DNA of 48,639 nt, counting the filler, from Bipalium vagum (Eukaryota): assembly GCA_037834085.1 (NCBI GenBank). It is 2 parts of 2 records of this genome, joined end to end, with 100 filler letters (N's around TTAATTAATTAA, not from the genome) between each part and the next. Parts side by side here need not be neighbours in the genome. Positions count along the whole stretch, not along the records: positions 1 to 27,693 come from JBBMKC010081694.1; 1 more part is not named here. One strand, written 5' to 3'. The position numbers and the translations under genes are program-made. Each line of letters begins with the position of its first letter. The stretch's first letter is position 1. This document shows positions 1 through 48,639 of this stretch, piece after piece. The notes under the pieces were generated by a model. The model saw nothing but the letters and a program-made list of their open reading frames with translations, was not told the DNA's origin and searched no databases.

Positions 1-2071
1 ACAAACTTTGATACAATCGGCAGAGGACTGATAACCAAGGAAAGAAATACTATAAATACAAATCAAAACAGAGCTAGGAAGCAGTAAAAAATAGTCATCT
101 CTACGATCATATCTTTACTAGAACTTCGACCATATCAATTCAATATCACTCATTCGTATATACCCAAATTCGCCCAACCAGCCACTCAGCAGAGAGTTCA
201 ACTATCCAGTGACGATTCCATTCATTCGTACTTATCCGAAGGCGCCCAGAACGCAATTCATTCAAGTATTCGCCCTTCCAGTTGGAACTACTCACTTCTT
301 GCGGTTTTACCCAATTCCAATAGACCAGATCAAAATCATACAAATATACTCTAATCCAGTGGCCTCGACTCAATTAGTACAATTCTTTTGCCGGCAGAAA
401 CCATTTATGTACTGAAGTTTTTTTTTACTAATTTCTTGATACTGAATAGTGTCAACTATAATATACATTTAATCTAGTTTTGTGTTTTATTGCGGTTTAA
501 AATTAAAAATTTTAAAACCTTTTAGTTATTATAATTTAGTTTTAAGAACTTAATGATATTTTTATTGTTGTGAGAATTTAAAGATAATTTTATTGTTATT
601 GCCATACTTATAACGGTAAACTGTACGATAGATTTTTTTCTTTCAGAACCATAATCAATCCGTCAAACGTTCAAATATTATTATGTCAATTAGTTCTTAA
701 TGTCCTTGGTCTGTTGTTAGAAGTTTATAAATTAAATCAAAAGTTCGGCGTTGTAGCACAATGAGGATCCAGTTAACAATTATATAATTACATTAATTGG
801 AAGCTTCAAGGATTTAAGGATGGGAAAGCAAAATAACAGTTTTGCTAATCCAGAATCCTGGATCATTTAGGAAGATGAATAATTTTCAAATTTGTTAGGT
901 GGAGACATTGTCAACAGAGTTGGGCCGAATCTCAAAATACAGGAGATGATGTTTTTTATCAGATCTGGTGTAGCACTATGAAGTGCTGGATAGTATTTAG
1001 TAGAGCATGTGTCACGGTTATAACCAATAGTATGATTTATCTAAGCATTAGTGAGTGGTATAAGTCAAAGATATCCGTTAAAAAATTAAATAGATGAAAC
1101 CAAATTCTTGGTCAACAAAGAAACCTGGAATGAAATAGAAAACTCGGATAAAATTATTCATTGAGAGTGTCCAGATATATTCTGATTGTATGATGGCTTA
1201 TTCTAAAAGCGGTATACCCTGAACAAACTGTACCTGTCCATGTTGTCTGAAAAGAAGCTCCACGACTTTGACTCCAAATCTAGCTTGAAATTAGTGGGTA
1301 ACCAACACAAACTCCCACCCTTGAGTCATCGGGATCATGTCTCTGCAAGATATTTTATTTTTATGTATATATTATTTTGAAAAATTCTTAATTATTTTTC
1401 TACATAATTAAAAGTATAAATATTTTTAATGAATTCTATACTTTATATTTCTCAATTTAATAAAATATTTGTTACATTTTAAAAATATATAATTCTATGG
1501 AGCACTGCTTTAATTAATCTATAAAAAGTTTAACCACCATGGTATTAATTTATTTCATTCAAGCAGTATTTGTTAGTCAAGGGACTGTAAATTGTGTTTC
1601 AATAATAAATGATACTTTTGATTTTCTTAAATACTTGACAAATGAGTTAAGCCACAAATTAAGTTAAAATTTTGATCGGAATATTATAAATATTAAGTTT
1701 TTGACAGTTCAAATTTTGAACTTCACATTACAACTTTACTTACTTTACACAATTAAGATGGTTTTATTAAAAATATATTTTCACTCTTTTATTATATTAA
1801 AAATAAAATTTTCGATAACTAATAATCTTTTTAATCAGATTATTAAATTATTTAGCTGAGTATCACAAAAATTAAAATATGCCAAAGTATAATTTTCTGA
1901 AACTATTTCAATAATTTCCTTAAAAAACAAAATATCTTTTTGCAAAATTTTCCAAAATCATTATTTTTAATAGTCTCAAAATACATAAAACAATAAATTA
2001 TCATTGAAAACGGTATTTAAACATTTTTGTTTTAATAATTGTCTGTTATTATCACACAATTCAAATCTGCA

Positions 2072-4778
2072 ATGACGACAAGAAATCTCACAGACAGTTT
2101 TATTTTCATGCGAAACAATTCCATACAAAATCGTCAATATCACAACGACGATGTAACATATTTACCTTTCGTTCACGTCTCACATAGATTCCACATTCGT
2201 TTTCCAGAATGACAGTTCAGACAAGGCACCGCTGATTTTCCGACGGTCCAAAGACTTGGAAAGCGGGGAAATGAAAGATGAAATGCCGAGCCACCAGTAA
2301 TTTTTCGATTCCATCGTTTTGAAACAATGATAATAATGATAATTATCTGGTTTTTTATTCTCGTGTAGCGCAGCTCTCTCTTCAGCAATCCAATCCGAAT
2401 TTGGTCAGATCCAAGAGAAAAGTTTACTTCACCATCAATAGATCAATATTGAAACGTTGATTCTGTCTTTTTTCTTTTCCAGTGAAGCTTCTGATCTCGT
2501 TGCACGACCGCCATCTCAACCGAGCCTGTCTGGATGACAACCTCGACGAGGACCGTGAAATCGAAATTTTGACGAAAGACTTGACCAAAGTGGCTCATTG
2601 TTTTCCTCCTCTTTATCTCTTCTTGACATTTATCGCTTCAGAATTTCGTCGACGTCCACAAAAAATTGTCCCAGCTCGTCTCCTCTGCTCGCCAATTTCG
2701 TCTGGCAGGAGGCGCCAAGGCGGCCATGTCCAACAACATTCAGTCCAACATCGCCCGGACGCTGCAGGACTTGTCCGTAGCGTTCCGGAAGGCGCAGAGT
2801 CAATATTTGACGAGTAAATATTGATTATTTCACATCGTCACTTTCTCTTTAAATCAATAATTAAATATATTTTATTGACAATTTTTAATTTCGAATTTTT
2901 AAAAAACGGTTTGAGTTTGATTAATTTTTATCGATTATTATTATTGATTTGTAGTAATGATTAATATTCATTATCGATTAATATTCAGTATGATGACTTT
3001 GTTTATAGCTGTTATTAATTTAAGGTATATCGTAAATTAATTTTATGGTTACAAATGATAATACCTGTTAACCCCAGTCTCTCCCTACCTCTTTACTTTT
3101 TCATTATACAATTACTCTGGTATGTATCTCAGAGCTGAAGTCACGCGATGAAAGACTGAAAGGACTGTTTGAAATTTCTGATGATTTCATTTCCAAATAT
3201 GACAGCACCAGCGAACGGATGGGGAACGAATTCGAGGATGATTCCGATGGCTTCGTTGGATATTATCGACCTCAGGTGGTTTTTTGTTGAGTCTCATTAT
3301 TATTTGATAGTAGTCAATAATGTTGATTTTATAAGTTTTGGTTTTATCATTATTATTATTAATTAATATTATTTTTAATATTATCAACTAATATTGATGT
3401 TTATAGTTATATTTCTTAATTTTAAAATTACTTATTTATATAATAATACAAAATTATTAATTTAAATTTATTATTAATAATATTTTCACTAATATTATTT
3501 ATTATCAAAATAATACTCCCTCCGTCCGGAAATATTGTATACATTTCAACAAAAATCGTAGATAATCGTGATTATAAAAATAAATTGGCAGCTTTCATTA
3601 CATTGTTATAGTAAATACTCATGACAATATAACCTGAAATATTTGACGTAAGCAATATCATTCTTAGTTAAAAACTTAACGCTCAAACATCAGTGTTTCT
3701 TGAGACAAATAAAATTAATACCACTGCAAGACGAATATAGAAAATTCTGAAGGAAATTTAGTAAACTTAGAAAGAAGGGATTCCAAATATAAACAATTAA
3801 CAAAAGAACAACGTCAAGGTATATTAGAAAAATTATTGCAGCAAATGAAGGAGAATAAGCTAAAACACGGTTCAATCAATGAAGTTGTTACTACGTTTCG
3901 AGTTTCCAGGCTAACTATTAAAGCCAAATCAAATTTCGAGAGAAAAATATCATTCTTATTTAATTAAAATGTTTCAAATAAAGTTAATATAATATACTTG
4001 TCATGTACATTTTTTGATTTATTTTATTTTTTCGCAAATGTATACCATATTTCCGGACGGAGGGAGTAATAATTATAATTATTATGGGTATTTATTATAA
4101 TTTATTAATTTATTGAAAAAAATAGCATTCTTATATATTATTATAATTATAATTATTATAATTATTTACTTTTAATATTATCAATTATTGATATTTATAA
4201 TTTATTTCTAATTTAATCAAAATATTTATAATATTAATTAATAATTAATAATTATTACATTTTATTATTAATAATATTTTCATCTTTATATATTATCATA
4301 ATAATAATTATTATTGTGCATATTTATTATAATGTATTAACATTATAATTATAATTATTATTAGTATTATTTCTATTATCAATACTATTATTATTATCGA
4401 TTATCATTGATTGTCATTGGTCACAATGTTCTATCTCAGTCCTCAGGCCTCAATCACCGACAAACCCAGCTCGTGGTGGAAGATAACTCGCGTGTCGTAT
4501 TGGAACGGGAAAAAGAAATCAACCAGATCTGCAAGTCGATTCAGGAGCTGAACGAAATCTTCCGCGACGTGGCCCAAATGGTTACCGTTCAGGGTAGCAT
4601 CATCGACCGTATCGACAACAATATCGAGCAGACTCAGTTCAAGGTCAAAGAGGGACTGAATCAAATCCAGAAGGCCCACAAGCTCCAGAAAAAGAACCGC
4701 AAGATTCTGCTCATCATTGTTCTGGCCATCATTGTCATCATTCTTTCGCTCTGGTTGATGTATCGGAAACTACCTTAG
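2072..4778 (+). CDS. STX16: Syntaxin-16 (Qa-SNARE, trans-Golgi). 7 exons: 2072-2152, 2208-2296, 2369-2421, 2483-2589, 2642-2813, 3133-3275, 4440-4778; 327 aa
   Basis: Manual splicing at GT-AG sites gives a phase-consistent 984-nt ORF. It has the N-peptide MTTRNLTDSFIFMRNNSIQNRQ, Habc segments (LISLHDRHLNR...; LQDLSVAFRKAQSQYL), the SNARE motif (EREKEINQICKSIQELNEIFRDVAQMVTVQGSIIDRIDNNIEQ) and a C-terminal transmembrane helix, all typical of syntaxin-16/Tlg2. Confidence 0.96.
3516..4066 (+). mobile_element. Stowaway-like, internally deleted DD39D (plant-type mariner) element in STX16 intron 6
   Basis: 31-bp terminal inverted repeats (TIRs) CTCCCTCCGTCCGGAAATAT(T/G)GTATACATTT with 1 mismatch, flanked by TA on both sides. 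Internal frame ~3782-3925 reads KQLTKEQRQGILEKLLQQMKENKLKHGSINEVVTTFRVSRLTI, resembling the N-terminal HTH of DD39D transposases. Confidence 0.85.
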
Positions 4779-5276
4779 AGAGAGAGGGCATCAAGTACTG
4801 TACACCCCTCCCCCTCCCCTCAACTAAACGTTTCCTTTTTTTCCCGTTCTTCTTTTGGCTTTTGTCTGCCGTTGAATGGACATCATAAGCATACTAAAAC
4901 TTTGAAAATATCGTCGGGAATAATGTGTCCAGAGATTTCTCCAAGAAATAGCCTATCTCGCTGATATTTCTCTATTTTATGTGCCCCGCTTCCTTTAAAA
5001 CGATTTTCATTCTTTTCAGATAATTTATTGATTGTGCGGCCACTGTTTTGTCATCAATCAACGCGTTTTACTGTGATATATGTTTGTGACACGGGTGACG
5101 AAGTCTGTCAAAATCAATCACCGAGATCACACAAAAATTACGTTAGTCTTGTTTTCTCTCTTTTCCTGTTGGTTTTTGTTCCCATTTTTGTTTTTCTTCT
5201 TTTGTTTTGTCTTGTCTAAAAATTGTCGTAAATGTGAAAAATCGACTGATGATGTTCTTGGTATTTTATTCATTTG

Positions 5277-5282
5277 AATAAA
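5277..5282 (+). promoter_or_regulatory. Probable polyadenylation signal of STX16
   Basis: AATAAA ~500 bp after the stop codon, at the end of a T-rich UTR-like tract and just before TE-derived sequence. Confidence 0.45.
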
Positions 5283-7659
5283 GTTAAAGATTTAAATGAA
5301 AAAGAATTTGTTTTTGGATAATTATTGTCCAAAATATACCAAAAACAAATATAGAACTGATGAGCTCAAGAAAGCGTTTGAGAATTTGCGAAAGAATAAT
5401 GAGGAATGTGGGAAATTTTGAATGTTTTGGGATTGTTCAGAACAATCAAAGGATATCATTAACTAAGTTTGGGAGGAGACATCGAGGAACTCGAAAATAA
5501 CTTTTAAAACCAAAACGAAACTGGGAGGGTGATATGTAAAATTGAATGGAGAAGAAATAGATAATATAAAATTATCAATAAAATTTGTGAAAATGTGACT
5601 TAAACAGTTACTTTTTATTACTTAGAAAAGGATTTATTTGAACTAATTTTTATTGATTAATGTAAAAGTTCAAGAATTTATTAAAGAAAAGCTTAAAAAA
5701 AGAAGACTTGTCTAGATCAAGGCACTACTCAGCATACGTCCTATTATAATGAGAGTAACTAGAATCTGTTGATATTAGATTTGTCTGATCAAAAGGATTT
5801 TTACATTCGTATGGACGGGTGTTAAAACAAATCTGCAACTGTCACCATTGTACTAATATCCTTGCCTCTTCAACTCCATTTTCTTACGGGTCGTTCACTT
5901 AATTCCAGAATCGACCTACCAGTAATCCCTTCAATTGAAAACTGGCCATCCAAAATAACGTCTTAATTTTACCAATTATTTTATAACTTTCAGTTACATA
6001 TCCACTTATCATTCATAGCTTTGTATCAAATTAATCTTGATGACCTTAGCCATAATTACTTAAATAACGATATCAAATGGTTTGTTACTACAATGTTAGT
6101 ATAATTATCGTCGAAACGTTGATTGAAAAATAGATTATAAAGCAATTATTTTCTCACCAACCCATAACTTTACATTTTTTATGAGATTCACTTTCGCCCT
6201 TGTGATCTATCTTCAAACCAACGTGATTATTTCAATAAAGTATAATTTCTGTCTGAAAGTAGTTGTCTGTAATACACTTAGAAAATGTAAAAGTTTTTGT
6301 CAAATCCTTTATTCATACATTTTTTACTAACCTATATATATATTTATTTCGAACTTAAGGTATGACAACTAAAAGTCCGTACAAATTTATTAATAAATTT
6401 TAAGGTCAATAAAAAAATTCGTTACTGTTTCTTTTCCATAATTTACAAACATGTAACAAGTACTTTTTGTTAACATATTGTTTAAATAATGATATTGTTA
6501 CGGTCTGGGTCGCAAGCTTAACTGTTACAAGGGGGCTTACAACTGGGCTCACCAACTCTCTAGAAGGAAGTTTAAATAATAGAAAACTCACGAATAAACA
6601 AAGCGATTAACAAAATAAAGTATATTTGTTATCACAAATACAAGGTTAAAAATCTATTCATTCAAACAAACAATATTCAAAATTACAAAAGATTAATTAA
6701 GTAATAAAATATCTTCTTGACTTTACGTTAGTCGAAGAATTCCTGATAACAAAAATGTGTATTCTGTCGCCTAGAGCGAAGCAGAATCAAATTAGTGAGA
6801 GAACAATATAAAAGAATAAAGAAAATATTAAAAAGTTTGTGATGAGAAGAATTTCCTTCTATCACTAAATTAATGTTAATTAACTCTATCGGTTAAACAC
6901 TTTGGAACTAATATAAATTCTTTACCTATTATTATTAAAAATATATTTAATTTGAATACATGTAAGCGTATTCACAGATTGCTTAAGGGCGTTTTGAATG
7001 TGAAAACTAGGGGTTTAATTACTCCGGTTTTCCACATTCTAGAGCTCCTCATTGGCTCTATCTTAACTTCCTAAATATAAATTTATGTGTGTTTGGTTTC
7101 AATTTTAAGTAAGTTTTTCTTACTAATAATAGATTTGTGTAGGTGGTTACTATTTTAAGTAAGTTCTTCTACTATAGAAATTACTATACTTAGTAACTCT
7201 ACTTCCACAACATTTATTTATGGCAAGTTATTCAATTTCCATAATAATAATGCCTAATCACGTGGGTTAATATATAACTCCACGTTTTATATATTTAATT
7301 TAACTTTTATTTTTAAAACGATTATTATTTGTAACTTTATTAATTATTTATATATTATTTTTTACAACATTAAAAATAAATCACATTCCTTTTTTCAGAG
7401 ATAAAAAATTAAAAAGAGTAGGCCTTACGAAAATCAATTTAAAATGTAAAATATAATGTAAATTCAAATCAAATATCAAATCAAATGTTTCCAATGTCGA
7501 TCACTAGTTTCGGAAAGAGATCACCACTCTCCATTTGCTCCTGAAAATCGTCACCGATCTCAGTAATCGGTTTCTTTTGGTTTTGTGTTTGATCTGACTG
7601 TTCTTTTTTTTTTTTTACTAATTTTACTGCGGATCCCAATAATATACTTAGGCGCGTAT

Positions 7660-8270
7660 TTAGAAGATGACGAAAGAAAATGATGCTGGGAACCGTGAAT
7701 ACAACTTCTGGTTGATCCATGCCAATGAAGGGAAAATCTTCACGGTAAAGTATTTTGTGCTACAGGGTATGGCAAAATTAACTATTTATGGTATACTACA
7801 ACACGCAGAAAATAAATCTTGGCCATTTCGAAAAGTTGGAAGTGCCTATAAACCAGTTAAAATGTCAAAGAGAAAAGTGGAGTTGATAAAGAGGTCTGTT
7901 AACCACAAGATGGGAATATCTCAACGTATGGTGGCCGAAAAATGTAACTACATCTATGAACTTATATCAAAGACATTGAAAAAAAAAGACCAGTATCAAA
8001 TATTGAAAACGAATAACCATTCCAGAACGTACAGACAGACAACGATCAGTCATTAAAAGCAGATGCAGTTATTTGAATAAAAATTTCAATAACTTGAATT
8101 GGATCCTCGATGACGATAAATATTTTTATCCAACTGCAACATTAAAATAAATCGTGGATTTTACTCAGAAGCACCTCCTAGTGTAAAGTATATAAAAAAA
8201 TGAAATGTGAACCAAAACTGCTTGTTTTGATAGCAATGTCAAAGGTCTTTCCAGACCTTCCATTGGTACT
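7660..8270 (+). mobile_element. Degenerate IS630/Tc1-superfamily transposase fragment (DD37E-like)
   Basis: HTH-like ORF 7667-8056 (GISQRMVAEKCN), then frameshifted WILDDDKYF and K..KCEPKLLVLIAMS motifs. Confidence 0.7.
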
Positions 8271-9369
8271 GGTAATAACCTATTCATTTCACACTTATCA
8301 TGAGGATTACTGCGAGGACAATTATTCTATAACCTGTTATTTTATTATAACCTAATTATTCTTAACCTGTTATAAGAAAGAAAGGCGATATGAATTAGTT
8401 CTTAAGGAAGAAGCGATTTCCAGAGTATTATTTCGACCTCTCAGAAACAGGAAGGACGTCCAAGTGAATCTTTCTTCTGTAGTTGCAGTCACAAATGCAT
8501 AACCACTCCGTCCACAATGACTACCAGCAATGAAGGAGCAATTGTTTTATTTATAATTATCTTTATTAATAGTATTACTTAGCATCCCCGGGTCGCAGAG
8601 AAAATGTGAAAACGTTGCATGATACCATTGTCACCCTGTGAAGCAGTACCATTATCAATTGAACAGATTAATCGACAAATCTATTAGAAACCATAAACCC
8701 TAATAGCCTGGTATTATTATTACTATTATTACCCTTCTTATAATAATAATAATACCAGTAATAATATTATTATTATTATTATTTAGAATATATTATTAAT
8801 ATTTTAAAAGAAAGAGTTTAATATTTTGTTAATTGTAATAATATAAAAATAATTTATTAATTTTAAAGATATTTAACATTTTAGAGCATTGTTTAAATTT
8901 ACATTAATGGTTTCCATGGTTGGACGAAATATTTTGAATACTTCGATTTTGTGATCAATAAACAAATGATCAAGCAGTTAGACTTATGGATTACAAGCCG
9001 AGAGACATTGATAATTACTGCGACATCTGCCATTCCTTGTATATGTGATCAACTGAAAATGTTTAACAAAGGTTTTTTTTTGATGACCCTGGTCACGATG
9101 TAATACTCAAGATCAAAATTGGATAGTCAATCTGAGGATCCAATATTTGGGATCTCTGCTAGTTGATTATCGGTGAGTGGAGGCAGACTACCTTCTCTGG
9201 GGTTTTCTAGATGACAATGCAACTGTTTGTGAGCGAGTATTTTACCACAAAAGCACAATTAATATTCTTGTTAGCCAGATCGATTCCGTGATCGGTCAGT
9301 AGTGTCCTTTAAATCTTTTAACGTTGTGCTCAGTGTTATTCATAGTTTTACGACATCTGTTCTTATTTT

Positions 9370-9830
9370 GTGCTATGATCAAAGACATGATCAGGGAGTA
9401 AGAAAGAGAATCGAACTTGACCGATGGATTTGAAGCTCGATTATATTTAAAGTTTCCCAAAGAAAAGGATGTGGTGACAGACTGGGAAGAAATGACACAA
9501 TTCAGATGCGGTTCAGAGAGTATTCAGACTTTTTGTGAGCAGATCAAGGAGAAGATTACAAAAGTGATGAAACACCAGCTAACAGAAGATGAGTGAATTG
9601 TTAGAAGGCTCTTGCAATGGATAAAAAACGAGAGCATTAGCAGAGAGACTGAAATACGTGAAATGAAGACCGTTGAGGAAATTGAAAATTTAATGATTAA
9701 ACAACAGCCATATAAATGCGGTGCGAAGCCAACAGGAGCTTGCGAAGAGAAGCGAGAAGATGAGCTGGGCAGACAGTCAAACAGAATCCGACCACGATGT
9801 ACATAATATTCGAAACACAGCCAAGGAGGG
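9370..9830 (+). mobile_element. Gypsy gag-like relic
   Basis: Purine-rich, stop-interrupted, E/K-rich frame (DWEEMTQFRCGSESIQTFCEQIKEKI...IREMKTVEEIENL) resembling retrotransposon gag. Confidence 0.45.
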
Positions 9831-10029
9831 AATCCTCATTACCCTTTTTTTTCTTTCAGTTAACTTTTTTCTATTATTAACGCTCTAAAAAACGTTTCCC
9901 GCTGATCACGAAACAAGTGGTACCAACAATGAATTCTTTTATGTCTGGATTTTCATTGGATGATAATGTCATTGGTCGACAGTCTCTTAAAAGTCTTTGC
10001 GTTACAGTTGAAAACATTTGCACCATTTC

Positions 10030-10824
10030 ATGATTAACCTAGGCCCATTTTTAATAACTTTCTTTGTCGCCTGTCTGGCATCATCAACTTCGACTTCAGG
10101 CAAGATGAAGTGTGCCTTGAAAGCATTGGAGCGCGCAAGATACACTTTTGCAGTGAAAGATGATTTCTGCTTGATAAGCAAGAGAAACATTTCGCGGAGA
10201 CGCACAAGATTTGAAAGTAAAGTTTACAAAAGAAGACCAACTGCATTTGGGCTGATTACAATTCAAACTGGGATACAGTACGATGCCTATCAATACTTAA
10301 CAAAGGGCCTTTCTATGTTAAATGGTAAATTGCAAATTTCAATGAACCTAGAATTTCACTCTCTTATGTTCCTGGAAGGATGGAAGGACCTGAAGCCATT
10401 AAAAATGAATATTTATCTTTTAGGAAATGACCGGAAAACGAACAAAGTCAGTCTTACTTTCAAAGTTAAGAAGAACGATACTCTGGAGTCGTGGTTCAAT
10501 ATAAACAATTTAATAAGCTCTAAACCATGGAACAAAGAATATTTGCTTGAAAATGGGTACACGAACTTTGTCATGAGAGGTCACAAACGACAGTTTTACA
10601 TTGAAAAACAGGGATCCCAAGAATGTGACGTTAGACTAATGGCTGTGCTGTATTCTATGGGTAATTGTTCTTATGTTGGAAATATTCTGTTAAATGGAAC
10701 CGAAAAGGGTTATCCCATGTTCCAGTATGTGGAAAATGATGTGAAAAACACTCCAACCTTTGCACATGTCATGAAATTAAGCGTAGAAACGGACAGCAGA
10801 GTGGAATATTTTGAAAGTAAATGA
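10030..10824 (+). CDS. Intronless predicted secreted protein, 264 aa: signal peptide, degenerate PAN/apple-like segment, and an uncharacterised invertebrate extracellular domain
   Basis: Uninterrupted 795-nt ORF from the ATG at 10030. Hydrophobic N-terminus MINLGPFLITFFVACLA, then KCALK...FAV...CLIS, then the pattern ESWF...LISSKPW...NFVMRGHKRQFYI...EC...C...PMFQY. AATAAA at ~11130. Confidence 0.75.
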   Translation: MINLGPFLITFFVACLASSTSTSGKMKCALKALERARYTFAVKDDFCLISKRNISRRRTRFESKVYKRRPTAFGLITIQTGIQYDAYQYLTKGLSMLNGKLQISMNLEFHSLMFLEGWKDLKPLKMNIYLLGNDRKTNKVSLTFKVKKNDTLESWFNINNLISSKPWNKEYLLENGYTNFVMRGHKRQFYIEKQGSQECDVRLMAVLYSMGNCSYVGNILLNGTEKGYPMFQYVENDVKNTPTFAHVMKLSVETDSRVEYFESK

Positions 10825-10892
10825 AATCCGTTCACATAATCGAATTGAAGCAACGACAGAGGGGTCCATATGTGATCTCAGAAACAATCATA

Positions 10893-11071
10893 TTCATCTC
10901 ATCCATTTTCACCCTCTTTGAGAGTTCTCTTTCTTAACAGGCTAAAATATTACATTATGCGCCTTCATTTCAGTACTTGTTCATCTCATCCATTTTCACC
11001 CTCTTTGAGAGTTCTCTTTCTTAACAGGCTAAAATATTACATTATGCGCCTTCATTTCAGTACTTGTTCAT
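10893..11071 (+). repeat. Perfect tandem duplication, 87-bp unit x2
   Basis: TTCATCTCATCCATTTTCACCC...CAGTACTTG starts at 10893 and again at 10980. Confidence 0.95.
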
Positions 11072-12739
11072 ATTTTGTTGTGTTATTCTTTGGATATTTT
11101 CATTATTTTGTTTAAATGGATCGAATTAAAATAAACAAATAAATTTTTATTATTAAAAAAATTCTCATCTGATTAAAATTGTAAAATTGATTAATGAAAT
11201 TTTTAAACAAAAAGAAAAAGAAAAAAGAATTGACGAATCAATATAAAAGAGTACACGAGGGCCATTTGAAACGTTCTGAAAGCGACACGTCCAATGACAA
11301 AAGGGCCAAGATAAAAAGGCCTTCTCTAAGACGAACACATTTATAATACCATTTCCATTTTGTAAAGTCATTTGTTTAAATCAATAATTTTAATTTGACT
11401 TGGCGGTGGCGTCAATTTTAAAATGGAAAAATTGATTATCGATGGATCATAAAATTCTTTGACCGGGAAGAAATATCCAAGAGTCATTTCATTCCAACGT
11501 ACAACCACTTGTTCTCTTTTGTCATAATCGATGTCACCCATTGCATTATGGAAATGCTTTGGAAGAGCGTGTTCGATTAAAATGTGAGTCTTTTGCGTTT
11601 CTTCTCCATGTTACTCTATTTGGGTCTGTGGACGGAAAGACAGGCTCTGGTCATCGAGTACACGGAGAATCATAAAACCGGGCACCAAAGGTAAATGTAA
11701 ACAGGTTCCGCAAATGAAGTGAAATCTATCCAAAAAACAAAAACCCTTCGATTGGTGGCAGAATCCCACATTATGTATAGCCAGTATGAAAGCAAAATAA
11801 AGTTAATGAAGTAGACGGCCACATGAAGGACCTTTTTGGTTTTTCCGTTGGCCGATCGGTCTGGCATCGATGGCTGTACTGAGACGTCGAATTAAGACGT
11901 TTCCATAATTGAATCGTAACAGGCAACAATTACAATAGAAATTACTTGCGCTCCCACCCTGTAATTATTTGATTCATTAAACAATTGGTTCTTTGTTCGG
12001 CCCCTATCTCGTTTCGTCTTGTCTTCAAAACTTCGCCAAGGTCTCTTGTAGCTTTTCTGCCTTTCCGTTCATTTTTCAGTACCTAGAAGTTCCCCAAAGT
12101 TTAAATGTCTCCATATTTCGATCACCTTGATCTCAAATCAATTAAATTTAAGAACATTTATGTCTCCACAATCGAAATATTCATAAACCTTTTACACAAA
12201 ACAGAACTTACACAATATATCATGGTGGGAGACCTTTCCTGGCACCTGTATTGCTGTGATAAAATATGAAAAAAGCGGTTGTATTCCAACTTAGAGCACC
12301 ATTTGTTTAAATAGTTTAATTACATTAACTTTTAGATTTAAAACATTTATAAATTTAGACATGACAGTCACGGTTGAGAAGAAAGAACCGATTTTATTAT
12401 TCAATTACAATATGCAAGCGGTCTCAAAGAAATGTATACGCACTTTAAATATTAATCTTTAAGTAATTACAAGTCCTTATTACTTGTTTTATGGTTTGTT
12501 TAAATACTCCAATAATTGGTAAGACATGACCGCTATTTCAAACCTCTAAATTTATTCCTAAAGGTTGAATCATGAACGCTTGGTTGAATTTTGAGCAGCA
12601 AAAATCTATTATTAAAACTTAGGTCAAGTTTGAAAACATAAAAGAGGCACAGACTCTGATCAACAAAGAATTTCAGATAGATCCTCCAACAAGACTGATG
12701 GAAGATCTATTAATAATGTTAACAAGAACCGTACTGGAA

Positions 12740-13515
12740 GACGGAGAATATCGACAAGTCCCACAAAGGAAGAAAGAATTTTGGAATTATTCGATATTCT
12801 GAATGTGGACATTTCTGTCGAATGGATTTTGGAGGTTTTGGAATGATTAACTGTGTAACTTTGAAAATTTATTTCTGGCGATAGTTCAGATAATTTTTAG
12901 TCTGCTTTCCAAAGATCAATGATCAACATTGAAACTGGTCTTGCATGAGTTTTGATGATGGATACCAAAGTTTCGTGATTTCTCTTACCAACAATTTGAA
13001 TAAAAATCGGTTTTTATTAACCCGTTCAATACCTGCAACAGTGCTGTTGGTCTTTTAATAACCTTCCTCTTCCATACTTGTGGCGGACTATGAGGGATTC
13101 ATCCAATTATATAATAACAATAGTACCACCAAATGTTTCGTTGCTTTCCTTCGTGTAGTCTGACGAGGGCAATTTTTTACATTTCAGGAACCAATTGCAG
13201 ATGGTGTTAGGTGGCATATTATCTTCGTGAGCTATTCTATCAATAGGAGTCTCACCGGTCATTCATACAATATACATAATATTTTCTAATTCGGTTGACT
13301 ATTTTTTAAAGAGACCTTTGGTTTCTCTTTTAAAATGTTTTGAACATCATAATTTTTCGTTTCGATATCTGAAGTCATAAGCTCATTACAAGAAGGGCAG
13401 GAAATAGACAATAATTCTCTTTCTTAAGATCATCTCACCGTAGGAACGATTTAGTTTTGTCAGTTTAGCATAATTATGATCATGAATCTGATTTCAAAAT
13501 AACTTTTATTTGACC
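12740..13515 (-). mobile_element. Merlin (IS1016/ISXO2-like) transposase relic
   Basis: Minus-strand frameshifted motifs GGTIVI..LDESLIVRHKYGRGRLLK, AGIER, ETLVSIIKTHARP..IIDLWKA and TVNHS. Confidence 0.8.
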
Positions 13516-13574
13516 ACGAAAACAATGTCCATCTACGTTATATTCGTTAATTAATAATTACCCAATTAATTAAT

Positions 13575-14174
13575 CTTAACCCAGGAAAGTCTTTTGAGTC
13601 GTTGATGCATTTTCAACTACGGCTTCTTAATTGCTGTATCACTTCGAAAACCATATTTTTTCAGAATTTTCTGTACCGCACTGACAGATACATTTCGGAC
13701 ATAACTTGAATTATACGTATTGGTGATATAAGGAACCGCTTTGCAAATGCGTCTGATAGCTCGTGAAGCTTGTGGTGAAACAATAGTTGATCTGCCTTTT
13801 CTCATCCTATCACTCACCGAACCTGCTTCGAGATATTTCTTCCAAATATATTACATGCCGCGTTTTGTCACCGTCCTGTTGTACTTTTCCAAGATTTGTT
13901 GACATATTTCAGTCCAAGAATTTCCATTATTATTCCGTAATGCAACAATGCAACATCTTTGTAATTCTGTTAAATGTCTAGACATTTTATTTATCTAAAA
14001 CAATAAATTTATACATTTTTGACAAATATAATTTAAAAATATGTTATATTTGATTACATTATTTAAATATCTTTACAAAAAGTTAATATTTAAACAACCA
14101 TTTATAATTAAATTGAAATATATATCAAAATTACTATTTTTGATAGAGGATGAACAGATGTTTTACGCGCACTG
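13575..14174 (-). mobile_element. 5' part of a Tc1-like element
   Basis: TA|CAGTGCGCG TIR end at 14174. ATG at 13985 (MSRHLTELQRCCIVAL...), then RKGRST, SVSAVQKILKKYGF and KKP motifs with stops. Confidence 0.8.
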
Positions 14175-14214
14175 TAATTAGCGCTTATTTTAAATGAATT
14201 TCCTTTGTCATTTC

Positions 14215-14435
14215 ATGTGACAATACATCTTCCACCATCTTATGGATATTCTCCAGAAAATTTCCCACACTTCTTCTAAACTAAGCTTATCTATTAAATC
14301 TAAGTCTAATAGACAGTAGATCAAGGCTTCTCTTCTTTTCACTGGGGTCTCTTTCACCCTAAAGTAACTCATGCACAGCGCGATAAATTTTTCAACATTG
14401 TCACCCTTACAGAACGTTTTTGGTTGAATACAAAT
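14215..14435 (-). mobile_element. Gypsy gag N-terminal fragment
   Basis: Minus strand reads IQPKTFCKGDNVEKFIALCMSYFRVKET, a gag-start-like sequence. Confidence 0.5.
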
Positions 14436-14899
14436 TAAAATATTATAAAATCAAATATAAATATAAATATATAATATATATATATATAAATTTAATATGG
14501 TAAATATATCATATAAATAATAATTTTTTTGATTTTAAAAACGGAGATCGAGAACGGTTATTTCAAGTTCTCCGAGGGCTGTTGAGGAGTATAGGTAGGT
14601 TTTCTTCGTACCTCTGTCTGATATTGCTCTTAATTTTTCGCTGAGTTCGTTTTCATATCCCCTGGGATGGGTTGTTGATATGATTGGATTTTCCTTTTTC
14701 CGTAATGATATTTGACCACTGCTCGAATTTTAAAATTTTTCATTTTCTAAAATAGTCAAAACGACTTACTTTAAATTGATGTAGAAAAACAAATACTTTA
14801 CCAATTGACTTGATATCTGAAATCCATATTAACATTAATAATGTTGTTATCCACATATATGTCACTTGATAAGATATCTCAAGAAACAAGATTGTCAGA

Positions 14900-16030
14900 T
14901 TGACTATCAAATTATGATATTGAAGGAATAATGTGATCCAATAATATCTCAAACTTTGTGTATACGTGGGTCCAGAACCAGCCTTATATAATGATAACAT
15001 ATCAGGTTTTTTCGATTTATTCCCATTTAGCAACTTAGACGATTGGGAAATAATAATTTGGCCAATCCATTGGCAATCACTGGTTACTGATAATGATAAA
15101 AAAATCTCACTGCTGCTGGATCCACTGCGACCTTCAAACTGTGAACGACAACAAGAATTCCACAAAAGGCTGAACGGAATAATAAATAAATTGAACAACT
15201 TCTTTCATGAGGCACACTTCGTAAATATTGATATGAAAGACAATTTTGGACACCCGTTGCAAGAAAATATGTATGATTTTGGTGTCTTTGTATGTCAATA
15301 CGCAATGGACTGTGTAAAATCAAGTTCTGGAATAAAGTTCAACAAACCATACTGTGAATATATCAGAAGATATATCCGAGTATTGCCTCAGTTAATTGAA
15401 AACAAGAAAGCAGTGATAAAAAACATTTCGATCAAAAAGGGTGACACAAAAGTCAGCATTGTGCAATCAAATGGAGAACCCAATACTTCTAATATTTGTA
15501 CTAAAAACTTTCAGAAAACAGAATCGACTACAAATTCAATCTTACTGAATCTCATAACAGGCCTGAATCTGGGAAAAACTACTCTCACTTAGGCAATCGG
15601 TCAAATAAAAGAACTGGTAAAGAAACATACCAAAATAATATCTCCTCTCTTGATTCATAAGGAGAAACAACATCCGAACAAGTACAAAATTAGAGAGATG
15701 TTTAACACAAGCCCAAAGAAAGCATATGAAGAAATTACTGGAAACGTGATACCTTCATCTTCTCCACACCGTTTCCAAATCGAGGAGTACTTTGATCAAC
15801 AACCAAAGGATATCCCAAACTATGAGTATACCTTTGAACTAACAAACCTATCAGAATCAAATTCGTGCTTACCCATCACGCATGAAGAGATTGAAATAGC
15901 GTTCAAATCAATAACCAATTCTGCTCCTGGCTCAGATTCAATCAAATACTCTGACTGGAGGTTATTTGATCCGCAATTTGAATTCTTATATTTAGAGAAC
16001 TTTCAAAACGGAAGAATGCTACACAAATCT
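14900..16030 (+). mobile_element. Truncated NeSL/R2-group non-LTR retrotransposon: Ulp1-like cysteine protease plus the start of reverse transcriptase (RT)
   Basis: ORF 14966-15592 has IIWPIHW, LLDPL and PLQENMYDFGVFVCQYA (Ulp1/C48 motif, with the catalytic Cys position reading Phe). ORF 15650-16033 has PITHEEIEIAFKSITNSAPGSDSIKYSDW (RT domain 0). Confidence 0.8.
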
Positions 16031-16034
16031 TAAG

Positions 16035-18422
16035 AAATTGTCTTACAACGGAAAGGATAATTACGTCGGACGACGAGCAACATACACGGTAAGAAATCCA
16101 AACTTTTATCAAACTTGGTGGCGCAATATTGGAGAAAATAAGCAAAAGACAGACACAAAGTACGTTAATGCAGTATCCGAAGACGAGGATATGGACTTCA
16201 TTCGGAGAGGAGATAAATTGTGATGTTACGATAGAGCATTTTCGATGCCAAATGTGGGGAAGATGCTAGACAACTTATACGGAACTGAATACATGAGTAC
16301 CATTGACCTCGGAAATGCCTATTATCAAGTGCCACTACATCCAGACTCACAGGAGAAAACAGCATTTTTCCACAAAAAATGGACAATTTTGTTTTAAGAG
16401 AATGCCATTTGGTATAGCAGCTGCGCCAGGGACAAGTGTTTTAAGAGGCTTAAAAGGAACTATGGTTTACATGGACGATATATTGATATTCTCAAACGAT
16501 GAGAAGCAACATTACGAAATACTGAGCACGGTCTTGGAGTAAATGCAAAACGCTGGATGAAAAATAAATACTGAAAATGTCTCTGCTTACGATCGGAAGT
16601 GAAATTTCTGGGGCACATTATAGATAAGAGAGAAATCAGAACAGATCCAGAAAAAATAGAAGTAATCCAAAAATTCGAAAGACCAAAATGTGTGAAGAAC
16701 CTGAGGAGTTTCCTGGGTATTTGTAACTATTACAGGAGATTCATCCTCAATTATTCGAAGAAGGACAGAGCCTTAGAGGCAATGTGCGGAAGTACGAGCG
16801 CAAAACTGATATGAACAGAAGCATGTAGCAGAGCTTTCGTAGAAATGAAAGAAGCAGTGATAAAAGCCCCAATGTTAGGTTTTCCTAGTACACCCAGGAT
16901 TTTTATACTTGATACAGACGCAAGTTTTGACGCGATAGGAGCAGTTCTGTCTCAGAAAGATGAAAGGAATCAAGAGAGGCTTATTGCATACGGATCGCAT
17001 GCATTATCTACTCATGAAAAAGGATATTGTATAACAAGAAAAGAACTACTGGCTATACACTACTTTTGCCAACATTTCAAACGTTACCTGTATGGCAAGA
17101 ATTTTGTGATACCCACGAACCACAAAGCAATAACATTTATGAGAAAAATCAAAAAACCCTCTCACTCCTCAATTTCAAACTTGGCTGAAATTCCTTCGTA
17201 GTTTAGATATGGAGCTGGAATTCAGAAAAGGCGAGAAACACTCGAATGCGGATATGCTGTCCAGAATTAATTGCGGAACGTGTACACAATGTTTGAGTAA
17301 CCACTAAGAGGCAAAAGGAGGAAAAATAAGGACAAGAACAATAAATGGAATAGACTACTGGCTGGGATGTAAATGGCAAGAAAATCAAAAAAAATCTTGA
17401 ATGATATTAACGAGGAAAAAGTAAGAACTTTCGACTTACAGATAATGTTTTAATGACAATGGAAGGGAAAATATGGATTCCTGGATCAAAGAAAGCAGAC
17501 ATTGTAAAAGACATGCATAAAAGACTCGTACATGCAGGTACCGAAAAATTAGTAGACTACATGAGAAAGATTTATGATATGGAACACTTGAGAAACACGG
17601 TCACCAGAGTCATAAAAGAATGTACAGCATGTCAGAAAACCAAAGTAAAAACGACTGCGACATAGGGAAAAACGGTAAAACTGGAAGCCCTTCGAAAAGA
17701 TTTATATGAACATCTGTAAACCACTGAGAGAAACATTCGGAAGCAAAAAAATACATATGTGCCATAATAGACCAATTCAGCAGATACATACGTCTAACAG
17801 CACTAGCTAAACAGGATGAAAGCTCAATCAAAAGGACAATCATGGAGAAATGGAAAAATTTTTAGAGCTCTAGCAAATTCGATGAAAATAAATATATGCC
17901 TCTCAAGATCATATCATCATAAAACGAACGGAATGGTGGAGCGACAATTTAGAACAATCCGAGATTATACCAATGCAAGGGGGAAAGACTGGGCAGAACT
18001 AATACCAGATATAGAATATACTCTAAATGCTACAATCCAAAAAACGACTGGAAAAAGCCCGACTGAGATAGTATTCGGAAGAAGAATATTTAGAGAACAA
18101 TGGATCAGGAATCAGGAAAATAAAGCAGAAGCGTAGGCACAAATACAGACAAGGAGACAATTTCAAGTGGGAGATAAAGTCCTGATCGAGATCGAAAGAC
18201 AAGAAAAAATACTGCGGCCCTTCACGGTAATCCAGAAAATTCACGACAGACGATACATAATGAGGAATGAAGCAGGCAGAAAACTAGAGAGAAACGTCGA
18301 GAAAATTAAAAAAAATCTTTGAAGAAGGGGGATGTGAGAATCTAAAAATATCTGAGTAACATATTTAATGTTTTAATTTAATTTTTTAGCCATCATTATC
18401 ACTTGATTTCACACTGCTCACA
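16035..18422 (+). mobile_element. Decayed Ty3/Gypsy LTR retrotransposon (pol, polypurine tract, candidate 3' LTR)
   Basis: RT (RMPFG, YMDD, KFLGH, RSFLGICNYYRRFI), RNase H (FILDTDAS, ELLAI), integrase HHCC zinc finger and core (YHHKTNGMVER). Polypurine tract GAAGAAGGGGGA at 18321-18332 is followed by TGTGAG...CTCACA. Many stops and frameshifts. Confidence 0.93.
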
Positions 18423-19359
18423 GGTGAACCGATATACAAATAAAAATAGTAATAAAACAAAATTAAAAGCTATAATTTGATTACGAATTATACGTTTTTA
18501 ATTAAATTAAATAAATACTAAGGATTGGACAGCTACTCCAGTACCTTAGGATAGAATAATTGTTGTCCTTTTTCTTATTTTCCAGTATTTTCTATTTTTG
18601 TGTTCTTGACGTCTAGTAGGACGGAGAACCGAATTTTTATCTGATGACCCTTGAGAGTAAGATACCGAAGGGTGATCTGACTTTTCTATTAACTCTTTAT
18701 CTCGGGTTTTAACTTCAAAGTAAAATTGTATTAAAAAAAAGTTAGATTTATATAAAATATATTTTATAAAAAAACTTGTTATCTTAGTTGATTAAAAGTT
18801 TGTTGTTTAAAAATTTTACCGTTTATTGTTTTAAAAGTTAAAAGGTTTTATAATCGATATTTGTTTAAAAGTTAAAAAGCTTCAAATTTTTATTGTCAAT
18901 CAAATTTTAACTTCGAACGTACGCACACTAAATCCTTCTGAATTTCCATATATTTTATGTTAAATTCCTAAAAAGTCCACTATCGATAATCTTAACTTAA
19001 TAAACATAAAAAGTCCACTATCGATATTCTTAACCCATTTAATAAACATTTTCATTTTCATAATAAATTATCTTTTTACCTATTATTATATGAAAAACAA
19101 TGATATGTACATTGATGTATATGAATAAAAGTAAATGGATAAAAAGAATATGTAATTAGTAACCTAAAAAGTTTCTGTCATTTTTCTCATCAGTTAGTTT
19201 AAGTTTAATTACAGTTTATTATAATATTGAAAATCAATTTTAAGAATTCAAATAATAAAATCAATTAGCTAGAGTAGATAAATCATATTTTTAAAATAAT
19301 ATCATATATTTATATGAATTTAGAGATATCGCAAAAAATTTAAAATGAAGAAGAAAAAA

Positions 19360-19760
19360 TAATTTCGTCAGGGCCACACTGATTTAAAAGAAGCACCCCG
19401 TTTTGTCCGACCAGTCGCAGAAAATGAACACAAAATTATTAAACTAATCAATCAAGTCTGGCACGTAAGCAGTTATGACATTGTCAAGGATCTAGGCATT
19501 TGTCAACAATCGGTTTTAAGTCATCTAGATAAACTTGATTACAAGAAGAAGCTTAATAAATGGGTGCCTCATACGTTATTATAAAATGATTTAATCAGAA
19601 GAATTGCCATTTGGGATTCATTATTAAAAAGAAATGAAATTAAAAATAATTTTTGAAGATGAAACATGAATCTCCTATGATAATAATATTACAAAAAAAG
19701 ATCGTTGTCCAAAAAAGATGAAGTTCCACAGACGATTGAAAATCCAAGTTTATCACACAT
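19360..19760 (+). mobile_element. mariner transposase fragment
   Basis: FRQGHTDLKEAPR...KKLNKWVPHTL (WVPHEL-type motif). Confidence 0.85.
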
Positions 19761-20099
19761 AGTTTACCCCGTTCGAACCCCCATTTTCTCCTCTCGGCAC
19801 GCACACTCATTCGTTCGTGAAAAACGTGTTTAGAAACAAGATAAACTGTCATATATAAAAATAAATAAAAAATAAAATAACTTGTACTAAGAACAAAAAA
19901 ATATTTTTTAGTTGAGTATAAAACTCAAAAAATTTAAAACTGAAAAAATAAAAAAAATAAAAATACTAATGAAAATATTAATACAAATAAAAATACTAAT
20001 AATGCTAATAAAAGTAATAATAGTAGTAATGAAAGTACTAAAGAAAAAGTAATAGAAAAAAGTACTAATAATAGTACTAATGAAAAATTAAAAATTCTT

Positions 20100-20560
20100 C
20101 AAGAAAAATATCCACCTTTTTTTATAAAAATAGGAGGAGATATTCAATCTTCAATTACAAATAATACATTTTTTAACAAATTTACATCTAGTAAATATCC
20201 AGTTGAATTATATTTTAAATCTTTAAATCCTTTAAACAAAACAAATCAATTTTCACAATTTCACAGGATCTGGAACTCACGTTTAGAAAACTATAGTGAA
20301 ATAATAAATAATTATAATGAAACAGGTGAATTAAATTTTCTTCCAATTCCAAAACAGATTCAATTCCAATAAATCGAGTTGATCAAGCGGCAATGAAACA
20401 TGATGTAAAATATATGTCAACAGATTTAAAAGATAGATTTGCTGCAGATGTAGAAATGATTCATGAAATGAACAATATTCAAAATCCAACTCCAAGAGTA
20501 AAACCTTAAAGAGCAATTGTAAAGTTAATTATGAAGAGCAAAGTCGCTTTAGGATTATTA
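20100..20560 (+). pseudogene. Parvovirus-like phospholipase A2 (PLA2X) domain of the Polinton
   Basis: FTGSGT (cf. GPGT loop), then PINRVDQAAMKHDVKY and DLKDRFAADVEMI, with frameshifts. Confidence 0.8.
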
Positions 20561-20629
20561 TTAGAAAGATCTTCAAAAAAAAAGCAATTGAAAAACTTTT
20601 CAAAAATTCAAAAAATTTATCTCCTGAAA

Positions 20630-21420
20630 AAAGTAAACAATTAGCAAATGACTTTCATAAAATTTTAGAAAAACTAAAAATTTCTTAAAAGTACAACTAA
20701 ATAACAAAAATGCTATTTGGTCTGCAGATTTAACTTTTGTTCCTGGAGCAAAAGATTATAAAATAATTCTAACAGTGATTGATTTATATACTCATTTTGC
20801 TTTTGCTATTCTTTTAATAAATAAAGAACAAAATCAGAACAATCAATTACAAATGCTTTCGATAAAATATTTGAAGATTCTAATAGAGTTCCAGAAAAAC
20901 TTTGGGTAAATCAAGAAACAGAATTTTAAAATAAAACTTTTGAAGATTTTTGTGATGATAACGAAATAGAAATTTACTCAACAGACAATTAGGGAAAAGC
21001 AGTTGTAATAGAAAGATTTAATAGAACTCTAAAAAATATAATGTTTAAAAAGTTTACGGAACACGGACATTGAAAATGGTTAAATTTTTTACCAAACTTA
21101 ATTATGATAAGTTTATAATAACAAAATTCATAGTTCAATTGGTATTTTTCCTAATGATGCCTCTAAAAATTCTGAAAGTTTAAAAACTACAACAACTGAT
21201 AATATTTCCCCTATTTCTCAATTAACTTTAAAATTAAAATATCATATTGGAGATCATGTAAGAATTTTTAAATATAAAAATTAATTTCAAAAAGGATATA
21301 CTGCTAAATAGACAAATGAAATTTATTTTACGACTTCAATCGATAATCGAATTATTGATTTAAAAGGAGAAAAGATTTTAGGATGCTTATACTAATATGA
21401 ACTTCAAAGAAGTAGTTTTT
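20630..21420 (+). pseudogene. Maverick-type (rve) integrase
   Basis: QLANDFHK, IWSADL, ILTVIDLYTHFAFA, PEKLWVNQETEF, KAVVIERFNRTLK, YNNKIHSSIG, IGDHVRI, FQKGYT. Several stops. Confidence 0.92.
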
Positions 21421-22599
21421 AAAGGATTTGAGTAATTAAAACTATTAAATGAATTAAAGATGACTTTTTCAGGTTAGTTATATTGTATAGTATATTTAAT
21501 TTAATTAAAGATATTAAATGATGTAAAAGTATTAAATTAAGTTAAAATATTAAATAAATTAAAAATGATTTCCAATCTAGTTATGTTATGCACAATATAT
21601 TTATTTTATTAAATTAATATTATTTTGTATGCTGTTACTATAACATTTTATGATAATTGTTATAATCTTAAGTGTCTTATTGCTATAACAGTATCAATTA
21701 AGGAATTAATTGTTACATTGTTAATAGATAAAATGACAATTAAGTGATAGCTGTTATCATCTATTATCTTAGTTGTTTTATTTATCAAATATTTATGCAA
21801 GTAAAACATTTTTGTTTTATTTTATTTTTTTATTATGATACTTTTTATAGCAATATCAGATTTTATTGTTTTTTTTCAATTTGATATACTGTATCAAGGA
21901 AATTAAAAAAAATTATTATCTGAAAAATCGTCATTAAATTAATTATCTTAAATTAATTATTTATCTGATTTATCTGATTTATTATTTTTCTGAATGAACA
22001 ATACAGAAACCATTCAAGATGAATTTAAGTATATAAAATTTAATTATCGGAAGGATAAGAAATTGATTGATTTATGCTCTTCCTTACGATCGAAAGTCTG
22101 TTTAATTGTTATTAAAAATAAAATAAAAATAATAAAAAAATTAAATAAAAAATCAATTGAAAACATATTCAGTTCAAGGAAAAGCTTTTAAATGCTTAAA
22201 AACTGATGCCTCAAAGAATTATATTGGATACCTAAAGAAAAACGAAATTATGTATACGAAAGAATATGTTAATTTCTTAACAAAGTTTGGCAAGTTTGGA
22301 GATTAAAATAAAAGAAAGATTTAAAGGAATTATTACAAAAATTATGTAAAAATAAAATTAAAATAATTAAGCAAGGAAATGGATTATATTTTGATTCCTC
22401 TGAGAAAAATAAATAATAGTTTTTTTATATTTAAAGTATAGTATATCTAAGATACACCGAAAATTAAATAATTAAAAAAATATTTCATTTTAGTATCATA
22501 CTATTTAAACTTTATTTTTTTAATATTTTATAAAAATGGGTATACTTGAAGTATACCAAAAAAAATAATTAAAAAAATAAAAATATTTATCTATAGTTA

Positions 22600-23600
22600 T
22601 CTAGCTGGAGAATTTAATTTATTAAAAATTAATTAAATAATTAATTAAAATAATTAATTAAAAAAGGACACTAAAAATTTAAAAATTCAAAAATATGTTC
22701 AAATACACACATCCCCCTATTTAAAGAATTTTTTAATTTTTTCAACATTCCTCTCAATCATTTTCCCTTTTCTGTCTTCAAGTAGATATCTTCTCTCATG
22801 AATTTTCCTGTTGATTGTATATGGTCCTTCAAATCTTTCTTTATCTTTACTTCTGCCTTCAACTTTTACCAGCACTTCGTCACTCAGTTCGAACATTCTT
22901 CCTGTTGTCACTGGACACGGTTTGTCCTGCACCTCTTCTTTTTCCTTCTGATATCTTGTGGCTGAACCAAGCTTAACTGTGAATTGTCCTCCCAAATATT
23001 ACTTCAGTTTTGCTTATTACATAAGTTTTGCATTAGACTGTTCGACTAGTGCTTTGAAAACTCTCAAGTCTTTCATGTCGTATAAATCGGCTATAAACCT
23101 TTAACCTTTTCGGTTCCCGCATGTGTTAGGGATTTATGCACTTCTTTCATTAATAATTGGCTCCTGGTTTTTCGAATCTATATCTTCTCCTCTTTCGTCT
23201 TAACCAAGCCATCTTCCAAACGAAAATTAAACGTGCTTCCCTTTTCAATAAACCCTTTGATCTGATTGATCTCATCTTCCTTAATCTGATATTTATATTC
23301 GGTAGCTTCATGTACAGTATTTATTGCTCTAGTCTTTCTTTTTTCAGTTTGACGCGAAATTTGACTTTTGTTCTCAATAGATGACATTTCTCTGGGTTCA
23401 TTCTAAGCCCTGCTTATGATATTCTCTTTAGTACTTCATTTAGAATCTGATAATGATATTCTATATTTTTCGTATGGATCATTATATCATTCAAATAGAC
23501 CATAGTGTTTCTTAGATTATCCAACACCTTCATTATTAATTCTTGAAAAGTTCCTTGGCCCGCAGCAATACCAAAAGGCATTCTCGTGAAAAAAAATTGA
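22600..23600 (-). mobile_element. Internally deleted Gypsy element inserted in the Polinton; same family type as 16035-18422
   Basis: RMPFGIAAGQGTFQ and MVYLND (RT), HAGTE (integrase zinc finger), FEGPYTINRKIHERRY...ERNVEKIKKF. Polypurine tract GGGGGA then TGTG at 22711 on the minus strand. Left boundary approximate. Confidence 0.88.
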
Positions 23601-24016
23601 AGGTGAAGATTATAGTAAAGATTTTTATAATAACTGGACAAGAGATTATAGTTTAAAAGATTTGAGTAATTATGTACATCTAATAAACTATTTTAAAGGA
23701 GCAATGAACTGAAAATTTGTAAAACTTATTAAAAGCCAAATAAGCAAACTTGATGAAATAGAAAATGCAGGAGAAGGTTATAAAATTTACAAACTAAAAA
23801 AAATTCTTGATTAGTTTGTAACATTAAGCAAATATTTAGCAACTAAAAAGACAGGACATGATAATTTTGATCATTTAATTTTAAAAATTTTAAATAAATT
23901 AAAATAGCACAAAAAAATAATAGATAAAAATTATGAAAACATATGAAAAAATATTTTAATAACTGATACAACTTAACTTAAAATAATAAAAAAATATTAA
24001 AATATAACAAAATTAA

Positions 24017-24831
24017 ATGGAAGTTGGTTTACAGAAAATATCAAACCTTTGATCTCAAAAAATTTTCTTCAACATTTTTAGTAAAAAGTAAAACATCAGA
24101 AATATCTTTTAGATTTGATAATACTTTAAATCTTGATCCTAATTTAAACTAAGAATTAGATTTAGCTTATTTTTCAACTTATAATTCTAAATTTAATATA
24201 AACGAAGATAATAATAGAATTAATATAACAGTAATAAATAGTAAAAAATTACTCGTTACAAAAAATATCAGATTAACCCCGGGTGCTTATGAAATTGAAG
24301 AAATATTAAAAGTTATAGAAAATGAATTAAAATATGATAAAACTTTAAAAACTTTAGGAGTGACTGTAGGTCAAAATGGTAAACCCATTGATAAAGAATA
24401 TTACATAAAAATTAAACCTAATTCTCTTTCAGGAAATATAATAATAAAAATAACAAAAGGATGTGCAGTTCATTTTCCTCAAAATAATTAACTAGCTAAT
24501 TTTTTACGGTTTGAAATTAACATGTATACTGAAAAAAATTCACTAGTCTAAAAAAATTAATATTTCAAATATAAATAATATTAAGATAGATTGTAATGTT
24601 GTAAATGGATCATTTTTTAATGGTAAAAACTCAAATATCATTTTTGATTTTCCAACAAACACTGTTAAAATAAAAAATGAAATTATATAGAGACCAAATT
24701 TTCCAATTTATTATCCCGTAATTGTAAGCATGATTGATGAAATAAATTTTAGAATTGTTGATTATAATGATGAGTTAATAAATTTTAATGGAGAATATAT
24801 TACTTTTAGAGTTCATTTAAAACAGTTGTAA
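24017..24831 (+). pseudogene. Polinton minor capsid protein (penton)
   Basis: TYNSKFNINEDNNRI, LTPGAYEIEEI, INNIKIDCNVVNGSFFNG, RPNFPIYYPV and FRIVDYNDELINFNGEYITFRVHLK match the Polinton/adintovirus penton pattern. Stops and frameshifts present. Confidence 0.85.
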
Positions 24832-24879
24832 ATTTTTTTTTCTTTTTGTATTTTCTAAAAATCCAGTTCTATTGTGATG

Positions 24880-25520
24880 ATTTCTTAAATAATAATTCGG
24901 GAAAGATTAAAAATAATTTTAATTTATCAGAAATTGTTAGAATGTTAATTACTGATCCTTCTGGATCTGGTAAAACAATGTTATTATATAATATGTTATT
25001 AAAGAAAAATTATATAGAATATAATAATTTTATTATTTTTTATAAAACTTCTTTCCTTCAAACATCACTAAAACATATTAAAGATTGTTTTGATTATGGA
25101 TTATCTAAAGAAGAAGAAGTTTGTCAAATGTTTAAAAATGAAAAAAAATATAAATTTGATGAAACAAATTACGCTTATAAAGTCCGAAAAATTAAACTTA
25201 CATTATCAGATAAAGCGAATGAAATTCAACCTCCAGATAAATTGGATAAAACTAAAAAAAATTTAATTATTTATGTTGATGTAATAAATGAAAAAAATTA
25301 ATATATTATGCAAATGTATTTTACTCGAGAAGACATAATAAATGTTCAGTAATATAGTTATCTCAATCATTTTTTGATTTACCATTAAGCTCAATAAAAA
25401 ATAATACAAATGTCTGAATTTTATTTAAAATTTCTCAAAATGATAAATCACAAATTTATTCGTAAATGTTATCACATTTCATTGATAAAGAAGAATTTGA
25501 TTATTTATTTAATTTCACAT
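24880..25520 (+). pseudogene. Polinton A32/FtsK-like DNA packaging ATPase
   Basis: Walker A RMLITDPSGSGKT, Walker B KNLIIYVD, then FTR..RH, LSQSFFDLP and IKNNTN. Confidence 0.88.
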
Positions 25521-25639
25521 AAACCGAAAATATAATTATATAATTTTAAATATAATATAATATAATTTATATAATTTAATTTTTATAAATTTAGAGACTA
25601 TCAAAATAGAACCTTCAGCTTTTGAAAGCAAAGATATTT

Positions 25640-26050
25640 ATAAATTTAAATTTAATAAATATAAATTTCAAGGTATATTTCCTTTGAAATTAATGTTTGG
25701 TTTTGTTTAATTTTTTAAGAAAGCTATTTATAATAATCAAGGTGATATAACATTATTAAGAAAAAAAAGTAATGATAAAGAAATCTTTTATGGAACCAAA
25801 GGAGAGTTAAAATTAAATTTTAAAAAATTATTATTATTTATTCGTTCATTAAAATTAAATAATAACGCAAACTTAAATCTGGTCTCTAGAATGACAGATG
25901 GTAAAAATCATAATATTGATCTTTTTGAATAGGAACTGTATAGAACTAAATTTAACAGATGGTACAACTCAAAACTTACAAATATTTGATGTACCTAGTA
26001 TTCAAATTTTTTATTTGTTACTTTTAGAAAAACACGTTTTGATTATAGAA
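25640..26050 (+). pseudogene. Polinton major capsid protein (hexon) fragment
   Basis: FPLKLMFGFV*FFKKAIYNNQGDITLLR resembles the conserved IPL..hFGF..DY.K.h.N....h.L.R capsid motif. Confidence 0.65.
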
Positions 26051-26059
26051 AAAATAATT

Positions 26060-26775
26060 TTCATTTTTTCATAATGGATCTGATTATGACTTTCATTTAA
26101 TGATAAAAGATTTGGAAAATGAAATTCATATGAACGAAAATACTTCAAATCTAAATGATATATTCAAATTAATTCCCAAAACAGATGAGAAATATATTTC
26201 ACTTACTTATAATAAAAATTTTTAATTTGTAGACTCTTTAAGATTTCTTTTATGTTCTTTAGGTGGAGCAGCAAAAGCATTAGATAAAAAAGATAAAAAA
26301 AACTTAGAAAAATTTTGTAGAAGTTACTTATGTAATCGAAGTATTTCCGAATTAAATAATATTTCTACATTTAATTTATTAGATGAAAAAAAAATTTACC
26401 CATATGTATATTTTAGTGATTTTGAAAAATTTAGTAGAACAAAATTATACTAAATAAATTAATAATTAATAAATAATGTATAATTAATGTATAATTAATA
26501 AATAAATTATACAATTTTATATCTCAAACAAGATGTAATGTTATGAGCAGACATTTTTGAAAAATTTAGAAAATAATCAATTTTTGATCCTAGTCATTTT
26601 GTTACTACACCTGGATTAACATGGCAATTAGAATTATTAAAAATAAAAATAGAATTAGATTTAATCTCTGATCAAAATATGTTTGAAATATTTAAAAAAG
26701 GAATTAGAGGTGGAATCTCAACAATTCTAGGAACAAGATATATTAAGGCAGATAATAAATATACTGAAAAATCAA
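26060..26775 (+). pseudogene. Protein-primed family B DNA polymerase fragment
   Basis: FHNGSDYDFHL, IPKTDEKYIS, FVDSLRFL, YPYVYF, DVML*ADIFEKFR, DPSHFVTTPGLTW, KGIRGGIST. Confidence 0.92.
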
Positions 26776-27449
26776 AACATTATTTTGAATAATGTTCCAA
26801 CTCCAACAATTTCTTTGAGTTCCTAATTTAAAATGAGAATCTATTTTTGTATATTTAAATTTAAATTTTGTATAATGTGTTAATAAATCTTCTAAATTTT
26901 TTTTTCCTTCATAAAATTTTCAATTTTTAATTTTTCTAATTAAAGGATTAGAATCTTTATAAATAAATTTCGAAGATAATCTTCTCTTATTCTCATCTCC
27001 TTCTAAGTCTGGATAAAGGTTTTGAAAAGGAACAGTAGGTTTAATTTCCAATATCTAATATAAATTTTTTAAAAAATGTTAAGATTTTTATAATATTTTA
27101 CATTGTAAAGAATTGAGACGAAGTCTCGGAACGCTACATTGTAACGTATATTTGGATAAAACTTTTTCATAAAAATTTCAATTTCTTCCATTTCACTTTT
27201 AAATAAACTTCTTTTAAGAATTATGATTTCATAAATTTTATATTTTTTAAATTATATTGAAATTCATACTTATTACTTGATGGAAAAATTGTTGAATATT
27301 TTTTTCTGTATTATAGAAAAAATGTAAATGTGTTCGAAAAGTAAGTGATTTAGTACATTTTAAAAGTATTAAATCGTTTCCGAATTTAGATTCTATTACT
27401 TCTGTTCGTCCAATTGATTTTCCATTAAAAAGCAAAGTTTGGAAGAGTA

Positions 27450-27693
27450 ATATCAGATGCTGAAATATTTCAAAAGGCCACAGAGATTAGGCCGTTAGAG
27501 ATTATAAGGAAAAATAGTAATGTCTTTGTGGCAGATAAATGGGATATTGTGTTCACGGACCTGTTGAAACATAAGATTGTGACGAAAGAAAATCCCGTTA
27601 ATGTGAAACCATGGAGCAACCAGTTCATTTAGAAAATAAAATAGACGAGGCTATTTCAAACCTGTATAAAAATAAAATCATTAAAAGATGCAA
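27450..27693 (+). mobile_element. Gypsy RT N-terminal fragment
   Basis: NVFVADKWDI, LKHKIVTKENPVNVKP and IDEAISNLYKNKIIKRC; runs into the gap. Confidence 0.75.
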
Positions 27694-27793
27694 NNNNNNN
27701 NNNNNNNNNNNNNNNNNNNNNNNNNNNNNNNNNNNNNTTAATTAATTAANNNNNNNNNNNNNNNNNNNNNNNNNNNNNNNNNNNNNNNNNNNN
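27694..27793. other. Artificial scaffold spacer: 44 N + TTAATTAATTAA + 44 N
   Basis: Exactly 100 bp and symmetric; the central 12-mer gives stop codons in all six frames. Confidence 0.97.
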
Positions 27794-27868
27794 TGTATAA
27801 CCCCCATTTAGTAAAAATTTTTTGGTAAAAAAAAGTATAACCCGCGGGTTATACACGCGAAAATACGG
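27794..27868. mobile_element. Terminal repeat of a pogo/Tc2-like element inserted into the adjacent transposase
   Basis: Ends ...TTATACACGCGAAAATACGG|TA (CCGTATTTTC-type TIR next to a TA target). Confidence 0.65.
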
Positions 27869-28538
27869 TATTTCTGAGTAAAATTCTTTAAGACGTACTT
27901 CGTTTGGAATTGCTGGTACGTAAGTCTCATCATCCATGACACAAATAAAATTTCTAGAAGATGGTACTACTTTATTATAAATATACATGCTCCCTTTTCG
28001 TGCTCTTAATTATTGATTTTTGATATACTTTGGTAACTTCTTTTTAGTATATGTTTTCATACAGAGTAACTGTTTTATTCTGTGAACACTACCATAATGA
28101 ATATCCAAATTTTCACCATCCTTGAGAACCGATTTTGACGGATTATTTATGAATGAGGATCTCAACATCTTTTGGTTTCCTTTGGTATTTGTTGTTCTGG
28201 GTCGACCAATTTTCTTTATTAATTCTATACGGTTTTCAAATACAAATCGCTTTAATATGCCTTGAATCGATCTTCTCGGAACATTTTCGGCAAAAATGGT
28301 CAATTATCAATTTACAATTTCAATTATTTCCTTGGAAATATTAAATTATTTGGTTGGCTTTATCTTGATAAAAATTAACTCTCATGTCTACCAAAAATTA
28401 ACATGTTATATGTGAAATTAAAGCTTACTTAATCCTCTCTAGAATACTAAAATTTTCAATCAATAAATTAATAGTTTTAAAAATTATGATTGGTTGAAAA
28501 TGATTGAAATATGGGCTACTACTTTTGAAACACAGTAT
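27869..28538 (-). mobile_element. DD37E-like transposon, 5' part
   Basis: HTH ORF 28010-28303 (IGRPRTT), first catalytic motif ICVMDDETYV, TIR-like end near 28538. Confidence 0.8.
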
Positions 28539-28731
28539 AGTTACAATCATCACTTGCATAAAAATGTTTACATTGCATGTTGTTCGCCAATACTATTTGA
28601 TTAACAACGAAATTAATATAGAACGGCTGCAAATTATTGAGGACAAGTTACATTTTGAGAGATTGAGTAACCTACAGTAAGTTCAAATCACATGGCTCTT
28701 CGTTCGAATAATCTATTAACATTTCCAAATA

Positions 28732-29110
28732 CAGTGCTGTACAAATTAATTTGGACTGGCGAAATTTCACAAACGATTATGATTTATCAAGTTTAATAAA
28801 GCACAAAAATAATATTATTACTACATTTAGCAATGAATGTGTCCACGGCGTGCTGCTTTTACACTTTTGACACAACTTGACATTGAATCAACTTGCAACA
28901 TGCTTCTTTGAGTTCATTGTCATAATCCCTTATATGATTAACAGAGTTAATTAGCTTCACCAATGTTCCACAATCATATCATTGTATTTTCTTTTGATGA
29001 TTCATAATAAACTTTCTATTGGACTTAAGCCAAGACTATTTCCTGACCAGGAAATCATATGTATTTTTCTTTGTTCCGCGAACATTTTTGCTCTGCAAGC
29101 AATAGGACGT
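28732..29110 (-). mobile_element. Tc1-like 3' fragment
   Basis: TA|CAGTGCTG TIR. Minus strand reads WSGNSLGLSPIESL (cf. WPGNSPDLNPIENL). Confidence 0.75.
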
Positions 29111-31559
29111 GATGCTTATAATACTTATATAGTAATGGGTTAAAATACAAACTTAATTAGATAAATGGGTTACATTAAAAACATGAGAGACAAGAATGGG
29201 TTGGAAAGCAATATGGCTTCAATTATTAACTTCCTTTAAAGATTCCTAATCATCTGTTATATATAGGAAAAATCATTCACAACTAATAGTTGAAAAAAAT
29301 CGATAGAACATTGGGTTTCAAACAATTTGTTTTAACCGGAGTTCATCGAACTATTATTAACATTATTATTTAATTTATTTTTGTTGTCTTTTTCTATTTT
29401 ATCATTTTTTATACAAAAAGCAGCAAAAAATAAAATAAAAAACGAACGGGAATTTATAATTATCGTGACATATTTCATATTTAAAAATGGTAGAATCTCC
29501 ATATTACTCGAAAACTTTGTTACCAGTAATAATAATATATTTTTTACAACCGCTACTTTTAAAATGTTCTTCATTATCTTGTTTGTGGTCCAGAGATTCG
29601 AAACAGTCTGAAACAAGATTTAATCGCTACTTAAAATGAGATTATTGCGTTACAAGGGAATAAAATTTTCCAAAACTCTTTTCTTTTGCTAAATATTATT
29701 TTAATTTAACTTAAATAAAAATCTGTAACAATTTTTAATTGTTTCGTATTGATATTATTTTAACAAATAATTTTTGGTTGGGTCTGTTCCATTAATTACA
29801 CAAAATCGTTATCTACATTTTCGAGAAGAAAAGGATTGCGGATTCTCTTAATTGCCAAGACAAAATTAAAGTACTTTGAGTCTCAATGACTTTGTGTTGA
29901 AAAATTCCTAAGGAATCCTTTCATACTGGAATTGATTGTCGATAAATAATTGTTTTAATTATCAAATATTTGTCTGGAATTTAATAAATTAGTGAAACAA
30001 ATTTTGTAAGGGATTATTAATATTATTCACCAAGTTCGATTTTGTATTTCAGAGCAGATGTTCAACTGAATTAATTCTATTGCTAGATGTACTTGTTAAT
30101 TATTCTTTCTTTTATAATCATAAAACATTATAATTTTAAAGGAAACAGCAAGAATTTTTTTCCCAATTTATTTAAATTTCATATAATTTGTGGACACTTT
30201 CCAAATATACCTTTTCTTTTCTTAACATTCTAAGCTTCACTTTTCGATTGGTTCGCTTATTTTGAAGTGCTTCTCAACAAGAGCATGTGAAATAGATTGG
30301 AATCGGTAGAAATCTGATAAAACCAAATCTAATGAAGCCTACTGAGTGAATACCTCCCAAACAAAAATATGTTTAAGGTATTTTTTAAGTGTGAAACGCA
30401 AAGTCTTTGTGAAGTAAAATTAATTTAACTTGATTTTTGGCTTCTGAACTATCAAATATTGGTACAACTTTATTTATTACACTTCTCTGGTATCTTAATT
30501 GATGGGTTCATTTCATTTTATAAGCTCGTATTATAATATATATTTTCTTATCTGAAGTAGAAGCTGCGCATTGCTTTCTTTAAAAACTAATTTGACCACG
30601 TAAAGTTTTTTTCAACGTTGACCATTAAATTAATCAACCATTTTTTCATTGTGATTCTTAAAAGAAGTTCACTTTTTATTTTCACTTAAAAATTGATGTA
30701 GACAAGATTTATTTCCGAACTGTTAAATTAATTTTTTTTGTACACTTTCCAGTTTTTGCTTTGCATTGCGTTTTATTCATTTTCTTTTATTAAAATCTTA
30801 TATATTGCTTGCTAAGCAACGTTTACAAATGTGATAACTTTTTTGAGGTTAGTAGGTTTTTTTTTCCAATCCACAGTGAAAACTGAACTTAAATACTCTT
30901 TTCCATCAAAAAAGTCACCCATGGAGCATTCAATCTAATAAAGATGTTGCATGGCTACTATAAACATCATTTGTGTATGGAAAATTTATGCACCATTCTT
31001 AATTATATAAAATAATGAATAAAATTTTTAATAATTTCACTTTTTGAAATTATTCTTTATATTGTAATGAACATTTGAAAAAATTAACTTGAGACCGTGA
31101 AATCAGTAATATCTCAACTTATAGGTAAATAAATCGATTTATAAATAACCGATAAACCTATTACTTTCTCAGTATGATCTTTGATCAATATATTTTTCTT
31201 AATCGTTTTTAATACACTAATTTGACAAGTTTTTATGATCTTTTTTTAGAAATTTTAATATATATATTTTTAGAATATATTTTATATAAGCCTAGAGAAT
31301 CTCATCCCCTCAACATTAGTTGTTTTAATATTCAACAATCCGTTTTGAAATGATTACACTTAAAACCAAAATTTTAATTGATCGACAAAATACTTAACTT
31401 CGCAAATAATCACAATCACAGTCAATAGAATCTATTCCTCTTGCAAAGACTAATAAATTAATATGGTAACATTACAAACTGTTTTACAAAGTAACTTCCA
31501 GACTGTTTTATTAACAAATAAATGGATTGTAATAATAACAAAATGTGTTCAATTAACTT

Positions 31560-31862
31560 CTTCTATATTGACTAGAGAAAAAAATGTTTGTTGAAATATT
31601 CTCCCAACATCTCATCATCAGATTATTATTTATTCCGATATCTTCAAAATCATTTGAATGGAAAAAATTGAAAATCAAAAAATCATTCGAACAGAAATGC
31701 CCACATTTTCTGAATCAACAAGATACCAATTTTATATTATAGACATCAAAGCTTTAGCACAGAGATGGTCTCAAGTTGATCAGTCTTTTAGAGAATATAG
31801 TATTGTCATAAAATTGATTTAAATATAAAATTAAAAAGATTTACTTTTTCCTTGACCTAATA
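31560..31862 (+). mobile_element. mariner 3' relic
   Basis: IKALAQRWSQV C-terminal motif; TIR-like end ...CTTGACCTAA|TA. Confidence 0.55.
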
Positions 31863-32857
31863 ATTAATAAACTTTAAGTAATGGTTCAGTTATTATTATT
31901 TCAACGATTTTTTCACATGTCCTAACATTATAATGATGGATGATAATTTCAGTTGAAAGCCATCTGTCGGAACTCGAAGGCGGTGATTATCTCAAGTCAG
32001 CCGATGTTATCAATTCTACTAATCAAACTCTGCGATCAGTTCTCAACAGATACCAAAGTAATTTGACAATGGTTACTTCTTTTGTTGGGAAACCCCACTC
32101 AGATTTTTTGTATGATTAGTCTTATAGAATCAATTCAAATATTAAAAACCTTGGTGCCTTAGGCATATTATTGATTTTTGTAATTAAAATATATATTTGT
32201 GTTTTATACACATTGATTTATTTTATTCAAGATATTTGTAAGACTAAAACATAATTTCAACATTGAGTTGTTTTTTTAAGATTTTTGTAAAAGTTTCTAA
32301 AAAAGTCTTTTTTCTTTTTCTCTTTTTGTTTAGTGAGTTCAATAAATATAATAATTTAAGAAAAGAACAAAAAATCATTTTCTTTAGAAGCTTAAGATTA
32401 ACCTTGTGATTAATAATACATTAAATTGGAAGTTCCCGATTAAAATATATTGTAAAATTTGACAAAATACCATAGATTTTCAACAAGGTCATTGCATAAT
32501 CAAACAGCTTTATAATAAAATGTTTGGAGAATAAATTTTTTAATTTTAAATCTCCATAAATTAAAGAGATTCTAAAAACCATTCTAAAAGTTGTCGACAG
32601 AGAACTGATTTAAAGACATAACAGTTAGCGGCTGAGTACTGAACAGGTCATAATTTTCAGGAAATCGTTATGTTACGATTTTCTAAATTTACTTAATTTT
32701 CAAAATATCTCTTTCAAGGTAAAAAATTAAAAATCCTTCAAATATGATGTAGCCTCATCATAGATACCTTAGGAAATATTAAAATAAAAATAGATTAAAT
32801 AAAAATATGCTCCATATACACAAGTACGTTAAATTAAGAATTTTAGTTGGTTAATTT

Positions 32858-33640
32858 ACGTGGTGTACCCAATAAGTAGTGAGACTAATGTAGAAAGGTT
32901 AATGTAAATTAAAAAATATTATAATTATATAAAGTGCAATATATTATAGGTAAATGTAAGATATTTGTTTTAATATATTGTTTTATGTTTATCATGTAAA
33001 TCGCATTTTTAAAAATATCTTTATAAAATGTGCAAAATCGGAGCGTCATTCGTTTCTTCTATTTGAAGAAAAAAGTCGAGAAATTCAAAAGGAATTAGAT
33101 GATGTTTATGGTGAAAAAAGTCCTTTATGGGCTACAACAAACGATGGTACAATGAATTTAAAGCTTAAAGAACTTCTGTGGTGGATTTTAGAAAAATCAG
33201 GAAGGTCATGTGAAATCAGCAAAAAAATAACGGAAAACGTACATGAAATTATACAAAATGAAAGAAGAATTACAACAGGAGAGCTCACTGTTAATGTTAG
33301 CAAAGTTACTATTCAGTCATTATTGGCAAGTAGTGGCTTCAGAAAGTTGTTCTCACGATCTATGCCAAGTCTTCTAACTGCTGATATGCAAGCTCACGGT
33401 TTGGAGGGCTGCCAAGAGAATCTGGAAACTTTACAACGTGTTGGGAACCATATGCTAGATAACATCATCATAATGGATGAGACACCTCTATCTCTCTATA
33501 TTCCGGAGTCTAGAAGGGAATTAAAAATGGAAACTTCCAGTAGAGACCAGTTCAAGATAGATGAAGATATCACACAAAAAAGATTTAATGCTCTCGATTT
33601 TTTGGATTGCTAAATAAAGAAATTATCGGTATTCACTCAA
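32858..33640 (+). mobile_element. mariner element, 3'-truncated
   Basis: TIR-like TACGTGGTGTACCCAATAAGT. ORF 32978-33613 has EIQKELDDVYGE, SGRS, RRITTGEL and IIIMDET. Confidence 0.85.
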
Positions 33641-34849
33641 TAAATAAACTTTAACTACAGTAACTACTGAAGGACTAATAACATTGGCAAAACATGAACA
33701 AAAAACAAAAAATGATTTTAAAAATCAAAAATTAAAAATAATAAAAAATAATATTTACAAAAGGACAATTAATAGACTGAATTAAATTTGAAAGAAAATG
33801 AATTGATGATGGTTTGAAATCAAAAGAATAATTTTGTAAATAATGAAGTTCAACACTATGTTAATGACTTGGATATACATTATTAACCGACTCATTTCCT
33901 GGCTTCAAACTTATTAGTTATGTTCTTATATCAACCAACCTTTAAAAAGCATACCTAAGCACAGTAGAGCTTCGACCCCGATATCCCATCGATATATAAG
34001 TCCGACAGACTCACTAACTTCAACAGACTGGATAATGAATTCGGGATTGGTAAAAAATATTCAAGGAAAAATATTTTTAGGTTACAATCGCTTAGAGTCA
34101 GAATGAATCTATTATCTATTTTGATAAATGATCACCAAATGAATTTTAAAGAAAAATATTCGTTGTGAAATTATTGACTCACATTTCTTAATTGATAGGT
34201 CTTTAACACAATACCTCTAGTGTCAGTAAATTATTTCTAAAAGTTTTTTTTAACAATCTGCTCTTAAATTAAATGATTATTAAATTATTTAAAAGGTCTG
34301 TAGCACTTTAAGGAATTTTTTTTACCATAACCTCTCTCGAGACAACCTGTTGAGATCATCAAATTATGAACATTTAATGAAGACGATGATTAGGCAAAGA
34401 AAGATTTAAATCTATACTATCAATAATTCAAAGTTACTGTGATGCCGATAGACTATAAGTATTGAATATATAAGTAAGAATATATGAAGAAAATCGTTAC
34501 TTAATTTAATAATATTACTTATATTAAAATTTATTATATCGTGCCAATATTTATACTTAATATTTATAAGTAGATAACAATTTATATTATATTTATTGAT
34601 AACGTGTACTTATTAATATTTATACTTTATTTGTTACTTCTCAAACATTTTTATGCCTCACTTTTTGAAAAAGAAATTTCTTATCACCACCTTAAAATCT
34701 TTTTTATCAATAAACAAATAATAGACACATTGAAACTTAACAATACTGTCACCTTTACGTCGAATGTTATTGAATTTCATTATTTAACATGAAAATAAAT
34801 GGAAAAAAAATAAAATCATTTTTATTACACATAAAAATTGAAATTTCTA

Positions 34850-35880
34850 GTCAATAGTGTGATGGATGCACCTGATGAAGACATTATTTTACTAATATCT
34901 GGTTTCATGTTTGTCAAATATAATCGTTCAACTATTTGCAATTTATTCCTTTGTTGTGTTAAAAATTCATAACTGCACTAAATATTATAGTATTTAATGA
35001 ATTTCATTTTATTTTATTGACTGCTTATATGACATACTGCCATAATTTGTTCAGACATTCACTCATTTTAAGAACATAAACGTTGACGGTGTGTAATGAA
35101 TAGCATATACATTTGGTAAATGCTCTTTTATATGTGCCACAAAGCCTCGATAACTTCCTAACATTGATGGAACACGGTTGCTGGCAGTTGAAAGAATATT
35201 GCTTAGAGAAATATCATTTTCTATGAAATATATTTGTAATTCGTAAATATCGAATCACATTTAGTATTAGTAACCAAATGCTTTGCAAATAATAATTCTT
35301 AATTATTTTTTCTTCTCTTATGAATTGTACATATGCTAAAAGACGTGATTCATTTTCTGGTAAAGTCGATTCATCAAACTGAATAGAAAATCGAGAAGTT
35401 TTCAAATACTTACACAAATTAATTTTTTACATTTTGAACCTTTCATCTATTCTTCTTTTGATTCCACTGTTGCTTAAAGGAATTATTTTGAAAATATCGA
35501 AAATTAGCTTGTTCATCACAGTATCTATGGTTTTAATAATTGGTATAATTAATTTCTCGCCAATTCTGTGAGGCTTTCCAGATTTAGCAATCAACATTGA
35601 AATGTTGTAAGAAGCACGTAATCCGTGTTTCATCTTGAGAAGGTAATGCTGAAAATAAATTAGATAATGTTGGCCTTTTAATATTTTTTCTTTCAGATTT
35701 TGAAAGAATAATATATTTTTAATCGGGATGTACTTTGATTAAATAATCTTTTAGTTGCAACAGCTTCCTGGCTTCATTTGATAAGGTCTTTGGCAAATGA
35801 CACACTGAGGTATTTTTATTTGTTGTGTGGAGACTTCCAAAACCTTTAAAGATTTAATAATAACAATGTAACATTTTTGT
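34850..35880 (-). mobile_element. hAT (Buster/SCAND3/ZBED8-like) transposase relic
   Basis: GLRASYNISMLIAKSGKPHRIGEKLIIP, IPLSNSGIKRRI, FSIQFDEST...LLAYVQFI. Confidence 0.88.
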
Positions 35881-36318
35881 GATCCGATGGTGACAATTAC
35901 ATTATAATATTATACTTAATTAGTTTTATGTTTTATGTTAAAAGAATTTTTCCTCAAGAGTTATATATAATAAAAATGAAATATAAATATATTATTATTA
36001 TCATTATTATTGTTTTCATTATTATTTTATAAAAGTACATACATTAAAACAAAAAAATACATAAAAATATTGCGAAAAATAATATAGTAAGTAGAACTTA
36101 CTAAAAATAGATTATATGAGAAAATCATGTACAGAAAAGATATTATTAGTAAGAAACAATTTTAAGTTATTATTTTAAGTAAAAATTAATTACTAAATAG
36201 AAAACTGTTGATAAAAATTATATAGATAAATTCAGAATATTTGCTGAAAAGACAAAATAATAAAGCCAAAAAACAATTTATGTGTACTAAAAATATCAAC
36301 GACGATCATTTCGAAATA

Positions 36319-37490
36319 CAGGGTGGCGCATATATACATACCGCGCAGTCAAACCTTTACATTTGGTAAACCAGCAAACATAAACATAAGTAAACTTTTA
36401 GAACGAATAACATTGATTTTCAAGAACATTTTTATACCAAAAATGAAACGAATCTGGACACACATCTCTAAGAAAATTGCAGCTGAGTCTGGAAAAATGT
36501 GATATCTGTGCTTACAAAGTGCCCAAAATTTTTCAATTTGGCGTAACTGTGGCACATTCGGCGGCCCCCTTCCCTGTGTTTGGCCGTCACAATGCTACAA
36601 TAATGCGAAGTTTGCAGATCAGGCCAAATTAAAATTGACCTTTGAACATCCAACTTTTGTAAAAACGGCAAAAGACGCTTTTCAATACATTCTTTTAGAT
36701 AAATGTACCATTAGTCACAAACGGCTCTGAAACAGATTCATCTTCTGCCAACGCTTGCCAGATCATAAACCTTTTTCTAAATTTATCGGTTTGAACTACA
36801 CGCTCTTCAACTGGTGTCTCCGCTTCATCATCATACAAATAATATTGGTTACCAGGCACTTACGTTGGATCTAGTGGCACATATGTTTCGTCATCCAAAA
36901 CAAAGAAGTAATTCTTGCCACTTGGAAGACTATTCTTGTAAAGCTTAGCTGACCACTTAATTGAACGCTGTATCAAACCTTTATTATACTTAGGCTTACT
37001 CAGCTTCTTTCTTCTACGCTATCCAACCGCTTCTTTCACTATCTGATAGGTACTACGACTCAGGTGCAACTGCTTTAATGACACGTGCTTTGACAGTGAT
37101 CTGTTGTTTTTCGCGTGCTTCAACACTTTTCTTTGGGTTCTGGGAGTGTTTACAACTGGTTTATGACCTGATATTGACTTGTAATCTGTTACTCCAGTCT
37201 TCAGAAAGCGTGATATCACATTCCGGGTTCTTCTCTCTTTAATATTTTTCTGCCGAAAGTGATTAACCGTAGCCAGTTTATTTTGTGAATTTTCTTGGAA
37301 AAAGCAATAATTGCCTTGGTGTTAAATTTGTGTTGCTGTCTTTTCATCTAGAGGGTTATCACTAAATAAATTATTCAATAAAAAGATCAATATAATACGA
37401 TTTCAAAAATTTCTTTGTTTTAGTCACTATGTAGCCTAATCTTTCATAGCAATTTTTAGAAGTGGCGGCATCTATTCATGGGCCACTCTT
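36319..37490 (-). mobile_element. Near full-length decayed DD37E (ITmD37E-like) transposon
   Basis: Degenerate ~26-bp TIRs (CAGGGTGGCGCATAT... / ...TTCATGGGCCACTCTT) flanked by TA. Motifs VLDDETYV, MIWQAL, IWPDLQTSHY, PPNVPQLRQIEKFWA. Confidence 0.88.
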
Positions 37491-38432
37491 TATCAGAAAG
37501 TTCACGCATATAACACGAAACCATCACGTTCTGATCAGCACAAATTATCACTATAAAAAAACACAATAAATCCTCGTTTAGAAATAAAAAGTGTCAGTTA
37601 TTTATGCCTATTAGTAAGTATTTATTACACGTACTTTATAGAATACATTGTTAATCACAAGTATTCTTTTTTATTATATATTTTTTTTATTTAATTAGTT
37701 TCTTTTCAATTTGTAATTCTAAGAAATTACACAATTATTATAATATTAACTAAATAGATAAACAATTCTAAAGTCGAATTCCCGATTGGTTATTCTAAAG
37801 AATTGCACAATTGTATAATTAAAAATCTTTTTAGTAAATGCTAGGGTTCAGTCCTAAAATCAATTAATCTTTTTTGTTTTCCCTTCACTTCAGAAGCAGT
37901 TCTCTTTTGTTCTAGCAGTTCACACACTAATTACGGTGGTGAATTGCATATCTTTGAGGACTTTTGAGACACTGTTATTTTTATCAGTGCGAAAATTATC
38001 TTTCCTTTTAATTAATCCTAAACTCGGGGAAATTTTTCTTAAGAAGGATTGTTGAAATAGCAATCACTCTTGTTTTGTAAACTCCTAAAATCAGATTGTC
38101 ATTTAATATAAATAGAGTTTTTTGTATTAAATTGTTATCTTAGTCGATTAAAAATCATAGTTAAAACACGCCTAAAAAACCTTCTACAGTTAAGCTCTTA
38201 ACCCGCTCCACTTTATTTAAGAGACTTAACAGTTGGACATTTCATAAATTTAAATTTTAAATATTAAATATATATTTATATGTGCGCCTTTGATTGATAA
38301 ACCATACATAAAATATGTTAGTTTTTTAGTAGCATTACATAATTGTAAAGTCTTGTTCTTTCTGTAAGCTTTTATTCTTCTCCAGTATTTTTATCTTTAT
38401 TCTTTTTAATAAACTTTCATGATTTAAACTTA

Positions 38433-39220
38433 TTGGGTTGCTTCATAAGTCTATGTGTTTTTAATGAAAATATTATGCATGTCTTATAGATAAGAATCTA
38501 GCAATAAAACAATTTTTATTTAGAAAAATAAAGAACATTATGTTCAACTGTCTTAATCCAACGATGGACAAGTTTTTCGATGCCACTCCGGTACCATGCT
38601 TTATCTTTGGAAAGGAAAAATTCACGACATATATTTTCAACCTGTTTTATATTCTCAAACTGTCGTCCTCTAAGAAAATGAGCCATTGATCGTGGTAATC
38701 GCTGGGTCTAGACTGAACGCAGGATGTGGAAAAATTTCAATTCCTACTAATTGGGTTATTTTATTTTGCAATACTCGTGCATCATGCGGACGAGCATTCT
38801 CCTGTTGCAGAAGCATTCGCTTTCTGTTGATTAAAGCAGGATATTTTATTGCTAATTGTTCTTGCATCTGATCGAGTTGAGCAGAATATAACTCAGCGGT
38901 AATGGTTTGGCCATCTGGAAGTACTTTGAAGTTTATAATCCCCTCAAAGTTCCACCACACGCATAACATGATCTTTTTTATCAACCTATATTGTTTTGGA
39001 ACAGTCTTGGGCTTCTGGCGTACCTCCAACCATTGATTTCTCCTGTTCGGATTATAAAAATATATCCATTTTTTGTCCCATGTTACTATGCGACGCATAA
39101 AGTGTTCATCATTTGAATAATTTAATAAATCACGACAGATCGACAAAGGACGTTCAGCTTGACTTTACGTAAATCACGTGGTACTTCAGAAACGCGCTTG
39201 TATCGCTTGTTATGTTGATG
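38433..39220 (-). mobile_element. mariner (DD34D) element, 3' part
   Basis: TA|TTGGGTTG TIR. ORF 38670-39146 has RIVTWDKKWIYF, KIMLCVWWNFEGI, QENARPH and PHPAFSLDPA. Confidence 0.9.
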
Positions 39221-39222
39221 TA

Positions 39223-39585
39223 TTAGGTTGTCCAGTATGAAATATCGTATTTTTATCTTAATTTTCAAAATTAAATTACTCGATAAATATTAATCGAAAA
39301 TCTTGTTTAAATGTTCCAAATAAAAGCCAGATTTTCAAAGTTTATTTACATTGTAAAAGTAAGAATATTAATTAAACATATATTTTTATTTTTCATTCTT
39401 TTCTAGAAATGGTAGATCAACAAATTCGCATATGCATGCTGTACGAGTTTAAACTCAAACACAAGGCATCACAGGCAGCCGAAAACATCAATGTTGAATG
39501 GGGGGAAGGCAGCACTAACGTACGGACTACACAGCGATAGTTCAAAAAATTTTGGGATGGTAACTTCAGCTTGGTGACTCCTCAT
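39223..39585 (+). mobile_element. mariner element, 5' part, abutting or nested in the previous one
   Basis: TA|TTAGGTTGTCC TIR. MVDQQIRICMLYEFKLKHKASQAAENINVEWGEGSTNVRTTQR*FKKF is a Mos1-like HTH. Confidence 0.85.
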
Positions 39586-42500
39586 TTTGTGTAACTCGTT
39601 GTGTTCGAAATCCCTCTCAACTCCTTTGAATGTAAAACACCCTCCACTATACAATATCCGCTCCCTCAATAATCAATTCGAAATATTTTAAATAAAACTT
39701 TATTTGTATTAACAATTACAAATATTAAATCGATCACAAAAAAAAATTTTTTATGAATAAACTGAAATCTCGCTACCACTGAATGCGAATTTAATAATAA
39801 TGATAATAATTTAATAATAAAATTAAAACAATGAAAACAAATAAATTAAAATGAACAAAATCAGTCTCACCAAGAGCGACAAGGGGTCCCCGGGTCACCC
39901 TCTAGTCCCTTCTCAGGTCGCCTAGGGGTTCCCAAGCTCGCTGCATAAATAAAAAATAAATTCGGCTGCATAATCAATAATTATTTCGGAATTGACGTAC
40001 TGAATCTGGATACTTCTGGCTACTTCTGGTCATCAACGGGAATAGCCGTCTCCTTTTATAGGTGTAGAGATTGATCTACAGGAATCCATTAGCCTGATAA
40101 AAAAAAATAATCCCCACGGCGGGATTTTGTCATTATACAAATGACACAAAAAAATATTTTATCCTTAGAAAAATTATTAAAATATTCTTACTTAAATTAT
40201 TTAAAAATTATTATTATTATTAATTAAAAATTAGACATTTTATTATTATCATCGAAAACGTATTATTATTATTATTATTAGAATTTATTATTATTATTAT
40301 TCAAAATTATTATTTTTTTCAAAACCCAAGCTCTTATATACTAAAACACGAACTTACGAATCAACCTAATAATGTAGATAACAGATTTGAAAATAAAGTA
40401 GTCTGTAAAGTTATATTTTCATCTTTTTTCTTAAATCTACAGATTTACCATTATCATGAATTATTTAAAATTTTATTTTATTAATTGTTTTTAAAACTTT
40501 ATTCGAACCCAACCAAATTGTAGAAGAAAAACAATTTTATGATCTGTATTAATGTCAGTAATAAATAAGATGTATAAATAATAAGTATTCAGTGAATTTT
40601 GAGCTCAAGGTTATATAAATAATAAATAATATTGATTAAAAACTATAAGTACTAAATAAATAAATAAAATTGCCAAGTTGTTTAAATTTAATAATAATAG
40701 CAGATTTTTAAACTTAAAGGCTCCTTTTTGATCTCATTAATCATTTTACACACTATTACTAGCATTTTATAAAATGTACATTTGTTAAACTAACTTCTGA
40801 AAATATTAAAATTTAGTTTTCTGCAACTAATATTCATAAGCTTTTCGTAATATTTATTCTAAGTTAGCACTATCTGAATCAATTAATTTATAAATTAAAC
40901 CATTAGTTAACAGTTCAATAATAAATATTACTTCAGTCCATTTTGTATCAACCTATATTTTATAGAATTAAAACAATTAGTATACTTAAAATATTAAATT
41001 TGAATTTTTGCCAACTGAGACTTCAGCAAACTAAGGTTACTAAGCTATTCATGAGAGCCTACAGTTTTACTATAATTATTAATATTTGATATATTTTTAT
41101 TATGTTAGGAAGTTTCATTATAAGATATATAAACCATTCTATAAATTCTGAGATTATGTTAATAAATATATTATTAATAAAAATAAATAAAATATGATCC
41201 TGGTTAAACTTACTTTAAAAATGTGCTTCCTTGTAATTTCTCTATGAAATTATTATTTTTATTAATATTTTTTTTTATTTTCTTTTTAAAAAATTTTGAT
41301 TCAATGAAGCTTCATGAGGCAAACCCTAATTTTAATTTATTTCAACTACTTTCCTATCAAAATACTTTTACATACCTCATAACAGAAACAAGTATTTATT
41401 GATTATTCTTTTTTTATAGAATTAAAAATTTATTACATCAAAATTAGACATTTATTTAAATTTTTTATTATTATCTGTTATTTAAATGTGACTTATTTTA
41501 TAGATTAGATTTTTTATGTTTCTTTTTATTATTTAGACCAAATCATAAACTAGATTACTAGAATACTAAGATCATTATAATATCTTAATTTTCAAAATAG
41601 GTAAAATATCCCAATTAAGATCTTTCTAAGTGGCCTTCAAAATCTTTGCACACTTAAGCAGGTGTAAACTTTGTTGTCTCTGCATATTCTTCTAACTTAT
41701 TTTTCGGTCCCTTTTTTAATTCTGTCAGTTGTTGTCTGTAGTGTTCAGAAATGACGATTTGATTCGTGATACACTACACCCTTTTGGCGTCATTATTCTC
41801 CATGGTATCGATTTGGACGGTTTTGATGTTGATTTTCTTCCTAGAGTATTAGAGTACTAAAGTATATTCAATTTTCATTTCCAGTTAAAATGCGTTGCAA
41901 AACACTTTGAATTCAAAACAAAATAGATTTTACACATTTTCCGCTAATCCATGTATTTTTTCAGTTCATATGTCCATCCTTGATACCACATTGCTTCTTT
42001 AAAAATCTATCCTATGGGTACCAAACACACAGAATTATTGTTCTATAAACATTTCACAATGGTGAGTCCTCATGTATGATAAGCACGGATGTTCATTGAT
42101 CAGAAACATTTTCGTCTAAACTATTATGGCAAGCATACTTTCAAAGGTGCAAAATGGTGGAAAGCAATTGAAAGATATGATAACTGTTTTCCAAATATGC
42201 AGTCGCATTAAAAGAAAAGGTTTCTTTCCTTGTAATTCAGAAGTCCCAGATACTAACCTGCTATCGTGGAGATATGTCTGATTCGAACAAATTCGCTCGG
42301 ATGACTATATAGTTTTTGTCTTAGTATGTTTGACGACTTGATCGAGCATGACTGTAAGCAAAATAAGTATTTCTTTGATCCTAGATAAATTTCTAGTTCA
42401 TCCGACAAGATGATCATTATTCTCTTTTCCTTACCTACAAACACCAAGTCTCTCAAAGCAACTTATAGATTCTGGATTATTGGCAACACGATGTACCACC

Positions 42501-45092
42501 ACAGACTGGATGATTGCGGAAATTCACAACCAGCAACTGTTCTAGATCAAATATTTTCATGCAGTGTACATCTTCAAGGACTACTGGAAGAAGTTGAAGG
42601 ATATCACAAAAAGGAGCTGTTTCGAATAATTTGGATTCGATGCTATTGATGAAGATCTAGCAATGAAGCCTGTGGAAGAAAATTCTGCAAACTTTGAGCG
42701 AGTGACAGATAATTTCAGTCAATATATAGACATTTATGATGATCGTATCACATATCCATCAAAAGAGGTAGGCTTTTAACTAGCAAGTAGAAGTGAAGAA
42801 CGGAAAGAATGCAGACAAAACGAAATATCGCAATCACTTGAAGAAAGCTCACCTTCTCGGACAGAAGCTCGAGCTTGCAAACAATTCAGAAATTATTTGA
42901 AGGAAACGGCAATGGATTATCTGCTTAGAAATTCTACGTGCGATGGAAGAATATTTAACTCAGCTTTCATTTACAAAGAATTGAAAAAATGCAATCACAA
43001 TATTTTTAAACATTAAAAGAAAAATTATTTGACCACAATACTTTATAGCTTTATTCTTTATGTACGAGAAAAAGTTGAAACAAGCATTGTGACCACTATG
43101 GACTTTTGGAAATCAATTAAATATTTATAGGAAGGCAGTTATCAGATACTTAAGGAAGTAGAAATTCATGTAATGATAAGTTCGTCTTTCGTTCGTCCTG
43201 TCATTTTCGGTCTTGTTGATCACAAATTCTACTATATATATAATTTTAATTGTTATACATGAAAAGTTAAATAAATACACTTTATAATTAAATTAAACCA
43301 ATAAATATTTATAAAATTAAGATTCCCGTTGTTTAATATTTATATTTGTACAAAAATTCTGTGTTAAGAAAATAAAATTTATTGACCTCAAACCTCTTGA
43401 TGTTAATATGATGACCACATCAGTACGTTTTGCCATTGTTCAGTAAATGAATCTTGTTTCAAAAAATAACACAGTTATGTTTTAAATGAACCAAAAACGT
43501 CATTGAATAATTCAATATATCACATAAAAATATTGAAATTTAAAGAAAAACAAGTAATCATAAAACATGTTTTAGATAATCAATTGAGGTCCAAAAAATA
43601 TAAATCATTAAAATGAAGTTTGTCAATAATTAATTCCAAGCTTCAAATATTATTTCACACTATCGAAAAAATAAATAGCTCATTAAAACAAAACGTCGAC
43701 AAAGTTTCAACACTGTTTTCAAGTCAAACAATTTTCAAAGCATGTAAAACTGTTAGTGCGAAACATGATAATTGAGTTGATATAATTATTTTTCTCAAAC
43801 AGCTTTTAATTTCTACTTGATCTTTCTGCCATACTGTAAACAGACAGTTGAGACAACATAAAATCAATTATTTTTCGAAGATAAAAAAATTTACGAGTAT
43901 CATATAATTCAAACATGCATGAAATAAATCTAACAAGTATACTGTCTTTAATTACAAACACTTGTGTCTAATATTCCCACACGTCACAGACACACACAAA
44001 ATACAAACCCACACACACGCGCTCTGAAACACATCAGCAAACACTCAAACCAGATCCTAATACATTCACGCCAATTACAACGACAACAAACTTGAAAATT
44101 ATTAAAAATAAAAAAACTGCCAACCTCATCGCATTTCAGGAACTTATTATATTCACACAAATATTCCAGAGAATTTTTGCTCATTCTTTTATTTGTTATC
44201 GACTTACACAATTTTTATCAGTGACAGAAATTTATAGGAACAAGCCATCACACACAACCATTTCATACACACACATTCACTCAGACATTGTTTGATGGAA
44301 AAATGTAGAAAAATAAAATTATTAATTTCCCTAATAACTATTCCTGTTTAAGGCTGTTCAATTTCCTTTAAAAATTATTGTTGTGTGCGTGTGTGTACTT
44401 TTAATGTGTATTAACATGTTGGTGGATATATCGAGTATGTAATCGGGTTGTATATGAAAGAGAAAGATATTGGAATATGGAAAAAATTAATAAAAGAGAC
44501 AGCTCCACTTTATCAGATCGGCATAAAGGCAAACATTTACAAGCATTCTTAGGGAAACACATACACACATATAAACCAAGTATACTCAGAGATATTTTTA
44601 TAGACACACACACAAACCACGAATACTCACTGACATTTTTACACACGAACAATTGAAATAGGAAATTCTTTCCCATTAGAAAATTGCAATTATTACGATT
44701 TTCCATATATTATATATCATAACATATCGTGATGGTGTTTTTATTGATTAACTAATCAATATACATGATTATTGTGCAAACAAATACGCTCTTCATCATT
44801 TGTTGGATATTTTCGTCGATCCCGGAATTGTTGTGTGTGGAATATCAGATCAAGAAGTATGGATATGGCAGTCAGTTGCTAACTCCTTTGTTTTTCGTTG
44901 ACTAATAATTCAACTTTATTCACCATTGATTTCGTTTGATAATTTATTCTCTATCTATTGTTGATTGTTTGTTTTGAATTTCCAAAACCGAAAATACCGT
45001 TGGGAAAAACCGACTAAACACAATATTGTCCACGAAATTGTCTGTGACTTTCTGTTTTCTTTTGAACGATTCTCAATTCCAATCTCAATCCG

Positions 45093-47648
45093 ATGCGTTA
45101 CAACGAATACGGTTCAACAACCATCATTAAGAACGATGAAAAAAGTTCAGATCAATCTTCATCGATCCGATCCGAAGACAACGAGAATGCTGCTTTCGAC
45201 AATTGCAATATCGATGCCAATTGCCGTTATAATTGCCAGAAAAATGACAGCCAAATGGAGTGCTTTAACAGTCCTTACGTGCCATCGAATAACAAGACCC
45301 AAAAGGGTATTTTGACCACAGCCATAAGCATCGATGATGGATCAAAGACCACGTCGATGAGATCACTGGCAAAAAGAACGATCAATCTCAGGTTTCCGGG
45401 AATGCAGACGTCCACTTCGAAATCTTTGTTTATCTTTTCCGAAGAAAATGTCATCAGAAAATATGCGAAAATTATCATCGACTGGGGATATCCTTTTATG
45501 AATTTGTTTAATTTTATTTTATTTTAATTTTCGATTGTAAAGTATTTTTAGAAAAACAACCACTTAACATTGATGAAACATATTGGATGGGGGAAACGTT
45601 GGTTTCGTATTTTATAAAACGGTTGTTGCGTTAGGTTTCTCAACAAATGAGGTAGGTGTTTCCAGACGAGTTTTAACATGAGCTTAGTTGTTTATTTGAA
45701 AGTTTTAAGAGAAGGAATTTTGTTGAAGAAGAAAGGAAGTTCTCTTTCCGGTTCATACTGTAAAGAAAACTCGAATGGAATAAATTTCAATTCTATGCAA
45801 GATTTTGGAGAATATTTTGTAAATTTTTTCTCCACGAAATCTAAGAAATTTTTCAGTGATGAAATAATTATTTTATCTGACTAATGGAAAAAGATTATCG
45901 ATGCAAAAGGTGCATGTGTAATTTAAATGAATATTTTTGCTTTACTTTTTCTGTTCAGTTTCAATTTTTATAAAATACGAAGAAACGAATATACCCACCC
46001 AATATAGATGTATTTCCAAATGATCATCATGTTAATTCGATATTTAGTATCTAAGTTTTAAAAAATATTTTTCTATTTATCTAAAAGTAACCTGCACCTA
46101 AATCAAAAAGGTTCAGCTTTGTTCTACAATAAATCTATGCGATATGTTTCTCAAATAAAATAGAAAAAACTACATGAATTGAAATATAGAAGTTTTGTCT
46201 CTTTTACATTACTTATCTGGCTTATCGCCAACAGATTACCATTCGTTTAAGTCTGTGCATGCATTTCTTTCCAAACAAAGTTCATGGAAACCACTGAGGT
46301 ATTGACAGTGATATGGTTCATTTTTCCAAATTTTATATCAAGATGGAAAAATAAATCATTATTAGCACAAATGCATTGATAACAATGAAAAATATTTTGA
46401 TTAATAAAATGTAAATAGTTTTTTATGATTTACTTTTGTTACTAATTAAAAACCAAAATTTCATTGGAGACATAATATTATGTCTTTTAAATGATGTAAT
46501 TTTAACATTAATTCATCAATTGTTTGTTAAAATCTGGCATTATAACTGACATATATAGAAGGGTTCTCGGGTTGTCATCCACTGAAAATTAGCATATTTC
46601 AATTACTGATATAATCCTAGAACACTTTAGGCAGGAGAATATGTTATATTATAACTCATAAGCATGAATTATTTTTACCCAAATGTCGGCCTATTTCCAT
46701 ATAATATTTGATTTATGGCTGGCTATAAGAAAATAACCTGTTTATCTAACCTCTTTATTTAATAATTGTTGAGAAATATAATTTTTGTTTACTATTAATT
46801 ATTTATTGACAAATATGATTTTGTTTTAATGAAATTATGGATTTATGATAATTTTTGTTAATATCATATTAGAAAATATAATAAATAATTTAATCATAAA
46901 TCAATAAAACGATTATGATACTTTTTATTTCTCTTATTTCACGATTAATATAATTTTTGGCAGAAAAAAATTTTAAAAAAACAAATTTTTGGAATTATTT
47001 TAAGAAAAGTATTATAAAGATTAAAGTCAGGTAGGAAACTATTATGACTTCAAAAAGACATCGATTGAAAAGAGATAATTTAAGACGAAACATTAAACTC
47101 GGTTTGTCGGAATATTATTCAAACGATTATAACAATTTTAGACTTCCTAAACATTTATTATGGTATTGAGTCGCAATATTTTTCATCTATTTATTTATAA
47201 TTGTTTAAACAAATAGTAAAAATATTATTAGAAAATTCAGTTAAATACTTTATTCTAAAGCAATTAGTTTAATAATTGCAAAATAAGGAAAATATTTCTC
47301 CTACTTTAATGAATTTCTTTGACTTTATTCTCAGAGCGAAAACCATTTTTAAAACAAGGTTTTAATATATATTTCTTTTAAAAGAAAATTTTATATTAAT
47401 ATTATATATATATACTAAAAATATAAAATTCTCTTTCCCCATAAATAATTAATTTCCTTTTATAATATATTGAAAAATTTATTGATTTTTTTATAACAAT
47501 AATTCATAATCATTATTATTGATCTCTAACTCAATATATTACGCCATTCGAATATATGGTTTTATTGACAATTCTGGCCAACTGTTGTGTACTGTCATTG
47601 GAAAGACATTTACCAAAAAAAGATAAAACGCCTCTGGCTGAGAAACTG
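45093..47648 (+). CDS. Voltage-gated calcium channel alpha-1 subunit, Cav2 (cacophony/UNC-2/CACNA1A-like). First two coding exons 45093-45487 and 47543-47648; the gene continues beyond the window
   Basis: Spliced translation ...[23 protein letters not shown]|[35 protein letters not shown] matches the Cav2 N-terminus, domain I S1 helix and HLP..DKTP loop. Confidence 0.93.
45488..47542 (+). other. U12-type (minor spliceosome) AT-AC intron, 2055 bp
   Basis: 5' site ATATCCTTT; branch-point-like TCTCTAAC at 47523-47530; terminal AC at 47541-47542. Removing it restores the frame (GG|G). Confidence 0.93.
45583..46002 (+). mobile_element. Internally deleted mariner within the U12 intron
   Basis: Imperfect TIRs (TTGG.TGGG...TTCGTATTTTATAAAA) flanked by TA. 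Internal [15 protein letters not shown]...WKKIIDAKG is a mariner C-terminus. Confidence 0.75.
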
Positions 47649-48583
47649 GTGGGATCATATTTTAATTAAATATTCAAATTAAAACTTTTATTCAATTTGA
47701 AAATCATTTGCCATATTTATAACAAGAGTCACAGTTTATCTGTTTTTCATTTAAATGAAAATATTAATTAATGAATTTAAAAAAAACTACTGTGAAAAAT
47801 TTGATTTCCATAAATTATGATGTTATAAATAATGCAGTGAGAAAAGATTAAAATAAGAAATAGAAAACAGTTTAAATGGAAATAGATATTTATTATTTTA
47901 ATTATTTTTGCAGCTTGACAGTTGATTAATGTAAATGAAAATAAATTGTAATCATTTTAAGTGATTATTATATAATAATTGATTTATTGACATATTACGT
48001 TATTAATAATTATAATTCAATATTTTTGTATAATAATATTATTTCAGTTATTAAAAATAAATATTTAAAAATAATTTAATTTTTATTTATATTTTTATTC
48101 CTTAAATTTGTATACTTTAGCAAATTTAATAAAGTGTAATTTTGAAAATTGAAAAATATTATTAATCTCTAAGCCATATGCAACGGGATTATTATTTTTA
48201 CTAGGCAGATTGTCCATAAATTATCATATGTTCTTCAAATATTAATTCATTTTATCATGCCTCAATTGTCATCATGGCATATTTTCCAGTTGGTTTTATT
48301 TAACTTCCATCATATCAGGTGTCCTATTTTTTATTTAGAAATATACGGAAATTTAAATCATTAAAATTTCTCAAAAAGAATTTTTGGAACAAATATTTAT
48401 TTAAGTACTATTTAATGCAAGAAAACAATAAAATGATTTTCATGAGGAAATATACATATAATATTTCGATATATGAATTTTATTTATTTACGCAATACTT
48501 ATTTCTTCGATTTTTCTTCCAATTCATCTCAGAAATATAATGTGCTGCGTTCGCCAAAGGCATGACCCAATGATATATAATTT

Positions 48584-48584
<1 letters not shown>

Positions 48585-48639
<55 letters not shown>
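48585..48639. repeat. (AAT)n microsatellite
   Basis: Pure ATA repeat running to the end of the window. Confidence 0.97.

Follow-up and report, generated by a model that had tools for sequence, protein, structure and literature searches.

Polintons/Mavericks of the phospholipase group in Polintoviricetes (10.64898/2026.06.19.733378) carry a pPolB, an rve integrase, an A32 ATPase, and both jelly-roll capsids, all shared with the family described here; a protease-motif gene, TIRs, and 6-bp duplications are also common to both. Alpha adintoviruses (PMC8502044; 10.1101/2024.03.25.586562) have a PLA2-like domain, hexon, penton, and ATPase in common with this family, and candidate OTU-like motifs at the pPolB N-terminus, seen by eye, may be a further likeness. 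Re-pairings of hexon and PolB have been described for these viruses. Nematode pPolB1/pPolB2 Polintons (10.1101/2023.08.22.554363) likewise combine closely related core genes in one host with a pair of highly diverged pPolBs, of which one carries an endonuclease domain of the HNH type. In Polisuviricotina, replication modules re-associate with morphogenic modules and endonuclease genes lie near replicases, according to Barth 2026 (10.64898/2026.10.13.758929), which also raises the point that pPolB and integrase either share end specificity or one serves the other as an adapter.

A fossil Polinton in an animal genome is ordinary, and the notable result here is a family-level pairing of ends and polymerases. 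The window, i.e. the whole 48,639-nucleotide stretch of Bipalium vagum DNA that we analyzed, contains a decayed Polinton/Maverick at 19755-27431 with an internal Gypsy fragment. Its features are as follows (L-numbers are loci of the same genome; P-numbers are natural relatives used as tblastn queries):

19755..19953, + strand: ACACA-type left end (TIR), a degenerate terminal palindrome; sharp start common to many copies with unrelated flanks
20133..21419, + strand: PLA2-rve integrase fusion gene, broken (tblastn with P0001/P0003; rve match)
21420..22309, no strand: AT-rich stretch including a 65-aa ORF at 21994-22191; DNA match for 21420-21620 only (L043)
22310..22620, + strand: 3' tail of a pX-like gene plus spacer; DNA matches of 81-91%, deletion break at ~22620
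22658..23595, - strand: Gypsy-type LTR retrotransposon fragment (RVT_1, E 5.7e-12)
23595..23990, + strand: remnant of a conserved ORF 5' of the penton; many copies match at the DNA level
24000..24828, + strand: penton (minor capsid) gene, broken; 46-50% to P0121 (tblastn)
24813..25623, + strand: A32-like packaging ATPase, broken; 72-79% to L040 and L006 pieces (tblastn)
25648..26058, + strand: hexon (major capsid) gene, middle fragment; 90% to L040
26063..26771, + strand: fragment of an endonuclease-VII-type pPolB, inverted compared with the native arrangement; 62-72% aa to L123 and L040
26793..27431, - strand: small conserved ORF block, displaced and inverted; DNA matches of 73-88%, located elsewhere 5' of the penton and on the other strand
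27432..27693, + strand: non-Polinton tail to the contig end; Polinton matches end at 27431

The tail at 27432..27693 is presumably RT-like (a label given by eye), and a Pfam search of it returned no match. The gene whose 3' tail lies at 22310..22620 is one we take to be pX-like. The family is abundant, with many relatives of the window copy in the same genome: comparing the window with the genome gave 90 DNA matches from the 40 candidates scored out of 10,470, far above chance, and the best penton-ATPase matches reach 81-89% identity across 1.4-2 kb.

The initial annotation had proposed a fossil Polinton with most of a virion module. tblastn with natural relatives places the PLA2-integrase, penton, ATPase, hexon, and pPolB remnants where it had put them, all with stops and frame changes, and the rve (E 3.5e-4) and RVT_1 matches bear out its integrase and Gypsy insertion. 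It had also named two grounds for abandoning this reading, i.e. capsid candidates that fail to model as jelly-rolls, or fragments never linked elsewhere; capsid candidates of the family do model as jelly-rolls and the genes are linked in many copies, so neither applies. The start it gave, 19780, needs moving, as the element begins sharply at 19755, outside that span. The small ORFs it described, which fall within 21620-22310, match no DNA in the parts of loci compared and have no Pfam match. A repeat scan of the parts examined found low-complexity repeats only.

The capsid assignments draw largely on relatives. The penton model is weak (pLDDT 62) and was made from P0121, a relative 50% identical, rather than from the window gene; its top match is the mavirus penton (Z 9.1, rmsd 15.3, 224 aligned), and it matches minor capsids in BFVD with E to 1e-11, which supports a single jelly-roll minor capsid. 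For the packaging ATPase, the L040 piece matches Pox_A32 at E 5.1e-5 (above the cut-off), which identifies it as A32-like. The L040 hexon frame matches DJR-like_dom (E 3.2e-12), and the L100 hexon model (pLDDT 87.7) matches D13, PBCV-1, and mavirus capsids; PF21738 and this model together identify a double jelly-roll major capsid. Structure matches of the hexon to named adintoviruses are weak. A shared-word search for longer hexon relatives gave none, a full HMMER search gave 256, and PDB sequence searches with the hexon and with the protease returned no match.

An adenain-like protease had been reported missing. It is absent from the window by tblastn, but a gene with His/Asp/Gln/Cys motifs is present in other copies (e.g. 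L037 and L231). We assume that this is the order expected of an adenain-like protease; the assignment is made on motifs, with no Pfam or PDB match. In L043, the spacer matching 22310..22620 continues into the protease gene; the window copy lost this gene by deletion. The window hexon has ~450 bp of its 5' part deleted and its 3' part cut off. L080 shares the Gypsy insertion, with the same junction at 23595 and 92% identity, yet keeps the genes deleted in the window. The window copy probably took up the Gypsy insertion and underwent a loss of ~4.5 kb including the protease, loss of part of the hexon, and gain of the inverted tail.

PLA2 (~20245-20570) and integrase (~20664-21419) had been listed as separate genes; in L045 and L024 they occupy a single open frame, with rve at E 3.3e-15 in L024. 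The fusion is present in 94 of the 120 relatives listed, the PLA2 His-Asp pair is kept in 102/103 aligned relatives, and the linker glycines in 112/112 and 100/111. No relatives of the fusion were found in phage records or IMG/VR contigs, and a PDB sequence search with the integrase gave a weak match to a foamy-type integrase. The frame ends 4 residues past the last conserved integrase motif in 20/33 matches (duplicates included); there is no chromo Pfam match, and the four longest integrase tails have no chromo-like pattern by eye. Because PLA2 runs into the integrase frame, it is not joined to a C-terminal pX (PLA2X); the pX-like gene lies ~0.8-1 kb downstream of PLA2-integrase. The label "adintovirus-like" therefore does not hold in its strict sense, i.e. 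integrase chromodomain and PLA2X. The fusion product might be a packaged precursor, cut at the conserved G-x-G linker into an entry lipase and a ready integrase. The fusion, with its presence in most of the relatives listed, may also point to a Polinton integrase carried inside particles, as in retroviruses.

The assembly consists of 272,664 contigs and no full-length element was seen, and gene order and linkage are assembled from fragments. SNARE and HMG-box matches, with further signs judged by eye, fit an animal host. One alignment, in which two rows change frame along their length, was set aside. Read piecewise, the native order is TIR, PLA2-integrase, pX-like gene, protease-motif gene, small ORFs, penton, ATPase, hexon, opposed pPolB, and TIR. 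The polymerase is a protein-primed family B enzyme (DNA_pol_B_2, E 1.4e-5 in L040 and 4.7e-11 in L097). Intact relatives had been thought possible elsewhere; none of the 239 loci has an uninterrupted core gene, although young copies could escape notice in an assembly this fragmented. TIRs, first described as absent, are visible through other copies: the left terminus of the window, its only retained end, is among 236 exact 19-mer matches (control 0) and elsewhere forms TIRs of 200-300 bp (301 bp in L166). Across the family, TIRs measure 205, 253, and 301 bp at 84-90% identity. The suggested check for TIRs and 6-bp target duplications thus succeeds at the family level. Duplications are exact in L107 and L180, 5/6 in L229, and 4/6 in L166; full or near duplications accompany 4/13 facing end pairs (2/13 exact), with no exact one of the ACACA type. 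Short end-to-end palindromes of 84-286 bp resemble MITEs, a reading we rejected because conserved element sequence makes up one flank and a duplication is missing in all of them.

This order bears on the tail of the window copy. The initial annotation took the genes to be co-oriented, with hexon and pPolB joined by deletions, and two deletions are indeed real and all remnants from 20133 to 26771 lie on the + strand. However, pPolB is convergent with the hexon in copies with both (L036, L040, and others), including the 20 labeled for the hexon tree, and the counterpart of 26793-27431, normally found between protease and penton, lies 5' of the penton, on the other strand, in L037, L038, L039, L043, L050, and L052. 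The window's ACACA end type goes with an endonuclease-VII-type pPolB in 0/18 cases. These observations contradict the idea, and no match spans the 26060 join. It is very improbable that a single element, its genes all sharing one native orientation, reached this form through deletions alone. The native orientations of pPolB and of the displaced block instead indicate an inversion-type join, and the inverted tail at 26063-27431 probably derives from a second element. It is also improbable, albeit less so, that the assembly wrongly joined repeats at the end of the contig: no other locus spans the junctions at 25644, 26060, 26782, and 27431, the contig terminates 260 bp beyond the tail, and the assembly is very fragmented, but with copies diverging by 10-25%, there are few long identical words on which a mis-join could form, and the family has many rearranged and nested copies (L180, one of them, has a clean 6-bp duplication).

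We find two pPolB types, mutually unalignable, on one integrase-capsid lineage, and the end type follows the pPolB type: 18/18 ACACA ends lead to the second type and 15/15 AGTAGT ends to the endonuclease-VII type (Fisher's P 1e-9, which overstates independence because the 33 rows descend from two lineages). Comparing the TIRs of the two types shows no similarity beyond A/T runs of <=30 nt (best E 0.011). Both types have Cys and His motifs at the pPolB N-terminus, seen by eye and with no Pfam match, which may be OTU-like. For the capsids, the L040 hexon (endonuclease-VII type) is 92-93% identical to hexons adjoining the other polymerase and 72-76% to 8/9 other hexons of its own type. In L040 and L052, common DNA resumes within ~50 bp of either pPolB stop. 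These patterns make a joint exchange of polymerase and ends, as one unit, likely.

Could these be two separate Polinton families, with integrase and capsid trees mixed by mis-assembly or because dead copies recombined or underwent gene conversion, and with ACACA ends perhaps using another integrase in trans? L045 carries both end types (one of each) and L150 links both polymerases, so post-insertion recombination or mis-joins also occur; one hexon clade (8/8 rows) is of the endonuclease-VII type only (shuffles gave as few changes in 55/500), ACACA target duplications are imperfect, and the integrase search covered the PLA2-fused lineage only. Yet 19 ACACA and 11 AGTAGT ends run into the same integrase, whose identity is 84.3% within end types and 83.8% between, and whose tree intermixes end types (4 changes vs a shuffled mean of 4.4). 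Moreover, left arms of both types are 84-88.5% identical starting exactly at the inner TIR boundary, ~200 bp in, in several independent left ends. Two separate families are therefore rather unlikely.

We consider it probable that this locus holds a rearranged, dead member of an abundant Polinton family, likely an ACACA element plus inverted remains of a second element, in a family with two replicon types on one integrase-capsid lineage. Protein-primed replication starting at the ends would have copied the family's elements, and the rve integrase presumably inserted elements with the 6-bp duplications observed. The right arm (polymerase plus end) was most likely exchanged by recombination just past the pPolB stop, and the new end may then have been copied to the left side during replication. 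More tentatively, polymerase and TIR may form an exchangeable replicon cassette, with one PLA2-fused integrase inserting both end types, guided by the pPolB terminal protein or a shared terminal hairpin and not by end sequence, and with PLA2-integrase a widespread, protease-processed virion precursor; we found no description of this predicted role in the literature searched.

Compared with the Polintoviricetes phospholipase group (10.64898/2026.06.19.733378), PLA2 is here fused to the integrase, there are two TIR types, each a terminal palindrome, and every core gene seen is broken or cut by a contig end. Alpha adintoviruses join PLA2 to pX (PLA2X) and have an integrase with a chromodomain (PMC8502044; 10.1101/2024.03.25.586562), whereas in this family PLA2 is fused to the integrase, which lacks a chromodomain, and the pX-like gene stands alone. 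Swaps of pPolB are already published for nematodes, where TIRs are reported to be highly conserved across both classes (10.1101/2023.08.22.554363); in this family, by contrast, a change of polymerase goes with a change of TIR. In Polisuviricotina, the link between pPolB and DDE integrases is kept, and an adapter acting at the ends is no more than a proposal (10.64898/2026.10.13.758929), whereas here the integrase lineage is constant while polymerase and ends change. Since it is the polymerase, rather than the integrase, that the ends track, our comparison favors an adapter function or shape recognition and makes this reading testable.

The Polinton locus lies within the first stretch (positions 1–27693, the latter being the contig end) and belongs, as an unremarkable fossil, to a known class (Polinton/Maverick). 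The initial annotation had this class and the virion module right but needs correction in its anatomy. Searches with natural relatives place the Polinton gene remnants, all with stops or frame changes, as follows.

Polinton remnants in the window, with the inserted Gypsy fragment
20133–21419, PLA2-integrase
22658–23595, minus strand, Gypsy fragment (RVT_1, E 5.7e-12)
~24000–24828, penton
24813–25623, ATPase
25648–26058, hexon fragment
26063–26771, pPolB fragment

The Gypsy insertion claimed within the element is present. No TIRs had been noticed; the element nevertheless starts at 19755, a start shared with unrelated flanks by many copies. Pieced together from other copies, the native order is TIR, PLA2-integrase, a pX-like gene, protease, small ORFs, penton, ATPase, hexon, and pPolB, the last oriented toward the hexon. 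Another locus, L080 (G000:C202542), is a 92% identical paralogue across the Gypsy fragment, with the same insertion and the same junction, and is either a Gypsy-bearing copy duplicated after the insertion or a divergent haplotype. Because L080 has the insertion yet retains the upstream small ORFs, the copy in the window has lost about 4.5 kb by deletion (a size estimated from loci L037 and L080), protease included. The reported absence of an adenain-like protease holds for the window, but other copies carry a candidate protease recognized by its motifs.

Hexon and pPolB had been read as co-oriented and joined by deletions. The hexon has indeed lost its 5′ start (~450 bp), but the pPolB piece is inverted relative to its native direction, as is the block at 26793–27431, and the window's type of end (ACACA) leads into this type of pPolB in none of 18 cases. 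Given these inverted pieces and the mismatch of end and polymerase, the tail most likely comes from a second element, oppositely oriented and internally deleted; its joins, as assembled, are spanned by no other locus among those compared.

The family is abundant, as a hexon query has at least 151 genome matches (150 scored of 2,522 candidates), with stops in 139 of the 150 matches listed. In 239 loci totalling 1.15 Mb, some of which overlap, no frame stays open for longer than 354 aa in PLA2-integrase, 327 aa in hexon, and 521 aa in pPolB; a relative reaches 463 aa for PLA2-integrase and one 413 aa for hexon. The nearest copies among those compared are only 92–93% identical, so the family seems to have been active long ago, although recent copies could have been collapsed by the assembly. 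Frames of other copies match Pox_A32, rve, DNA_pol_B_2, and Endonuclease_7 in Pfam, and the hexons of L040, L019, and the relative P0123 match DJR-like_dom. A model of the L100 hexon frame (96 sequences, pLDDT 87.7) matches the vaccinia D13, PBCV-1, and mavirus capsids. The penton, modeled through P0121, a relative 50% identical to that of the window, gives a weak model (pLDDT 62) whose top solved-structure match is the mavirus penton (Z 9.1, rmsd 15.3, 224 aligned), with further capsid proteins of viruses ranking next. The protease is a candidate by its motifs, with no match in Pfam or PDB.

PLA2 and integrase, initially annotated as separate genes, form a single open frame in L045 and L024. 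Of 258 relatives, 120 were listed, and at least 94 of these have both Pfam domains; ESM Atlas clusters in which both domains occur (184, 111, and 72 members; scores 0.82–0.85) offer a lead only. Among the 120 listed relatives, the PLA2 His-Asp pair is retained in 102 of the 103 rows that have a residue there, the DDE residues in 120/120, 118/120, and 119/119, and the glycines of a G-x-G linker between the domains in 112/112 and 100/111. By pattern, the linker is found in 37 of 43 (background 0.003); it resembles adenain cleavage sites, but may be no more than the point where the PLA2 domain stops. In its accessible text, one study joins PLA2 to pX, with one PLA2X label in the supplement text (Starrett 2021; PMC8502044), and the accessible parts of others refer to a PLA2 in Polintons and make no connection with integrase (Yutin 2013; Yutin 2015; PMC5803895). 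No published description of the fusion was found in the literature searched, whose scope excluded figures, Repbase entries, preprint supplements, and subscription papers; the conserved fusion is thus a feature that we did not find in print there.

The family combines a common integrase and capsid lineage with two polymerases, each linked to its own end. Two pPolBs adjoin the same capsid module; their exonuclease regions are unalignable (best E 0.055), and one contains an endonuclease-VII domain. A DNA tree was built from the hexons of 15 copies, without 4 short rows and without L036, L052, and L053; in it, the clade of L040, whose hexon is 90% identical to the window fragment, holds 5 copies of one pPolB type and 2 of the other, and a second clade holds 8 copies, all of the endonuclease-VII type. 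Some copies (L119:1530–2288, also L105, L042, L096, L053, L089, and L036) have, between pPolB and hexon, an ORF whose motifs look HNH-like by eye and which has no Pfam match; other copies (e.g. L040 and L099) lack this ORF, which is possibly a homing-type gene.

The two kinds of end, whose first bases are ACACA and AGTAGT, are mutually unrelated, and both self-fold over 84–290 bp. A 19-mer of the former has 236 exact matches and a 23-mer of the latter 142 (controls 0), counts that differ from copy numbers as each end has two arms. Among 153 ACACA and 64 AGTAGT arm matches, scored for the next gene within 1.3 kb, all 18 ACACA arms that lead into a pPolB lead into the second type, and all 15 such AGTAGT arms into the endonuclease-VII type, in rows that descend from only two lineages. 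Integrase comes next in 19 ACACA and 11 AGTAGT arms; the remainder lead to other genes or none. Left arms of ACACA and AGTAGT type share 84–88.5% identity starting at the inner boundary of the TIR. End types intermingle in an integrase tree of 17 rows, made from 20 candidates by removing 4 that were too short or lacking and adding the window (84.3% identity within, 83.8% between). Exact 6-bp duplications surround two AGTAGT elements, and two ACACA elements match at 5/6 and 4/6 bases; the other 9 of 13 facing end pairs have at most 3 matching bases, and several of these pairs consist of inner arms or combine the two types. One of the AGTAGT elements with an exact 6-bp duplication is short and sits within the ATPase gene of another copy (L180:667–2340).

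Gene content and order, TIRs, target duplications, the tie between end and polymerase, and the common integrase and capsid lineage are observed; the mechanism is a proposal built on them. Polymerase exchange would be viable when accompanied by its own end, since protein-primed replication presumably needs a cognate origin. In adenoviruses, panhandle pairing copies one end to the other, and the second end may be copied across likewise; the integrase could tolerate both ends via a terminal protein or hairpin. Chimeras count against such exchange, as they indicate that copies have recombined or been mis-joined: for example, L045 has one end of each type, and in L150:386–5654 an ACACA end with the beginning of one pPolB type runs into the other type, in the same direction, near 2350–2390. 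The descent of the rows from just two lineages also counts against it.

Elsewhere in the window, a Mariner-like transposase remnant seen by eye (19300–19754, no Pfam match) is cut by the Polinton left end. A second Gypsy fragment (16815–18322; RT_RNaseH_2, E 1e-29) is 70% identical to 22659–22807, and 14945–16033 holds an Ulp1-type Peptidase_C48 frame (E 2.3e-4) and, after it, a frame that by eye resembles a non-LTR RT. A 270-aa open frame at 10012–10824 has no Pfam match, resembles L112:8336–8998 by eye, and stands just upstream of an exact 92-bp repeat (10893–10984 and 10980–11071). A host SNARE-domain exon, presumably syntaxin-16-like, lies at 4365–4778 (E 1.4e-14), and the second stretch has a Mariner Transposase_1 fragment at 38670–39164 (E 2.4e-22).

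In its accessible text, a PLV framework preprint uses the names Maverick, Polinton, and adintovirus interchangeably and mentions phospholipase in group 2. Adintoviruses are defined, in the available part of another preprint, by OTU-PolB, a recognizable hexon, and a chromodomain integrase (Buck 2024; 10.1101/2024.03.25.586562), and the Bipalium vagum family departs from this definition in its integrase, which is not of the chromodomain kind. The accessible part of Barth 2026 (10.64898/2026.10.13.758929) describes replicase mosaicism as common and proposes that specificity is shared or that an adapter acts at the ends. In the literature searched, we found no report of TIRs that vary with the polymerase on a common integrase. 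In nematode Polintons, as far as the available text describes them, pPolB swaps occur with core genes and TIRs conserved (Jeong 2023; 10.1101/2023.08.22.554363), whereas in the Bipalium vagum family the TIR changes together with the polymerase.
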